From the IMG/VR virus record IMGVR_UViG_3300014913_000006: DNA of 64,000 bases. The stretch is one strand, 5' to 3'. A program made the translations under genes and the position numbers. Below, piece by piece: positions 1 through 64,000 of this stretch (its first letter is position 1; each line of letters starts with the position of its first letter). Origin of the DNA: a virus. A model generated the notes under the pieces. That model had not been told where the DNA came from. It searched no databases and saw only the letters and a program-made list of their open reading frames with translations.

Positions 1-20
1 TCCAAGGCGGGAGGACGAAA

Positions 21-200
21 GTGGCAAAAACAATCTACGTGCTAATCGGGCCACAAGGGTCGGGGAAGACCCATTGGGCTATGAACGTCCTGCTTGCCCA
101 GGCGCGGACCCCAATCGTCCGGGTTTCGCAAGACAAACAAGGGGGGAGGGAGCATCATCGCCGTCGTGTTGGTCGTAATGCTCGCCATCTTTCTGGGTGA
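21..200 (+). pseudogene. Truncated P-loop kinase (AAA_33 / polynucleotide kinase-like N-terminus)
   Basis: GGAGG RBS then GTG; translates MAKTIYVLIGPQGSGKTHWA...IVRVSQD (Walker A plus PNK-like VSQD) and stops after 59 aa. Not in the ORF track. Confidence 0.65.
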
Positions 201-268
201 CCTGCTGGTCGCACTGATCATCGACAAGTGTGAGAAAAGGAATCGCAACAAAGCCAAGGGGTCGTAAG

Positions 269-598
269 ATGCACCGCAAATGGGTCACCAATGCAGATAG
301 ATCGCGGGCTCGTGAACTGCGAGATGGCATGGAGTCCCATTCGGGGAATGTGTGCCTGATTGGTCGGCCTTCAGCGGATGGCCCATGGTCTGTTGCAGAG
401 ATGGAGGGAATGAACCTCGTCGGCATCTACATGGAGATGCCGGATAGTGAAGTCAAGCCCGATCCAGACTGTCCTGATTGCAAGGGGGCTGGTGTGGTGG
501 TGCTGTTCACGTCTAGCTCTCCGTGTAGGTGTCTGTCGAGATTCGAAAAGGCCGATGAGGGGTATGATGACCTAGAGTATAACGGCTATTGGGAGTGA
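269..598 (+). CDS. Hypothetical protein with C-terminal CxxCxGxG zinc-finger-like motif
   Basis: Part of ORF 230..598; PDPDCPDCKGAG...PCRC. Confidence 0.55.
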   Translation: MHRKWVTNADRSRARELRDGMESHSGNVCLIGRPSADGPWSVAEMEGMNLVGIYMEMPDSEVKPDPDCPDCKGAGVVVLFTSSSPCRCLSRFEKADEGYDDLEYNGYWE

Positions 599-602
599 AG
601 CC

Positions 603-704
603 ATGCCGAACGGAAAGCCTGATCCTGGGCGTAAGGACTGCAACGGGACCGGACAGATAGTCTTGTTTACCTCGTCTAAGATTAGGGGTGGTCGTCGCGG
701 GTGA
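603..704 (+). pseudogene. Truncated paralog of the preceding zinc-finger segment
   Basis: MPNGKPDPGRKDCNGTGQIVLFTSS aligns with MPDSEVKPDPDCPDCKGAGVVVLFTSS of the upstream gene. Confidence 0.5.
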
Positions 705-898
705 TGATGCTCGGGAAGCCATCGATGAAGTTGTGGACGCTCTGCGTGGTTACGACTTCCGTCTGGAAAGGGTGGAAGCTACTGGGCAAGTAATGGCAAT
801 AGCGCGCAAGTTAAGACCTGTAGCTAGAACAAGTCCAACACGCCAGGAATCTCAAAGTACCACTGGGCGGTCCACCAAAGTACCTTGAGTAGTGCCCT

Positions 899-1117
899 TC
901 ATTCAGCTTCGGTGACTTCGCCGTCAGTCAGTGACTCGACGATCTTGTCAACGACGCTAGACTCAATCTCGACCTTGGCTGGTTCTTCACTGAGTTGTCT
1001 TGTGCGGATACCGCCATAGACTTCCCAGCTAGCCTCACCTGTCGTAGTGAAAGCACAACCCGTAGCCCCGACCGCCAAACAAACGGTCAACAGTAATGTC
1101 GCAAGTCTCTTGGTCAT
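899..1117 (-). CDS. Small lipoprotein
   Basis: AGGAGG RBS; basic N-terminus, hydrophobic helix and lipobox-like ATG|C; only convincing minus-strand gene. Confidence 0.7.
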   Translation of the reverse strand: MTKRLATLLLTVCLAVGATGCAFTTTGEASWEVYGGIRTRQLSEEPAKVEIESSVVDKIVESLTDGEVTEAE

Positions 1118-1140
1118 AATGACCTCCTTTTTTCTACCCT

Positions 1141-1150
1141 TTTATACACC
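1141..1150 (-). promoter_or_regulatory. GGTGTATAAA motif, candidate late promoter
   Basis: 23 nt upstream of the lipoprotein ATG; identical 10-mer at 19903..19912. Confidence 0.45.
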
Positions 1151-1243
1151 AAACAGGTATCGATTCATCCGGCCTAAAACTTCAACGAATTCGTCGTGTG
1201 TCATATCCCATTTCATGTGAATACACCGACAGGAGGGGACGAT

Positions 1244-1453
1244 ATGGTGTTAAAACGGCGTCACTTGGTAAAGTCGATAACATGGCGAGTCTGTTCCACT
1301 GCTGTTACCGTCTTGATAGCAATCGCTGTCACCCGCGATGTGAATGTTGGTCTCATTATAGGACCGATCGACCTCGTGGTTAAAGTTGTGCTGTATTATT
1401 GGCACGAAAAACAGTGGAGCAAGACTACATGGGGGATCAAAAATGGAAACTGA
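1244..1453 (+). CDS. DUF2061-family small membrane protein
   Basis: KRRHLVKSITWR...KVVLYYWHEKQW signature; AGGAGG RBS. Confidence 0.8.
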   Translation: MVLKRRHLVKSITWRVCSTAVTVLIAIAVTRDVNVGLIIGPIDLVVKVVLYYWHEKQWSKTTWGIKNGN

Positions 1454-1673
1454 TGTCATAGTCGAACACCCGACGTTCGGCACAGGAGAAATCACGGAAG
1501 TCAGCTACGACATGGGAGACCCGCTCGTCTCTGTCCAGTGGGACGATGGTCGTCGAGGCTGTTACTGGGTCGAGGAACTGGAATTCTTAGCAGTCCAGCG
1601 GCAAGAAGGAGATGACACGAAAACAGAGAATCTTGGAGAATGCGTCGAACAAACGTGGAAGTTTGGCGTATAA
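1443..1673 (+). CDS. Hypothetical protein (SH3-like, VEHPTFGTGEI)
   Basis: ORF overlapping the previous stop; HPxFGxG motif. Confidence 0.55.
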   Translation: METDVIVEHPTFGTGEITEVSYDMGDPLVSVQWDDGRRGCYWVEELEFLAVQRQEGDDTKTENLGECVEQTWKFGV

Positions 1674-1674
1674 T
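1644..1674 (+). promoter_or_regulatory. Phage promoter copy 1 (cGAACA-N17-TATAAT)
   Basis: gtcgaacaaacgtggaagtttggcgtataat; same spacing as five other copies. Confidence 0.7.
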
Positions 1675-1741
1675 GAGGTACAGGCGACTGGTTGCGTATA
1701 GCCGGTCATGAGGTTCTGTCAAAGAACAGGGAGTGATAAAG

Positions 1742-2038
1742 ATGTCAGAGACACAGCAGGTCGAATGGGGTGAGGAAGTTCGGAACGATCCAGCTTTCGA
1801 GGTGATCGAAGTCAACACCGCGACTGGTGAAACCACCATCATTGTTCAGAAGGGAATCGTTGGTGCCATGGCCAACCAGTTGAAGAACACCAGCAATCGG
1901 AGGAAGGGCGCGAGCATTCTCCGAAAGATGGGGTACGTCCTGTCTGATTGTGGCGATGTCCAGTACGGAGGCGATGTCGGCGAGACCGACCTGGACCCCA
2001 GCAAGGTCACTGACGAACTGTATGACGACGACGAATAG
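1742..2038 (+). CDS. Hypothetical acidic protein
   Basis: ORF with GGGAG RBS, downstream of the promoter and followed by a terminator. Confidence 0.65.
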   Translation: MSETQQVEWGEEVRNDPAFEVIEVNTATGETTIIVQKGIVGAMANQLKNTSNRRKGASILRKMGYVLSDCGDVQYGGDVGETDLDPSKVTDELYDDDE

Positions 2039-2063
2039 GCAAGAACGGATCATCTTTCTTACC

Positions 2064-2094
2064 GGGTCGGGCCAAAAGGCCCGACCCCTTTTTT
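2064..2094 (+). terminator. Rho-independent terminator
   Basis: Perfect 10-bp stem gggtcgggcc/ggcccgaccc, AAAA loop, T6 tract. Confidence 0.85.
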
Positions 2095-2112
2095 GCCCGC
2101 TAAGGAGAAAAC

Positions 2113-2691
2113 ATGAACACGTTAACTACAGAAGAACGACAACGCATCAGCAGTCATTTCCAAACACACGTCGATCGTAGCTCTCGGCAGGCGATGATTG
2201 AATTTCTGTCTGACCATTTTCGCTATGACACCATGAATAGTTGGAACAGAAGTACGAGCTACGCCCACTGTATCAAAATCCATCATGATCTTGGCCTTCC
2301 TGATAACATAAAGGATGTCAAGTGGGACATGGTGTTCAACAATGGGTGGACTGATCATCTTCGTGATCTGCTAGACCAGTTCGATGAGCATCATGATCAC
2401 AACTGGCAGGTCGGGACCAACGGTCGGTCTGGTGGCTACCTTGTTCTTTATCAGGGTGGCACCAAGAATGGAAAAATCGTCTGCTATCCAGGTAAGTCTA
2501 TGGATCAAAACGAGGATTTCCAGGATTGGGATATGGACCAACTTCGTGCGAAGGTTGATTTGGTCTGCGACTTCGACATGCTGGCTGCTGATATCACGAT
2601 AGATTTCGCCGACTTTTGTCGGACCTACAATGTCGTAGAGGAAACAGTCATGGTACCAAAGAAAGTCCATGTGCTGAAGAAGAAATCATGA
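2113..2691 (+). CDS. Conserved phage hypothetical protein
   Basis: AAGGAG RBS; 192 aa; FRYDTMNSWN and GTNGRSGGYLVLY motifs. Confidence 0.75.
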   Translation: MNTLTTEERQRISSHFQTHVDRSSRQAMIEFLSDHFRYDTMNSWNRSTSYAHCIKIHHDLGLPDNIKDVKWDMVFNNGWTDHLRDLLDQFDEHHDHNWQVGTNGRSGGYLVLYQGGTKNGKIVCYPGKSMDQNEDFQDWDMDQLRAKVDLVCDFDMLAADITIDFADFCRTYNVVEETVMVPKKVHVLKKKS

Positions 2692-3452
2692 TGACACATG
2701 CGGAAGCAGCAGCCAAGTTTAAGAGGTGTCGCAACAAAGAGGTGGGATACCGTCTCGGGAAAGCAACCCTACTACAAAAGAGAGGTAGGGCATTCGCCAT
2801 CAAGTTCCATGACACCGATGTCGTCATGATCCGTCCAGATGGTACGTATCGACTCCATAGTGGTAGTTGGAATACGGTAACCACCAAAGATAGGATCAAC
2901 AGGTTCTCTCCGTGTTGTCTCAGCCAAACCCATGGGATGTGGCACATCTACAGCGTACCGTTTACAGACGGGATGTTGATTGACTCTGGTGGGAAACCAA
3001 TCGACCCACCAACCTATACAATCGACGACGTGTGGAAGCTGAAGCGGCGAGTCGATAGATTGTTCAACAAGTTTGTCAAGATCGTCGCAAAGGCGGCAAG
3101 GTACCAAGATATCGGCAAGTGGCAACCCCACGGCGGTCGCAAAGTCCCCCAACCTACAACCAAACCACATCTTACCAAGTTGTGGAACGCCATCTTGGTC
3201 GAAACATCAAAGAAGGGCGAATGGGCTAATGGTCCTGGCCACTTGTTTCAATGGATTCACCTTGCAGTCAGGAATGTTGGATGGGGAAACAAACAACAAG
3301 TAATCGACCTGATCCAGAGTGACGCAATGAATGGCAACGACAGCCATTTCCTGTTGGACAGTCTCAGAGTTCTGGGTCGTCGAAGGAAGCCACATATCGT
3401 CAACATGATCCTGGCAGGGGAGTTGTCGGATGGAACAGTGCGAGTTTCCTAG
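2688..3452 (+). CDS. Phage hypothetical protein
   Basis: ATGA overlap with the previous gene; long ORF. Confidence 0.7.
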   Translation: MMTHAEAAAKFKRCRNKEVGYRLGKATLLQKRGRAFAIKFHDTDVVMIRPDGTYRLHSGSWNTVTTKDRINRFSPCCLSQTHGMWHIYSVPFTDGMLIDSGGKPIDPPTYTIDDVWKLKRRVDRLFNKFVKIVAKAARYQDIGKWQPHGGRKVPQPTTKPHLTKLWNAILVETSKKGEWANGPGHLFQWIHLAVRNVGWGNKQQVIDLIQSDAMNGNDSHFLLDSLRVLGRRRKPHIVNMILAGELSDGTVRVS

Positions 3453-3624
3453 ATGTAGAGGTTACGCCGAGTTCGGATATATCGGACGTGATGTCTGCGC
3501 CTCCCACTGGTCACAGCTTTGTGATGCCGATAGCAAGACAGAAAAGAAGCTGCTGAAGAAGATCGGCCTAGTCAGGGACAAAAGCGGTGCTGTGGTTCCG
3601 ATAACTCCCGCTGAAAAAGATTAG
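3430..3624 (+). CDS. Small Cys/His zinc-binding hypothetical protein
   Basis: CEFPRC...CASH. Confidence 0.55.
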   Translation: MEQCEFPRCRGYAEFGYIGRDVCASHWSQLCDADSKTEKKLLKKIGLVRDKSGAVVPITPAEKD

Positions 3625-3631
3625 GGTTTTC

Positions 3632-3662
3632 GTGGAACAAAAGGCTTGGTTGGATGTACAAT
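3632..3662 (+). promoter_or_regulatory. Phage promoter copy 2 (GGAACA-N17-TACAAT)
   Basis: gtggaacaaaaggcttggttggatgtacaat; ATG follows 5 nt later. Confidence 0.75.
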
Positions 3663-3667
3663 AAGGT

Positions 3668-3883
3668 ATGAACCAGAAACAAGTCATAGCCAAGTTGAGA
3701 GCGATCCTTGATCGAGCGGATGTCGAGGCCGATGGTTTGGTCAATCGGAAAATATCGTCACAGCACGAGAGCGAGGTTGAAGTCCTGTTGGAGCATATCT
3801 CGCTGTTGGTGGCCGACCTGCGATTCAACGTCACAGCCACTCGGAACGAACTGTTTGAGGTGCGTTGCCTGCTCGAAGAGTAG
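3668..3883 (+). CDS. Hypothetical coiled-coil protein, probably leaderless
   Basis: ORF starts at the expected transcription start of promoter copy 2. Confidence 0.6.
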   Translation: MNQKQVIAKLRAILDRADVEADGLVNRKISSQHESEVEVLLEHISLLVADLRFNVTATRNELFEVRCLLEE

Positions 3884-3932
3884 GGGTTGTGTGTCTCTTT
3901 TTTTGCCCACCTTGGTTTTAAGGGACAAGAAA

Positions 3933-4454
3933 ATGAATGAAATCTGGAGGAATGCCGTTGGCTACGAAGATTCTTATCAGGTTTCAAGTCTTGGAAAAAT
4001 CAAGAGGACGGTTGGCGGAAGGGGCGTGTGTGTCGCTGGTCGGATACTCAAACCACAAACCAAACCCGATGGACATCTGCATGTTCGACTTCATAAAAAT
4101 GGAATAGGAACAACTCGGCTGATTCATCAGTTGGTTCTTGAGGCGTTTGTCGGCCCATGTCCTTTGGGTGTGGAAGTGAGACATTTGGACGGGAATGGAC
4201 ACAACAACAATCTGTCTAACCTAGTTTATGGCACCAGATCAGAGAACGTGTTTGATTCCGTTAAACATGGGGGTCGGGTGAATACTAGGGATTCTGGTCA
4301 TGGACAATCCAAGCTCTCAGAAAAGGCAATACCACAGATAAGAGAAATGCTGAGAGATGGATATACGCAGAAAGAGATAGCCAAGTTGTTTGGTGTCGGA
4401 CGAACAACCATCCAAAAGATTCATAACGGCCAAAGTTGGAAACACGTTAAATAG
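3933..4454 (+). CDS. NUMOD4-HNH homing endonuclease with C-terminal HTH
   Basis: EIWRNAVGYEDSYQVSSLG (NUMOD4); VRHLDGNGHNNNLSNL (HNH). Confidence 0.9.
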   Translation: MNEIWRNAVGYEDSYQVSSLGKIKRTVGGRGVCVAGRILKPQTKPDGHLHVRLHKNGIGTTRLIHQLVLEAFVGPCPLGVEVRHLDGNGHNNNLSNLVYGTRSENVFDSVKHGGRVNTRDSGHGQSKLSEKAIPQIREMLRDGYTQKEIAKLFGVGRTTIQKIHNGQSWKHVK

Positions 4455-4464
4455 GAGAATATTG

Positions 4465-6024
4465 ATGACAGAATTCCACGAAAACATGTGTGACTACATT
4501 TGTTCTGGTCATGCACTGTTGCACGTCGATACCTTCGAGAAGGATCGTGCCATCAGTGAGATCATAGATGTAGCAGAGGCCACAGATCGAAAGGTCCATA
4601 TCTGGTCTATTGCGCAGGGGTGGACAGGCGTGAAGGGCACGTCGGTCTGCGAGGTCAAAGAGACAGCCCCGGTTGAAGATCAACTTCGGGCAATCCTCGA
4701 CTTCCCAGAGGGTGTCATTTGTGTGTTGCGTGACTTCGGTGGGTATCTGAAGCACGAAACATACCCAGGCTACGACATCGTCATCGGTTGGCTGGACGAA
4801 CTTCGCAGAATCGTGTCGTCAGTCAGGCAGACCATCGTCTTCGTCGGGCCGGATTTCAACATCCCCAAGGCGCTGCTTCACGACATCACACAGATCGACT
4901 TCAGCCTCCCCGACAACGAACAGATCGGCGAACGAATCAAGTTTGTGTGTAGCGATGTTACAAAAGCGGATGGAACAAAGTTCAAGCCCAACAAGGCTAT
5001 CATCCCACAGATCGTCGATGCATGTCGTGGCATGACTTCGCAACAGACAGTTGACAGAGTGGCGTTGGCGCTGCGTAAACACAAAGACTTGGACTCCGAC
5101 GCTGTGCGCACCATCATCAGGGAAAAGGCTGGTGTCATCCGTGCATCTGGCCTACTGACCTACATCGAACCACCGAAGGGTGGGCTGGCTAACGTTGGTG
5201 GGTACGATGCATTGAAAGAACACGTCTTGCTCGATCAGCCATGTTTCACCCAGGATGCAAGAGACTTCGGCATCGAATTCCCACGAGGTCTGATGTTGGT
5301 TGGTATTCCAGGTTGTGGGAAGACGCTGTTGTCACTGGCAATAGCATCGGAACTCGGCCTGCCTCTTGTTGCTATGGATGTGGGCAATCTGATGGACAAG
5401 TTCGTCGGTGAGTCTGAGAGCAACATGAGGGAAGCAATCAAGATGTTGGAAAGCATCTCGCCTTGCGTCTTGCAGCTTGACGAGATCGAAAAGGGTTTCG
5501 GTGGCGCTGGTGATATGGATGGTGGTGCGTCTCGTCGAGTCTTCGGCACCTTCATCAAGTGGCTCAACGACAGACAGTCTCCTGTGTACGCGGTTGCTAC
5601 TGCCAACCAAGTCCAGTCACTCCCACCTGAATTCTGTCGTAAAGGTCGTTTCGACGAAATCTATGGACTCGACCTACCCAACACGGTGGAGCGTCAGGAA
5701 ATCTTCTGTATCCATCTCTCCAAAAGGGATAGGGAACCGGGCTCTTTCGACTTGAAGGGGCTGGCAAAAGCAACAGGGGGGTACACTGGGGCTGACATCG
5801 AACAGATCATCAAGCTCGGTCTCAAGATTGCATTTGCAGCGGGTAAGCAACTCGGGCAGGAATACCTGGACCAAGCTGTTCCTGAAATCATTCCGTTGTC
5901 AAAGACGGAAGCACAACGTATCGCGGACACTAAGCAGTGGTGTGATCGCCACGCTAAGCCTGCGAATCCACCAAAGAAGAGCCCGCCACCCAAGATTGGA
6001 GGGAGGAAAGTCACACTTAGTTAG
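4465..6024 (+). CDS. Ycf46-like AAA+ ATPase
   Basis: Walker A GIPGCGKT, Walker B LQLDEIEK, LPPEFCRKGRFDE; degenerate N-terminal AAA domain typical of Ycf46. Confidence 0.88.
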   Translation: MTEFHENMCDYICSGHALLHVDTFEKDRAISEIIDVAEATDRKVHIWSIAQGWTGVKGTSVCEVKETAPVEDQLRAILDFPEGVICVLRDFGGYLKHETYPGYDIVIGWLDELRRIVSSVRQTIVFVGPDFNIPKALLHDITQIDFSLPDNEQIGERIKFVCSDVTKADGTKFKPNKAIIPQIVDACRGMTSQQTVDRVALALRKHKDLDSDAVRTIIREKAGVIRASGLLTYIEPPKGGLANVGGYDALKEHVLLDQPCFTQDARDFGIEFPRGLMLVGIPGCGKTLLSLAIASELGLPLVAMDVGNLMDKFVGESESNMREAIKMLESISPCVLQLDEIEKGFGGAGDMDGGASRRVFGTFIKWLNDRQSPVYAVATANQVQSLPPEFCRKGRFDEIYGLDLPNTVERQEIFCIHLSKRDREPGSFDLKGLAKATGGYTGADIEQIIKLGLKIAFAAGKQLGQEYLDQAVPEIIPLSKTEAQRIADTKQWCDRHAKPANPPKKSPPPKIGGRKVTLS

Positions 6025-6030
6025 GAGTGT

Positions 6031-6549
6031 GTGATGACAGGGCGATGGAAAGATATTGATAGCCACCAAGGTATATACCAAGTATCTGATCTTGGTCGTG
6101 TCAAAAGGATAATTGATGGATGGGGAACCAAGGCTGGTAAAATACTTAAACCGCGAATTAAGAGTGATCAATATCTTCAAGTTGCCCTATGGTACAACGG
6201 AAAACGAATTGATAGACCAATTCATCGATTGGTTTTAGAAGCCTTCGTTGGCCCACAACCAAAAGGAATGGAGTGTCGTCGCCCAGATGGTGCCAGACAA
6301 AATAATCATCTAACAAATTTACAATGGGGAACTCGCTCTGAAAATCAAAGAGACTCAATTCGACACAATACCAAATACCAACCACGGGGAGAACAACATG
6401 GTATGACCAAAACAACAGCAATCCAAATCAAACACGTCAAACAATTGTTGGCGAAAGGCCATACAGCAAAAGAGATTGCTGTCGTCACAGGAGTAGGCGT
6501 CCACGTCATTTATGACGCGAAGAGAAACAAAACGTGGAAACATATTTAA
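6031..6549 (+). CDS. NUMOD4-HNH homing endonuclease, active site altered
   Basis: NUMOD4 N-terminus; CRRPDG where the paralogs have RHLDG. Confidence 0.85.
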   Translation: MMTGRWKDIDSHQGIYQVSDLGRVKRIIDGWGTKAGKILKPRIKSDQYLQVALWYNGKRIDRPIHRLVLEAFVGPQPKGMECRRPDGARQNNHLTNLQWGTRSENQRDSIRHNTKYQPRGEQHGMTKTTAIQIKHVKQLLAKGHTAKEIAVVTGVGVHVIYDAKRNKTWKHI

Positions 6550-6562
6550 GGAGAACAAAGAT

Positions 6563-7573
6563 ATGAGTGTAACAACCATAAACAAATCAAAAGTAGATCG
6601 AGATACAATTAACCTCTTCGAGGTCGGCTGTCTCGTCAATCTAAAAATTCGTATGTGGAGTGCTCGCAAGATGCTCACAAGAACCGATTTGGTTCGTGTG
6701 GGCTATGATCCTAACAACTTACCAGAAGAAATTGTCAATCTAGGAAGAAAACTTTTGGTACCAAAATCTGAGTTGCAAGCACTAACTCAAATTGAACAAA
6801 GAGCAAGGAAATCGCTAGAAAGATGGTCAACACCATTTGGTATTAGTAGTTCCCACTTCGTCCCAGCAAAGATGCTGCCGACAGTCGAGCAGCAGATCGG
6901 AGGACTCAAGGAAGAGTTTTTCAAGCGGGTGGACAGCTTCATTACTCGTTTCGATGACCTGATCAGCAAGGCCAGAGACGCACACCCGGATTTCTGGGAC
7001 AAGTGTCTGAAGGGCCACTACCCGGCCAACCCCAAGGCTCTACGTGAACGGTTCCAGTTTGACTGGTTCACATTCCGAATTGCTGGGATGGGGTCTATCG
7101 AGGCGACGAGCGCCGAAGAGGTAGTCGCCCGGCAGAAGGTGCAAGACGAGAAAGAGGCTGAGTTGCGGCGTCAGATGCAGGCGGAAGTCGGTGAGTTTGT
7201 TGGCGAGTACGTGACTTCTATGCGGGATGAGACAGTACGGTTCTGTGAGCTTATGGCGGCTCGCATCAACGGTAAGCCGTATGGCGACGAGGATGACGCG
7301 AAAAAGCTCACGCCGAAATCGATCTCGTGCTTCCGCAACTACGTCGATCGCTTCAGGTCGATGAATATCTTTGGGGACGGCGAGGTTGAGAAGATGCTCG
7401 TCGAATTCAGAGAGACGTTCTTGGATTCAGGGGTCGCCCCGAAAGACTTCGAATCGGCTACAGTCAAGGGTAGTGTCACCAAGTCGCTCGAAGCTATTCG
7501 TAACAAGGCTGCTGCTGAAGGTCAGAGTGGAAGCCAGTTTATTGGCGAACTAAAACGAAAGGTGATTCTGTAA
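6563..7573 (+). CDS. DUF3150-like helical protein
   Basis: AAGGAG RBS; LVNLKIRMWSARKML...LGRKLLVPK pattern; lies next to the Ycf46-like AAA. Confidence 0.6.
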   Translation: MSVTTINKSKVDRDTINLFEVGCLVNLKIRMWSARKMLTRTDLVRVGYDPNNLPEEIVNLGRKLLVPKSELQALTQIEQRARKSLERWSTPFGISSSHFVPAKMLPTVEQQIGGLKEEFFKRVDSFITRFDDLISKARDAHPDFWDKCLKGHYPANPKALRERFQFDWFTFRIAGMGSIEATSAEEVVARQKVQDEKEAELRRQMQAEVGEFVGEYVTSMRDETVRFCELMAARINGKPYGDEDDAKKLTPKSISCFRNYVDRFRSMNIFGDGEVEKMLVEFRETFLDSGVAPKDFESATVKGSVTKSLEAIRNKAAAEGQSGSQFIGELKRKVIL

Positions 7574-8169
7574 TGAAGATAACACAATGGGAAGCCGGTG
7601 ACAATCCTCACGAAGACAGTGGTAGGATGGCTCTGGTTACAAAACAGGAGGCTCTCCAGATCATCCGAAGTCTAGTCCATCAGCTAGAGAGGCTAGACGC
7701 CGGTCTGGACCCCAACGACGTGAGGGTTGAGTTCTATCCACACGATGAGAAGTATGGATACTTCAGCATCGCTATCTCCAACGACCCCGAGGCTCTGTTC
7801 CGCAGAGAAAAGGTGGGAGATGTCGATTGTGCCTGCGGCTGTCCTGGGGATTGTTCAATGGCTGATGTCGCCAAGTGTGGCCGCTGTGGCACGAACAACC
7901 GTGTCGAAGACGACACCTTGTGTGGAGATTGTATCGATGACGACACTTGTCTAGACTGCGATGAGCGATATGAAGATTGCTGTTGCGACGATGAATATGG
8001 TGATAATGATTGCATCAACTGCGGACTCGACCCAGAAACGTGCGGTTGTTGGGATCATAGCGATGGCGATTGTCAGGATGAACTTGATCAAGAGAATGTC
8101 GCCGACACGTTCCGTCCGATGAACGCTTTCGTTCGGGCAAGGTGGCTTATGGCAAGGAGAAAGCTTTGA
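7573..8169 (+). CDS. Cys/Asp-rich metal-binding hypothetical protein
   Basis: TAATG coupling; several CxxC and CxC motifs within an acidic tract. Confidence 0.65.
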   Translation: MKITQWEAGDNPHEDSGRMALVTKQEALQIIRSLVHQLERLDAGLDPNDVRVEFYPHDEKYGYFSIAISNDPEALFRREKVGDVDCACGCPGDCSMADVAKCGRCGTNNRVEDDTLCGDCIDDDTCLDCDERYEDCCCDDEYGDNDCINCGLDPETCGCWDHSDGDCQDELDQENVADTFRPMNAFVRARWLMARRKL

Positions 8170-8255
8170 TGCTCAAACACGGTCACGCTTGTAATAATGA
8201 TACATCAGAGAAGGCTCTCACGACACCCGCAAAAAAAGAAACGGAGAAACAAAAA
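8169..8255 (+). pseudogene. Minimal HNH endonuclease remnant
   Basis: MLKHGHACNNDT|SEKALTTPAKK: the KHGH motif joined to the SAEKALTTPAK tail seen in the intact HNH at 48862. Confidence 0.6.
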
Positions 8256-8669
8256 TTGAGTCGCTACTGCACCGTAAATACGGAGTTCAAGGACGGCGAT
8301 GCCCTTGTCGACGCCCTCATGGAAACCAGCAAATGGACTGCGGCACAGATAGAGGTCCACGAGACCCCACAGAACCTATTCGGGTATCATGGTGACAAGC
8401 GTTCTCAGAAGGCACATATCATCATACGTCGCCAGCATGTGGGTGGTGCCTCCAACGACCTTGGATTTGTCAAGAGTGAGAATGGCAACTACAAGGCAAT
8501 CGTATCTGAGTACGATTCTCGCAGGTATGGCAAAGATTGGGTTGGCCGACTGACGGGAAACTATGCGTACCACAAGGTGCGAAGAGAACAGGAGGCTCGT
8601 GGTCGTCATGTTTCCAGGGAACGTTGTCCAAACGGTCGTCAACGAGTTGTGGTCACTGGCTACAGGTAG
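8256..8669 (+). CDS. DUF1257 (Ycf35-like) protein
   Basis: TTG start after GGAG; SRYCTVNTEFKD...ALVDAL...NDLGF...YKAIVSEYD. Confidence 0.75.
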   Translation: MSRYCTVNTEFKDGDALVDALMETSKWTAAQIEVHETPQNLFGYHGDKRSQKAHIIIRRQHVGGASNDLGFVKSENGNYKAIVSEYDSRRYGKDWVGRLTGNYAYHKVRREQEARGRHVSRERCPNGRQRVVVTGYR

Positions 8670-8674
8670 AAAAC

Positions 8675-9052
8675 ATGGCTCTGAAATTCATCAACGAAGA
8701 TACCGGTGTTTTGAAAACGGCGGTGTTCTGCTTCACTGGTAGGTCGCCGAAGACTCGCCCTGAGATGGAAGCTATCGCTATAAATGCTGGGGCACAAGTC
8801 TCCTCGTCCGTGAATGGACGGACAACTATCTTAGTTATAGCTGACGCAAATAGTCTGTCATCCAAAGCACAGAGCGCAAGAGATAGGGATATCGACCTAA
8901 TCAGTCCAGCACAGTTCTTTCTAATGTGCGGCTCTGCCACTGCGTCCAATGGCGATGGCCGAATCAGCCAGGTCAAGATCAGGAAACCTAAGCCGGTCAC
9001 CAAACCAACAGAGAAGAGGAAGCATTCGTCTGTTCGACGAATAGAACTATAG
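8675..9052 (+). CDS. Stand-alone BRCT domain protein
   Basis: FCFTG...TRPEME...AGAQVSSSVNGRTTILV...SSKAQSA, like the BRCT of NAD-dependent ligase. Confidence 0.85.
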   Translation: MALKFINEDTGVLKTAVFCFTGRSPKTRPEMEAIAINAGAQVSSSVNGRTTILVIADANSLSSKAQSARDRDIDLISPAQFFLMCGSATASNGDGRISQVKIRKPKPVTKPTEKRKHSSVRRIEL

Positions 9053-9065
9053 GGAATTACTGTAC

Positions 9066-10661
9066 ATGATAATTGGAAAAGCTACACAAGATGGAACACC
9101 TATTGTTGAATTAAGACCATATTCTCGCAAATTGGTTCGTAGAAAATGCGACAACTGTGGAAAAATTGATTGGACAAGATATGGACACATCACTACCTGT
9201 AGACTTAGACACCATAGACAATCTGATTATTGCCACAAGTGTGGAACTAGTCTGGCTACAAAAGGAGATAAAAATGCAGCAAAAAGGCCCGAAGTGCGGC
9301 AAAAAATATCGAAAGCATTGAGGGGGAAAAGCAGGAAATTCAAGGACGGGGAAAATCCCAGAATACTTACCAGAAAAAAAACAACCACAGGCTCCATATT
9401 GGTGTATGATGAACAACAAAAACAATACCAACACGAACACAGAATGGTTGTATCTCATCATATTGGAAGAGAACTCACAAATGAAGAAGTTGTTCATCAT
9501 ATAAATGGTGACAAGACCAATAATGAAATAGATAATCTTCATCTCTTCCAAGATAATAGAGCACATATGAAGTGTCACCAACAACTACAACATATCGCAC
9601 TTGATCTGGTTGAGCGAGAAATTGTTCTTTTCGATAAAAATACGGGTCAGTATTTTGTTGACCCAACACTTAGTCTGCATCGCCCACAATATAGCGTCGG
9701 ATTTAACCAGGTTAGTATAGCTCAAGCAAAAAATGTTTGCGAATCTAGATTGTCTGTGGATGTGTCGTCGGAAATAATTCGTGGAATTACGAGACCCATA
9801 CCAATATTGGCATCCAATATGTCAACAGTGGTAGACCCAGATTTCTGTATTGCTCTGTATCGCTTTGGTGCTCTGGGTATAATGCACAGGGCATTACCAG
9901 CAGGAGAAATAGCTGATTCCATCAAGAAAATAGCAGAGCAATGCGAAATAGTTTGTGCCTCAGTTGGCGTAGATAAAAACAGTTTTGATGAAGCAAAATC
10001 AAACATCAGAAACGGTGCCAACGTAATTTTTGTCGATGTCGCACATGGCTATAGCAATGCGGTTCTCACCCTAGGCAAAAGAATTAAACACTACTCACCA
10101 TCAACCAAAATAGTTATAGGAAATACCATCAATCCAGATATCATTCTTGAGTCATATGATTTTGTCGACGCCATCAAAGTGGGTATAGGCCAAGGACTTG
10201 CGTGCGAGACCGCAATAACTGCTGGATGCACAGAACGACAATTTTCTGCTGTATTAAAATTCAAGGCACTAGCAGCTAAGTTTGGAATTCCTGTTATAAG
10301 TGATGGTGGAATAAGAAAACCATCCGACTTTGTTAAAGCAATAGCTGCTGGAGCCAGTTCTGTTATGGCCGGATCAATATTTTGTGCATGTCCAGAAAGC
10401 GCTGGACAGACCGTCGTCATAAACGGCATGTCTAAAAAGCAATATGCCGGTATGGCATCGAGATTTATCCAGGAAAAATGGAAAGGCAGACTAAAACCAG
10501 GCACATGCCCAGAGGGCAAAATCATATACCTAGATATCGGAGAAAACGCATGTTCATTGTTAGAGAGATATGGAGGAGCATTGCGTTCTGGTATAACATA
10601 TGCTGGAGCTAATAATATATCATCGTTCCACAGAAATGTAAAATTTTTGTTTACCAAATAG
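9066..10661 (+). CDS. HNH endonuclease fused to an IMP dehydrogenase/GMP reductase domain
   Basis: N-terminal EHRMV...VVHHINGDKTNNEIDNL; C-terminal PILASNM, DVAHG, KVGIGQGLACET, ISDGGIR, YAGMAS. Confidence 0.85.
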   Translation: MIIGKATQDGTPIVELRPYSRKLVRRKCDNCGKIDWTRYGHITTCRLRHHRQSDYCHKCGTSLATKGDKNAAKRPEVRQKISKALRGKSRKFKDGENPRILTRKKTTTGSILVYDEQQKQYQHEHRMVVSHHIGRELTNEEVVHHINGDKTNNEIDNLHLFQDNRAHMKCHQQLQHIALDLVEREIVLFDKNTGQYFVDPTLSLHRPQYSVGFNQVSIAQAKNVCESRLSVDVSSEIIRGITRPIPILASNMSTVVDPDFCIALYRFGALGIMHRALPAGEIADSIKKIAEQCEIVCASVGVDKNSFDEAKSNIRNGANVIFVDVAHGYSNAVLTLGKRIKHYSPSTKIVIGNTINPDIILESYDFVDAIKVGIGQGLACETAITAGCTERQFSAVLKFKALAAKFGIPVISDGGIRKPSDFVKAIAAGASSVMAGSIFCACPESAGQTVVINGMSKKQYAGMASRFIQEKWKGRLKPGTCPEGKIIYLDIGENACSLLERYGGALRSGITYAGANNISSFHRNVKFLFTK

Positions 10662-10671
10662 GAGACGTAAT

Positions 10672-10941
10672 ATGAAAGTCGTTCTAGAAATTGACAAAGA
10701 AGGAAATATGCATGGTTTATACACAGACGAGATCGACCTCTTTTCTGTCGGGCGGGTTACCGACGTGCGTAAGGCGTCGAATGTGGAGTTCAATCAAAAC
10801 GAGCAAGTGTGGGAGGTATCATCACTGGGTGGGGATATCTTGTATAAGAATTCCAACCGCAACGCAGCAATCGACTGGGAAATAGTGGCGTTTTCGCCCG
10901 GTGGTTCACATTATGAACAACCGAAGATATCAAGGCGTTGA
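10672..10941 (+). CDS. Conserved hypothetical protein associated with the Ycf46/DUF1257 module
   Basis: AGGAG RBS; GLYTDEIDLFSVGRV...RKASNVEF. Confidence 0.65.
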   Translation: MKVVLEIDKEGNMHGLYTDEIDLFSVGRVTDVRKASNVEFNQNEQVWEVSSLGGDILYKNSNRNAAIDWEIVAFSPGGSHYEQPKISRR

Positions 10942-10960
10942 GAAAACAAAGGAGAAAGTC

Positions 10961-11131
10961 ATGAGAAAGGTACACTACAAAGTCGTACTTGATGTGCTTG
11001 TCCACGAGGATGAGGAAGCGGACGGGAACGAGGCTTTGATGTGCGCCGACTTCTTTCCTAACGTGGATGGAGACGACCTTGATGTGATGGACGTTGAGAT
11101 CGAGAGTGTCGAGGCGACTGACTCACGATAG
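10961..11131 (+). CDS. Small acidic hypothetical protein
   Basis: AAGGAG RBS. Confidence 0.6.
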   Translation: MRKVHYKVVLDVLVHEDEEADGNEALMCADFFPNVDGDDLDVMDVEIESVEATDSR

Positions 11132-11141
11132 GAGAAAATTC

Positions 11142-11378
11142 ATGAAAGTGTTCAAAGGATGGTATCGCAAGTCATTGGTTTCCCGAAACATTGTCTGGCA
11201 TCGTGTCTCTCATGTTGATTCAATCCTAGAGAATCGACAAATGGCGCACACGGCGTGTGGAAGAAGTATCTCTACCACCAATTGTGATTTCGACATGAAA
11301 CCGAATCGCAAGTGTGTGCAATGTGAGAAGTCATCGGGAAGGATCGTAGAGACGGGTCGTGGGTTTGTGACGTGTTAG
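11142..11378 (+). CDS. Small zinc-binding hypothetical protein
   Basis: AGGAG RBS; WH...TACG...CVQC. Confidence 0.6.
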   Translation: MKVFKGWYRKSLVSRNIVWHRVSHVDSILENRQMAHTACGRSISTTNCDFDMKPNRKCVQCEKSSGRIVETGRGFVTC

Positions 11379-11480
11379 CGTCTAAGGCAAAGAAACGAAG
11401 AGGTGGCAAGGGACGCACGACAGAAACAGAGCGGATAGAGTGCTTCCTGGCACTCTTGACCAAAGCGGAGAAGTAACGAC

Positions 11481-11687
11481 ATGCGTGGAAAGAAACAGAT
11501 CGTGATTGATATAGACCCGGAAGGGAACTGTTCAATCGACGGTGAGGGATTTGTGGGGCCAGAGTGCGGTCACTTCATCGGGGAGATAGAAGAGTCTTTG
11601 GGTAAGCGGGTGTCACAAAAGGACAAACCGGAGTATCGTCAACGTCGCACTACCAGCAACAGGAATCGTCAAGTCGGAGGTAGGTAA
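11481..11687 (+). CDS. DUF2997 family protein
   Basis: IVIDIDPEGNCSIDGEGFVGPEC...IEESLG...KPEY. Confidence 0.85.
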   Translation: MRGKKQIVIDIDPEGNCSIDGEGFVGPECGHFIGEIEESLGKRVSQKDKPEYRQRRTTSNRNRQVGGR

Positions 11688-11875
11688 TGGCAAGCATCTT
11701 GAACAATGCAGCAACAAAGAAGTTCATCCTTGCGAAGTTCCAGAGTATGAGGCCGGGTATGCCGATCACTAGGGTGTCCAAGGACGCCTTGGAGAAGCTG
11801 GAAGCCCGTTTGCGAGCTTGGATCGTCGAAGAGGTACAGAGATGTCCGTCTATCGGAAAGACGTTCAAGCTCTAA
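11687..11875 (+). CDS. Small basic protein, possible histone fold
   Basis: GGAGGT RBS; RVSKDALEKLEARLRAWIVEEVQR...GKTF resembles the L1-alpha2-L2 of a histone fold. Confidence 0.5.
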   Translation: MASILNNAATKKFILAKFQSMRPGMPITRVSKDALEKLEARLRAWIVEEVQRCPSIGKTFKL

Positions 11876-11894
11876 GTGAATGTCGATGCTTGGT

Positions 11895-11987
11895 GCGATA
11901 CGGGGATTGGTCAAGTGGTGTCAAAGACCATCGGACCGTGGTTCGAGGCAACACACCCGTATGCGGGTTCGAATCCCGCTATCGGCT
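11895..11987 (+). tRNA. Degenerate tRNA-like element (pseudo-tRNA)
   Basis: D-arm ggtc-aagtggtgtcaaa-gacc and T-arm gcggg-ttcgaat-cccgc are canonical; acceptor stem and anticodon loop are not. Confidence 0.45.
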
Positions 11988-12067
11988 TTGGACCTTGCGC
12001 GGTTTGGTTCGCCGCCACCAGTCATCGCCAGTTTATCGTGTGTGTGTTTTCCGAACGGAGTCACGGA

Positions 12068-12229
12068 ATGGGAAAGAAGAAAACAGAAAGGCAAAAGCTC
12101 AACCAGATTGTCGTGGGTGGTCTACGGGAAGCAATCCGTGCCCATGGTCCGATAACCAAGTTGTTGATTGGCAGCGCCGCTAAGAGAATCACCGGCACGC
12201 TACTCGCCAAGGAGAAAAAGGATGGATGA
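12068..12229 (+). CDS. Small basic hypothetical protein
   Basis: GGAG RBS; MGKKKTERQKLNQ... Confidence 0.55.
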   Translation: MGKKKTERQKLNQIVVGGLREAIRAHGPITKLLIGSAAKRITGTLLAKEKKDG

Positions 12230-12455
12230 TCTGCTACCGACCGTCGCCAGATGTCGTGTCAACGGAATTACACTGGAGGTCTATCACGGTGAGATACCGG
12301 ACGTATGCAGGCTACTTCGGTTCGATCCGATCACGGAGTTCGAGTTGCCAGACGCAAAAGCTAGCGATGAGGACTTCGAGGACTGGTTGGCCCTTTATCG
12401 TCATGCCAAACCTTGGTTCGCTGGTATGCTACTGGAGGAAGCAAAATGCAACTGA
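12222..12455 (+). CDS. Hypothetical protein
   Basis: AAGGAG RBS; overlaps both neighbours. Confidence 0.55.
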   Translation: MDDLLPTVARCRVNGITLEVYHGEIPDVCRLLRFDPITEFELPDAKASDEDFEDWLALYRHAKPWFAGMLLEEAKCN

Positions 12456-12943
12456 TACATTACCCGGACCCAAGACTGCTGAACGTATGTCCACCGGTTG
12501 AAGGCCAGCTTGATCTCAAAGAGAGAAGGGCGTTGGTCGCAAGTATGTTCGGTGTCATGAGTAAGCATCATGGAGGCGTTGGGCTGGCAGCACCGCAGGT
12601 TGGTCTGAATGTACGCATGTTCGTATGGATGCAGAAGGGATTCGGTCAGGCAATCTGGAATCCGGTCCTAAGCTGCCTCAGTGGTTGCATGGAATCAACA
12701 GAAGGATGCCTTTCGTTGCCGAAAGTCAACGTAACCATACAAAGGGCAACATCGTCAATCATAACTGGTGTTGGGGTCAACGGGAAGCCTCTCAGACTTA
12801 TCGGGGATCAGAACACAACCCGAATTTGGCAGCACGAGATCGACCACCTGGACGGCAAACTGATCATCGACAACATGGGTCTCGACGACAGGAATTCCAA
12901 CAGAGATGCTCTGAGAACGCTGTTGAAGAACACTGTGGCTTAG
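12446..12943 (+). CDS. def: Peptide deformylase
   Basis: GVGLAAPQ, EGCLS and QHEIDHLDG motifs. Confidence 0.95.
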   Translation: MQLIHYPDPRLLNVCPPVEGQLDLKERRALVASMFGVMSKHHGGVGLAAPQVGLNVRMFVWMQKGFGQAIWNPVLSCLSGCMESTEGCLSLPKVNVTIQRATSSIITGVGVNGKPLRLIGDQNTTRIWQHEIDHLDGKLIIDNMGLDDRNSNRDALRTLLKNTVA

Positions 12944-12955
12944 AGAGGAAGGTCT

Positions 12956-13321
12956 ATGTTAGATTTGACCAATCTTCGATTTGGCAGACTCACAGCAGTA
13001 AAAAGAGTCGGCGTTGCCAGCAGCCGACATGTGCTATGGTTGTGTACGTGTGACTGCGGCAATGTGGCCACGGTTCAGTCGAGCAAACTAAAAATGGGCT
13101 TATCTACAAGCTGTGGTTGCAATCGCACAAAACACGGTCATGCGAGACACAAAAAGGTGTCGAAAATCTACGAAATATGGGCATCGATGATTCAAAGATG
13201 CACCAATAAGAAGTGTGAGTATTATTCTCACTACGGTGGTCGTGGGGTCATGGTATGTGCCGTCGAAAAGTCGCTGACCCACAAGGCTAAAGTAAAAATA
13301 GACAGTCAACAGCAAGAATGA
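12956..13321 (+). pseudogene. HNH endonuclease with in-frame deletion of the catalytic core
   Basis: LDLTNLRFGRL...CDCG...SCGC...YGGRGVMVC jumps to AVEKSLT. Confidence 0.75.
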
Positions 13322-13689
13322 ACAATTGTGTCAAATATCAGGCGAAAGAAGATTTTTACGATTTTCTTGGAGCGCTTTTGCGATTTTGGACTCTCTATAC
13401 TTACAGAGTATCATAGTTTTCTTTCGAACCGAACTACCAGCGCAACAGGTCATCGAATCGGAGTGGTGGTCAACACCAACCACCGTACAGGTGAACATGA
13501 CTATTCTAAACATGGCATACCTTTCTTGTCTAGCCAGGATGTTTCTAGTGATTTATTCACTAACAGACAAGAGGCAATCGGTTCGAATCGTAGCAATTCG
13601 ATACAGCGCTCAGAATCGAAGATTCCAGTAGATAGGAATTCAAGAGCAGTATAGAAAAAAACGGCGGTGCGCGCGAGGAGGTCTCTCTG

Positions 13690-13947
13690 ATGAAATGTCT
13701 AGTCTGTCGCCAAAAAATAAAGCCAGGGCAGTATGTTCTGGTGGGGGCGGCTGCGCTGTGTAGCGGCCCCGGAGAAGACGATTTCGACCACGTAGAGGCC
13801 GAGAACGATCTGGAGGGTGTCGTACACCTATCTTGCCTTGAAAGTCCAGCAGAAGCCGCGAGAACGCCAGATACGGCGGCTCCTGGGCCTGTTGAAGAAG
13901 AGTCGGCGGTACAGCGATCGGACGCGCTAGCACTTTTCAATCTGTAG
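13690..13947 (+). CDS. Zinc-binding hypothetical protein
   Basis: GGAGG RBS; CLVC...HLSC. Confidence 0.6.
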   Translation: MKCLVCRQKIKPGQYVLVGAAALCSGPGEDDFDHVEAENDLEGVVHLSCLESPAEAARTPDTAAPGPVEEESAVQRSDALALFNL

Positions 13948-13952
13948 GAGAA

Positions 13953-14146
13953 ATGACAAAATTGATCGACTTGATAGGTAATAGATTCGGTAGACTATTG
14001 GTTCTCGAACGGGTGCTAAACGACAAGTGGGGATCGCACAAGTGGCCGTGTCAGTGCGACTGTAAAAACATTAAAACAATCCGTGGGAACGATCTACGTC
14101 GGCGGAAAAAACTATGACAACACCAGTTGGTAAATGGAGAAAATAA
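13953..14146 (+). pseudogene. HNH endonuclease remnant (N- and C-termini only)
   Basis: MTKLIDLIGNRFGRL...CQCDC...NDLR, then an out-of-frame SAEKTMTTPVGKWRK* tail. Confidence 0.7.
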
Positions 14147-15604
14147 ATGGTCCATACAGGAAACAAACAAAAGATTGCCGCCATTTTTCCCGAACGCGGA
14201 GTTATGGTAGACAAAAGTCTCGCCCACCTCAGCGAGCAATTCCGCAAGCTCCCAACGTTCGTTGTAGATTACTTGATTTCCGAGATGGTTAACCCGACAG
14301 ACCCGACCCCCGGCTTGGAGCGTATCAGCAAGTTGTTGAGCGATCATTTCATGGAGTCAGACCAGAAGGAGTTGGTCAAAAGTCGGATAAGGGAGCATGG
14401 AGAGTACACCCTAATTGGTCGTATTCGTTGTCGGTTTGATGAGGGCAAGGATGAGTATTGGGTAGATGTTACATCGTTGGGGAACCAGTATGTCCGAATC
14501 AATCCACACCTCATAGCCGAATACGGAGATACGCTGTTGACGACTGGGGCGTGGGGTGTTTTCAAAATCGTGTACGATGAATCTTACGTCATGAGGAAGA
14601 AGCTGTACCCATTCCTGGTAACAGAGTTCCGCCCCATGCAGATCACGGGCATCAGCCTGGATACTTGGGTAAAGCGTCGTGAACAGTTCACCGACGACGA
14701 ATGGCTCGATCTGATGATTACCAGCATAGGTTTCGATCCAGAGTGTCTTTCTCGCCAAGAGAAGCTGTTGTACATGGTCAGGTTGGTTCCGTTCATCGAA
14801 GCCAACGTCAACCTCTGTGAGCTAGGCCCGCCAGAAACAGGGAAGACCTTTGCTTACCAGTCTCTTAGTTCTCACGGCTTCGTTGTCTCTGGTGGCCAGA
14901 CTACGGTTGCTTCTCTCTTCTATGACAAGCTGAGGCGTCAACTTGGTCTTGTTGGGTATCGTGATGTTGTCATGTTCGACGAATTCGCTAGCGGACGTAA
15001 CGGCAACAAATGGTCTGGGCAGGGTGACTTGATCGATATGCTGAAGGACTTTATGAACAGCGGTCGATTCGGTCGTGGAACAGCAGAGTTTGCGTCTGGT
15101 TGTTCTATCATGTTCGCTGGCAATATCGATTGCGATCGAACGAAGAAGGCTGTCGCAGCCAGGTATCGAAGCTTGTTCGCCCCACTGCCTCAAGCAGTCA
15201 ATCAGGATCGGGCTTTTCTTGACCGTGTGCATGGATTCATTCCAGGATGGGAGATACCGCAGATACGAGAATCCAAACTTGCCAAGGGGCTTGGGTTCAT
15301 GGCGGATTATGTCAGTGAGATCATGCACCGCATGAGGGACAGGAACTATGCGCCTGCCATCCTAGAGAACGTGTGTTTTGGAGATATGTCCCAGAGGAAT
15401 CAGCGATCCCTAGTCCGCATAGGGTCTGGGTTGCTGAAGCTGATGTTTCCACATCGCACATCAAAGACAGTAGAACCAAACGAGTTGAAAGTCGTGTTGG
15501 ACATGGCCCTGGATTTGAGACAGAGGGTCGTGGATCAACTTGCTGTGATTTTGCCGAGTGAGTTCAGCGGTGTCAAGCTGGCCTATGAAATCAAGGGAGA
15601 ATAG
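14147..15604 (+). CDS. BrxL-like MCM-type AAA+ ATPase lacking the Lon protease domain
   Basis: REQFTDDEWLDLMITSIG, RLVPFIEANVNLCELGPPETGKT, VMFDEF, AFLDRVHGFIPGWEIP. Confidence 0.8.
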   Translation: MVHTGNKQKIAAIFPERGVMVDKSLAHLSEQFRKLPTFVVDYLISEMVNPTDPTPGLERISKLLSDHFMESDQKELVKSRIREHGEYTLIGRIRCRFDEGKDEYWVDVTSLGNQYVRINPHLIAEYGDTLLTTGAWGVFKIVYDESYVMRKKLYPFLVTEFRPMQITGISLDTWVKRREQFTDDEWLDLMITSIGFDPECLSRQEKLLYMVRLVPFIEANVNLCELGPPETGKTFAYQSLSSHGFVVSGGQTTVASLFYDKLRRQLGLVGYRDVVMFDEFASGRNGNKWSGQGDLIDMLKDFMNSGRFGRGTAEFASGCSIMFAGNIDCDRTKKAVAARYRSLFAPLPQAVNQDRAFLDRVHGFIPGWEIPQIRESKLAKGLGFMADYVSEIMHRMRDRNYAPAILENVCFGDMSQRNQRSLVRIGSGLLKLMFPHRTSKTVEPNELKVVLDMALDLRQRVVDQLAVILPSEFSGVKLAYEIKGE

Positions 15605-15605
15605 A

Positions 15606-16430
15606 ATGAGTTTTGTCACTGAACCGAGAGTTGCGTTGGTTGGAAAACCGGTGCTGGAAATCGATGGGATTATGGAGTTCCTCGATGAGCATGGGTACGA
15701 ATGGCCAGAGCTTACCGAGAAGCTCGAATCCATGATGAGTCTCGGCGATGACGACGGAGAGTGGCTCGTTGAATTCGCTGGTCGCATGTGCTACCAGTCC
15801 TGGCCGGAGCAGGGCGAGACAGCAAAGGGAAGGTCTCACGAGGAACACATCAAGCATCTGATCGAAGTTAGGCATGGTGCGTGTATCGAGCACGCCACGT
15901 TCAATTTCGCCATGTGGAACATCTCTCGTAGTCTGACCCACGAGTTGGTTCGTCATCGTATCGCGTCGTATTCTCAGTTGAGCCAACGGTACGTGGATTC
16001 GTCTAACGTCGCCTTCATCGTCCCGCCTGCTATCCAAGAACTGGCGAATACCGATCCCGACGCTTACCGAATGTGGGTAGAGCACTGCGAGCGGTCAAGG
16101 CAGCTTTACGAGGAGCTGACAGGCAAGTTGTCGGCAATGTACAGTGACATCGAAAGTGGGCTTGAGCGGCGCAAGAAGGCTCGTCAGGCCGCACGGTCGG
16201 TTCTGCCGAACGCGACTGAGACCAAGATTGTCGTCAGCATGAACGCCAGGGCTGTTCGCCATCTGATCGAACTTCGCGCCAACCCGGCAGCGGATGTTGA
16301 AATTCGTGCTCTTGCTGTCAAGGTGTGCCGCATCCTACAGGACAAAGCACCCCTGTTTGCCCACGGATTGGGGATTGTCAAGCTCGAAGACGGCACAGAG
16401 GGTGTCGAGTCCACGCATCGTCGGGTGTAA
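15606..16430 (+). CDS. thyX: FAD-dependent thymidylate synthase
   Basis: RSLTHELVRHRIASYSQLSQRY, ARSVLPNATET. Confidence 0.95.
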   Translation: MSFVTEPRVALVGKPVLEIDGIMEFLDEHGYEWPELTEKLESMMSLGDDDGEWLVEFAGRMCYQSWPEQGETAKGRSHEEHIKHLIEVRHGACIEHATFNFAMWNISRSLTHELVRHRIASYSQLSQRYVDSSNVAFIVPPAIQELANTDPDAYRMWVEHCERSRQLYEELTGKLSAMYSDIESGLERRKKARQAARSVLPNATETKIVVSMNARAVRHLIELRANPAADVEIRALAVKVCRILQDKAPLFAHGLGIVKLEDGTEGVESTHRRV

Positions 16431-16448
16431 GAAAAAAAACGAGAATGT

Positions 16449-16479
16449 GTGGAACAATCGCAGGAGTTGGACGTATAAT
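16449..16479 (+). promoter_or_regulatory. Phage promoter copy 3
   Basis: gtggaacaatcgcaggagttggacgtataat. Confidence 0.8.
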
Positions 16480-16489
16480 GAATGAGGAC

Positions 16490-16996
16490 ATGACGACTAA
16501 ATTCAAAAATATCCAAGGATTTGATGGCTATCGGATTGGCGATGACGGATCGGTCTGGAGCAAACGAAAAATTAAGGAAAAATGGCAGCGACTTAAACCA
16601 TGGCCAAACCAGAAGGGTTATCTCCAAGTTAATTTATATCGCAACGAACAGGGACACACTAGAAAGGTCCATCGTCTCGTATTGGAAGCATTTGTTGGAC
16701 TATGCCCTCCCGATATGGAATGTCGTCATCTAGATGGTAATAAAATCAATAACCAATTGGAAAATTTACAATGGGGAACCAGTAAAGAAAATAAAGACGA
16801 TATGAATAAACATGATATGACATGCAAGGGAAAGCGAAATGGACAAGCTAAGCTGACAGAGGAAGGGGTTGTTGCAATTCGTGAAACATATCGTTGTGGT
16901 AATATCTCCCATAGACAACTCGCTAAGCTTTACGGTGTAAGTAAAAGTGCGATAACCAGTCTTCTTCGAAAAGAATCATGGAAGCATTTATCATGA
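16490..16996 (+). CDS. NUMOD4-HNH homing endonuclease
   Basis: VHRLVLEAFVG...CRHLDGNKINNQLENL. Confidence 0.9.
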   Translation: MTTKFKNIQGFDGYRIGDDGSVWSKRKIKEKWQRLKPWPNQKGYLQVNLYRNEQGHTRKVHRLVLEAFVGLCPPDMECRHLDGNKINNQLENLQWGTSKENKDDMNKHDMTCKGKRNGQAKLTEEGVVAIRETYRCGNISHRQLAKLYGVSKSAITSLLRKESWKHLS

Positions 16997-17871
16997 TTAA
17001 AAAATTCCAAACTTATATATTAACAGAACTAGGATTATCTCAAGAAACACTAGTTGCGTATACAAGAGATGCACGAGAATTCCTGGATTTTATCGGGGCA
17101 CAAGAATTGACTGCCCAATCAATCGAAACCTTCGTAAGTCATCTCAACAGACGTGGGCTGAAGCCTGCCACGGTGAGGCGAAAGTGTATGTCCGTGAGAT
17201 GTCTGTGTCATCATCTCATCAGCCTGGGTCTTCTCGACCCCAACACCCTGGAAAAGATCGATTCTGTCCGTGTAAGTAGGAGGACTCCCGATGCCTTGGA
17301 CTCTCAAGCCGTGGATGCTCTTGTGGCCGCCGTGGAAAAGCGTCTACCCGTATGCAGAACCACTAACGTTCGCAGGGATGTCGCGGTTATACTGACCATG
17401 TATCACAGTGGGCTGCGAGTTTCGGAATTGTGCGGCCTCAGTTTACCCGATGTCAATTTGTCAAACAGGGTGATCAGAGTAAGGGGGAAAGGGGGCCGAG
17501 AAAGGATGGTCCCCACAACCCCCGAATGCGCAGATGCAATCCAAGCATACATCGATCAAGAACGACGATCTGAGACGAACGCTTTATTCGTCAAATCAAA
17601 TGGTCAGCGGATAACCCGCCGTGCTGTCAGCGACATGCTGGTGTCTTTTTCTCGTCGGGCGGGTGTCGAACACACCACAGCCCACATGTTGCGTAGAAGT
17701 TGTGCTACATCACTGATGAATCGTGGTGTAGACCTGGAACTCATACAGGTTTTGTTGGGTCACCGACACTTGTCAACAACGCAGACATACTTATCTATAA
17801 GCCACGACAGATTGAAACAAATACATCAATCTTGTCATCCTTTTGGCGATAAACATGCGGAAATCAATTGA
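16993..17871 (+). CDS. XerC/D-like tyrosine recombinase
   Basis: SGLRVSEL, GKGGRER, HMLRRS, LLGH...TTQTY catalytic set. Confidence 0.93.
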   Translation: MIKKFQTYILTELGLSQETLVAYTRDAREFLDFIGAQELTAQSIETFVSHLNRRGLKPATVRRKCMSVRCLCHHLISLGLLDPNTLEKIDSVRVSRRTPDALDSQAVDALVAAVEKRLPVCRTTNVRRDVAVILTMYHSGLRVSELCGLSLPDVNLSNRVIRVRGKGGRERMVPTTPECADAIQAYIDQERRSETNALFVKSNGQRITRRAVSDMLVSFSRRAGVEHTTAHMLRRSCATSLMNRGVDLELIQVLLGHRHLSTTQTYLSISHDRLKQIHQSCHPFGDKHAEIN

Positions 17872-18405
17872 TATAACTGGACAGAAATTTGGCCAACTTT
17901 TGGTAATTAAGATGGTTGGCAAAAATAAATGGGGAAAATATCTGTGGCTGTGTCGATAACTGGGAGTGATTTGAGAAATGGTAAAACAAAAAGCTGTGGT
18001 TGTTCCAGAATCATACATGGACATGCAACAAAACGTGTGAATTCAAAAATTTATCGAGCATGGGCTGACATGATTCAAAGATGTACAAACAGTAGTCACC
18101 GTGCTTATCAAAACTATGGTGGAAGAGGAATTTCTGTTTGTATCAGATGGTTGAGATTTGAAAACTTTTTGCAGGACATGGGGAATCCCCCAAATTGTCA
18201 ATGGACAACATCAAAAATAAACAACCGAAATAGACGGAACAACCACATGATCACTTTTCGTGGAAAAACTAAATGCTTACAAGAATGGGCAAAAGAAATG
18301 GGGCTTTCACATCAAATAATTCTATGGCGACTCAATCACGGTTGGTCGGTATCGCAATCATTGACAGAGTCAATCGGGGCTAGAAGCTGGAAGGGGAGAG
18401 AATGA
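17855..18405 (+). pseudogene. HNH endonuclease with two internal deletions
   Basis: Frameshift after WLCR; DMGNPP joins NCQW, so the LDRIDN core is absent. Confidence 0.75.
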
Positions 18406-19055
18406 AGCTTAACACAAAGAAACGAAGAAGCAACTGCGAGCCCGAAACGGAATTAGAGGTCGAGCCGGAACCGGCTGTGCCGATCCAATTAGACGAAATA
18501 ATCGAAGAGTTTCTTGTGAGAACTCGCCGTCTGTTGGTCGTTGGAGAGATCAATGAGATAGCGTCTGCACATATATGTAGCTACTTACAGCTATTCTCTC
18601 TAAGACCTGATCCAGTATATATGTACATCAACAGCCCTGGTGGATGTCTTGCTTCTGGGTACGCCATCATAGACCAGATGTTGGCGTGTCGTTGTCCAGT
18701 CCACACCATTGTCCGTGGGCAGGGACACTCTATGGCGGCGATGATTGCCGCATTTGGCGAGAAGGGTCACCGGTATTCTACTCCGAACTCATCCCTTATG
18801 CTGCACTCGATAATCATTCATAATGCTCCCGACTCAATTGAGCGGCATGGTCAGATGACCGGGTATCTCGAAGAGGACTACCGCAAAAAAGTCACAGCCC
18901 TGGCACGGAGGATGAAGGTAACTGCTAAGCAGTTGAGGGAACTGATGAATCAAACAAAGTGGATGTCGCCACAGCAGGCTATGAAGATAGGTTTGGTTGA
19001 CGGCATCTGGACTCCACGTATGGAACAGAAACTCAACAAAGGATTTGGCAAATGA
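18402..19055 (+). CDS. clpP: ClpP-family protease
   Basis: YINSPGG, GQGHSMAA (Ser), LMLHS (His), GLVD. Confidence 0.88.
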   Translation: MKLNTKKRRSNCEPETELEVEPEPAVPIQLDEIIEEFLVRTRRLLVVGEINEIASAHICSYLQLFSLRPDPVYMYINSPGGCLASGYAIIDQMLACRCPVHTIVRGQGHSMAAMIAAFGEKGHRYSTPNSSLMLHSIIIHNAPDSIERHGQMTGYLEEDYRKKVTALARRMKVTAKQLRELMNQTKWMSPQQAMKIGLVDGIWTPRMEQKLNKGFGK

Positions 19056-19564
19056 TGAAACGGCAACGCCGTATAACCAAAGCTTATTTCGACGCAGCCT
19101 GTCTCCAGTATGTTCCGTTGATACAGAAGCTAGCGTTCCAAATAGGGACTGACGATGCGCAAATCGATGATATGAAGGCTTGCGCCAAAGAAGAATTGCT
19201 CAAATGTATGATCTGCTACCGTCGCAGCGGCTCATTTATCACGTTTTTCCACGGTAGGCTGGCTGGTAGGTTTAGGCATATGCGGGACGCAGAACAGAGG
19301 GCAAAAAGGGTTCAGGTGTTGTCGTTGGAGGCAATGTCTCATCTAGCGGGGCCAAACCGTGACGCAGACACACACATGATGGTCGAGGAACTGATGGGGT
19401 GTCTGAACGAAGAAGAGCGTGCTGTTATAACTGGGTTGTTCTTCGACGAAAAGACTATGAGAGAAGTCTCCCAGGACCAAGGGATAGTCCCATCTACTGT
19501 CTGTCGCATAAAGAGTATGGCGATCGACAAGATGAGACAGAAATGTGAAACGGGGAAGGAGTAA
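19052..19564 (+). CDS. Sigma-70-like factor (regions 2 and 4)
   Basis: LNEEERAVI...TMREVS...PSTVCRIKSMAIDKMR region-4 HTH. Confidence 0.8.
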   Translation: MMKRQRRITKAYFDAACLQYVPLIQKLAFQIGTDDAQIDDMKACAKEELLKCMICYRRSGSFITFFHGRLAGRFRHMRDAEQRAKRVQVLSLEAMSHLAGPNRDADTHMMVEELMGCLNEEERAVITGLFFDEKTMREVSQDQGIVPSTVCRIKSMAIDKMRQKCETGKE

Positions 19565-19567
19565 GTC

Positions 19568-19897
19568 GTGGCAGATAAAAGAGGTTGCGACAAAAAGAAG
19601 AGAGAGCAGAAAAAGATTGAGCGACTGAAGATATTGCTTGGTATCGATCTGTGTGCCTGCGGCGGGGGACACCAGTTGAAGTGCCAGGGGGCGTGTAAAG
19701 AAACCCACACGAATCCCAAGACGGGTCGAACCGAGTGTGGCGAGTGTTACCAGATCGACCGTTCAGTTGTCAAGCAAGACGGGCCTCGCCGACCAAGGCG
19801 CACCTGGAAATACGGTCGTCAAAAAGAGGGAAACGAAAACAAACAAGCCAAGGATCAGCGTCGTGAAAGATGGCAAAGAGATCAGTCGAGTGACTGA
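19568..19897 (+). CDS. Basic Cys-rich hypothetical protein
   Basis: AAGGAG RBS, GTG start. Confidence 0.55.
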   Translation: MADKRGCDKKKREQKKIERLKILLGIDLCACGGGHQLKCQGACKETHTNPKTGRTECGECYQIDRSVVKQDGPRRPRRTWKYGRQKEGNENKQAKDQRRERWQRDQSSD

Positions 19898-19902
19898 TCC
19901 AC

Positions 19903-19912
19903 GGTGTATAAA
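19903..19912 (+). promoter_or_regulatory. GGTGTATAAA motif, candidate late promoter
   Basis: Intergenic, upstream of a lipoprotein gene; identical to 1141..1150 (-). Confidence 0.45.
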
Positions 19913-19957
19913 CCTCTAACGGGTCTGTTGTCTCCCGATGAACAGGAAGGTGGAAAA

Positions 19958-20410
19958 ATGAAGAAGTGGTGGATCGTTTCGGTATTGTTGGTAGCCATGT
20001 CGCTACCTATGGTGGGTTGTGCTACGCTCGGGGGTGGCGGTGGCGGGTGGCAGGACAATGTTCCCAAGCTCAAGGCCGGTATCAACATGTTCTCAAAGCT
20101 GGCGACTCGAATCGCCTTGACCGAGGCGAAGATGCCAGCGGAGGATGTGGAACTAGTCAAGGGGTATCTGGTTGCCCTGCGAGACCTTCTGGCAGTGCCC
20201 GGTCAGCCAGACTTTACCGGCGCTCGGGCGCTTGTGGGCGTAAAGCTCCCACAGAAGTATCAAGTTTACGGTTTAACCATCATCGATGTGATTGAGCGGT
20301 ATCTGAATTCCGCCGATCTGAATATCACGGAAGATCAGGAATTGATCGTTGCTCTTGTGTCTTCAGCCATCGACGGCGCACTCGCCGCCGTAGAAGAATT
20401 CGCGGGGTAG
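19958..20410 (+). CDS. Lipoprotein
   Basis: MKKWWIVSVLLVAMSLPMVG|C lipobox-like signal followed by a Gly linker. Confidence 0.75.
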   Translation: MKKWWIVSVLLVAMSLPMVGCATLGGGGGGWQDNVPKLKAGINMFSKLATRIALTEAKMPAEDVELVKGYLVALRDLLAVPGQPDFTGARALVGVKLPQKYQVYGLTIIDVIERYLNSADLNITEDQELIVALVSSAIDGALAAVEEFAG

Positions 20411-20423
20411 TCGAACAAATCAT

Positions 20424-20464
20424 GTGGGGCGGCTCTCGGTCGGGGGTCGCCTCACTTTCTTTTT
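20424..20464 (+). terminator. Rho-independent terminator
   Basis: 14-bp stem with G-U pairs (gtggggcggctctc/gggggtcgcctcac) followed by tttcttttt. Confidence 0.7.
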
Positions 20465-20483
20465 CTGAAGGGGGTGCGATGTT

Positions 20484-21371
20484 ATGAGTAGGTGGAAAAC
20501 CTGCCTCGTCTCAATTATGGTGGTTTTTTTCTGTGTAGGGTCGGTGGCCATAACCCAAGATGGGCGTGGTGAAAATCCTCCACAGGAAACTACAGTGGTC
20601 GATGCAGGATCAACAGCAGTCGAAGAAACAGTAGAGACGGAAGTTTTACCACCAGTAGTAGACGAGATAACACTCAAACAAAACGAAATGCGGGACACTA
20701 CGGTCCTTGTACAAACACGTCAGGGGAGTGGCTCCGGGACCATTATTGAATGCCTTGAGACTGACACAGATGGAATGTTCAGATATATCGTGCTGACCAA
20801 CGCACATGTTACACACAGTAGGTTCGTTACTATTCTACATGCGGTCGATTCATTAACCGGCAAAGTCAGGGCAGAAAGAGTCGATACTGGTTGCGGTGTC
20901 ATTGCCTTCGATCACGAGAAGAGAGATTGGTTCCAATATACTACAACAGTGGTGGCAGAAGACATGCAATACGATTTAGCGCTGTTGTCGTTTTTTACTG
21001 AGCAAAAGTTGGCTGTGGCAAGACTGGCCGACAACGAAATGTTAGACCAAGTGCGTGTCTTCGATGAGGTATTCGCAATCGGATGTCAACTTGGGAGAGC
21101 CCCATCGCCAACTACTGGCATTGTTTCACAGATAATCACGGGGAACAATGGAGAGAAAGAATGGGTCATCTACGGCAACACAGCCCAGATTACCCCAGGA
21201 TCAAGCGGTGGCGGATTATTCAAGAAGTACGAAGGACATTACTATATGATAGGAATCCCATTCCGTGTTGTTATAGCTGGCAACGGTCAGATTATTCCAC
21301 ACTTATCACACGCCATCTCGATCGGAGTCGCAATGGATTTCATTGACCAGAATTCGGTAACCTGTCCATGA
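20484..21371 (+). CDS. Secreted trypsin-like serine protease
   Basis: Signal peptide; LTNAHV, DLALL and GSSGGGLF triad motifs. Confidence 0.88.
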   Translation: MSRWKTCLVSIMVVFFCVGSVAITQDGRGENPPQETTVVDAGSTAVEETVETEVLPPVVDEITLKQNEMRDTTVLVQTRQGSGSGTIIECLETDTDGMFRYIVLTNAHVTHSRFVTILHAVDSLTGKVRAERVDTGCGVIAFDHEKRDWFQYTTTVVAEDMQYDLALLSFFTEQKLAVARLADNEMLDQVRVFDEVFAIGCQLGRAPSPTTGIVSQIITGNNGEKEWVIYGNTAQITPGSSGGGLFKKYEGHYYMIGIPFRVVIAGNGQIIPHLSHAISIGVAMDFIDQNSVTCP

Positions 21372-22006
21372 AAACAGTAGACGCGATCATTCTTGGGATG
21401 CAGGCGGGTGGCTTGCCTAGCGACTACTGGGCGACTCCAGATGGGGAGTTCCCAGAACTAGAGAGCACCCGTCTAGTCATCCAGAGGAATGGTCAGTCTG
21501 TCTGGGAACACACGATGTCGGTCATAGATTTGATCACACCCAAAAACCCCATCACTTTGTTGTCTGGCCTGTTCCACGATTTGGGTAAGTGTGACGTGCA
21601 GCCAATGGATGATCCTTCCCTGCCTAGATTCCCAGGTCACGCCATAGGGTCGGCCAACATTGCTGAGGCCAAACTTACAGAATGGCAAGCATCACCGGAT
21701 ATCATCGACAGGGTTGTTCGTTTGATAACGATGCACATGTATGATGTCGGCAACGCCGCTAGGGAAAAGACAATCCGCAAGTTTGTAGCAGATGTCGGAC
21801 CAACCAATATCGACAACTGGTTCGCTCTACGTATTGCAGATTCTCGTTCGTATGCTGCACAGCAACAATATCGCAGCCACTTCATAGAACCGTTTAGGAC
21901 TCTAGTCACGTCGTATTTGTCACAGCAACCCGGTACAGATCAGCCAACATTTGAGACCCACGGGAACGCGGGGGGTATGCAGATAGAAGGGGGAGAGGCT
22001 TCGTGA
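21368..22006 (+). CDS. HD-domain phosphohydrolase (like the HD region of CCA-adding enzymes)
   Basis: VWEHT...LFHDLGK...FPGHA...ITMHM...RIAD. Confidence 0.8.
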   Translation: MKTVDAIILGMQAGGLPSDYWATPDGEFPELESTRLVIQRNGQSVWEHTMSVIDLITPKNPITLLSGLFHDLGKCDVQPMDDPSLPRFPGHAIGSANIAEAKLTEWQASPDIIDRVVRLITMHMYDVGNAAREKTIRKFVADVGPTNIDNWFALRIADSRSYAAQQQYRSHFIEPFRTLVTSYLSQQPGTDQPTFETHGNAGGMQIEGGEAS

Positions 22007-25000
22007 GTATAGCAGTATACGATCCAGATGGATTCGCTCTGCAAATTTTCCGGGATAGGTATGCTATCCATGCGGAAGAAACGTTTGGGCAGGCTTGTGA
22101 AAGAGTCTCCAGATCGATTGCTGATGCAGAAATGGGGACCAAGCGTGATGAATACTTTGCTAGGTTCTTAGATATCTTGCAGACGAATCGTTTTTCTCCA
22201 GGTGGTCGTATCTGGAGAGGCGCTGGCCGTCAGCGCGGGCAAATGCTCAACTGCCTACAGGGGGACACCCTTGTCCACACAAAAGAGTATGGATTGATAC
22301 CAATCAAACTGTTAGCTGGGACCAACGCTGACGTTCTGTCGAACGACGGTGTCTTTCGGCACGCTGTGTGGTTTTCTGGTGGTGTGCAACAGCTATATAA
22401 GATTACGCTCAAGAATGGAGATACACTGTTTGCAACAGCCGAACATGAATGGCCAGTAGCTAAAAAAGGTTTTGGCATTGTAAAGAAAAAGACCACAGAG
22501 CTTATGGGGGAAGACAATAAGAGGGGGGCATATTGTCTCTTGGTCCAACACAGAGATAGTTTTGAAATCAAAAATGAGGGTGAATACAAACAGGGAATCA
22601 GGCATGGTCTTGTTTTTGGCGATGGCTCTTTATACTGTAACGACAGACTATCTAGAATGCCACAGTTCGGGAATAGCAAACATTTAGTTGAAGATCATTT
22701 CAATGACATTACACACTGGCCTTCAATCAATGCCACTGTAGCAACTAAATTGCCAGCAAGTTTCAAGAAACTGCCGTGCATTATAGATGAGACTCAAGAC
22801 TATTTACGAGGCTTTGTCGCTGGATGGATTGCTGCTGATGGATGTGTAGATTCCCGAGGAATGGTGATGGGGTATAACAAAGACCTAGAGACCATACGAC
22901 AAATACGTAGGATATGTGCAGAGGTCGGGATAGCAACATCTTCTATTAAATTGGATCGTGACACGAATCCATTCAATGGGGAGTCATCTACTTTATATAA
23001 ATTGACTTTTGCAAAACAATCATTTTTCAATGAAGGAAAACAAGATAACAAGCTTATTTTGAAGAATAAGCATAGAGATAATTTTGCTACAACGGCAGAA
23101 AAAAAACGCAACAGACATTCAGTCAAAGTTGTTGGCGTTGAGCCCACAGATAGATTTGAAGAAGTTTTTTGCTGTGAAGAATCGGACACACATACATTCG
23201 TTGTTGAAGAAGGGTGTTATTTGACAGGCAATTGTTTTGTGTGGACAGATGACCTTGATTCCAGGGAGGGGTGGGGAGACGCACTGCGAGCAGTGACTAT
23301 CATCTCTGGAACCGGTGGTGGTATAGGGCTCAATTTCTCAAGAGTCAGACCACGGGGCTCGGCAATCCGAGGTACCGGTGGTGAAGCCACCGGGGCTGTA
23401 TCTCTTATGAGGTGCATCAATGCGGTGTGTAACGAGCTACGAGAAGGTGGCGGCAGGCGGTCGGCTCTAATGTTCTGTCTCAAGTACGACCACCCCGATC
23501 TGATGGAATTCCTCGAAGCGAAACTCGACAAGGGTGAGCTAAGCAACGCCAACATCTCAGTCTGTATTGACGACGCCTTCCTGAAGTTGCTAGACGAAGA
23601 AGGGGAGGTCGTTTTCAGGTGGCAGGGTGAGGAACGTGGCAGGGTTGCTGCCAAGGACATCTGGGACAAGATCGTACACAACGCTTGGGAGAGTGGAGAC
23701 CCAGGAGTATTAAACATCGGCCTAGCCAATACGATGAACACTGTCTCATACCGACACGATTTGGTTAGCACCAATCCATGTTTTACCGGCGAAATGAGGT
23801 TACACACCGGACAAGGAATGCTTCAACTTAAAACCTTAGCAGATACTGGCGGTGTGCAGAACATTCAGGTAACTACTGATGACAGATGTATCAGTTCTGT
23901 CCTACAGGGTACTACCATACGACCCGCAAGCCAAGTTGAGAAAACGGGTAAGCAGCAGCAAATATATGCACTTACTACGTCTCATGGTCATAAGATACGA
24001 TGTACGGAATACCATGAATTTATCACACCTACAGGTCGTAGACCATTGAAAATGCTTGGGGCTGGAAGTGAATTATATCTACAATCCGGAGAAGGTGCCT
24101 GGGGGTGTGTCGGTGATTATGGGGATGGATTGATTATTGGATCGTTTACAGGAGATGGGACGACAGCGAAGACCGACCATGGTATCCAAATGTGTCTAGA
24201 CTATTGGAATGAAGACAAATTGTGTGATAAAGTTTTAGACTTTGTTAACGCCAAAATAGCCGATGGACAACTCACACAGACGACAAGAAATTATGGCCCC
24301 GTGGTGTCCAGAAAATGTTCAGAACCGGGGAAAAGACGTATTTCATCAATAAGATTATCTAGATATTTTTACAACAAATTTTGCGCAGATATTGAAGTGT
24401 TTAAGAATCGTGTCCCAGAATTAGTTTGGTCAGGATCGAGAGAATTGGTGAAGGGATATCTGGCAGGACTATTTCAGGCTGGCGGTTCTGTTCAACTGAA
24501 GGATCGCGGTACTAAAGGAACTCTTTCTGTTCGACTTTCTCAAAGCAATTTTCTACTGTTACAGGATGTGCAAATTCTTCTTGGCAATTTTGGCATAGTA
24601 TCCAGCGTATACAAGAGAAGGGATCAGCAGTATAGAAATTTGCCAGATGGCCATGGTGGTCTTAAACCGTTCTTATGTAAAACACAATATGAACTGATAA
24701 TCAATAGACCAAATGCGATTGTTTTTGAAGAGCTTATTGGTTTTGCAGGAGACAAACAGAAACAACTCACTCAATTGTTAGACCAGAGAGGAAGAGAGTG
24801 CAGAAAGCCGGAAAGATTTACAACAAAAATCAAATCAATTAAGAAAGATGGAATTGAAGATGTATATTGCCTAAATCAACCGAGTCACCATTGTATCGTG
24901 GTTAACGGAGTTGTTACGGGACAATGTGGTGAGATTTGGATGCCCCCCTACGACTGTTGTTGTCTTGGTGCGGTCAATCTACACACCCACGTAGTCGATG

Positions 25001-25911
25001 GTGATATCGATTGGGACTTGCTCGAAGAAACTGTAGCCATGAGTGTGCGATTCTTGGATGACGTTCTAGATCAGAACAACTATCCAATGTCGATCATCCA
25101 GGAGACGTGTCAGAAGTATCGCAGGGTTGGCCTGGGTGTCATGGGGTTGCACGACATGCTGCTCGAACTGGGACTCAAATACTCAAGCAAGGCGGCGAGA
25201 GAAGTTGTTGACAAGGTAATGGATTTCGTGAAGAAACAAGCTTACCATGCAAGTATTACCTTGGCAATAGAAAAGGGGTCGTTCCACGCATTCGATGTAG
25301 ACCAGCATATCAAAACTGGATTTGTAAAGAAGTGTTTGCCTCGCAGACATCATCGGCTTATCAAAGAACATGGGTTGCGCAATTGTGCTTTGTTGACCAT
25401 AGCGCCCACCGGAACAATCTCTATTGTCGCAGGTTGCTCTTCTGGAATAGAACCATTGTTCCAACCCGTCTATGAAAGACGTTTCAACAAACACAAGGAT
25501 ATGCATGACGATAGTAAAAGGGATAGGGCTGTTGAGGTTGTGGTACATCCACTACTAAAGCAATTCCTAGAATCCCGTAAGTCTACGAAACACTTCCAGG
25601 GCGCTCATGACATTACGCCAGAAGCTCACCTAGCTATGCAGGCAATTTGTCAAAAGCACATAGACAACTCTATCTCTAAGACTGTGAACCTACCAACCGA
25701 TCACCCTGTAGATCAGTTGTCTAAAGAGATGAGACAATACATTGGCGAGCTGAAGGGGATAACCGTGTATCGGGATGGAAGTAAGGGCGAATCACCATTG
25801 GTCCCTGTGCCCTTATCTGAAGCAAAACAACACCTTGGGAAAATGGAAGCGGAAGCGGCTGTCAACGATTGCCCCAGTGGTGCGTGTGAGACAACGAAAG
25901 GTGGTAGCTAG
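22003..25911 (+). CDS. nrdJ: Class II (B12-dependent) ribonucleotide reductase with two inteins
   Basis: FSPGGR, LN|CFV, TNP|CGE, APTGT, GITVYRDGS and a C-terminal CxxxxC; no beta subunit nearby. Confidence 0.88.
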   Translation: MSIAVYDPDGFALQIFRDRYAIHAEETFGQACERVSRSIADAEMGTKRDEYFARFLDILQTNRFSPGGRIWRGAGRQRGQMLNCLQGDTLVHTKEYGLIPIKLLAGTNADVLSNDGVFRHAVWFSGGVQQLYKITLKNGDTLFATAEHEWPVAKKGFGIVKKKTTELMGEDNKRGAYCLLVQHRDSFEIKNEGEYKQGIRHGLVFGDGSLYCNDRLSRMPQFGNSKHLVEDHFNDITHWPSINATVATKLPASFKKLPCIIDETQDYLRGFVAGWIAADGCVDSRGMVMGYNKDLETIRQIRRICAEVGIATSSIKLDRDTNPFNGESSTLYKLTFAKQSFFNEGKQDNKLILKNKHRDNFATTAEKKRNRHSVKVVGVEPTDRFEEVFCCEESDTHTFVVEEGCYLTGNCFVWTDDLDSREGWGDALRAVTIISGTGGGIGLNFSRVRPRGSAIRGTGGEATGAVSLMRCINAVCNELREGGGRRSALMFCLKYDHPDLMEFLEAKLDKGELSNANISVCIDDAFLKLLDEEGEVVFRWQGEERGRVAAKDIWDKIVHNAWESGDPGVLNIGLANTMNTVSYRHDLVSTNPCFTGEMRLHTGQGMLQLKTLADTGGVQNIQVTTDDRCISSVLQGTTIRPASQVEKTGKQQQIYALTTSHGHKIRCTEYHEFITPTGRRPLKMLGAGSELYLQSGEGAWGCVGDYGDGLIIGSFTGDGTTAKTDHGIQMCLDYWNEDKLCDKVLDFVNAKIADGQLTQTTRNYGPVVSRKCSEPGKRRISSIRLSRYFYNKFCADIEVFKNRVPELVWSGSRELVKGYLAGLFQAGGSVQLKDRGTKGTLSVRLSQSNFLLLQDVQILLGNFGIVSSVYKRRDQQYRNLPDGHGGLKPFLCKTQYELIINRPNAIVFEELIGFAGDKQKQLTQLLDQRGRECRKPERFTTKIKSIKKDGIEDVYCLNQPSHHCIVVNGVVTGQCGEIWMPPYDCCCLGAVNLHTHVVDGDIDWDLLEETVAMSVRFLDDVLDQNNYPMSIIQETCQKYRRVGLGVMGLHDMLLELGLKYSSKAAREVVDKVMDFVKKQAYHASITLAIEKGSFHAFDVDQHIKTGFVKKCLPRRHHRLIKEHGLRNCALLTIAPTGTISIVAGCSSGIEPLFQPVYERRFNKHKDMHDDSKRDRAVEVVVHPLLKQFLESRKSTKHFQGAHDITPEAHLAMQAICQKHIDNSISKTVNLPTDHPVDQLSKEMRQYIGELKGITVYRDGSKGESPLVPVPLSEAKQHLGKMEAEAAVNDCPSGACETTKGGS
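22252..23232 (+). mobile_element. Intein 1 in NrdJ (LAGLIDADG type)
   Basis: CLQGDT...GWIAADG...LTGN|C. Confidence 0.9.
23779..24924 (+). mobile_element. Intein 2 in NrdJ, ending in Gln
   Basis: CFTGEM...YLAGLFQAGG...VTGQ|CGE. Confidence 0.9.
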
Positions 25912-27819
25912 ATGGCTAAGGATAAACCCAGACTAGACGAGCAGACTCAGGAAGTTATTAGGCTTATTCGGCTTCACAACCGAACAGGTAGCGCTGGCGT
26001 TCTTCGAGAAGAAGTTGCCAGCGAATTAGGGGTGACGGTCTGGAAGGCAAGGAAGCTTATCACCCAGGCTGAAACGATCATGGCTGGAATCCCACAGGTT
26101 GGCATCGATCCGAGCGACCCGTTGTTTCGATCGGAAGTGGCTAGGCGCATCAAGAAAGCTACGACAGCGGCCAAGGTTGCGGAGAAGATGCATTCTACCG
26201 AAGAAGATGTGATGGCTGTTGTTGACGACATGGAAGAGCGCGGATACATCATTCAGAGACGAGGCAGCACAGTCCAGCTAGGCAAATCTGCTGAACAGTC
26301 GAGCGGTAGTATCGTTATCGCAAATCACTTCCACGACAAACCAATCTCGTTTGGTGTTATTGCAGATATGCACCTATGCAGCAAAGCAGAGAGACTGGAT
26401 GTCATGAATGCTGCCTACGATGAGTTCGCAGCACGAGGTATCACTACAGTATTCTGTCCAGGCAACTATATCGACGGTGAATGTCGTTTCAATACCCACG
26501 AACTCCTGGCACACGGTATCGCAGATCAATGTCAGTACGCCATCGATCACTGGCCTGCTCGCCCAGGTATCAAAACCTACTTTGTTGACGGAGACGACCA
26601 CGAGGGTTGGTTCCAACAGAGAGAAGGGATCGAGTTTGGTCGCTTTCTGATGCTTGAAGCACAGGCACAGGGCCGAGAAGACCTTGTGTATATGGGATAC
26701 ATGGAGGCCGACTTTGAACTGAAGGCCCCCGAAGGCAAGGCTATTGTCAAAGTGATCCATGCCGGTGGTGGTAGTTCATACGCATTCTCGTACGCTAGCC
26801 AGAAGTTGGTCGAATCATTCCAAGGTGGAGAAAAGCCCGCAGTTTGTATCATCGGCCATTACCACAAACAAGAATACTGTGTAAGCTTGGATTCAGAAAT
26901 ACTTACCCAACACGGATGGAAAAGGTATGACAATATTAAAAGGGGAAATCGTGTTCTGGGATATAATCTAGAGACAGGAAAACTAGAGTGGACAACATTG
27001 AGAAATATCAATATTACACCACCAACGCAGCTTGACTATTATGAAAACGCAAAATTTGCAGTAAACTGTACCCCGGATCATAAATGGGTTTGGGAACAAA
27101 ATGGAAAAAGGTTCTTGGCTCCAATGAGCGACGTAGGGCCAAAAGCTGATAATACTAGGCCCAATCTGATTCAAGCGGCACATGGTCCTGATGGTTCAGG
27201 AATTGGAAAATTCAAATATTCAGATTTCCTAGACAAAGAATTAGCTATTGATAGAGTCCTCCGAATGACTTCTGGAGAACGAAAAGCGTTTGTTTTTGGA
27301 TTGATGGTAGGAGAAGGAACAAGGGCTCATAAAACTCTCTCATTTGCTCAAAATGCCGGACCAGTAAACGACGCATTTACTCTTGCAGCATTTATGGAAG
27401 GGATAGCTACTGGAAAACCATATCTAATTCAAGATTCACAAACATTAAGAACTTCATTATTTCAGAAACCATACAGAGATTATCGTATACGAGAATCTCT
27501 GATAAAATCGTCCAATGAACGAACATGGTGTCCGACAACCGATCTAGGCACGTGGGTTATGAAACAAAATGGACAAATCACAATAACTGGTAATTGCTTC
27601 CCCCGCAATGTTCACTGTGTCCAGGCTGGTTGCACACAGGACCAGACAAGATTCATGCGTAAGCGTAAGCTTGCTGCCCACGTCGGCTTCTGCATCGTGA
27701 CACTACAGCAGGACATCAAAGGCAGCATCACCAGATTTTCACCCGAGTTCTTCCCGTTCTGGGACCGGGGCTACTACTTGAACCGCGATGGAATTGGCGA
27801 GAGACTTCAAAGTGGGTAA
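25912..27819 (+). CDS. HTH plus calcineurin-like metallophosphoesterase with intein
   Basis: ADMH, GNYIDG, GDDHE and GHYH motifs; winged-HTH-like N-terminus. Confidence 0.82.
   Translation: MAKDKPRLDEQTQEVIRLIRLHNRTGSAGVLREEVASELGVTVWKARKLITQAETIMAGIPQVGIDPSDPLFRSEVARRIKKATTAAKVAEKMHSTEEDVMAVVDDMEERGYIIQRRGSTVQLGKSAEQSSGSIVIANHFHDKPISFGVIADMHLCSKAERLDVMNAAYDEFAARGITTVFCPGNYIDGECRFNTHELLAHGIADQCQYAIDHWPARPGIKTYFVDGDDHEGWFQQREGIEFGRFLMLEAQAQGREDLVYMGYMEADFELKAPEGKAIVKVIHAGGGSSYAFSYASQKLVESFQGGEKPAVCIIGHYHKQEYCVSLDSEILTQHGWKRYDNIKRGNRVLGYNLETGKLEWTTLRNINITPPTQLDYYENAKFAVNCTPDHKWVWEQNGKRFLAPMSDVGPKADNTRPNLIQAAHGPDGSGIGKFKYSDFLDKELAIDRVLRMTSGERKAFVFGLMVGEGTRAHKTLSFAQNAGPVNDAFTLAAFMEGIATGKPYLIQDSQTLRTSLFQKPYRDYRIRESLIKSSNERTWCPTTDLGTWVMKQNGQITITGNCFPRNVHCVQAGCTQDQTRFMRKRKLAAHVGFCIVTLQQDIKGSITRFSPEFFPFWDRGYYLNRDGIGERLQSG
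26878..27594 (+). mobile_element. Short intein in the metallophosphoesterase
   Basis: CVSLDSEILT...CTPDHKW...ITGN|C; 239 aa. Confidence 0.88.
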
Positions 27820-28768
27820 GAAAATCGAACTTACATACGCCTGGAGTGAGTCCAGGGTCAAATGCCTTCGTGAATGTATGTGGAGATATTTCCTCACATA
27901 TTTTCAGGCCTGGGAGGGATGGCTTGCTAGTGCTCCACAGGAGAAGCAGAGAGCCTACACTCTCAAGAATATGACCAATATGCCAATGTGGGTTGGGTCT
28001 ATTGTTCACGATGTGATCGAAGATGTGATTACCACCGGTCGGAACACCGGACAGTGGTGCACACTAGAACAGGCACAACACGCTGGCGTTCAAGCTCTTC
28101 GCAAAGGTTGGAAACAATCGGTTGATAAGAGATGGCAAGGAAGCCCTAAGAAGAATATCAATCTCGCCGAACACTTCTACCAGGAAGAGATTGAAAAGGA
28201 CCGGCTAAGTTCATTCAAACAGAAGGTATTGGCATCCCTCAAGGCATTCTGTGACATGCCTTTGTTCAAAATTCTACAGGGCCTTGAAAAAGACGACTGG
28301 CTAACTCTCGAAGATTTCCAGAAATTCCGACTAAACACAGGGGAAGAGGTTACAGTAAAGATCGACTGCGGATTCCGATACAGGGGTAAGGTGTATCTAC
28401 TGGATTGGAAAACAGGTCGTGTTAGCGAAAGTGTGATCGATCAATTGGTCACCTATTCTATGTACGCTATGAAACAGGGGTGGGCAAAGAAGCCTGAAGA
28501 TATCGTAATCATCCCGGTGTACCTAGCGGCATACGCAGACCTGGGAGAACGGGCAACGCCCCATCTCAATGTTACCATGCAACATATGAAGCGGCAGGCT
28601 GGTATCATTCGTAGCGAGTACCCATTGCTAACAGAAGCATTTGAACACAAAGATGATCCATCCTACTTCAAACGGACAGACAATGAGCACGCCTGCGCAA
28701 GATGTTTCTTCAGGGATATGTGTGAGGGAGCAAAGACTGAGGTCGGAGAGGGGGAAACTCCGTTTTGA
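27788..28768 (+). CDS. PD-(D/E)XK nuclease
   Basis: WSESR...C; KIDC...LLDWKTG; CARCFFRDMC. Confidence 0.85.
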   Translation: MELARDFKVGKKIELTYAWSESRVKCLRECMWRYFLTYFQAWEGWLASAPQEKQRAYTLKNMTNMPMWVGSIVHDVIEDVITTGRNTGQWCTLEQAQHAGVQALRKGWKQSVDKRWQGSPKKNINLAEHFYQEEIEKDRLSSFKQKVLASLKAFCDMPLFKILQGLEKDDWLTLEDFQKFRLNTGEEVTVKIDCGFRYRGKVYLLDWKTGRVSESVIDQLVTYSMYAMKQGWAKKPEDIVIIPVYLAAYADLGERATPHLNVTMQHMKRQAGIIRSEYPLLTEAFEHKDDPSYFKRTDNEHACARCFFRDMCEGAKTEVGEGETPF

Positions 28769-29226
28769 TGGAAGCTACTTTGTATTTTGACGGAGGAATT
28801 CGTGAAGGCATCATGGCGTATGGATGGCTTCTCTGCAACTCGGACGACGAAAGTGAGGTGATCGCATCTGGTCATCGGACGTGCGGCACAGGCACATCCA
28901 ACATCGCCGAATATCGTGCGTTGATAGCTGGTCTGCAAGGGAGTCTCAAAACTGGAGTTGACATCATCCACATCATTGGAGATAGCCAGCTTGTTGTAAA
29001 GCAGGTGACCAAGGCCTTCAAGGTCAACAAACCAGAACTCAAGAGGCATCGTAATCGCGTACTCGAACTATTAGAACAGCTTGAGGATTTCACAATCAAG
29101 TGGGTGCCACGGAGAAAAAACAAACGAGCAGATGCTTTGGTGAACGAAGTATTCGAAAGGCGGAAAGGAAAATGTTCAAAGCAAAAACGAAAACGGCATC
29201 GCAAGGACTTGCGGCAGCGGTCTTAG
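28768..29226 (+). CDS. rnhA: Ribonuclease HI family protein
   Basis: YFDGG, SNIAEYRAL, GDSQLVV, WVPRRKNKRADALVN. Confidence 0.92.
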   Translation: MEATLYFDGGIREGIMAYGWLLCNSDDESEVIASGHRTCGTGTSNIAEYRALIAGLQGSLKTGVDIIHIIGDSQLVVKQVTKAFKVNKPELKRHRNRVLELLEQLEDFTIKWVPRRKNKRADALVNEVFERRKGKCSKQKRKRHRKDLRQRS

Positions 29227-29753
29227 CCCTACTCTTTTGTGTCGTGCCAGGGTGCGTAGCACCTGAAGCGGTCAAGACTGAGATTCAGGGTATACGTAAT
29301 GACATGGGGCAGCTTGAGAAGGTGGTCGAGCAGAAGGCCGATAATACCGTGGTTGCTGAGCAGGTAGACGAAATCAACAACAAGATCGAGCAGACGACAC
29401 AGCTTGCTGAGGAACTATCCGTCTGGCGAAAAAGCGTGCAAGCGGAAACTATCAACTACGGTGGTGCTGGCTGGGTGGTGGTCGGAACCGGTGTCATAGC
29501 TTTGATCTTCATCGGGGCTGGTTTCTTGCTGATCCGAGCGTTTATGAAACGAGGTAGCCTGTTGACTCTCTTGACGTGTGCTGTGCAGAAGGTTGGGAAA
29601 CGTTCACCGGAAGCTGTACAGGCAATCAAAGAGCAACTGAAGGCCGAAGTGTCTAACGGTGGTCCGTTTACCGAGCAGGACCGAAAGAATCTTGGTCACT
29701 TCGCCAAGAAAAGAGGAACTTTCGCGGAACAAAAGCCAGATTCGGAGGTATAA
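29172..29753 (+). CDS. Lipoprotein with coiled coil and a downstream TM helix
   Basis: LALLFCVVPG|C; coiled-coil segment; GWVVVGTGVIALIFIGAGFLLI. Confidence 0.65.
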   Translation: MFKAKTKTASQGLAAAVLALLFCVVPGCVAPEAVKTEIQGIRNDMGQLEKVVEQKADNTVVAEQVDEINNKIEQTTQLAEELSVWRKSVQAETINYGGAGWVVVGTGVIALIFIGAGFLLIRAFMKRGSLLTLLTCAVQKVGKRSPEAVQAIKEQLKAEVSNGGPFTEQDRKNLGHFAKKRGTFAEQKPDSEV

Positions 29754-29754
29754 T
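29724..29754 (+). promoter_or_regulatory. Phage promoter copy 4
   Basis: gcggaacaaaagccagattcggaggtataat. Confidence 0.78.
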
Positions 29755-29772
29755 AAGGTACGAGGAAATGGT

Positions 29773-29952
29773 ATGGTGGAATGCGAGTTGTTGGACGGCA
29801 AGAATATGGCGTGGAAACGCGGGGACGATGTTGCAATCCGAATCGATAGCCCCAAATACGGGGTCCAGACCGCATTTGCGCCATTTGCGGCGAAAGCTGT
29901 CCGAGACGCAGGCGGAACCCGAGAAGGTATCAAGGCTGCGGCTCAAATTTAA
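29773..29952 (+). CDS. Small hypothetical protein
   Basis: GAGG RBS downstream of promoter copy 4. Confidence 0.5.
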   Translation: MVECELLDGKNMAWKRGDDVAIRIDSPKYGVQTAFAPFAAKAVRDAGGTREGIKAAAQI

Positions 29953-29966
29953 GGAAGATACTTGGT

Positions 29967-30296
29967 ATGCCAACTTACGACTACAAATGCGAAGCGTGTG
30001 GTCATGAGCTTGAGGCGTTCCATGCTATGTCGGCTGAGCCGCTTGCGGAGTGCCCTGAGTGTCACGAACCTAAGCTGATCAAGCTGATTGGCATGGGTAG
30101 TGCTGTGATCGTCAGGGGCACCGAAAATCCATGCTATGGCGGCAGGGGTGGCACGACGAAGAAAACTCCCAAGAAACTAGACCGGCTTGGCGAAGGAAAG
30201 AACAAGGGTGAGATACCTCCCTGGAGAGATGGTCCCGTCAATAAAGACGTGCTGAAAGACCCGGTGAGGTATATTAAGGAAGGGAAGGTAGACTGA
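29967..30296 (+). CDS. FmdB-family zinc-ribbon protein
   Basis: MPTYDYKCEACGH...CPEC. Confidence 0.88.
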   Translation: MPTYDYKCEACGHELEAFHAMSAEPLAECPECHEPKLIKLIGMGSAVIVRGTENPCYGGRGGTTKKTPKKLDRLGEGKNKGEIPPWRDGPVNKDVLKDPVRYIKEGKVD

Positions 30297-30628
30297 TGGA
30301 CAAGCAGGAGTTACGTGCTAATCAGGTCAGTGCTGACGACAAGGAATTGAAGGGTCTGCAAAACAAGGGTGTCGTCGAACTTGAATGTGCCGATTGTGGC
30401 GAGAAATTGCTTTGCTTGCAGCTAGCGGGTGTCAGCGGGGATGTCAAGGCTCAAGTCCTTACGAGGGTGGCTGTCAAGTGCGGCATCTGCGAAGGCTTTT
30501 CTTATGTCAAGCAGGTACCTGGGACGTTCTACCCTGGTGCCCCGAGCGACCAGATGGCGTTCGATGTTGCCGACGACACCATAGGCGCTCCAGAGGCAGA
30601 CGTGCTGTTTAAGGCGTGGCGAAAATGA
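30296..30628 (+). CDS. Zinc-ribbon hypothetical protein
   Basis: CADC...CGIC. Confidence 0.65.
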   Translation: MDKQELRANQVSADDKELKGLQNKGVVELECADCGEKLLCLQLAGVSGDVKAQVLTRVAVKCGICEGFSYVKQVPGTFYPGAPSDQMAFDVADDTIGAPEADVLFKAWRK

Positions 30629-30936
30629 AAGTGATTGCTGTTGACATCAACGGTACACCCCACGAAGTCGAAAAGGGTGCGCAGCCAAGTTTCGACGTTT
30701 TAGCCCGATGGTCTGGAGAGAGATATCTGGTACTTGCTTCTAATGAGGGCGACCTATTCGATCCGTTGGATGCGAACAACAGCATACATAAGCGAGACAG
30801 AGAACGTGGTGGATTGTTTTGGAAGCTGAGAACGTGTAGCCAAGAGTGTTATCAGCAGTACACTACTTTCCTTCGCAGCAAGAATAGAACACCGTATCTC
30901 TTGGCACAACGGAGATTCCGCAATGACGTTCGATGA
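30625..30936 (+). CDS. Hypothetical protein
   Basis: ATGA overlap with the previous gene. Confidence 0.6.
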   Translation: MKVIAVDINGTPHEVEKGAQPSFDVLARWSGERYLVLASNEGDLFDPLDANNSIHKRDRERGGLFWKLRTCSQECYQQYTTFLRSKNRTPYLLAQRRFRNDVR

Positions 30937-31276
30937 GTTCAAGGCAGACTTTTTGGCATTTCTAGAAGGCTCTACTGTGAATCTGGGTCGCAAAGGGACA
31001 AAGACCCGGCAAGCATTCATTGAAACTGCAACAGCAAAGCTCGACGCTTTTGTGGCAAAGGATACGGTGTTCGAGGCTGTTGAGGAAGACACGCTCCCTG
31101 TCAATCCGATGGGCGGAAGCGTCATGTGTATCAAGCCGGGTGATCGCAACAAGGCGTTGGACGCGGGGAAGGGTGTCCATGCTATGACTCCGAGCGAATC
31201 GATGCGGGCCGATGAACAGTTGGATCGTTCTCCATTCGGAGCCAAGTCTGGGGAAAAGGGAACGAGTGATGAGTAA
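30923..31276 (+). CDS. Hypothetical protein
   Basis: GGAG RBS; operonic position. Confidence 0.6.
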   Translation: MTFDEFKADFLAFLEGSTVNLGRKGTKTRQAFIETATAKLDAFVAKDTVFEAVEEDTLPVNPMGGSVMCIKPGDRNKALDAGKGVHAMTPSESMRADEQLDRSPFGAKSGEKGTSDE

Positions 31277-31697
31277 CACAGTCAATGACAATTTAGTGTC
31301 ATTTGTGGTTGTGCCCTATACGCCGAAGATACGATTCCTAGCGTCGTTGTCTGATGGTCGCACGGTCATTCAGGATAACCGACCAAACCAAAGACATGCT
31401 TGGGCTCGACTCGCTCAATGGTTGAAAGAGAATCCTGACGTTTCTATCACAGGAGTCCGACTACAGGCTCCGAATAGAATCGATGTCAAAATGCCCCCCG
31501 GCCAGAAGGGGTATTTCTTCGGACAGAAACAGCACGCTGTTTGGGGTGGTTCTCAATACAACTATCTTGGCATAGGCTATTACGACGGGAAGATGGTCAA
31601 TGTGGCTTGGTACCGACAGGCAAAGTTTGATCATTCGTTTACAGAAGAAAGAACACTCGAAAGCGCTGGCTTCTTTGTGATACAGACTACTCAATGA
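31269..31697 (+). CDS. Hypothetical protein
   Basis: Operonic ORF. Confidence 0.65.
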   Translation: MSNTVNDNLVSFVVVPYTPKIRFLASLSDGRTVIQDNRPNQRHAWARLAQWLKENPDVSITGVRLQAPNRIDVKMPPGQKGYFFGQKQHAVWGGSQYNYLGIGYYDGKMVNVAWYRQAKFDHSFTEERTLESAGFFVIQTTQ

Positions 31698-32164
31698 CAG
31701 CAAGGCGTCAACCACAAAGCGAAAAGCATCCGTATGCATCCCCGACAACTCCGGGGTTGTATGTGGCATTCCGCGACTACATCATCGAGCTAGTGTGTCT
31801 CAACACCAATCCCAAGATCGGTCCACGGTTTTGGTCTGATCAAAGCTACTGGTCACCGAAATACAGGAGAGAGGTGCGAGGGGTCGCGAATCTCGGCGCA
31901 GAACTCGATCTCACCGACACCCTGACACAAACGGCATTGGTCCAGATCATCAAGGAATATCGCATCAAAGCGCTTGTCGCAAAGAAAACCAAAGAGAGGG
32001 TGGTGCGATTCACTCGGCGAAGAAGACAGCACCTAGTAGAACAACGGGCGTCGTTGGCCACAACACAACCGGTAGCACCCATCGACACAAAGAAGAACTC
32101 CACGTTCGTAGACACTGGTGAAAAGAACACTTTGGCAAAGATAAGGGAAGCAGAGAATGGCTAA
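31694..32164 (+). CDS. Hypothetical protein
   Basis: ATGA overlap; directly precedes recA. Confidence 0.65.
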   Translation: MTARRQPQSEKHPYASPTTPGLYVAFRDYIIELVCLNTNPKIGPRFWSDQSYWSPKYRREVRGVANLGAELDLTDTLTQTALVQIIKEYRIKALVAKKTKERVVRFTRRRRQHLVEQRASLATTQPVAPIDTKKNSTFVDTGEKNTLAKIREAENG

Positions 32165-34430
32165 GAGAAAACCCAAGATCGCAGACGAGTCACTCGATGC
32201 CTTTCTAACGAGGATGCATGGTAAAGGCATTATTGCCACAGCAGCAGAAGCCCTACCTCCAAGAACAAGAGACATACTACCCACACCATTGTCTCTGGAC
32301 ATTGCCCTGAGTGGCGGCATCCCCGATGGTACAATTTGTCTGATTACCGGAAAACCAAAGAGTGGAAAGTGCGTTGACTCCAAGACTACTTTTGCAGTAA
32401 CAAATCACGGACTATTGAATCTCGAAGAATTGAAAACGTTATCAAAAATTATGGTTGTTTCTAGTACGGGCGAAGTCCAAAGAGTATCATCTTGGTATGA
32501 TAATGGAATAGATGATGTTGTTAAAATCAATACAAAATTTGGATCGGCCATTAGTGTCACACATAACCACCCGTTGATGATACTAGATAATGATGGTATT
32601 CAGAGATGGAAAAACGGACAAGATATTAAAATAGGAGACATTCTGCTGTGTCGCAGGGGAGACAATGTATGGGGAAATAGGTCAATTGATAACGGAGACG
32701 CTTATGTCTATGGTCTTTTGATAGGCGATGGTCATATAACTTCCAGCAGAATACAGTTGTCAACCAAAGATTCTGTTTGCTATAAAGCTTTTGTCGATTT
32801 TGTGACTAGAAGGGGTGGTAAAGTCTTAACATATGCAGGTAAGGACCACCATTTCAACTCTACAAAACACGGGACGATACTATTAAGAGAAGGATTTTAC
32901 ATAAAGAAATACAAACAAGTACCAACATTTATTCGTACATGCAATATTAACAACATATGCAATATGTTGTCTGGGTATTTTGATGCTGATGGAACAGTTG
33001 AGAAAAGCAGAGTAAACGCTACAACAAATTCTGAGACCCTTGCAATACAAATAAAGACTATTTTGATGAATTTAGGAATATTGTCGAATATTAGAATACG
33101 ACACATTATTCCTCCAGGACAGATAGAGAGTCGTAAGTATTGGGAAATAAGTATACAAAATATTGAATCAATCAAAATGTTCAAAGACTGTATTGATTTT
33201 CGTATCCCAAGGAAAAGAAAAGCGTTGGAGTCACTTTGTAACAGAAAATCATCTACTAAATGTGACACGGTTCCACACCTGAACAAGCCAATAACCGCTT
33301 TACAAACAGCAGTTGTCGCGGATCGCGGATATTTTCTTCCAAAAACAATGAACAACTTGAGAACAACTATCAATAGATGGAAACGGGGGGATCGCAAAGC
33401 CCGTAGAGATATGGTCCGAAAGATGCTTGACCAATTTTTTGATTATAGACATACAAAAGAATATCAAGCGATTGAATTATTGATCGATCCACATTTGTTT
33501 TTTGACCAAGTTACGTCATTAGACATTGATACTGTACACACAGCAGATTTAAGTGTACCTATTGGCAAATCATTTTTAGCAAACGGGATAGTGAATCACA
33601 ATACAACACTGTGTCTTGAGTTGCTCAGGAACGCTCAGATATTGGATCGCCCAGCATTCTACATCAACATTGAGAAGAGATGTACTCCAGCACTCTTGTC
33701 TACTATCCAGGGGTTAGACCCAAAGAAGCTTCAGGTTGTGCCGCACCAGATAGACAAACCATTGACAGCCGAAGACTATCTCAACATCATCGAACGTATT
33801 GCGAAGACTCAAGAGAAGGCTGTTGTCGTTGTCGATAGTATAGCAGCGCTCTCGACCATGACGGAGCAGGAAGAGCAAATCGGTTCCAACAAAGACATGG
33901 CCGGACCAGCCAAGCTGCTGTCGGCATTCTTCCGACGTGCTCAGCAAATCGTTGATTCCAAGAATGTGATCCTGATTTTCATATCACAAATGATGAGCAA
34001 TAGAGAGCCCCGTGGCCCCAAATATGTGGAAAAAGGTGGCGTAGCGGTTCAGTATGCTTGTTCAGTGTGGCTCAAAGTAACCTGGACTCAGCAGTGGGAA
34101 AGGAATGCAGAAACCAATGCCCCAGACGGCCACGACATGCACATCACAGTACAATCATCTGCTATGGGACGACCACTATTGCCATGTGTTCTGCCACTCC
34201 GGTATGGTATCGGGATCGATGTTGTCAAGGATATCGTAACCACAGCCGAGAATCTTGGGTTGATTGAAAAAGCGGGTGCGTGGTACTCGATACCGATGTT
34301 CGCTGGTGACGGCGACCCGCCGAAGTTTCAAGGGCTTGCACGACTGTCGAACTTTCTCAAAGAAAACCCCGACAAACTGAAACAACTGGAGACTGAAGTG
34401 AGGGATGTTGTGCTCCCAACAGGAGAATAA
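32157..34430 (+). CDS. recA: RecA/UvsX-like recombinase with intein
   Basis: SLDIALSGGIP...GKPKSGK|TT, VVVDSIAAL, IFISQ, IEKAGAWY. Confidence 0.9.
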   Translation: MAKRKPKIADESLDAFLTRMHGKGIIATAAEALPPRTRDILPTPLSLDIALSGGIPDGTICLITGKPKSGKCVDSKTTFAVTNHGLLNLEELKTLSKIMVVSSTGEVQRVSSWYDNGIDDVVKINTKFGSAISVTHNHPLMILDNDGIQRWKNGQDIKIGDILLCRRGDNVWGNRSIDNGDAYVYGLLIGDGHITSSRIQLSTKDSVCYKAFVDFVTRRGGKVLTYAGKDHHFNSTKHGTILLREGFYIKKYKQVPTFIRTCNINNICNMLSGYFDADGTVEKSRVNATTNSETLAIQIKTILMNLGILSNIRIRHIIPPGQIESRKYWEISIQNIESIKMFKDCIDFRIPRKRKALESLCNRKSSTKCDTVPHLNKPITALQTAVVADRGYFLPKTMNNLRTTINRWKRGDRKARRDMVRKMLDQFFDYRHTKEYQAIELLIDPHLFFDQVTSLDIDTVHTADLSVPIGKSFLANGIVNHNTTLCLELLRNAQILDRPAFYINIEKRCTPALLSTIQGLDPKKLQVVPHQIDKPLTAEDYLNIIERIAKTQEKAVVVVDSIAALSTMTEQEEQIGSNKDMAGPAKLLSAFFRRAQQIVDSKNVILIFISQMMSNREPRGPKYVEKGGVAVQYACSVWLKVTWTQQWERNAETNAPDGHDMHITVQSSAMGRPLLPCVLPLRYGIGIDVVKDIVTTAENLGLIEKAGAWYSIPMFAGDGDPPKFQGLARLSNFLKENPDKLKQLETEVRDVVLPTGE
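32370..33602 (+). mobile_element. Intein in the RecA Walker A
   Basis: GK|CVDSK...GYFDADG...VNHN|T; 411 aa. Confidence 0.92.
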
Positions 34431-34431
34431 A

Positions 34432-34986
34432 ATGAGTAGCATCACAAAAGGATTAGAGTGGCTTCCACGTCCGTTGGTTTTGACAACCAGCGAGACAGCT
34501 AGGGACATACTCCAAGATGTATACCAATACGCGAACGAAGTCAGTCCAGACCCAAACACAAAGAACGGTGCAGTCTTGGTTGGCCCAGACGGGAATGTCC
34601 TGACATATGGCGTCAACAAGTTCCCGACCGGCGTTGCCGCAACCGAAAGTCGCCTGACAGACAAAGAGACCAAGTATCGCTTGGTGGTTCACGCAGAGAA
34701 TGGCGCTGTGTTCAACGCAGCCAAGCATGGAAAGATGGCACAAGGTGCAACCTTATATTGTCCATTCTATGCATGTTCTGAATGTGCCAAGGCGATTATT
34801 CAGGGAGGTATCATTCGGGTTGTGGGTCATGCACAACTAATGGCGTTGGCATCTGAGCACACCACTTGGGTCAAATCGATTACCGATGCATGGGACGTAT
34901 TGCACGAAGCTGGAGTGCAATGTGAGTTATACGATGGCGTTGTTGGTGTTACTACCAGATTCAACGGCCAAGATATTCCGGTGTAA
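34432..34986 (+). CDS. dCMP deaminase
   Basis: SPDPNTKNGA, VHAENGA, ACSECAK. Confidence 0.92.
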   Translation: MSSITKGLEWLPRPLVLTTSETARDILQDVYQYANEVSPDPNTKNGAVLVGPDGNVLTYGVNKFPTGVAATESRLTDKETKYRLVVHAENGAVFNAAKHGKMAQGATLYCPFYACSECAKAIIQGGIIRVVGHAQLMALASEHTTWVKSITDAWDVLHEAGVQCELYDGVVGVTTRFNGQDIPV

Positions 34987-34987
34987 C

Positions 34988-35347
34988 ATGGAAGTGCGAC
35001 TACTCAGTGGTGGTACCGCAAGGTTACGTCTCAGCAATAAGCGGCTTCGAACCAAAGGGAAATCGAAGTCGCAATTTCAGTATGATGTAGGACAACAGTT
35101 ATCACAGGAGTATCCTCACGATGTGATCTTTGAGGAAGTATCTATACCGAGAGATGGGTTCATCCTGGACTTCTTTATCCCGTCCCTTGACTTGGTGGTC
35201 GAATGCCATGGTAGACAACATACAGAACATGTCAAGCATTTCCACAAGACAAAGCAGGATTTCCACAACCAGCAAGATGTAGACCAAAAGAAGCGAGACT
35301 GGTGCGAACTCAATGGATTCCGCTTGATAGAGGTTTATGATGAGTAG
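34988..35347 (+). CDS. DUF559/Vsr-like endonuclease
   Basis: LDFFIP...VECHGRQH...DQKKRDWCELNG. Confidence 0.75.
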   Translation: MEVRLLSGGTARLRLSNKRLRTKGKSKSQFQYDVGQQLSQEYPHDVIFEEVSIPRDGFILDFFIPSLDLVVECHGRQHTEHVKHFHKTKQDFHNQQDVDQKKRDWCELNGFRLIEVYDE

Positions 35348-35756
35348 TCTCGGAGACGAAACGGCAGTTTACAAGGATCAACTTGATCGATGGATCGAGA
35401 CCTTGGGATTGCCGCAGCATCAGCCAGCGAATAACGAAGTCGAGACTATCTTGGGATTCACCAGAGATACCATGAGAGAGCGGTCGTCTGTGCAGTTGTC
35501 TGAAGACGCTATTATCCTGGCTCAGTATGCACTCTTCATGCAACAGAAAGCCAACGAATGTCAGACATTCATCAAGTGGTCTAATCAGGTGATGAATCGT
35601 CTACTTGGGGATGATCGTCCCAGGCTGAACCAGTGGGTGCGGCAAGCAGAATTGAGACTTGAGCGGATACAGTATCTTGCTCGTCGGATTGAACTTGTGG
35701 GGCAAAGCATCAGTGGTCTAGTGAGATCGCGGTATAACGAAGGGAGCAATCGATGA
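35337..35756 (+). CDS. Helical protein, possibly a UvsY-like mediator
   Basis: All-helical 139 aa protein between recA and dnaB; function inferred from position only. Confidence 0.45.
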   Translation: MMSSLGDETAVYKDQLDRWIETLGLPQHQPANNEVETILGFTRDTMRERSSVQLSEDAIILAQYALFMQQKANECQTFIKWSNQVMNRLLGDDRPRLNQWVRQAELRLERIQYLARRIELVGQSISGLVRSRYNEGSNR

Positions 35757-36334
35757 GTCCAATAGAGTATATTGCGGAAGGCATACGACAAGGGAACTGG
35801 GAAACTGTTTGTGAAGGATATGAACGGCTCACTGGCAAAGCCTTGCCACTTCCGACCACAATGGCTACAACAGACGGCGCTGGAGATGCACTCCGACAGA
35901 TTGCAGATATTGCATCTTCTGTTTTAGATGGACCGACAGCAGAGATTTGTGACACGGCCAAAAAACCAGTGAAGAAAAAGCCCGGTCGCCCGAAGGGGGG
36001 TGGGAAAAAGAAAAAGAAGAAGAAAGCCACGGTAAACAAAAACGGTGAGGATTCTTCCATCCAGATAGATGAAGACAAAAGGACCATCGTACAAAAGGAA
36101 ACTGGTGGCACCCAGTTAATCACCAACGACGCAGACCCAGAAGAGGTGGAACGCAACAAGGCTAAGGCAGCAAAAGCAAACAAGAACAAGGTGAAGCTAA
36201 ATCGCCAAGCTGCCAGAAAGTACAAAGTCAAGTGCAACGAATGCGGAGAGACATTCGAGTCTGATCGCAAGGGCGGTGAGATGGGTCAAAAGTGTCCGGG
36301 TTGTCTCAAGGAAAAGAAGAGTAGGTTCGCTTAA
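35753..36334 (+). CDS. Lys-rich protein with C-terminal zinc ribbon
   Basis: KKKPGRPKG (AT-hook-like); CNEC...CPGC. Confidence 0.65.
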   Translation: MSPIEYIAEGIRQGNWETVCEGYERLTGKALPLPTTMATTDGAGDALRQIADIASSVLDGPTAEICDTAKKPVKKKPGRPKGGGKKKKKKKATVNKNGEDSSIQIDEDKRTIVQKETGGTQLITNDADPEEVERNKAKAAKANKNKVKLNRQAARKYKVKCNECGETFESDRKGGEMGQKCPGCLKEKKSRFA

Positions 36335-39039
36335 TGGGTACAAAGACTAACGCCATCTTGCAAGATTCCGGTATGGAGCGAGCAGTCCTTGCTGGAATCA
36401 CAACGTATGGGGCAGATTGCTTCTTCGAGGTCGAAGACATAATCGGAGTCGCAGACTTCTATTGGCCTTGCAACCAAGAGCTTTTCACGATTCTGTCACA
36501 CTTAGTACACAAAGAAGATGCCAAGACATTCGACACACCAAGCATCCAGGCGGCGGCGAAAATCCTCGGGCACACAGACTTCACCAGTGGTGGTAAGCAT
36601 TCTGATTATCTGAGTGACATCATCGACGAAGTCGGTTCTTCTAAAGACAACATCCGATCTCTTGTTGTCGCCGTCTACAAACTGTCATTAGCCCGTCGTG
36701 GTTGGCTAGCCGCCAAGACAGTCCAAAACAATCTGAAAAAGGTGACAGGTGCGGAAGATGTGGATAGCATCATTGGTCAAATCGAAGAACCCATATTTGA
36801 GTTCACCGGCCAAATCATGACACAGGGTGCTGGCGTGGTCTCTCTTGGACAACGATTCAAGAATGTGATGACCACGTTGTCAGAAACACCTCAAGACATC
36901 ATTGGGCTACCCACAGGCTTTCCAGCGTGGGACACAGCAATCGGCGGCGGTTTAAGACCCGCAACAGTCAATGTGGTGGGAGCAAGACCAAAACAGGGAA
37001 AATGCCACGGTTCATTCGACACAATAGTATTGACAAATAGCGGTCTTCTGATGCCCTATGAGATGTTCGATGCCAAAAACAGTAAGGGGAAGATTAGTTG
37101 CGGCGACTTAAAAGTCCTAAGCAAAGATGGTGAACAAAAAACACCAGCATATTGGTGGAATAATGGATTCGCCAACGTGATAAAAATATCGACCAGATAC
37201 GGGAATACGCTGTCTGCAACACCCAACCACCCTGTCAGGATTTTGGATACCGATGGAGAAATCAAATGGAGAAACGCAGAAGGCCTGAAGCTTGGAGATC
37301 ATTTAGTCTGTCGCCGTGGAGATAGATTCTGGGGAAAAACGGAGATGCATGACGATGACGCATATGTACTGGGCCTACTAGTCGGGGATGGGTACATAGG
37401 CGAGAGAATAGTTGACTTAGCTTCCACAGATGAGACGTGCAGAGAACAATTCAAAGCTTTCGTACACAGATATGGTGGCGACGTAGGTACAGAAGACTGC
37501 TACCACACAAGGTGTAACAGAACAGATGTCGCAAAGCGAATATCATCACTCGGATTCTACGACAAAAACAGAAAGAAAATTTTCCCAATTAGTGTGCGTA
37601 CAGGAAAAGAAGGGGTCGTGAGACAGGCGCTTTGTGGGTATTTTGATGCAGACGGATGCGTCGAACACATAGGAGTAACAGCTACTACCGATTCACAACG
37701 ATTAGCTATTCAGCTAAAAGCAATGTTGTTAAATTTGGGCATACTGTCAAGAACCAAAACTAAACATGTCATTCCACCAGGACACACAGAGCCCCGTGAC
37801 TATTTTGAGGTAGCTATACAAAATACAGAATCTATCAGAATCTTCAAACAGCTAATAGGCTTCCGTATTGCCAAAAAGCAAGAAAAACTGGATATACTGT
37901 GCGACAAGAAGCCGTCCGCGAAACACGACACGGTTCCTCATCTACGTTTGCCATTACTTGAGTTAAAGAAACTTATCGTCGAGCATCGGGGATATTTTCT
38001 CCCTGGCAATATAAATGGATTACGAGACAATGTCAACAGATGGATCAGAGGAACCAGACTCGCGAGAAGAGATGTTGTCCAGAAACTGTTGGATGTACTG
38101 TCTGAATACAAGCACCTACCTGCATATATCGCCATACACAATTTAATAGACAGGCATCTGCTTTTCGACCCAATAGTGGACTTGTCGTCTGGGCAAGAAT
38201 GGACATGCGATTTTTACGTACCAGACGGTCACAGCTTTGTTACTAACGGGTTCATAAGCCACAACAGTTTCTTCTGTATGAATGTGGCTCGCAACGTAGC
38301 GGAAAACGGAATCCCAGTGTTGTATCTGGATACCGAGCTTACAAGCGACACACAATTGCATCGCCTCACCTCTTTGGTGTCTGGCGTAGACCTGGATCAT
38401 GTCGAGACCGGCAAGTTTGTCAGCAATCCCCATGAATCCGAGGCGCTATGGAGTTGTCAGGACCACATTGAAGGTCTATCCATCGATCACTTTTCTGTAG
38501 CTGGCTTGGCGCCACACGCTATCATGTCGATAGCAAGACGATGGCTATCCAAGACGGTCGGTTTCACAAGCAGTGGGGCAGCAAAGCCGTGTTTGATCGT
38601 CTATGATTATCTGAAGCTTATGGATGATGGTAGCTTCAAGAACAACCTACAAGAATATCAGCTACTTGGTTTTCTCATCACGGCACTACACAACTTTGCC
38701 GTCAAGTTCAAACTCCCAGTCTTGGCGACTGTTCAACTCAACCGCGACGGCGTTGAGAAAGAGGGTGCAGAAGTTGTTTCAGGATCAGACCGGATAGTGT
38801 GGCTGTGCTCAAACTTCACGATCCTCAAGAAAAAGATTCAGACAGAACTCAACGAAGACCCACCATCTAACGGAACAAAAAAGCTGGTCGTCACAGACAC
38901 GCGGTTCGGGGGTGGGATGGAGAGCGGTGAGTACATCAACGTGAAAGACGAACTGTCAGTAGGTAAGCTGGCCGAAGGCCAACCATTCTCAATGGTAACA
39001 CAAGCTGCCCTGGAGAATCAGTCGAATGAAGCGGTTTAG
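36334..39039 (+). CDS. dnaB: Replicative helicase DnaB with intein
   Basis: MERAVLAG, GLPTGF, GARPKQGK|S, YDYLKL, VQLNR. Confidence 0.92.
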   Translation: MGTKTNAILQDSGMERAVLAGITTYGADCFFEVEDIIGVADFYWPCNQELFTILSHLVHKEDAKTFDTPSIQAAAKILGHTDFTSGGKHSDYLSDIIDEVGSSKDNIRSLVVAVYKLSLARRGWLAAKTVQNNLKKVTGAEDVDSIIGQIEEPIFEFTGQIMTQGAGVVSLGQRFKNVMTTLSETPQDIIGLPTGFPAWDTAIGGGLRPATVNVVGARPKQGKCHGSFDTIVLTNSGLLMPYEMFDAKNSKGKISCGDLKVLSKDGEQKTPAYWWNNGFANVIKISTRYGNTLSATPNHPVRILDTDGEIKWRNAEGLKLGDHLVCRRGDRFWGKTEMHDDDAYVLGLLVGDGYIGERIVDLASTDETCREQFKAFVHRYGGDVGTEDCYHTRCNRTDVAKRISSLGFYDKNRKKIFPISVRTGKEGVVRQALCGYFDADGCVEHIGVTATTDSQRLAIQLKAMLLNLGILSRTKTKHVIPPGHTEPRDYFEVAIQNTESIRIFKQLIGFRIAKKQEKLDILCDKKPSAKHDTVPHLRLPLLELKKLIVEHRGYFLPGNINGLRDNVNRWIRGTRLARRDVVQKLLDVLSEYKHLPAYIAIHNLIDRHLLFDPIVDLSSGQEWTCDFYVPDGHSFVTNGFISHNSFFCMNVARNVAENGIPVLYLDTELTSDTQLHRLTSLVSGVDLDHVETGKFVSNPHESEALWSCQDHIEGLSIDHFSVAGLAPHAIMSIARRWLSKTVGFTSSGAAKPCLIVYDYLKLMDDGSFKNNLQEYQLLGFLITALHNFAVKFKLPVLATVQLNRDGVEKEGAEVVSGSDRIVWLCSNFTILKKKIQTELNEDPPSNGTKKLVVTDTRFGGGMESGEYINVKDELSVGKLAEGQPFSMVTQAALENQSNEAV
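37003..38265 (+). mobile_element. Intein in the DnaB Walker A
   Basis: GK|CHGSFD...GYFDADG...ISHN|S; 421 aa. Confidence 0.92.
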
Positions 39040-40189
39040 GTCTCAGGATATTCCATTCATACAAGCTCGTGCCTGCGAGCGGGTAGCCGAAGTATTCGAT
39101 GCGCTCGGTATCGATTACATCGAACGGCACGACTACTTGCAGGCTGCGTGTCCCGTACACGAGGGGGACAACCAAAGAGCGATGTTCTGGGCTATCAGGT
39201 CTAACCACTGGCAGTGCAAGACCAGAGGGTGCCATTGTGACCCCGTTACTGGTCCGTCTAGCAGTATCTTTGGTCTGGTTCGTGGGACCATGAGCCGCAA
39301 GACAGGAAAGGAATGGGGCTTTCAGCAGGCGGTCAAATTCGTAGCTCAGGCTTTGGGGTTGGAGCAGTGTAGGGCTGATTCTGTTACCGCACAAGACATC
39401 GAGATAGCCAAGATTATCAAGCGAAACCGGAAGAAGCAGAACGTCGTCCAAGGTCAAGGGGTACCGCTAGCCACCATGGTTCAACACCTAAAGCCCGATC
39501 AAGTCTACTATCCAAATCGTGGTATATCGCCAGAGATCATAGCTCGGTATCACATATCGTTCTGTAATACCAAGGGCAAGCCCATGTACAAGCGGGCGTT
39601 CTTTCCTGTTCTCGACGCTACTGGGCGACACGTTGTCGGGTGGTCTGGCAGAAGTATCTACGACAAATGTCCGAAATGTGGAATGCACCATCACCCAGAA
39701 CGGGCGTCGTGTCCAGACGCCCAGTATGGTGGAGTGTACACGAAGTGGAAGCACTCCAAAGATTTCCACGGAGAACTGTGTCTCTACAATCTATGGTATG
39801 CGAAACCGTTTATTAGCAAGACTGGAACAGTCATTCTCTGTGAAGGTCCAGGTGATGTATGGGCATACGAGGCAGCGGGTATACGTAACAGCGTAGCTCT
39901 GTTGGGGCTCAGTATGTCTCGTCAGCAACGGCTCATGTTGCAGAACGCAGGAGCGCTCACAGTAGTATGTACATTCGATAACGACGAAGCTGGTCGGAAG
40001 GCTATGCGGAAATTGGATCGGGACTTGACGCACTACTTCAGAGTATTTTGTGTGACACCCGATACTGTAAAGGACGTTGGTGACATGTTTGCTGAAGATA
40101 TCGCGGCGAAGATTGGCCCTATCTTGCAACAAGCATCTAGAGCAGAAATGCTATCCGATGGCTACGGAGCCGGGGAGGAAATTCGATGA
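39026..40189 (+). CDS. dnaG: DNA primase (CHC2 zinc finger plus TOPRIM)
   Basis: CPVH...CKTRGC; LCEGPGD; FDNDEAG. Confidence 0.9.
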   Translation: MKRFRSQDIPFIQARACERVAEVFDALGIDYIERHDYLQAACPVHEGDNQRAMFWAIRSNHWQCKTRGCHCDPVTGPSSSIFGLVRGTMSRKTGKEWGFQQAVKFVAQALGLEQCRADSVTAQDIEIAKIIKRNRKKQNVVQGQGVPLATMVQHLKPDQVYYPNRGISPEIIARYHISFCNTKGKPMYKRAFFPVLDATGRHVVGWSGRSIYDKCPKCGMHHHPERASCPDAQYGGVYTKWKHSKDFHGELCLYNLWYAKPFISKTGTVILCEGPGDVWAYEAAGIRNSVALLGLSMSRQQRLMLQNAGALTVVCTFDNDEAGRKAMRKLDRDLTHYFRVFCVTPDTVKDVGDMFAEDIAAKIGPILQQASRAEMLSDGYGAGEEIR

Positions 40190-40632
40190 AGAAGAAAGAC
40201 ACAAACCCTAAAGACAGAATGGCTACCACCAGATTAGATTTGAGCCTATTTCCAACTACGGCAAAAGCATACGGCGCTTTGGCAATGACCGAAGGAGATT
40301 TGAAATATGGCGGCTTCAACTACAGGAGCGCTGGCGTTAAGGCTTCAGTCTATTACGCAGCAGCAAACCGCCATATGGACAAATGGTTCAATGGAGAATG
40401 GGCGGATGACAAAACAGGGGTGCCTCACCTTGCAAGCGCCCTGGCGTGTATCGGTGTTCTTATCGACGCTATAGAGTGCGACAAGTTGAACGATGATCGT
40501 CCACCGAAATGCGATATGGCCGCTCTACTCAACGACATGGAAGAGAAAGTCATCCATCTTCAAAAGCTGTTCCCCGATGGGCCAGATCGTCACAAAGAAA
40601 CAGACAAGGAAGGCACTGATGAGAGTAGTTAA
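40186..40632 (+). CDS. dATP/dGTP diphosphohydrolase-domain protein (DUF5664)
   Basis: TNPKD...EGDLKYGGFNYR...RH...WFNGE...D..TGVPHLASA. Confidence 0.82.
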   Translation: MKKKDTNPKDRMATTRLDLSLFPTTAKAYGALAMTEGDLKYGGFNYRSAGVKASVYYAAANRHMDKWFNGEWADDKTGVPHLASALACIGVLIDAIECDKLNDDRPPKCDMAALLNDMEEKVIHLQKLFPDGPDRHKETDKEGTDESS

Positions 40633-41566
40633 GTGTAGCGCTAGCGCAATAGGGCTGTACAACCATTGTCCGTTTTCGTACTTCATGCACTACATTCTTG
40701 GCATGGAGTCGAAGGCTGGCAAGGCGGCACTCCAGGGTACGATTGTTCACCAAGCCCTAGAGTGGATGACCAAATTGCGCAAGCGTGGAAAAACCAATGT
40801 CGATCCGATGTGGCTGCTACATCGTGCGTGGGATGAGCACACAGCGGCTACACCAGAGATAAGTATTCGCAAAGTGACTACTCGCATAGACAAAGAGACT
40901 GGTGAGTTCAAGGAAGCGGCAGATTTCAAGAAGTGCAGGGTAGCACTAGAAACTGTGCTCAACGACCCGTATTACAATCCATACAAGATCAAACCGATTG
41001 ATTCTGAAAGATGGTTTGCTTTGGAGATGCCTGGGGAAGAGTGGCAGTGTCTTGACAAAGATGGCAAACTGCATCAGTTCGCCGTTCGAGGCTTCATTGA
41101 CCTTGTTCACGAGATCGACGAAGACACAATCGAGATCGCTGACTGGAAAACTGGAAGCAGAAAAGATTTCTATACTCAGCAACCTATCGACGAAGCGTTG
41201 TTGATGAGGGAGGTCCAGCCAAGGCTTTATCATCTGGCGGCATACTTCCTATATCCGCAGTACAAGAACATACTAATCACCTTCTACTATACCAACGACG
41301 GTGGACCAATCACAATAGCTCTGTCCCAAGATGATCTAGCGATGACAATAGCGGGCCTCCATCGCTTCTTTACCACAATCAGACGAGATACGTTGATGCG
41401 GCGGAATCGTTGGTGGACTTGTCGCATGTGCAGCTTCAACAACAATGGTGTCTGCCACAGAGTGTGGAGCGATCTACACACATTGGGCGGCGAATACGTG
41501 GAAGACCGTTACGCCAATCTCGACCTCGAAGGTCAGTTGGCTATTGGCAAACCAGTGGAGGCGTAA
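40619..41566 (+). CDS. Cas4/RecB-like PD-(D/E)XK exonuclease
   Basis: NHCP, GTIVH, RGFIDL, ADWKTG, CRMC...C. Confidence 0.85.
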   Translation: MRVVKCSASAIGLYNHCPFSYFMHYILGMESKAGKAALQGTIVHQALEWMTKLRKRGKTNVDPMWLLHRAWDEHTAATPEISIRKVTTRIDKETGEFKEAADFKKCRVALETVLNDPYYNPYKIKPIDSERWFALEMPGEEWQCLDKDGKLHQFAVRGFIDLVHEIDEDTIEIADWKTGSRKDFYTQQPIDEALLMREVQPRLYHLAAYFLYPQYKNILITFYYTNDGGPITIALSQDDLAMTIAGLHRFFTTIRRDTLMRRNRWWTCRMCSFNNNGVCHRVWSDLHTLGGEYVEDRYANLDLEGQLAIGKPVEA

Positions 41567-41567
41567 G

Positions 41568-44500
41568 ATGAGCAAGACATATGTACCACTTCATGTCCAC
41601 AGCTTCTATAGCCTGTTGGACGGACTCTGTTCGCCCAAGGATATTGTTGCTAGGTGCGCAGAGCTTGGCATACCTGCATGTGCGATGACAGATCATGGCA
41701 ATATCGCTGGCATGAAGGTGTTCTACGATGCTGCCAAAAAGAAAAAGGTCAAACCAATTATTGGGTGTTGTTTGCCAGGACAGGAGATAATAACTGATCG
41801 TGGTGTTAAAAAGATACAAGATATCTCAACCAAAGATATGGTATTGACGCACAAAGGTCGATACAGGAGAGTTGTAAGCACGATGAGTCGTTATGTATCT
41901 ACGACAATCTATGGATTCGACACATGGGGCGGAAGAAAAATATGGACGACGGATGAGCATCCACTTTTAGTCCGGACATCTGAAGATGGTTTTGTTGCCA
42001 AGAACAGTTGGGTAAGAGCAGATTCAATACAACACGGAAGACACAACAGCAACAAAAGGCTAAGATGGAAAAGTTATTTGACGATGCCCGTACATGAGAG
42101 TTCTATCCCCCTGGTAGATGCTGTGCAACTTTTAACTGATAACGGATATGATGATCGTTATGAAGTTGTTGATGACCGTATATTCAAGATTTGCAGCAAG
42201 ACAAATTCACAAGACACATGTATGGGAAAACCGTTTGATTTTCCCTGTTTTCAAATAGACGATGATTTAGCATTTTTTATTGGGACGTTCGTAGCAGAAG
42301 GTTCGTTTCAAGAATCAAAAAATGGACCACACTCTGGAATACTGACTTTTCATATCGACGAACGCGACCTGTCTCTTAGGTGTAGGCAAGCACTAAGATC
42401 ACTAAAAATTGAAACCATAGAAACACTTAGGCCAGACAAAACCACAAGAGAGCTTCATTTTCACCACAGTATATTCTGTCGTATTTTGAAATGCCTAGTG
42501 GGTTCTGGGGCAAAGACAAAGAAACTTCATCCAATATTGATGCAACAATCTCCCCATATCACCAAGTGTTTCCTGAGAGGTCTTCTGGCAGGTGACGGTG
42601 CAAAAAGAACTGATGGGTCGCAAATACTGAAATTGGCCAATGAAACTTTAATATGGCAAACAAGAACATTGTTGAGTAAATTTGGTTATACATCTCGGAT
42701 AACTAAATCAAAAGCTGATAACAAGCAGGCCTGGACTATCCAATGGAGATGGTCATCAGAAGGATATACAGATAGCGACAACCGATATGTGTATCTACCT
42801 ATTAAAAACATAGAGACAAAACATTATGATGGCCCTGTTTTCAACTTCGAGGTAGAAGAAGATCATTCTTATGTGAGTGACGTTATACTTCATAACTGCG
42901 AGATGTATATTTGTGAGCAGGAAGCCGATGTCAAAAATACCAGCAACAATAAGCGAAACCACTTGATAGTTCTCGCCAAGAATGATCAAGGTATCAAAGA
43001 CTTAATGGGTTTGGTAAGTGAATCGAACAGGCCAGATTACTTCTATCGTAAGCCTCGTATCCATCTGGCGGGTATCGCCCCCTTCGCAAAACGTGGTAAT
43101 CTGATATTCCTGACTGCATGTATTGCGGGCGAACTGCCTATGTCACTGTTTTCCGATTTTCGCGCAGCAATTATGGGTGGAAGAAACGGCCATGCTGACG
43201 GTGCCAGAGAATATCTGCGACCAAATTGGAAAGATGTCGGCAAGGCTATTATTCACAAACACATAGCTACTTTTGGTAAAGATAACTATTATCTCGAACT
43301 CCAGAATACCGGCATGGGCATTCAGGCATTAGTGGTTGAGTGCTTAAGAGAACTCAGTGAAGAAACAGGTGTACCAACAGTTGCGACCATCGACGCCCAT
43401 TATTGTCGCAAGCAAGAAGCTGAAGACCAGAGACTTCTACTATACGCGCAACTCCACACCACGAAAGAAGAGCAAGAGCGGAAGCTACAGCAGACCGGCG
43501 ATGTCATGGACTTCATGATATCGGATAAATACTACATCCCGTCCTACGACGAGATGAGAAAGCATTTCACAGAGGCCGAACTTCAAACGACCCTGGACAT
43601 CGCAGCACAGATCGAGTATTCATCGTTGGGCCACAATCCGTATCTACCAATTTTCACCAATGATGAATCAAAGTCTCTCAAACTTGACTCTAACGAGTAC
43701 CTAAGACACCTCTGCATCGAGGGGGCAAAAGCCAAGCTGACACATCTGAAACCAGCACAGAAGAAGGTGTACTGGGCTCGACTACAGAGAGAGCTTATCG
43801 TTATCCAAGAGGCTGGATTGGCCGACTACTTTCTGATTGTATGGGATGCGTGCCGATTCGTTGATGAGAAAAATGGACCACGAGGGAAGGGGCGCGGTTC
43901 TGGCGCTGGCTCGTTGGTCAATTATCTGACAGGAATCACGGGGATTGATCCAATCGAGTACGGATTGTATTTCGAACGATTCTACAACATGAGTCGTAAC
44001 ATTCCTCCACACTTTGATGTAGGGCAAGTTGATTTCATGTCGTGGATGTCCGACAACTTCGAGCTACTACATACCAGAGACATAGACGAAGAACGCAAGG
44101 CGGTGGCTGCGCACCTAGCAAGACGGATGAAGCAGCGTAGGGTTGAATTCACAGATATGATGAGGGAAGAGGTCGAGTGGATTGACAAGAAGAATCCACG
44201 TATGTGGATGTACCTGTACGACATGATCCAGGATAAGCCAGCGGAAAATCCTGCCAATTCACACTTGGCGTATGGGCTTGGTGCGACACTCGCTGGTCGT
44301 GACGAACTGGATGTGAAACGCAAGGTCAAGACTCATGATGGTCACGTCAGTCTGCCTGATATCGATACGGATATTGGAGTTGTGTTCAGGAGTGAGGTAA
44401 TCGCATACCTCAAAGAGAGATGGGGCGAAGAATATGTCGCACAGATGATCACGTTCGGACGCCTTCAGGGGAAGGCGGCACTCAAGGAAGTGTTCCGCGC

Positions 44501-45038
44501 ACATCCCGATACAGTAAAGCATCTCATGAAGGTCAAGGCTCTCAAGGAAGGTAAAGATGCCGACGATATCTGTATGACACCCCACGATCTGTGCAATGAG
44601 ATCACACAGCACATCCCCGATGAAGCGACAATCGCAGACGAGTTGAGACAGGCGAGGGCTGAGCAAGGGGACGACTATGGTATTCTTCAGTGGGCAGTCC
44701 ACAATGTTGAGCAGGTCCAATCTGCGTATGAATGGTTCAAACCGCTGTTCGATCAAGCCATGCGGATCGAGGGGACTAAGAAGTCTCAGTCGAAGCACGC
44801 TGCTGGTGTGGTGATAGCAGACAGACCTATCGCAGAATTGACTCCTCTTGCCTATGACGCAAAAAACAAGGACCGCGTGGTGGGGCTGGAGATGTGCAAC
44901 GCTGAAGACATGGGCGCTGTTAAGTTTGACTTCTTAGGAGTCGTAGCCCTTGACAAGCTCTGGAAAGCGCAGGACTTGATCAACGGATGCGGTGAGGAAG
45001 AGGTCTTGGAAGAGGGGTTAGTGAATGTCCCAGACTGA
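41568..45038 (+). CDS. dnaE: DNA polymerase III alpha, N-terminal half (PHP plus palm/thumb) with intein
   Basis: LHVHSFYSLLDG, TDHG, GRGSGAGSLV, PDIDTD, KHAAGVVI, KFDFLG, then a stop. Confidence 0.93.
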   Translation: MSKTYVPLHVHSFYSLLDGLCSPKDIVARCAELGIPACAMTDHGNIAGMKVFYDAAKKKKVKPIIGCCLPGQEIITDRGVKKIQDISTKDMVLTHKGRYRRVVSTMSRYVSTTIYGFDTWGGRKIWTTDEHPLLVRTSEDGFVAKNSWVRADSIQHGRHNSNKRLRWKSYLTMPVHESSIPLVDAVQLLTDNGYDDRYEVVDDRIFKICSKTNSQDTCMGKPFDFPCFQIDDDLAFFIGTFVAEGSFQESKNGPHSGILTFHIDERDLSLRCRQALRSLKIETIETLRPDKTTRELHFHHSIFCRILKCLVGSGAKTKKLHPILMQQSPHITKCFLRGLLAGDGAKRTDGSQILKLANETLIWQTRTLLSKFGYTSRITKSKADNKQAWTIQWRWSSEGYTDSDNRYVYLPIKNIETKHYDGPVFNFEVEEDHSYVSDVILHNCEMYICEQEADVKNTSNNKRNHLIVLAKNDQGIKDLMGLVSESNRPDYFYRKPRIHLAGIAPFAKRGNLIFLTACIAGELPMSLFSDFRAAIMGGRNGHADGAREYLRPNWKDVGKAIIHKHIATFGKDNYYLELQNTGMGIQALVVECLRELSEETGVPTVATIDAHYCRKQEAEDQRLLLYAQLHTTKEEQERKLQQTGDVMDFMISDKYYIPSYDEMRKHFTEAELQTTLDIAAQIEYSSLGHNPYLPIFTNDESKSLKLDSNEYLRHLCIEGAKAKLTHLKPAQKKVYWARLQRELIVIQEAGLADYFLIVWDACRFVDEKNGPRGKGRGSGAGSLVNYLTGITGIDPIEYGLYFERFYNMSRNIPPHFDVGQVDFMSWMSDNFELLHTRDIDEERKAVAAHLARRMKQRRVEFTDMMREEVEWIDKKNPRMWMYLYDMIQDKPAENPANSHLAYGLGATLAGRDELDVKRKVKTHDGHVSLPDIDTDIGVVFRSEVIAYLKERWGEEYVAQMITFGRLQGKAALKEVFRAHPDTVKHLMKVKALKEGKDADDICMTPHDLCNEITQHIPDEATIADELRQARAEQGDDYGILQWAVHNVEQVQSAYEWFKPLFDQAMRIEGTKKSQSKHAAGVVIADRPIAELTPLAYDAKNKDRVVGLEMCNAEDMGAVKFDFLGVVALDKLWKAQDLINGCGEEEVLEEGLVNVPD
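41766..42896 (+). mobile_element. Intein in the DnaE PHP domain
   Basis: KPIIG|CCLPG...GLLAGDG...ILHN|CEMY. Confidence 0.9.
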
Positions 45039-45399
45039 TTATGCGGCACATATCAAGACTGTCTTCTGTGACCTAGATGGTTGTGTCTTCAAGCATCATG
45101 GAGACATCGCAGAGATACTGGCCAACCCGTGTGAACTGTTACCTGGGGCAAAGGATTCGTTCAAGAAATGGGGGCACAAAGGGTACACGGTTATCCTGAC
45201 CACTGGCAGACCAGAGAGTATGCGAAGCATTACTGAACAACAAGTCCGTGACGCAGGTTTGTATTACCACCACCTGATCATGGACTTGCCACGGGGGCAG
45301 CGAGTCGTGATCAACGACGTAAAGCCCGGGAGAAAAGCCGATACCGCTGCGTGCGTGAACGTTGAAAGAAACAAGGGGATGGAAAATGTTGACATCTAA
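45025..45399 (+). CDS. Small HAD-family phosphatase
   Basis: FCDLDG, LTTGR, VIND. Confidence 0.85.
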   Translation: MSQTDYAAHIKTVFCDLDGCVFKHHGDIAEILANPCELLPGAKDSFKKWGHKGYTVILTTGRPESMRSITEQQVRDAGLYYHHLIMDLPRGQRVVINDVKPGRKADTAACVNVERNKGMENVDI

Positions 45400-46405
45400 T
45401 CTCGCTTGTGGGCCGATGAGCAGAGAAATCATCGAAGCTGTTTTCCGCCATTCGCACAAGTTTGGGGCGCAGTTGATGCTGATATGCTCTCGCAATCAAG
45501 TAGACGCTAACAGTGGATACGTGTTCACGACATCGGAGTACGTAGAGTATCTGGCAAGGCTCAAAAGAGCTTATCCCCAAGCGGACGTAGTAATCTGCCG
45601 CGATCATTGTGGCCCAGGCTTCGGCACCACACCAGAAAGCGACCTTGGCGAAACCAGGAAAACAATCCGCTGCGACCTGGAACATGGCTTCGACCTTATC
45701 CACATCGACCTTTGCCACGCGAAGATGTCCCACGACGAGAAGCTTCGTAACACAGCAGAACTGATGCGGTTCGCTCTAGAGATCAAACCAGATGTGATGT
45801 TCGAAATAGGCACCGACGAGAACGTAGGGGTCACCGAGACAGATGTTGCAAGGATCGTTACCGACATCCAGGCATGTCAGAAAGTGGCCGACCCTGTCTT
45901 TTACGTCGTGCAAACTGGAAGCCTCGTGCGAGAGGCGTACAACGCTGGTTCTTTCGACACCAACAGCGTAAGGGCGATGCACGCAGCATTAGCCGGGTGT
46001 GGGGTCAAACTCAAAGAACACAACGCTGATTACCTGGATACTCGACAGATCACCGCCCGCAAGGGTATTGTGGATGCTGTGAACATAGCCCCGCAACTCG
46101 GTGTAATACAGACAAGCTATCTGTTATCGCAAGCTTTGGTGTACGGAATCAGCACGCAGCCATTCATTGACGAGGTGATACAGGGGGATAGGTGGCGCAA
46201 GTGGGTTGACCCCTCTGGTAATCCACAGCGGATGTTGTTTGTTCTCGTTGCCGGTCACTACCACTTCAACGGATCAGCCTACCAACAACTGGTAGATGAA
46301 CTTGCCCTAAAGATCAACGTCAAAGAGGGTATTCTTGGTGAGATCACAAAGGTCATCGAACATTACCTGTTTTCGTTGGAGGGATGCTATGCAGATCATC
46401 AATAA
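45386..46405 (+). CDS. GatZ/KbaZ-like (tagatose-phosphate epimerase/aldolase-fold) protein
   Basis: ICSRNQVD...GY, CRDHCGPG, IHID, KEHNADY, NIAPQLG. Confidence 0.7.
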   Translation: MLTSNLACGPMSREIIEAVFRHSHKFGAQLMLICSRNQVDANSGYVFTTSEYVEYLARLKRAYPQADVVICRDHCGPGFGTTPESDLGETRKTIRCDLEHGFDLIHIDLCHAKMSHDEKLRNTAELMRFALEIKPDVMFEIGTDENVGVTETDVARIVTDIQACQKVADPVFYVVQTGSLVREAYNAGSFDTNSVRAMHAALAGCGVKLKEHNADYLDTRQITARKGIVDAVNIAPQLGVIQTSYLLSQALVYGISTQPFIDEVIQGDRWRKWVDPSGNPQRMLFVLVAGHYHFNGSAYQQLVDELALKINVKEGILGEITKVIEHYLFSLEGCYADHQ

Positions 46406-46715
46406 GCCATGGGGCAAAGAAGAGATCCTGGCTGTGCAGGACAAGTATGTGGTCAAGAGATTGCACATGACCAAAGGAAAGAGATGTAGTCTACAGTATC
46501 ATGAGCACAAAACAGAAACGATATATGTGTTGAGCGGCGTGTTGCTATTACACCTGGACGGTCAAGTTATCACAATGAGGCCGGGCGACTTTCGCACCAT
46601 CGTCCCAGGTGAAGTACATCGCATGGAGGGCGGGGAGGACGCTATATACCTGGAGTCTTCAACAACCGAACTAGACGACGTTGTACGTGTGGAAGATGAT
46701 TATGGGCGAGAGTAG
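46389..46715 (+). CDS. Cupin (mannose-6-phosphate isomerase-like)
   Basis: KPWG, SLQYHEHKTET, PGEVHR, DDVVRVEDDYGR. Confidence 0.85.
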   Translation: MQIINKPWGKEEILAVQDKYVVKRLHMTKGKRCSLQYHEHKTETIYVLSGVLLLHLDGQVITMRPGDFRTIVPGEVHRMEGGEDAIYLESSTTELDDVVRVEDDYGRE

Positions 46716-48279
46716 GAAATACAAAGTATTGATTCCAACGGCTGGTGTTGGTTCTCGACTGGGCGACCATTGTGACCATGTCAATAAGACATTGGTTCCA
46801 GTGGCAAACCGTCCAATCATTTCGCACATCATCGAGAAGTTCCCGCCAGACGTAGAATTGATCATTGACCTGGGGCACAAAGGGGAACTGGTCAAAGAGT
46901 TTCTGACCCTGGCATACCCAGATCGCAATTTCACATTCATCTGGGCTAACAGGAAGGGGTTGACAGCGGACCTATGTGATTACCGGGACATCCTACAGTG
47001 CCCGTTTATCTTTTTCACGAACGACGCCATCGTGACAGAGAACATACCGGAACCAGATCGTGACTGGATAGGGTATGCAAACATTCGTGCTGGACATGAT
47101 TATCGATCTGTTGTAGCAGATTCATGGGACTGTACGGTCGTCAAAGCTTTAGGCGAGAAGGGTGCCCACACAGAAGCCCAGGCATACATCGGGATTTGTG
47201 GCATTAACGACTACAAGGCGTTTTGGGCATCTATGGACAAAGCCATGACAGATGGCACGACGAGCCAGGGAGAATCGTTTGCCCTAGCTGAAATGGTTTC
47301 AAGCAGGCCGGTCAAAGGTTATGCGTTTACGTGGTATGATACGGGAACAGTTGAAGCACTCGCGCACGCCAACAAGGTTTTCGGGAAGGAAGATGATCCC
47401 AACATTCTGCCGAAAGCCCAGGAGCATATATGGTTTTGTAACGATCGTGTGATCAAGTTTTCAACAGACAGAGATTTTATCACACAACGAGTCGAAAGGG
47501 CAAAGTCGCTTGCTGGGTATGTTCCGGCTATTGAGGGCAGCACGCCGAACATGTATTGCTATAAGATGATCGAAGGAAAAGTGTTGTCAAATACGATCAC
47601 AATGTCTCGATTCAAAGAATTCTTAGCATGGCTAGAAGGGCTGTGGGGAGATCGTCAACTACTGACAGCCGAAGTGAGAGAGGTCTATCGTAGGTTCTAT
47701 CAAGACAAAACCCTCAAGCGAGTACAAGCGTACTTCGATCGTTTTGGCTATCAAGATTCCGAACAATGTATCAACGGCGTAGATGTGCCATCTGTGGCAG
47801 AACTGTTAGATCGTGTTGATTGGGCGTGGATATCCGAGGGGATTCCAGTTCGCTTCCATGGAGACCTACATCCCGAGAACACTCTCGACACAGGTGGTGG
47901 TTTCAGTCTATTGGACTGGCGACAGAATTTCGGTGGGATGAGTGATTATGGAGATGTTTACTACGATCTAGCAAAGCTGTGGCACGGTATGATTGTGTCG
48001 CACGGAATTATCCACAAGGGACTTTACGAGATTGACATTGACGGGACTGTAGTCAACTTCGATTTACTAAGGCGGCAGATTCTCATCGATTGCGAAACAT
48101 GGTTGCAACAATACCTGATCCGACATCATTATGATTGCCACAAAGTAAAGGTACTGACATCGCTCATCTATCTCAACATCGCAACCCTGCACCATCAGCC
48201 ATATGCCGAAATGCTGTTCCATCTTGGAAAATCAATGTTGTCAAACTTACTAGAGTCTCATGGTGAAACCGAAGTTTAA
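46702..48279 (+). CDS. Nucleotidyltransferase fused to an APH/choline-kinase-like phosphotransferase
   Basis: IPTAGVGSRL...NKTLVPV, WYDTG; FHGDLHPEN, LLDWR, YYDLAK. Confidence 0.85.
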   Translation: MGESRKYKVLIPTAGVGSRLGDHCDHVNKTLVPVANRPIISHIIEKFPPDVELIIDLGHKGELVKEFLTLAYPDRNFTFIWANRKGLTADLCDYRDILQCPFIFFTNDAIVTENIPEPDRDWIGYANIRAGHDYRSVVADSWDCTVVKALGEKGAHTEAQAYIGICGINDYKAFWASMDKAMTDGTTSQGESFALAEMVSSRPVKGYAFTWYDTGTVEALAHANKVFGKEDDPNILPKAQEHIWFCNDRVIKFSTDRDFITQRVERAKSLAGYVPAIEGSTPNMYCYKMIEGKVLSNTITMSRFKEFLAWLEGLWGDRQLLTAEVREVYRRFYQDKTLKRVQAYFDRFGYQDSEQCINGVDVPSVAELLDRVDWAWISEGIPVRFHGDLHPENTLDTGGGFSLLDWRQNFGGMSDYGDVYYDLAKLWHGMIVSHGIIHKGLYEIDIDGTVVNFDLLRRQILIDCETWLQQYLIRHHYDCHKVKVLTSLIYLNIATLHHQPYAEMLFHLGKSMLSNLLESHGETEV

Positions 48280-48288
48280 GAAAGGCAG

Positions 48289-48861
48289 ATGGGCATGATT
48301 TACTCTAGTTTGCAACATGGACTTACCTTACTTGATAGCAGGTACAAGCACGTTCTAGAGTTTGGTGTATGTCGTGGAGATACCATCCGTGTTATACGAC
48401 AAACACTGGATGCTTCATTTTCAGTTTTCGGATTCGACTCGTTCGTTGGACTGCCGGAAGCCTGGGTGGACAAGCATGGAGCAGTGGTTGTCCCGCCAGA
48501 ATACTTCTCAACCAATGGTGTTATACCCGATGTCCCAAATGTGAAATTCTATGCTGGGTGGTTTTCGGATACGTTGCCTAAACATCTTCCAATCGCCGAA
48601 CCAATAGCGTTGCTTCACGTAGATTCAGACCTCTATAGCTCTGCCAAAGAGGTGTTGTGGGCACTGAATGACCACATCGTTGCCGGAACAATCATCGTAT
48701 TCGATGAATGGTTCTATAAACATGACGCTCAATACGACGACCACGAACAACGAGCGTTCAATGAGTGGGTACTGGCATTTAACAGAAAATTTGAGATTAT
48801 ATGTTTCAAAGACGAAACTCCGTCTGGGGAGGAAAGAAGGATAGTGAGGATTTTGGATTAA
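48289..48861 (+). CDS. TylF/MycF-like O-methyltransferase
   Basis: LEFGV, GFDSFVGLPE, GWFSDT, HVDSDLYSS, FDEW. Confidence 0.85.
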   Translation: MGMIYSSLQHGLTLLDSRYKHVLEFGVCRGDTIRVIRQTLDASFSVFGFDSFVGLPEAWVDKHGAVVVPPEYFSTNGVIPDVPNVKFYAGWFSDTLPKHLPIAEPIALLHVDSDLYSSAKEVLWALNDHIVAGTIIVFDEWFYKHDAQYDDHEQRAFNEWVLAFNRKFEIICFKDETPSGEERRIVRILD

Positions 48862-49476
48862 ATGGTGAACTTAACCGGTCAAAAATTTGGGAAATTAACC
48901 GCCATATCGATCTCCCATAAAGATAAACGCCTTGGGGCATTTTGGATTTGCCTATGTGATTGTGGGCGCAATACGGTAGTTTATAGAGGACACCTCAAAT
49001 CGGGGCATACAAAAAGCTGTGGATGTTTGTGGTCAAAGCATGGACATACGACAGGTTATGAAAGGACAAAAGCATACTATACTTGGGTCTCCATGAGACA
49101 AAGATGTGATAATCCAAGCAACGGAGTTTACGGGAACTACGGTGGGCGAGGAATAAAAGTTTGCAGTAGGTGGATGATATTTGAAAATTTTTTAGAGGAT
49201 ATGGGAGAATCTCCGACAGGTTTACAGCTAGACAGAATAGACAACGATGGTGATTACTGCAAAGAAAATTGTAGATGGGTTACCCCCGAACAGAACTCAA
49301 GAAACAAACGAGACAATCGTTTTCTTACCTTAAATGGAGAGACAAAATGTGTGGCAGAATGGGCTGAAGAATTATGTATTAACTCCCAGACATTGTATGT
49401 AAGATTGTTTCGGGGATGGTCAGCAGAGAAAGCCCTAACGACACCAGCAAAAACAAAGAAAGGAAAATCATGCTAA
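48862..49476 (+). CDS. HNH homing endonuclease, intact
   Basis: NLTGQKFGKL...CDCG...YGGRGI...LDRIDNDGDYCKENCRW...WSAEKALTTP. Confidence 0.9.
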   Translation: MVNLTGQKFGKLTAISISHKDKRLGAFWICLCDCGRNTVVYRGHLKSGHTKSCGCLWSKHGHTTGYERTKAYYTWVSMRQRCDNPSNGVYGNYGGRGIKVCSRWMIFENFLEDMGESPTGLQLDRIDNDGDYCKENCRWVTPEQNSRNKRDNRFLTLNGETKCVAEWAEELCINSQTLYVRLFRGWSAEKALTTPAKTKKGKSC

Positions 49477-50315
49477 GAGTGGCTTTGTGTTTGAGCGGTA
49501 TGGCGTTGCACCCCGGCAAAAAAGTCGTGGGTGGTCAGATGTGGAACGGCAAGACAGGAAAGAGGACACCGGTCGAATGGCGTAAAGGTCTAGAGCACTA
49601 CCAGAGACATATGTTCGCCCATAACGACGTAGATGTGTTCATGCATACGCCGAGCCTAGCCGCAGAACAAGAGCTAAGAGATGCCTACAAGCCAAAGGCT
49701 GCGATATTCGAACCTGACCCAAAGTTCAACATTGCTGGAGCCAAGGTTGATAAGGACTACCCAGATGGCATTACCTCAAAAACCCAGATAACAATCGCCA
49801 GATGGTACAGCATACAGAAGTGTATGCAACTCAAGAAACAGTACGAAAAGGCACAAGGATTCAAATACGACATGGTGATGATTGGCCGCTTTGATGTTGC
49901 ATGGATGGTAGATGTGCATTTTGACCAGTTCGACCCAAACCATTTCTATGCGTCCAACTGGTGTGTTATGAAGCTTCCTAACGGCCAGGGTATCAGGCAC
50001 GAAGATTGGTTCCTGCACGGATGGGACAAAAAGGACAACGCCAATCTACAACATGTTCATCTGGGATACCCCCATACACCTCACTATCAAGCACTCGCTG
50101 ACTACTGGTTTTTCGGAGGAACCGAATTGATGGACAGGTTCGGCGACCTATACGACAACATAGGCAATTTTCTCAGGGCCGGTGTGCCGTCTAATCATGA
50201 ATTTGCACTCAAACAATTGAGAACTACAGGACTTCTGCCAAAACTGAAGTTCGCTTTTCACATTCATGACGATTGTTTCTTAGCCCGTTTCGTGTACTGC
50301 GATTGGAGGAAATAA
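49470..50315 (+). CDS. Putative glycosyltransferase
   Basis: RVALCLSG, DVFMHT, KYDMVMIGRFD; cluster context. Confidence 0.6.
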   Translation: MLRVALCLSGMALHPGKKVVGGQMWNGKTGKRTPVEWRKGLEHYQRHMFAHNDVDVFMHTPSLAAEQELRDAYKPKAAIFEPDPKFNIAGAKVDKDYPDGITSKTQITIARWYSIQKCMQLKKQYEKAQGFKYDMVMIGRFDVAWMVDVHFDQFDPNHFYASNWCVMKLPNGQGIRHEDWFLHGWDKKDNANLQHVHLGYPHTPHYQALADYWFFGGTELMDRFGDLYDNIGNFLRAGVPSNHEFALKQLRTTGLLPKLKFAFHIHDDCFLARFVYCDWRK

Positions 50316-50316
50316 G

Positions 50317-50370
50317 ATGAGCCGCGTGTTCTTAGACGTAGGTGCCCACCATGGGCAGACAAAACAGTAG
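50317..50370 (+). pseudogene. FkbM-family methyltransferase stub
   Basis: GGAGG RBS; MSRVFLDVGAHHGQT (SAM-binding motif I), then a stop. Confidence 0.7.
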
Positions 50371-50533
50371 AAATAAACGTAATAATCACCTAGTTGCATT
50401 TAACGAAAAGATTCAATGCATTGCTGCTTGGGCTGAGGAAACCGGAATCCCCTATCACACCATTTATCGAAGAATATATAAGTTGAACTGGTCTCCGGAA
50501 AGAGCCTTAACACTACCTACGAAAAAGGAATGA
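50360..50533 (+). pseudogene. C-terminal remnant of an HNH endonuclease
   Basis: QNSRNKRNN...CIAAWAEETGI...WSPERALT matches the tail of the 48862 gene. Confidence 0.75.
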
Positions 50534-50536
50534 AAA

Positions 50537-51283
50537 ATGAAAGCTAAAATTTGGCAATTTTGGGACAATCCACCTGGACACACAGAGCCTCCTGCATACA
50601 TACAGTTGTGCCAAGAAACTGTACGTAAGCACTGTAGTGCAGATTTTGATATATGTTTAGTAACCACAGAAAATGTTAAACAATTTTTACCAGATATCTC
50701 TGATTCTTTTTTCGAAATATCACAAATTAACAACAAGTCTAATTACCTAAGATACACGTTACTGAAAGAATCTGGGGGCATATGGCTGGATGCAGATTTA
50801 ATTCTGTTCAAAAGTCTGAAGCCGCTGCTTGAACTACTTACAGAAGAAATAGATTTGGTAGCCACGGCCTCTCCCACTCTTAGATATGGAGAACCGGAGT
50901 GTGGGATTTTAGTATCCAAAAAGAATGGTGCAGTAATAACCAAAGCTGTTTCTATAATAGAATATGCGTTAAGTCTCAGGGAACCTGGACACGTTTTCAA
51001 ATGGGGTTCTCTGGGACCAGAGACCATACGACAAGCAGTAAAGGGAAAGAGGTACTGCCACATGGAGCACCCACTTATCATGCCTATCCCGTCCTGGGAG
51101 GCATATCGCTTCGCCGGGAAGGATTCAATAGACAAGTATTGTAACGACGCATCATTTGGAATAATGTTGTTCCATCAGATGTTTCGACAATGCAACAGTC
51201 CTTTCTTAACTATGGGCCGACAAGAGTTATTGGACAGCCCAACACTGTTAGGACAAATGTTCAGAAAGGCAGTAAGTAGTTAA
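50537..51283 (+). CDS. GT32/capsular polysaccharide synthesis-like glycosyltransferase
   Basis: KIWQFW, SNYLRY, GGIWLDAD. Confidence 0.82.
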   Translation: MKAKIWQFWDNPPGHTEPPAYIQLCQETVRKHCSADFDICLVTTENVKQFLPDISDSFFEISQINNKSNYLRYTLLKESGGIWLDADLILFKSLKPLLELLTEEIDLVATASPTLRYGEPECGILVSKKNGAVITKAVSIIEYALSLREPGHVFKWGSLGPETIRQAVKGKRYCHMEHPLIMPIPSWEAYRFAGKDSIDKYCNDASFGIMLFHQMFRQCNSPFLTMGRQELLDSPTLLGQMFRKAVSS

Positions 51284-52116
51284 TGGCTACTCCTAGCGAA
51301 AACAAGATGTGTTTCATGACAGTGGCCAATCGACCGTATCAAAAATACGTCCCATGGTTCTTGTATTTCCTGAACAGGGCTTACCCAGAGGCGCACAAGC
51401 TGGTCTTACTTGACGGAGCTATGGCTGACAACGTTCGTCAGATGCTCACTTTGCTGTCTGGCAATTTCGAGGTACGCGAGCGAGCGTTCCCGGAATATAC
51501 CCACACGGACGCAAATACCATCAAGTGTCTGAGATGGCTCGTCTACGAACCGGCGTTCGAGCAATACGACTGTATGTCAATCGGTGATGTTGATATGGCG
51601 ACCTATGTAGAGACCCCACCGTATATGGATCAACATCTCGCACATTGTGACCAGTTGGGAATCCCGTACAGTAATTTCGTCAGACCGCCCAATGCCGGGC
51701 CAAGGCGCATGAGTGGAATACACGTCATCAAACCAAGAGAGTGGTTCGCTACAATGAGGCCGATAATAGACAAGTACCGTCCAATGCTCAAGGCTGGCAA
51801 GATCAGTCTCCCAGAACAGGGATTCAACGAACAGCTTTTGCTACGAATGATCATCGAGTCTGATCTTGGCGAGCCGCCAGCCAACTTGTTCGACACCTAC
51901 TGGCCCTCTCTGGCAACATCAAACCATCATGGGACACATATCCGTCTGGCAGAATGTGGCGGGATCAGAGGGCTTCAGGGTGCCAAGGGATATCGGACCC
52001 ATAAGCCAGAGGTTCTGGCTGCTGTCAAGACACCGCTGTTCAGCCAATTATCGGCCATGTCGCCTCAAATCGGCGGTATGCTGCAAGCGATAGCCAGGGC
52101 GTACAAAAATTTCTGA
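51283..52116 (+). CDS. Putative GT-A glycosyltransferase
   Basis: IGDVD DxD motif, FNEQLLL; cluster context. Confidence 0.55.
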   Translation: MATPSENKMCFMTVANRPYQKYVPWFLYFLNRAYPEAHKLVLLDGAMADNVRQMLTLLSGNFEVRERAFPEYTHTDANTIKCLRWLVYEPAFEQYDCMSIGDVDMATYVETPPYMDQHLAHCDQLGIPYSNFVRPPNAGPRRMSGIHVIKPREWFATMRPIIDKYRPMLKAGKISLPEQGFNEQLLLRMIIESDLGEPPANLFDTYWPSLATSNHHGTHIRLAECGGIRGLQGAKGYRTHKPEVLAAVKTPLFSQLSAMSPQIGGMLQAIARAYKNF

Positions 52117-52120
52117 TTTT

Positions 52121-52151
52121 GTGGAACAACAAGCCGACTTAGAGGTATAAT
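52121..52151 (+). promoter_or_regulatory. Phage promoter copy 5
   Basis: gtggaacaacaagccgacttagaggtataat; dnaE-C ATG follows 5 nt later. Confidence 0.8.
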
Positions 52152-52156
52152 GGAGT

Positions 52157-55100
52157 ATGATTGAGTTCACCAATTGCAAATGCAATGTAGAGAAGGGTAA
52201 ATTTAGTATCAACGATATCCCTCTCGATTGTCCTGCCGCATGGCGACTCGTTTCGGGTGGTCACACGGTTGGGGTGTTCCAACTTGAGAAGAGCCTTGGT
52301 CAAGATTGGGCCAAAAAAGTACGACCTAGCAATATTGAAGAATTGGCTGCTTTGGTAAGTTTACTACGACCCGGACCCCTTGAGGCAGGATTAAGTCAAG
52401 ATTATGTAGATATTAAATTTGGAAAGAAAAAAATCTCCTATCTACATCCATCTTTGAAGCCCATATTAGAATCAACATATGGCCAAATGATATACCAAGA
52501 ACAAGCTTTGCGTATCGCCACCGATATAGCTGGATTTAGTCCAGAAAATGCAGATGAATTAAGAAAATGTGTCACTAAAGACACTTTGTTCTTGTCTAAA
52601 CAAAGGGGTTGGGTTTCCATCGATACGTTAATAAAAACTGGATATGACAAAGATTTATTTTTAACTATGAATTCTCAAGGAATCAAACAATGGAAAAAAA
52701 TCTCTTCGATATGGTCAAACGGAATTAAGACCACCAGAACCGTCGAATCCAGAACTGGTTTAAGCATTAACACAACTAAGCATCATCAATTTTTGACATC
52801 CAGTGGCTGGAAAGCTAGAAGACGACTAAATAATAATAGTTATCTGATTACGACAAAATGTGTTAATTATGACGGCATAGATGTTATTTCACCAGAGATG
52901 GCAATCATTGTTGCTGGAATCGTAGCAGAAGGATATTTCACTAAAAACACGAGCAGAACTTTTACCATGTTTGATAAAGGAATGATGGATCGTTTCTGTC
53001 AGTGCTTTGAAAAGGAATTTAAGGAATTGCCCAGTATGTCCAGTGCCAAGGGTATTGCTAACAGGGTTGCCAGAATAAGAGACAAACATGCACATAAATT
53101 ACATAAATACGTAGGATATGCTTTGTCTGCAAATAAAAAATTACCTGAAATAATGATGGGCATGACCGTAGAAAGTACCAGAAAATTTCTTTCATATTTA
53201 TTGGTATGTGACGGTGGTGTCAGTAAAAATTCAAAACAATTTACATATACATCAAAATCTAAAAAATTAGCCCAACAGATACAACTTCTACTTTTGAGAT
53301 TCGGTATTAGATCAACAATCAATCCAAAAAATGTAAAAAATTATGGAATTTATTATGTGTTATCTGTTTGCGATTTTGGTTGTCAACAAAAATTGCAACA
53401 AGAACTTACATGTGAATGGCCAGATAATAAAAAAGAAGCACTACAAAGTATCTTAAACAACAAGAGACAAGAACAATTTACAATAGATATTATACCAAAT
53501 GAACTGGTAATCAAAATGCTTGATCAATATCCATTTGTTGCAAACAACGAAAGTGGAACAGCTTGGACTTCTAATATTTCTAGAAATAGGTTTTTGAAAA
53601 TGTCAAATCAAACCAATGATCAATATTGGATAAATATTGCACAAAATGAACAATTTTATGATCAAGTCAAATCTATTGATCAAAAGTCTGTTGTTGAGGT
53701 TTTCGATTTTTCTATGGAAGATACTAACATACCGTACATAGTAGCAAATGGGATAGTAATACACAATAGTATCGGGAAAAAGAAGCCCGAACTCATGGCA
53801 AAGCTCAAGGACAAGTTCGTCAAGGGTGCCCAGTCGCACGGGAAAATCGCTCGCAGCGTAGCAGAGGAAATCTTTGGATGGATCGAGAAGTGCCAGCGTT
53901 ATAGCTTTAATAAATGTGTGTCTGGGAAAACAATAATCCGTCGTGGAGCAAAAGGCAAACATCTCAAAACAGATGGCTATACTGTAGAGCATATGTATAG
54001 AATTAAAAATAGTATCCAATATGCCAAAAAACATGGACATGAATCTCTAAGACGCAAATGGAATCGTCTTGGCCATTACGGTACTGGATTATCATTATGT
54101 GATGATGGTAGAATCCGTCAGAATATTATTAGAGATATACAATCAGCAGGAATGCGCAATGTATACAAAATTACCCTAGAGAATAATGGCACGATTTCTG
54201 TTACTGCTAACCACAAGTTTCCTACTGTAGATGGTAAAAAAACAGTGGGTCAACTATTAGTTGGAGATGAATTATATGTTTGTGGACCATATGAAGAGTC
54301 TGATTTTAATACGATAAATAGATTCAGTCAACAAAATGAATTTACTCATAAATCATATGGTCAAAGATGTGGTTTTCCAGTAGGTAGAGACAATCCTGCT
54401 TATACGAATGGATCATATACAGATTTTCAATTATACAAAAATAGTAAACCAAATACCTGCGAACAATGTGGCAAAGAAAATTGTAGAATTGAAATAGCAC
54501 ATTTGAATGGAGATAGGACGAATAGCAAACCATCAAATTTGAAAAAGCTTTGCGTGTCTTGCCATAAGAAACACGATTATGTTTTAGGAAGAACTAAGCG
54601 GGGCGAAAAGGGATATCCCGCCAAGAGGGTAAAAATTATATCTATAGAGCCAGAAGGAATAGAACATGTTTGGGATGTTACTATGGATGGACCAAATCAT
54701 AATTTTACTATTGATAATGGAATCATCACTTGTAACTCACACGCTGTCAGCTACGGTATGATCGCCTATCAGACCGCATGGCTGAAGTGTCACTTCCCAC
54801 ATGAATTTTTCACCAGCTACCTGACGTATTCCCAATACAAGGGTGATCCCAAGGAAGAGATTTATAAACTGGTACAGGATGCCCGGCTGTTCGGTGTGGA
54901 TATTCTGCCACCTGATATTCGTCGCGGCAACGTCCATTTCCAGATGACCGAAGAACCACAAAAGGGCGTAGCATTCGGCCTGGCGCACGTCAGGGGTGTC
55001 GGAGCCTCAGCTATCGAGAAGATCGTCTCAGCGGCCTCTACAACGCCAGGGGCGGGCTCTCTGGAGACTTGGGCCAGCTTCCTCGCAGCGGTTCCAGACT

Positions 55101-56026
55101 TCCATAGGAACGTAGGGATTGCTCTGATCAAATCTGGTGCTTGTGACTGCTACGGGATGGAGCGTAGCGAAATGGTGCGCGAGCTTGAGGTGGTTCTTGG
55201 GACTACCTCACATGACTCAACCGGCAAAAGGGTCGAGGTTAAGGGATTGACCAGTAAAGAGAGGGTATACTTTTTCGAACAGCTACAACAGGGTGCAATG
55301 ACCACCCAAGAAATTCTATCCCAGATGTCCCAACCCCCAGGTGAAAAGACGAAGACCATGGGTCAAATGGTCAAGAAAGAGTTGGTCGCAGCGGCGGTGG
55401 GATATCTCGATCAGGCCGATTCGGCTTTCGACGGCATCGTGGACGGTGACAGTAAATTCGTGTATACGTCTCCATCAGAGAAAGAGGCGTGGCTCGGAAA
55501 CCTTGGGAATCGCACCAAGAAACAACTCGAAGCACTGATGGTCCAAAACGGTTACCAGGATGTGGCTGTCAAACCACCATGCTCCAATGACGCAAGACGC
55601 AATATAGTCTCAGCCAAAGCCGCGATGCTAGAACAACCCCTAAGTGATACCAATACGGCTAGCGCTGCTGCCGAAAAGTACTTCCTGGGTATTGCCTTAT
55701 CGTGTTCCCCTGCTGATGATGCCAACGACACCCTGGCGACCCATACGTGTTTGGAAATCGCTAAGGCACCGAACAACGAAGCGATTGCCGTCTGCGCTAT
55801 CGTCGATGGCGTCAAGCACACAAAAACCAAGCGTGGTAGTAACCCTGGTCAACCGATGTGCTTTCTGACGATCTCAGATTCTACGTACTCCATCGATCAC
55901 GCAGTGGTTTTCCCAGATGTATTTGAACGCCTGAAGGCGTTTTGTAAGGATGACTTGATCTGTCTTGTGTATGGGCAGAAGAAAAACGGAAGTTTTATCA
56001 TTCGTGACATCCAGAAGTTGATGTGA
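52157..56026 (+). CDS. dnaE: DNA polymerase III alpha, C-terminal half (fingers, HhH, OB) with two inteins
   Basis: GVFQLE, RPGP, YQEQ, FNK|SHAVSY, AWLK, OB-fold MCFLTISD. Confidence 0.92.
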   Translation: MIEFTNCKCNVEKGKFSINDIPLDCPAAWRLVSGGHTVGVFQLEKSLGQDWAKKVRPSNIEELAALVSLLRPGPLEAGLSQDYVDIKFGKKKISYLHPSLKPILESTYGQMIYQEQALRIATDIAGFSPENADELRKCVTKDTLFLSKQRGWVSIDTLIKTGYDKDLFLTMNSQGIKQWKKISSIWSNGIKTTRTVESRTGLSINTTKHHQFLTSSGWKARRRLNNNSYLITTKCVNYDGIDVISPEMAIIVAGIVAEGYFTKNTSRTFTMFDKGMMDRFCQCFEKEFKELPSMSSAKGIANRVARIRDKHAHKLHKYVGYALSANKKLPEIMMGMTVESTRKFLSYLLVCDGGVSKNSKQFTYTSKSKKLAQQIQLLLLRFGIRSTINPKNVKNYGIYYVLSVCDFGCQQKLQQELTCEWPDNKKEALQSILNNKRQEQFTIDIIPNELVIKMLDQYPFVANNESGTAWTSNISRNRFLKMSNQTNDQYWINIAQNEQFYDQVKSIDQKSVVEVFDFSMEDTNIPYIVANGIVIHNSIGKKKPELMAKLKDKFVKGAQSHGKIARSVAEEIFGWIEKCQRYSFNKCVSGKTIIRRGAKGKHLKTDGYTVEHMYRIKNSIQYAKKHGHESLRRKWNRLGHYGTGLSLCDDGRIRQNIIRDIQSAGMRNVYKITLENNGTISVTANHKFPTVDGKKTVGQLLVGDELYVCGPYEESDFNTINRFSQQNEFTHKSYGQRCGFPVGRDNPAYTNGSYTDFQLYKNSKPNTCEQCGKENCRIEIAHLNGDRTNSKPSNLKKLCVSCHKKHDYVLGRTKRGEKGYPAKRVKIISIEPEGIEHVWDVTMDGPNHNFTIDNGIITCNSHAVSYGMIAYQTAWLKCHFPHEFFTSYLTYSQYKGDPKEEIYKLVQDARLFGVDILPPDIRRGNVHFQMTEEPQKGVAFGLAHVRGVGASAIEKIVSAASTTPGAGSLETWASFLAAVPDFHRNVGIALIKSGACDCYGMERSEMVRELEVVLGTTSHDSTGKRVEVKGLTSKERVYFFEQLQQGAMTTQEILSQMSQPPGEKTKTMGQMVKKELVAAAVGYLDQADSAFDGIVDGDSKFVYTSPSEKEAWLGNLGNRTKKQLEALMVQNGYQDVAVKPPCSNDARRNIVSAKAAMLEQPLSDTNTASAAAEKYFLGIALSCSPADDANDTLATHTCLEIAKAPNNEAIAVCAIVDGVKHTKTKRGSNPGQPMCFLTISDSTYSIDHAVVFPDVFERLKAFCKDDLICLVYGQKKNGSFIIRDIQKLM
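52568..53767 (+). mobile_element. Intein in DnaE-C (LAGLIDADG type)
   Basis: ELRK|CVTKD...GIVAEG...VIHN|SIGKK. Confidence 0.9.
53915..54736 (+). mobile_element. Intein in DnaE-C carrying an HNH endonuclease
   Basis: FNK|CVSGK...CEQC...HLNGDRTNSKPSNLKKLCVSCH...ITCN|SH. Confidence 0.9.
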
Positions 56027-56029
56027 TCA

Positions 56030-56440
56030 ATGAATGACTTATCTGATAGAACATTCGGCAGACTGACCGTTCTAGAACGGTGCGGGTCAAACAATGATCA
56101 ACGGGCACTCTGACTGTGCGGTTGTACTTGCGGGAACCAAGTAGTGGTAAGCGGAAAACTACTTCTGAATGGAGACACCAAAAGCTGTGGATGCTTGCAG
56201 ATAGAGGGTGTAACAAAACAGGGATACTGCAAATCTAACTGCAAATGGTCAACCACAAAACAGCAATCGAGAAATCGGCGAGATAATTTGACTATTACAC
56301 ATCATGCCAAGGCGCAGTGTTTAGCAGATTGGGCCGAAGAAGTCGGGATAAATAGGGAAACCCTTAAATATCGCCTTGACCGAGGTTGGTCGACTCAAAG
56401 GGCGTTCGGACAGCCTGTAAGAAAATTGAAGAAATCGTGA
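56030..56440 (+). pseudogene. HNH endonuclease pseudogene
   Basis: TGA in place of the conserved Trp (RAL*LCGCTCG); VTKQ joins GYCKSNCKW, so the core is deleted. Confidence 0.75.
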
Positions 56441-56445
56441 TTTTG

Positions 56446-56476
56446 GTGGAACAAACACTCGACTTGGACGTATAAT
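56446..56476 (+). promoter_or_regulatory. Phage promoter copy 6
   Basis: gtggaacaaacactcgacttggacgtataat, upstream of ssb. Confidence 0.8.
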
Positions 56477-56508
56477 AAGGTGAGTGGATTGGTCTCTTAA
56501 CCCTAAAG

Positions 56509-56943
56509 GTGAACAAAATGGCAGAGCTAGGTGTATTTGGCGTCGGTGTCGCTACGGCAGACCCCGAGCTACGGAATGTCGGAGAGAAGCAGACGGCTGT
56601 ATGTACCGTCAGCTTGGCCTTCAATCGCAGCTACCAGAACAAGGAACGCAAGTGGGAGACCGAACCTTGTTTTCTGAGGGCTCAGGTTTGGGGTGCCCGC
56701 GCAGAGCGGATGGCGGAATTGGTCAAGAAGGGCCAGCCGATCTACGTGTGTGGGTACCTGAAGCAGGATTCGTGGGAGAAAGATGGCCAGAAGCGGGTTT
56801 CGTACTCGATCACTCTCCGCGATTTCCAGTTGTGCCAGAAGAACGGGAAGAAGAAGTCTGCTGACGAGCCGCAGCCAGCAAATGCGACGACAGCCCCGGC
56901 TTCTGCACCCGCCGACAATGGCGACGACGACATCCCGTTCTAG
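56509..56943 (+). CDS. ssb: Single-stranded DNA-binding protein
   Basis: DPELR, VWGARAE...KKG, acidic DDDIPF tail. Confidence 0.95.
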   Translation: MNKMAELGVFGVGVATADPELRNVGEKQTAVCTVSLAFNRSYQNKERKWETEPCFLRAQVWGARAERMAELVKKGQPIYVCGYLKQDSWEKDGQKRVSYSITLRDFQLCQKNGKKKSADEPQPANATTAPASAPADNGDDDIPF

Positions 56944-56954
56944 GAAGTGTTCCA

Positions 56955-57545
56955 TTGATGAGTCGAAAGCAGTCGCTCAATAGGTTCATCTCTTGCTTAG
57001 CACGGAAGATTGCGACTGTTTATCCCAGCAATTGTGCTGACGAGGAAGACTATATCCAGGTCGGACACATGACACTAGCCGAGATCAGCAGGGATGAACA
57101 TAACCATCGCAATTTCCGAGCCTATGCAATTGTGGCGGTGGCCAACACAATGAGGAACGCCGCCCTAGATGCGATGTGCGCCACATCGGCTCCCCGGAGA
57201 GTGAAAAAGCGTGCGCATAAGGTCGAGATGCTTTTGGCCGGTGGCTACACAGAACAGGAGATATGCAGGGAATTGAAAATCACCAGAAAGACACTTGCAA
57301 GTTTGCGATCCCTAATCAGTGCAGAATCCTGGCACATGCTGTTTCAAGAGCCCACCAAAGACTCAGAACCATTCTCTGTCTGTGAAGACCTGTTGTCGTC
57401 TAGCGGCCTGACGGAGGAAGACAGGGCGTTCATCCGAGCCCAGTTGAATGGTACTGTCGAGGAACTTGGATTGAGCAGGAAACAGAGATACTCAAAGGCC
57501 AAGAGCCTTCGCCCCAAATTGGCACGGAGTGGTTATGGAATCTGA
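56955..57545 (+). CDS. Sigma-70-like factor
   Basis: DEEDYIQVG...FRAYA (region 2); HTH EQEICRELKI. Confidence 0.7.
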   Translation: MMSRKQSLNRFISCLARKIATVYPSNCADEEDYIQVGHMTLAEISRDEHNHRNFRAYAIVAVANTMRNAALDAMCATSAPRRVKKRAHKVEMLLAGGYTEQEICRELKITRKTLASLRSLISAESWHMLFQEPTKDSEPFSVCEDLLSSSGLTEEDRAFIRAQLNGTVEELGLSRKQRYSKAKSLRPKLARSGYGI

Positions 57546-60500
57546 TCGCAAACGTCGTGTTTTGTTCATTGGTGAGGCTAACTTCTTAGCCACCGGTTTC
57601 AGTACGTATTGGCATGAGGTGATTAAACGACTGCACGAAACGGGTGAGTTTGAGATTGCCGAACTTGGTAGTTACGCTCACGACGATGACCAGCGATGCA
57701 GACAAGTGCCGTGGAAGTTCTATCCCGTCGCCCCTGCTCGAAGCAATCAGCAGGCGATGCAAAAGTACATGGCCAACCAGACAAGCCAATTCGGAGAGTG
57801 GCGGTTTGATGATGTGTGCTTAGACTTCAAGCCGGATATCGTTTGTGTTCCTCCTGAAACAAAAGTCGAAACGCCAAACGGTGTTAGAAATATAGAAAAT
57901 ATCGTTGTGGGCGATACGGTTATTTCTCACACTGGGAAAAAACGTCGAGTTATTCGCACCATGCGCAGTCAACACAATGGCATGGTGGTGAAAATATACC
58001 CACATAATGACAATCAGTGTTATACGTTTACACCGAACCATCCCATTCTAGCCATAAAAAGCAAAAAACGCACATGTAAACAAAGAGATGTACAGTCGAG
58101 ACACAATATCGAGGATGCTGAATTTGTAGAAGCGAAAGACCTGTGCCAAGGCGACTATGTATTGATTCCTATATATAGGCCGGATGTTTGGACATCCCAA
58201 GACATTTCAATTACTCATTTTTTGAAGCAATTTATAACCAAGGATGGATTTGCTTATCCAGTAGGTCATGAAAACTTTGAAAGGGATAACGGCATACCTG
58301 AATTTATACAGTATTCAAGTGATTTTGGTAGATTACTAGGTTATTATTGTGCCGAAGGTTCTGGTTCAGGAAGTGGTGTGCAGTTTTCTTTTAATGTAAG
58401 TGAGAAAGAATATATAGAAGATGTTTTACGGTTGATGTCAAAATATTTCAAAATAGACGGTCAAGTATTCACTAGCGAGAATTGTTCAAATGTAAGATTC
58501 AACTCCGTACTACTTGAAGAATTGTTCAAAAATTGGTTTGGTGGAAACGCACATGAAAAACATATACCAGAATTTGTGTATACTACCCAACGAGATAAAT
58601 TCCTAGAAGAGTTTCTTAGTGGATACATAAAAGGGGATGGGTGTTATAAAAGCGATACAGTTTCTTGCTCTACTGCCTCCAATGTGTTAGCAAGACAAAT
58701 CAGACAATTATTTGCAAGATTGGGTGTAAAAACATCTATCGCTAGAAAACTTAATAAGCCCACGAATCTTGTAAAAACCTATCGCACATCATTTGAAATT
58801 GAATGTTATGGACAGTACGCACGTATTGCTCATGGGTTTATTGCCAAGCATTCTGAATTACCTTCTAGAAAATCGGATGACCCCAAATGGATAGACAAAG
58901 GGAGTGCCGGATGGATAAATGAGAATTACATTATCGTTCCAATTCGAAGAGTAAGAACAGAACCATACAGAGGTCAAGTATATAATCTCGAAGTAGAAAA
59001 TGATAATAGCTATGTGACAGGATTTGCTGTACATAACTGCGGAATCCGAGACTGGTGGATGGACGAGTTTGTGCTGAGGTCTCCGTTCCGCCAGAACTTT
59101 TCTTTCGTATGGATGCCAACCATAGACGGCGAACCACAGCGGGAGTTGTGGCTTGACTCGTACCGTCAGTGCGACCGTATTCTGACATACTCTGAGTACG
59201 GGATGGACCTGCTCCGCAAAACCGCTCGCCGTGGAACCGACCTTGTTACGATAGCGTCTCCAGGCGCAGACCTCGAAACATTCAAGCCGCCAGACAACAA
59301 AAGAGACCATAAGGCGAGATTGGGTATCGACCCCAATTCGCTGATTGTCGGCACGGTCATGAGAAACCAGAAGCGTAAACTGTACTACGATCTTATCGAA
59401 GCTTTCAGTCGATGGCTCAATCATTCCAAGACCAAGGGTCACGTAGACCTGACCAAGCGCACATTCCTTTATCTTCACACCAGCTATCCCGATGTCGGCT
59501 ATGACATAGGCAAAGCTATTCGGGATTTCAAGATCGGCAACAAGGTGATCATGACTTACCTGTGCAGCAATTGCCAAACCGCTTATCCGTCGTTTTTTGC
59601 TGGTGAGCTAATGGTGTGTCGCAAGTGTGGCAAGCTAGCCGCCCATCCTCCGAATGCCAATCATTCATGCCCCCGAAACGTATTAGCAGACATCATAAAG
59701 GTGTTTGATTTGTATGTTCAGTATTCCATCTGTTTACACCCAGAGACTCCGATCATGACAGCTAATGGATGGGAAGACATCGGCAACATTGTTGTTGGAG
59801 ATAAGGTTGTTGGCAGGGATGGCAAATTGCATCGTGTATACAAAACTCTGCGAAATAAGCCAGGCAAGTGTTTTGACATCAAAGTTAAAGGTAGGCCATG
59901 GTCGGCAACGGCAACAGATAATCATCCTTGGCTTATTGTCGATAGAACTGGATTATCTAAGAGCATAGAAAGTGTCGTTAATCGTGAACGTTATCACAGA
60001 AATCGTGGGACAGAATGCCCCAAATTGCAATTTGCATACAAAAGAACCGACGAACTTCGTCCAGGAGACTTGTTGGCTAGCCGTATCCCCACGGAAGAGG
60101 TCTTGCCCGACTACGATTTGCCGCTTATGGACGAGAACATGGCTTATTACATTGGTCTATTCGCTGCTGACGGTCACGCGAATGAAACGTGTGGGCAGTG
60201 TACAATAACATCTCATAGCTCCGAGGCAGATGATGTATTGAAGATTTCTCACAAAATTGCACAACTTGTTGATAAAAATGCGCATCAACAATCAACGGGT
60301 AGTTGTGATGCGGTGGTGACAAACATATGCGACACAGGACTGAGGGATGCATTCAGGGCGATGTGTTATCATGCAGATAGAACAAAGCAGTTGCCTATTG
60401 GGTGTCATTTATGGCCCATCAAACTACAACGAGCATTGATTCAAGGACTCATGTACGGAGACGGCCACCAGAAGAAAGAATGGCTCAATGTGTACTGCAC

Positions 60501-61485
60501 GACATCTGTGCATATAGCTAAAATGGTAGGTCCGATTCTTGAGCGTCTTGGGTGGTACTATTCGTGCTCGGTACAGTATCGAGACGGTAATCGCCCAATG
60601 TATCGTTTTGAAATTCGGACAGATGGACAGAGAAAATCACACGAGACTCTATACAGAGATGGTTTTGTATTGACCAAAGTGGAATCCTCCAACCAAAGCG
60701 ATTTTGATGGAGACGTTATAACCATAGATGTTGAGGATGATCATAATTACAACACTATATGTGGTATGTCCCATAATTGCGAGGGTTTTGGGATGCCCTG
60801 TGTAGAAGCACAAGCATGTGGTGTTCCTGTTGCCGCTGTCGATTACTCGGCGATGCAAGATCATCTGAAGTGTCCTGGTTCAATAACCGTAGATGTAGAG
60901 AGGTTTTTCTGGGAAGCCATTATCGAGACTGAGCAAAAACGAGCTTTACCCAGCAACACAGACTTTGTGAGCAAGCTTGACAAATTCCTCAAACAAAGCG
61001 AAGCCGTAAGAGACGAAAAGGCGAAGCAGACAAGGGCGTATATCGAAGAGTTGGTCACAACCTATGGACAGGAAGTCCCCATGCGTCGTCGTGGATGGGA
61101 AAGAACGGCGGCTATCTGGGGTCAGGTAATCAGAGAAACCAAGATCAAAGACCAGCAGACGACTTGGCTTTGTCAGACCTCTAAAGCCCATCATCCGAAT
61201 TTGGTTCCTCCTAGTAGCGACATGAACAATAGCGAATTCGTCAACTGGGTCATAGGGAAAGTGTGGAACCGTCCAGACATGCTCAGGACACATTTTGCTG
61301 GCGAATGGCTCAAGTCCCTCAATAGTGGTTCTAAGACTGCTGGTGACAGACGAGTTCCGTTCGATCGCAAGGCGTTCGTTGAACACTTCATGGAAATGGT
61401 ACAACAAGCTAACGTGGTCGAAGAAAAACGACTGGCCTCTCTGAAGCGAGAAATCTTAGACCAAGTGAATGTGACGGTGATATAG
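57535..61485 (+). CDS. GT4 glycosyltransferase with two inteins
   Basis: ATGFS, VMRNQKRK, YLHT, SI|CEGFGMPCVEAQACGVP. Confidence 0.88.
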   Translation: MESDRKRRVLFIGEANFLATGFSTYWHEVIKRLHETGEFEIAELGSYAHDDDQRCRQVPWKFYPVAPARSNQQAMQKYMANQTSQFGEWRFDDVCLDFKPDIVCVPPETKVETPNGVRNIENIVVGDTVISHTGKKRRVIRTMRSQHNGMVVKIYPHNDNQCYTFTPNHPILAIKSKKRTCKQRDVQSRHNIEDAEFVEAKDLCQGDYVLIPIYRPDVWTSQDISITHFLKQFITKDGFAYPVGHENFERDNGIPEFIQYSSDFGRLLGYYCAEGSGSGSGVQFSFNVSEKEYIEDVLRLMSKYFKIDGQVFTSENCSNVRFNSVLLEELFKNWFGGNAHEKHIPEFVYTTQRDKFLEEFLSGYIKGDGCYKSDTVSCSTASNVLARQIRQLFARLGVKTSIARKLNKPTNLVKTYRTSFEIECYGQYARIAHGFIAKHSELPSRKSDDPKWIDKGSAGWINENYIIVPIRRVRTEPYRGQVYNLEVENDNSYVTGFAVHNCGIRDWWMDEFVLRSPFRQNFSFVWMPTIDGEPQRELWLDSYRQCDRILTYSEYGMDLLRKTARRGTDLVTIASPGADLETFKPPDNKRDHKARLGIDPNSLIVGTVMRNQKRKLYYDLIEAFSRWLNHSKTKGHVDLTKRTFLYLHTSYPDVGYDIGKAIRDFKIGNKVIMTYLCSNCQTAYPSFFAGELMVCRKCGKLAAHPPNANHSCPRNVLADIIKVFDLYVQYSICLHPETPIMTANGWEDIGNIVVGDKVVGRDGKLHRVYKTLRNKPGKCFDIKVKGRPWSATATDNHPWLIVDRTGLSKSIESVVNRERYHRNRGTECPKLQFAYKRTDELRPGDLLASRIPTEEVLPDYDLPLMDENMAYYIGLFAADGHANETCGQCTITSHSSEADDVLKISHKIAQLVDKNAHQQSTGSCDAVVTNICDTGLRDAFRAMCYHADRTKQLPIGCHLWPIKLQRALIQGLMYGDGHQKKEWLNVYCTTSVHIAKMVGPILERLGWYYSCSVQYRDGNRPMYRFEIRTDGQRKSHETLYRDGFVLTKVESSNQSDFDGDVITIDVEDDHNYNTICGMSHNCEGFGMPCVEAQACGVPVAAVDYSAMQDHLKCPGSITVDVERFFWEAIIETEQKRALPSNTDFVSKLDKFLKQSEAVRDEKAKQTRAYIEELVTTYGQEVPMRRRGWERTAAIWGQVIRETKIKDQQTTWLCQTSKAHHPNLVPPSSDMNNSEFVNWVIGKVWNRPDMLRTHFAGEWLKSLNSGSKTAGDRRVPFDRKAFVEHFMEMVQQANVVEEKRLASLKREILDQVNVTVI
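57844..59037 (+). mobile_element. Intein 1 in the GT4 gene
   Basis: PDIV|CVPPET...GYIKGDG...AVHN|CGIRD. Confidence 0.9.
59731..60777 (+). mobile_element. Intein 2 in the GT4 gene
   Basis: QYSI|CLHPET...GLMYGDG...MSHN|CEGFG. Confidence 0.9.
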
Positions 61486-62664
61486 ATGAAACTGTGCTAC
61501 CTTAGTGTTTTCAGAGATGGTACCGGCTACGCAAATCAGGCGATCCACAATATGCTTGCTATGGAAGCTGGTGGCATCGATGTTGTCGCCAGAGCTATCA
61601 AGCTGTCCCCTACCAGCAACCACGAGTTGGCAAAAAGTGTCGAACACCTTGAGCAGAAGTCTACAGACGATGTCGATGTGGTCGTGCAACATGTGCTGCC
61701 GCATCAATTCGAGTACAAGGCCGGGGTGAAGAACATAGGGATGTTTGACTGGGAGACGACACACTTTAGGCGGTCGAATTGGACCCATTGTTGTAATCTC
61801 ATGGATGAGATATGGGTGCCGTCCCTACAAAACGCCCGGGCTGTAATGGACAGCAATGTTACGGTTCCGATTCGAGTATTCCCCTGTGCCTGTAACGTAG
61901 CCAGATTCGCAAACCCGCCTGACCCACTAGATGTCCCACAACTCAAAGACAAGTGCGTATTCTATGTTGTCGGAGAGATGACACGCCGAAAGAATCTGGT
62001 TGCTGTTTTGAGGGCATTCTACACAGCATTCAGCCTTCGTGACGATGTCTCGCTGGTAATCAAAACCAACATCCCAGGCAAATCGCCCGAAGAAGCGATC
62101 GAAACACTGAAATCTACTATTGACGACGTGAAGAAGTCCCTACACACATACGTAAGACATCCGTACTATCCTCCAGTAGCGTGTATCACAGAATTCTTAC
62201 CAGACAAAAAGCTCGATCAGCTTCACATGGCGTGCGACGTTTTTGTCCTGGCTAGTCATGGAGAAGCCTGGGGTATCCCGGCCCATGACGCTATGGGATT
62301 TGGCAACCCCGTGATACTCAGCAATTGGGGGGCATTCCCTGAATTGACTTACGAACAAGCGTCTCGGTATTGGGAACCAGATGCCTGTAAGTTCAAGTGG
62401 CCGGGGGACATTGATTGCGGATGGTTGGTCAAAGGGCAACTGACCCCATGCTTCGGTCACACAGAAAGTTTCCCAGACCTCTACACGGGTGATGAGCTTT
62501 GGTTCGACCCAGATATGGAGCATTTGATTGCCTGTATGAGACAGGCATACGAATCATGGAATGACGGCTCTATAGACCGTCGCAAACAAGCTGCGAGCAA
62601 ACGTGCGGCTAAGTTCAGCTACGACAGAGTTGGCGTAATAGCTAGGAAGTTATTGAATATCTAA
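61486..62664 (+). CDS. GT4 glycosyltransferase
   Basis: TGYA, WET, DEIWVPS, RKN, SHGEAWGIPAHDAM. Confidence 0.85.
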   Translation: MKLCYLSVFRDGTGYANQAIHNMLAMEAGGIDVVARAIKLSPTSNHELAKSVEHLEQKSTDDVDVVVQHVLPHQFEYKAGVKNIGMFDWETTHFRRSNWTHCCNLMDEIWVPSLQNARAVMDSNVTVPIRVFPCACNVARFANPPDPLDVPQLKDKCVFYVVGEMTRRKNLVAVLRAFYTAFSLRDDVSLVIKTNIPGKSPEEAIETLKSTIDDVKKSLHTYVRHPYYPPVACITEFLPDKKLDQLHMACDVFVLASHGEAWGIPAHDAMGFGNPVILSNWGAFPELTYEQASRYWEPDACKFKWPGDIDCGWLVKGQLTPCFGHTESFPDLYTGDELWFDPDMEHLIACMRQAYESWNDGSIDRRKQAASKRAAKFSYDRVGVIARKLLNI

Positions 62665-62948
62665 TGAAAACATCTTGGAGAGATGTCGTTGGATACGAAG
62701 GAATCTATCAAGTTTCTAACATTGGTCACGTAAAAAGAGTAACCAAAGGCCGTCGCACCAGAGTTGGAAAGATATTGAAACAAAGTTTGCGGGGAAGAAA
62801 AAACCACCAATATTTATGTGTCTGCCTTTATAGGAATGGACAAAAGAAGGTGATACAAGTTTACACGCTAGTTGCGCATCGGTTCGGCGTTTTGCAAACA
62901 ACCATATCTCGTGTCGTTCTTAGGCTCACTTGGAAACATATAAATTAA
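62664..62948 (+). pseudogene. NUMOD4-HNH remnant with the HNH core deleted
   Basis: NUMOD4 N-terminus; VYTLVA joins HRFGVLQTTIS...TWKHI in frame. Confidence 0.75.
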
Positions 62949-62959
62949 GGAGAACTTTT

Positions 62960-63979
62960 ATGGCAGCGCAGTTATCGTCAGCATTAAGAAGCATTAATAG
63001 AAACCGAGAACGTCCTCTAAATATACTGTTTGCTAATAACCATGAAGGCTACTCAGCCACCTTAGCGAAAACTGGTCACAATTTCTATCTGTTACAACAC
63101 CCAAAGTTCCATCCATGGGATGCCAAAGAACGACCATTGCCACCCAATTTCTTCATATTAACCGGTCAGGAGATAAGCCAACAACTGAAAACCGATGTGG
63201 CGTTTGACTTGGTATTGACACAGAATAGGGTTGATCACTATCCGATCATGGTGCAGTTGGCGGCACAGCTTAGCTGTCCTCTGCTCCAGATGGAACACAC
63301 ACTGCCGTGGCCAGACTGGGATGACGAGACAACTAAGCGTATGGGGCATCTTGTATGCGATCACAATATCTTCGTGGCCAATTTCTCTGTTGGGGCGTGG
63401 TTCCACGACCCAAGCGATCCAGATGTACAGATCATCCATCACGGAATGGACACCGATTATTGGGACGGATGGATCGGTGGCGACGGCAAGGTCATGACAG
63501 CGGTGTGGGATTACGTTCGTAGAGATCGTATATGTGGTTTCTCGCTATGGAAAGAAGTCACGAAGGGTCTCGAAGTCAATCCGTGGGGCGAGTCTCCCGG
63601 CCTATCAAAGATGGCAGACAGTACAGACCACCTACGAGAACTCTACCGCCACGCATCAGTATTTCTAAACACCACCCTTTGGTCGTCTTGCCCATTCTCT
63701 CTGCTGGAAGCTATGTCGGTAGGTTGTCCGATTGTGACCACTGCAACAACATCTATCCCTGAATTCATTGAAGATGGTGTCAATGGCTTTATCACAAACG
63801 ACCCAAGGACCATGAGAAAACGGCTGGAGGAACTGATCAAAGATCAAGACATGGCTCGTGAAATCGGTGCTGCTGGAAGAAAAACCGTACTGGAGCAATT
63901 TGGACAACAGCGATTCCTTGATGAATGGAACGAGGCATTCTGGAAAGTAGCACAGTGTCCCGCAGGCAGATGGGCATAA
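62960..63979 (+). CDS. GT4-like glycosyltransferase
   Basis: AAGGAG RBS; VFLNTT...PFSLLEAMSVGCPIV...IEDGVNGF. Confidence 0.85.
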   Translation: MAAQLSSALRSINRNRERPLNILFANNHEGYSATLAKTGHNFYLLQHPKFHPWDAKERPLPPNFFILTGQEISQQLKTDVAFDLVLTQNRVDHYPIMVQLAAQLSCPLLQMEHTLPWPDWDDETTKRMGHLVCDHNIFVANFSVGAWFHDPSDPDVQIIHHGMDTDYWDGWIGGDGKVMTAVWDYVRRDRICGFSLWKEVTKGLEVNPWGESPGLSKMADSTDHLRELYRHASVFLNTTLWSSCPFSLLEAMSVGCPIVTTATTSIPEFIEDGVNGFITNDPRTMRKRLEELIKDQDMAREIGAAGRKTVLEQFGQQRFLDEWNEAFWKVAQCPAGRWA

Positions 63980-64000
63980 GGAGATAAGCGATGAAATTGA

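Follow-up and report, generated by a model that had tools for sequence, protein, structure and literature searches.

Do the genes packed between positions 4465 and 11875 of this sequence encode one molecular machine, and what would that machine do? The source is an uncultured phage with a genome of ~160 kb, of which a 64,000-nt window (IMG/VR record IMGVR_UViG_3300014913_000006) was analysed. An initial annotation, made from the letters alone, had read the run as an ATP-driven remodelling machine built from a Ycf46-type AAA+ ATPase, DUF3150-like, DUF1257 and DUF2997 proteins, and Cys-rich, BRCT, small conserved (p89) and small basic (p62) proteins. That interpretation is partly supported by the analysis described here.

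The gene run and its upstream element

All of the genes named in the initial annotation lie on the + strand and are tightly packed, with intergenic gaps mostly of -1 to 19 nt and exceptions of 49, 86 and 102 nt (Table 1); the gap ahead of the run's last gene is 189 nt. The five domain calls also held in HMM searches, with the AAA, DUF3150, DUF1257, BRCT and DUF2997 matches all exceeding their Pfam gathering scores. Just 5' of the first gene of the run is a conserved element of ~45 nt, which is one of three copies in the window, the others being at 29721 and 56443. Alignment of the three copies gave 31 invariant columns of 76. What had been described as a promoter copy is probably this promoter-like element; a generic sigma-70 scan of its region scored no better than shuffles.

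Table 1. Features of the gene run and its flanks in the 64,000-nt window.
Feature	Coordinates	Strand	Evidence
Promoter-like conserved element (TTTCGTGGAACAAA ... GGAnGTAyAATAAGGT)	3629..3668	+	Pattern search and alignment of three copies
p71, 71 aa, predicted coiled-coil	3668..3883	+	Homologues in relatives; no Pfam family
HNH_3/NUMOD4/HTH homing endonuclease, mobile insertion	3933..4454	+	Pfam
Ycf46-like classical-clade AAA+ ATPase, 519 aa	4465..6024	+	PF00004 (E 1.2e-27); phrog_8638 (full length, E 2.8e-120)
HNH_3/NUMOD4 homing endonuclease between AAA and DUF3150 genes	6031..6549	+	Pfam
DUF3150 protein, 336 aa	6563..7573	+	PF11348 (E 1.6e-21)
Cys/Asp-rich protein, 198 aa	7573..8169	+	ORF; partial matches in 5 relatives
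DUF1257 (Ycf35-like), 137 aa	8256..8669	+	PF06868 (E 3.8e-11, within 8142-8669)
Solo BRCT protein, 125 aa, tail VRRIEL	8675..9052	+	PF00533 (E 6.2e-9)
HNH_3 fused to IMPDH/GMP-reductase (GMPR)-like TIM barrel	9066..10661	+	Pfam and NCBIfam (E 3.7e-62)
p89, 89-aa conserved partner	10672..10941	+	Homologues in relatives; no Pfam family
p56, acidic, 56 aa	10961..11131	+	Found in 3/8 related loci with labelled ORFs; no Pfam family
p78, 78 aa	11142..11378	+	Homologues in relatives; no Pfam family
DUF2997 protein, 68 aa	11481..11687	+	PF11211 (E 3.4e-9)
p62, basic, 62 aa	11687..11875	+	Homologues; no Pfam family
p117 (ORF 11876-12229), conserved C-terminal ~55 residues	12065..12229	+	Homologues; no family

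The ATPase and its partner proteins

The ATPase consists of an N-terminal domain of ~230 aa without a known family followed by one active-type AAA module. The catalytic motifs are intact, comprising Walker A (GIPGCGKT), an aromatic pore loop (KFVG), Walker B (LQLDE) and arginine fingers (RKGRFDE), and the protein ends in RKVTLS. Its closest solved chains are the D2 domains of Cdc48/p97 (E 1e-56), and homologues fell into 4,681 clusters at E<1e-30, the best 150 of which are mostly full-length. The motor would be a Cdc48-like protein-unfolding ATPase.

The start of the DUF1257 gene is most likely the TTG at 8256, since a GGAG lies 10 nt upstream and the resulting product has the length, 137 aa, of most homologues; ATG 8169 and GTG 8142 are alternative starts. 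The DUF1257 model (pLDDT 85) had no convincing likeness among solved folds, with a best Z of 5.7 that is in the range of chance arrangements. A test of whether this protein carries a glycyl-radical motif in its C-terminal RVxVTGYR spoke against it, as those residues are not kept in radical-SAM-linked copies. DUF2997 has an N-terminal beta-hairpin (IVIDIDPEG), a KPEY motif and a probably unstructured basic tail; when 16 phage and bacterial copies were aligned, its C29 was conserved in all of them. Following the suggestion that partners be co-folded, DUF1257 and DUF2997 were modelled together and are predicted to bind each other: the pair reached an ipSAE, which is the model's own confidence, of 0.85 compared with 0.00 for the best of three controls. 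Of 80 solved complexes, 58 attained that mark, as did 2 of 110 mismatched pairs; these counts are approximate, since our own alignments were used. Across three runs, contact agreement was at least 63% and partner pLDDT at least 61.

DUF3150, which is 59-86% identical in all relatives, has an N-terminal alpha/beta part followed by a C-terminal helical bundle and the tail KRKVIL. Its gene adjoins that of the AAA protein or lies close to it in four contigs that are independent and have a different gene order (L021, L024, L027 and L031). Structural matches to its model (pLDDT 76) were generic helical bundles only, and comparison with solved folds gave a best Z of 8.9, in the range of chance arrangements, with no convincing likeness. 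p89 is present in 10/10 relatives at 54-66% identity, and its family HMM matches proteins located directly after or close to DUF2997 in four distant phages or contigs (L001, L003, L019 and L024). The N-terminal strand-DG turn of p89 resembles that of DUF2997 (hhalign probability 76%, over only 18 columns).

Exactly three of the window's 79 genes, those for the AAA, DUF3150 and BRCT proteins, have a C-terminal tail of the form R-[RK]-φ-x-φ when searched as R[RK][VIL].[VILM] at 0-2 residues from the end, although this exclusivity is partly circular because the pattern was set after the three tails had been seen. We would expect ~0.1 matches in 79 genes by chance, a rough estimate of our own from composition rather than a tool-computed value. 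In eight relatives the pattern matches the AAA, DUF3150 and BRCT families and no others, and in the AAA protein the tail is kept while the residues ahead of it vary freely. The tail is not universal: among 131 distant full-length AAA proteins, 14 carry its strict form, about a tenth, versus 0 of 131 for an internal control. In other phages the DUF3150 slot is filled by unrelated proteins whose C-termini read RRAVKL, NRKLKL and GRKITI.

Distribution of the core and of the lineage-specific genes

The gene order is the same in ten related phages of about 160-168 kb, in which the AAA protein is 60-89% identical. A distant sample was drawn from AAA homologues at 33-42% identity, picked regardless of their neighbours, and DUF1257 and/or DUF2997 lay within 8 kb of the AAA gene in 8 of 10 informative neighbourhoods; neither was near it in L029, which is located in a WXG100/FtsK-like cluster, or in P0370. 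Among cultured phages, four of five groups carry the AAA-DUF1257-DUF2997 triad (Rhizobium phage L338C, Aeromonas phage HJ05, Pseudomonas phage SM1 and Rhodobacter phage RcKickapoo), and neither DUF was found in mycobacteriophage Catdawg, the sole cluster O genome searched. The core is also present in Verrucomicrobiota and Elusimicrobiota. The recurrence proposed in the initial annotation is real, the source phage holding one intact copy, and it is layered, with AAA, DUF1257 and DUF2997 as a universal core to which DUF3150 and p89 are joined in phages and mobile elements. Many phage copies lie directly ahead of replication genes and most are among early and replication genes, a position equally expected from simple early-gene clustering.

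Relatives are carried by Verrucomicrobiota, Planctomycetaceae, Elusimicrobiota, NC10 and one archaeal record. Given this spread they carry no information on the host of the phage, and the earlier hint of a PVC host is weak. A Heimdallarchaeota-labelled record of chromosome length and 35% GC contains an island that preserves the genes from p71 through a p78-like one, tails included, at 30-68% identity; the record shares no further gene with the window.

The eight proteins named at the outset do not form one conserved set. BRCT is present in 6/10 relatives and the Heimdallarchaeota island and is absent from all other distant copies of the module. p62, whose start codon shares one base with the DUF2997 stop, is 50-94% identical in nine relatives and was not found outside the phage family; it is possibly a minimal alpha3-truncated histone fold, its best solved match being the face-to-face histone HTkC (9F2C) at an E of merely 0.035. 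The Cys/Asp-rich protein has no family in Pfam, PHROGs or PADLOC and no match in distant loci, and its slot is variable even within the phage family, with some relatives keeping only the C-terminal ~50 residues. Given their absence from distant copies, bar the one BRCT, these three are lineage-specific additions at best. The proposed action on nucleoprotein complexes could be traced solely to such add-ons and to adjacency to replication genes in many phages, and was not sustained.

At the edges of the run, p71 is 55-79% identical in four relatives (L006, L009, L010 and L012) and lies directly 5' of the AAA gene in relatives without the HNH insertion, and before it in the Heimdallarchaeota island; it was not found in distant loci. 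p117, the last gene of the family-conserved run, is 52-79% identical in relatives, limited to residues 55-117. Two further small conserved genes, p56 and p78, had gone unmentioned in the initial annotation; the p78 copy looks truncated, as homologues in relatives are ~200 aa. The HNH genes had been described as insertions, and their mobility is evident: that at 3933 is missing in 9/10 relatives, L010 keeping only a remnant, and that at 6031 is missing from the site in 10/10, the AAA-DUF3150 spacing there being 10-130 nt. The third, however, is fused to a GMP-reductase-like enzyme and sits in the slot of the relatives' GMPR-like gene, to which it is only ~28% identical. The GMPR-like gene occurs only in the phage family and the one Heimdallarchaeota island and, because other distant copies lack it, is probably not part of the machine. 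We regard the HNH genes and the GMPR-like gene as passengers.

A candidate AAA+ machine and competing explanations

As an explanation of the whole, we give an even chance to the run encoding a single AAA+ machine of several proteins, its genes moving together from replicon to replicon. Its motor would belong to the Ycf46-like family and be a classical AAA+ unfoldase of the hexamer type, with the N-domain preceding one pore-loop-bearing active ATPase ring. DUF1257 and DUF2997 would be obligate partners forming a heterodimer, in which the last beta-strand of DUF1257 is predicted to pair with the N-terminal hairpin of DUF2997 while the KPEY motif and tail stay free. Phage and mobile-element versions would add p89 and either DUF3150 or an unrelated protein of ~210 aa in its slot. 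The tail, R-[RK]-V/I-x-L/V/I, on the motor, DUF3150 and the family's BRCT may be a docking tag for a common receptor, candidates for which are the hairpin proteins DUF2997 and p89 or the motor N-domain. The machine would spend ATP on unfolding a protein client or pulling it apart, presumably early in infection. With intact ATPase motifs, the Cdc48/p97 D2 likeness and the predicted DUF1257-DUF2997 contact, an ATP-driven remodelling machine with small adaptors, as first suggested, is the most economical reading.

The genes might instead form a conflict system, serving defence or stress-triggered growth arrest in bacteria and counter-defence, superinfection exclusion or host shut-off in phages, and not the phage's own replication. 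We consider this unlikely. In its favour, the spread is patchy (of 151 Elusimicrobiota genomes, 2 have DUF2997), the neighbours of bacterial copies include AAA_14/DUF4143 ATPases (twice), PD-(D/E)XK_3 and AbiEii-like genes, a DNA methylase and an HSP70/GrpE/FGE-sulfatase/kinase-AAA cluster, and the cyanobacterial ycf46 operon is linked to severe stress and growth arrest (PMC13683863, PMC7496141). The AAA module also resembles the defence ATPase IetA at the domain level, but the likeness ends at the AAA domain common to both, and an IetS-like protease is absent. Nuclease, toxin and sensor domains are never constant members, no PADLOC model matches DUF1257, DUF2997, DUF3150 or p89, and the location of many phage copies directly 5' of replication genes also argues against such a role. 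The Cdc48/p97 relationship would also suit a segregase arm of a phage ubiquitin-like conjugation pathway, in which the ATPase extracts or unfolds proteins tagged by a neighbouring E1/JAB operon and DUF1257, DUF2997 and p89 act as tag-recognising cofactors. A ThiF/E1-like gene does lie 2.9-6.6 kb upstream on the same strand in 4/4 complete relatives, preceded in L010 by a weak JAB match, and the Heimdallarchaeota island has such a JAB-ThiF pair 2-3.5 kb upstream of its module. However, the L010 match falls under the Pfam cut-off, the E1 region of the source phage lies beyond the left edge of the window, and ThiF, JAB or E2 was recorded beside the module in 0 of 10 distant neighbourhoods and 0 of 4 cultured triad phage types, so that we find this improbable.

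A redox or iron-sulfur role, in which the ATPase and DUF1257-DUF2997 mature, repair or regulate a radical-SAM or ferredoxin-dependent enzyme, seems similarly doubtful. An NrdG/PflA-like radical-SAM protein of ~200 aa lies within the operon at two bacterial loci, two Fer4_12 fragments adjoin the module at a third, a radical-SAM gene separates ThiF from the module in the Heimdallarchaeota island, and in cyanobacteria the ferredoxin gene fed7 shares a cluster with DUF2997 and ycf35 (PMC4284462); the one invariant cysteine of DUF2997 would also fit. Yet the copies examined from phages and mobile elements have no radical-SAM or ferredoxin gene on record, the source run has none, and the Cys-rich protein, which would have to fill that slot in the source phage, is poorly conserved. 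Lastly, the genes may be no single system at all and simply syntenic neighbours co-inherited within one phage lineage, as the coming and going of the HNH genes and the restriction of BRCT, p62, p56, p78, p117, the Cys-rich and the GMPR-like genes to the family, bar one island, would allow. For the core this is already contradicted: it recurs with rearranged order in unrelated replicons and bacteria, the predicted DUF1257-DUF2997 contact scores far above its controls, and a C-terminal peptide is common to three unrelated families in the run and otherwise absent. We hold this explanation to be very improbable.

We found no published description of the gene set here proposed to encode a mobile AAA+ machine. 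Its members include relatives of ycf46 and ycf35, orphan genes of cyanobacteria and plastids that the gene set may explain.

Gene content of the run and its AAA+ motor

Between positions 3668 and 12229 the plus strand carries a run of close-packed genes, most of them separated by gaps of -1 to 19 nt. Calls of AAA, DUF3150, DUF1257, BRCT and DUF2997 genes in the initial annotation each passed the Pfam gathering score, and the HNH insertions it described correspond to three HNH_3 genes or domains, although the fusion of the third to an IMPDH/GMP-reductase barrel had been overlooked. No family match was found for the Cys/Asp-rich 198-aa protein or for the small proteins p89, p56, p78 and p62, which are named here by their length. 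We describe the run as an intact copy, though invaded by HNH genes, of a recurrent and so far undescribed AAA+ machine found on mobile DNA and in some bacteria. At the DNA level, no match to the whole run was found among 50,697 phage records, and no cultured phage was similar.

Features of the gene run and the matches on which they were called
Feature	Coordinates	Strand	Evidence
HNH_3 endonuclease	3933-4454	+	interrupts run
AAA	4465-6024	+	PF00004 above gathering score
HNH_3 endonuclease	6031-6549	+	interrupts run
DUF3150	6563-7573	+	PF11348 above gathering score
DUF1257	8256-8669	+	PF06868 above gathering score
BRCT	8675-9052	+	PF00533 above gathering score
HNH_3 domain fused to IMPDH/GMP-reductase barrel	9066-10661	+	HNH_3 in first 200 residues; barrel E 3.7e-62
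p89	10672-10941	+	no family
DUF2997	11481-11687	+	PF11211 above gathering score
p62, basic	11687-11875	+	no family

A promoter-like element of ~45 nt, made up of TTTCGTGGAACAAA, a spacer of ~12 nt and GGAnGTAyAATAAGGT, is present in three copies in the window (3629-3668, 29721-29760 and 56443-56482), the first of which stops just 5' of the start codon at 3668. The -10-like TATAAT within the element suggests a bacterial-type promoter; a generic promoter scan of the region scored no better than shuffles.

The AAA translation has intact Walker A (GIPGCGKT), Walker B (VLQLDEIEK) and arginine-finger (CRKGRFDE) regions and matches PF00004 over profile positions 1-130 of 131 (E 1.2e-27). It therefore possesses the features of classical-clade AAA+ proteins, namely Walker A, Walker B and a second region of homology with arginine fingers. 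Pore loop 1 (KFVGESE) lies at the expected distance after Walker A and has the aromatic-hydrophobic-Gly pattern that marks polypeptide translocases. The closest solved chains are the D2 rings of Cdc48/p97. Given the intact motifs, the KFVG pore loop and these solved relatives, the natural reading of the ATPase is that of a predicted substrate-threading unfoldase. The N-terminal 230 residues matched no family and no solved chain, an RFC subunit scoring E 0.49 in the profile search; judged solely by its consensus, this domain could be read as a degenerate AAA+ domain.

An exhaustive HMMER search with the ATPase returned 4,681 clusters at E<1e-30, and the best 150 of these were mostly full-length proteins of 490-560 aa with 33-55% identity. 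None of the 30 AAA clusters looked up carried the name of cyanobacterial Ycf46. One full-length homologue (L029:4197-8515, GCA_040364275.1) follows FtsK/SpoIIIE and WXG100-like genes in a type VII secretion-like context with no DUF1257 or DUF2997 nearby, from which it appears that the ATPase family has another use as well.

Conservation in the phage family and recurrence beyond it

The DUF3150 protein of the window is carried on a contig of 160,364 bases, and ten related IMG/VR contigs encode AAA proteins 60-89% identical to that of the window. Of these relatives, four were examined for completeness; all are phages whose genomes, at 160-168 kb, are complete or nearly so, and one has direct terminal repeats. 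The order AAA, DUF3150, variable slot, DUF1257, p89, DUF2997, p62 and the C-terminal part of the next ORF was found in all ten, one of which stops before DUF2997. BRCT is present in six of the ten and a GMPR-like gene usually so. Most relatives lack the HNH genes, which are thus considered mobile insertions. Such conservation of order within the family is synteny by descent and proves little alone. The best 120 matches from two word-based homologue searches were close in-family relatives only and gave no distant contexts. The p78 ORF (11142-11378) corresponds to the first 76 residues of ~200-aa proteins in three relatives (L004, L007 and L010) and is followed on its 3' side by a 102-nt non-coding gap, so this gene appears to be truncated.

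To look outside the family, the neighbourhoods of eleven distant AAA homologues, picked by the length of their contigs and without regard to content, were inspected; one ran off its contig. DUF1257 and/or DUF2997 was found within 8 kb of AAA in eight of the ten informative neighbourhoods. DUF3150 was beside or near AAA in four phage-like or mobile-element-like contigs (L021, L024, L027 and L031) in varying order, for example DUF3150-AAA-DUF1257-DUF2997 in L021. Four cultured phages, Rhizobium L338C, Aeromonas HJ05, Pseudomonas SM1 and Rhodobacter RcKickapoo, carry AAA, a ~210-aa protein in the place of DUF3150, DUF1257, DUF2997 and a ~120-aa protein, and the module lies directly 5' of replication genes in each. 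In mycobacteriophage Catdawg (cluster O) the ATPase was the only module gene found.

DUF3150 is missing from the bacterial copies, which come from a Verrucomicrobiota MAG, an Elusimicrobiota MAG and one other MAG. Bacterial operons often enclose an NrdG/PflA-like radical-SAM protein or an AAA_14/DUF4143 ATPase. DUF2997 was detected in 2 of 151 sampled Elusimicrobiota genomes, the second again with the ATPase and DUF1257 adjoining. The AAA_14/DUF4143 ATPase is found inside the module in two unrelated phyla, Verrucomicrobiota (L022:6095-7330) and Elusimicrobiota (L028:7231-8565), and is thus either a partner that recurs or a selfish element that tends to insert into this operon. In the Verrucomicrobiota MAG (GCA_035390025.1, neighbourhoods L022 and L023), two Ycf46-like ATPases, DUF1257 and DUF2997 sit in a large cluster together with GrpE, HSP70, five FGE-sulfatase-domain genes, two Fer4_12 fragments and a kinase-AAA fusion, possibly a more extensive chaperone or conflict system formed around the same core.

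The survey of distant neighbourhoods divides the module into a three-gene universal core (AAA, DUF1257 and DUF2997), a phage and mobile-element layer (DUF3150 or the ~210-aa protein in its slot, plus p89), and lineage add-ons. The initial annotation had proposed that the run encodes a remodelling machine and that its gene set recurs elsewhere, a reading that our results support in part. Recurrence was confirmed for the core and also held for DUF3150 and p89, but not for p62 and the Cys-rich protein, nor for BRCT save in the Heimdallarchaeota-labelled record described below; p56, p78 and p117 were likewise not found in these distant phage, mobile-element and bacterial copies. We consider it very probable that the core is one functional unit.

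A further copy lies in a 4.94-Mb record of ~35% GC labelled Ca. Heimdallarchaeota (L032, CP070695.1:157006-177986, GCA_020353515.1). The block at 157-173 kb comprises JAB, ThiF, radical SAM, p71, AAA, DUF3150, DUF1257, BRCT, GMPR, p89 and a p78-like gene, with cellular genes following; it is 30-68% identical to the window and retains the C-terminal tails described in the next section. DUF2997 was not detectable in it. When the other window genes were compared with the first 200 kb and last 20 kb of the record, none matched save intein-like hits, and a Sigma70_r2 search of the whole record gave a single weak match, at 75 kb. The conserved block and the lack of other window genes there indicate that in an unrelated replicon the block is maintained, or travels, as a unit. 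This copy may represent either a mobile island of an archaeon or a chimeric assembly.

Another reading considered for the module is the segregase arm of a ubiquitin-like system. Upstream of the module, at a distance of 2.9-6.6 kb, each of the four complete relatives encodes a ThiF/E1-like protein, and in L010 (region 816-2419) a weak Prok-JAB match precedes this gene. No E1, JAB or Ubl genes were found in the window left of the module; the homologous region of relatives maps beyond its left edge, and the homologous ThiF region of the source genome would fall ~1.5-3 kb before the window start. However, apart from the Heimdallarchaeota-labelled block, no ThiF or JAB genes were recorded beside the module in distant copies, and we therefore rate the likelihood of a ubiquitin-like segregase as low. 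The recurrent AAA+ machine with its three-gene core remains our preferred reading.

Partner proteins and the shared C-terminal tail

The DUF1257 protein scored 43.6 bits against PF06868 (cut-off 22.2) and the DUF2997 protein 36.9 bits against PF11211 (cut-off 24.1). DUF2997 has the expected hairpin and GxxC motif, and its G15 and C29 are invariant across 16 aligned copies. The initial annotation had proposed co-folding the module members, and this pair was predicted to bind, with a complex score of 0.85 against 0.00 for the best of three controls. Among solved complexes 58 of 80 attained a score of 0.85, as did 2 of 110 mismatched pairs; these counts are rough, as our own alignments were used. 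At least 63% of contacts agreed between runs, and the partner pLDDT was at least 61. The predicted contact is a beta-augmentation that pairs DUF1257 residues 126-137 with DUF2997 residues 4-17. These models support binding of DUF1257 to DUF2997.

The DUF1257 model (pLDDT 85) matches Atlas DUF1257 clusters at TM 0.87. Foldseek returned no match to this fold at E<=0.001, Atlas gave other DUF1257 clusters only, and the best VIA match, a KA1 domain (Z 5.7, rmsd 3.2 over 81 residues), was not above background; a profile search of solved chains yielded nothing meaningful. Because of the activase-like radical-SAM neighbours in bacterial loci, a glycyl-radical role with a C-terminal RVxG[YF] loop was considered for DUF1257. 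This was rejected, as the ending is absent from the radical-SAM-linked copies: these end in ARRWQ or ARKWGT, while the VTGYR ending is kept in phage and mobile-element copies with DUF3150.

Three otherwise unrelated proteins of the run share a C-terminal peptide, the last residues being RKVTLS in AAA, KRKVIL in DUF3150 and VRRIEL in BRCT. When the 79 gene calls of the 64-kb window were searched for R[RK][VIL].[VILM] at most two residues from the C-terminus, these three alone matched, and in eight relatives the pattern was confined to the same three families; it was defined after the tails were seen, so this test of exclusivity is partly circular. The tail of the ATPase is kept even though the positions immediately preceding it vary freely. 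The strict tail was present in 14 of 131 distant ATPases and in none of an internal control. The unrelated ~210-aa proteins that take the place of DUF3150 end in RRAVKL, NRKLKL and GRKITI. An exclusive tail common to unrelated proteins of one operon would be best explained as a common docking peptide.

The DUF3150 protein scored 77.2 bits against PF11348 (cut-off 24.9), and since the match covers only positions 5-178 of the 257 in the profile, the C-terminal third of the protein diverges. Its model (pLDDT 76) resembled generic four-helix bundles only, with Foldseek E values of 0.15 or higher and VIA Z scores of at most 8.9, which is the chance range for helical proteins; a profile search of solved chains found nothing meaningful. 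Distant kinship between DUF3150 and the ~210-aa proteins of L338C, HJ05, RcKickapoo and SM1 was considered and rejected (hhalign probability 0.8%). HMMs built from family alignments identified p89 homologues in the ~120-aa protein of L338C, HJ05 and SM1 and in one ORF of L024, and an Atlas search with p89 found only viral and Verrucomicrobiota clusters without names. Over 18 columns, the N-terminus of p89 can be aligned to DUF2997 at its strand-DG turn (hhalign probability 76%). This is the part of DUF2997 that is predicted to capture a strand, and from the resemblance we infer that p89 could be the receptor for the tails.

In the mechanism proposed for the module, a Cdc48-like threading motor would work with a DUF1257-DUF2997 pair and with proteins that share its docking tail; we regard this mechanism as an even call. 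A bolder reading, improbable though worth stating, is that prokaryotes and phages have in this module their own, hitherto unrecognised, equivalent of the Cdc48-cofactor network, run by a C-terminal tail code. In that reading the motor would bear an R-[RK]-φ-x-φ strand, and interchangeable clients or cofactors (DUF3150, the ~210-aa proteins and BRCT) bearing the same strand would be captured by beta-augmentation. The capturers would be small hairpin proteins such as DUF2997 and p89, in parallel to the predicted hold of DUF2997 on the last strand of DUF1257.

Lineage-specific partners and relation to known systems

The BRCT protein scored 36.4 bits against PF00533 (cut-off 21.3), and the models closest to it describe BRCT domains from NAD-dependent ligases. 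That it carries the tail tag argues for its recruitment to the putative machine in this phage family. The start of p62 overlaps the DUF2997 stop by one base in the window, L007 and L010. Its best solved match in a profile search was the face-to-face histone HTkC (9F2C), a weak hit at E 0.035. It resembles alpha3-truncated prokaryotic histones in length, in its RVS...alpha2 pattern and in ending soon after G-K-T-F; unlike described phage histones, it has no C-terminal tetramerisation helix (Schwab et al. 2024, PMC11390915). The p62 motif G-K/V-T-F-K-L contains no Arg and no Asp and RxTxxxxD is absent, as is also the case in some alpha3-truncated histone subtypes (PMC11390915). From these sequence features p62 is a possible minimal histone. 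Together, BRCT and the possible histone hint at a DNA-linked, chromatin or replication client; a replication- or chromatin-linked client of the module is a tentative suggestion that we think rather doubtful. The HNH-GMP-reductase of the window fills the slot of the ~335-345-aa GMPR-like gene of relatives and is ~28% identical to it while flanking genes are 60-90% identical, so that it looks like a resident gene replaced by a distant homologue with its own HNH domain.

Among known systems, Cdc48/p97/VAT shares with the window ATPase a classical-clade AAA domain, an aromatic pore loop and small partners (Ufd1-Npl4, Shp1/p47, PUB/PUL), and in both the C-terminal peptide of the motor is a possible docking site. 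Binding of PUB/PUL domains by the C-terminal tail of p97 is established, as is the docking of proteasomal ATPases through HbYX tails. In contrast to Cdc48, the window ATPase has one active ring only and an N-domain with no detectable relation to the Cdc48 N-domain, and the module has the same tail on motor and partners and partner families with no known fold match. The ATPase was also matched by IetA models (PADLOC, E 8e-23; NCBIfam, E 6e-21, with 75 bits against a cut-off of 510). This similarity is limited to the AAA domain (residues 266-461), the N-domain and partners differ, and no IetS-like protease was found in the run, which does not qualify as IetAS. PADLOC has no model for the partner proteins.

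To our knowledge, Ycf46 and Ycf35 are conserved plastid and cyanobacterial reading frames with no mechanism. Ycf46, at ~500 aa, is similar in size to the window ATPase, and the cyanobacterial genes represent the same three Pfam families as the module. Both DUF1257 and DUF2997 are present in a Synechococcus control genome. In cyanobacteria, DUF2997 and DUF1257 (ycf35) are clustered with fed7 (PMC4284462), and stress-induced three-gene ycf46 operons (slr0373-slr0374-slr0376 of Synechocystis and Synpcc7942_0416-0418 of S. elongatus) have been linked to CO2 use, KaiC contact and growth arrest (PMC7496141, PMC13683863). Gene names suggest that cyanobacteria have the ATPase operon and the DUF2997-ycf35-fed7 cluster at separate loci, whereas here and in other bacteria and phages the three genes lie side by side in one module; the phage versions further add DUF3150 and p89 and carry the tail tags. 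No function for DUF1257, DUF2997 or DUF3150 was found in the literature, and the cyanobacterial ferredoxin review does not treat DUF1257 and DUF2997 as a system (PMC4284462).

That three orphan families accompany a single Cdc48-like motor, in phages and mobile elements as well as in several bacterial phyla, turns them into one testable machine, to which the window copy adds the lineage-specific DNA-related partners BRCT and, possibly, a minimal histone. Genetics is possible in the cultured Pseudomonas, Rhizobium, Aeromonas and Rhodobacter phages that carry the set, and the exclusive C-terminal tag offers an experimental handle that can be mutated or transplanted and its effect on binding measured. 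If the tail code is real, the tail would be usable as bait for the substrates of the machine, and the same logic would explain the joint working of plastid and cyanobacterial Ycf46 and Ycf35.
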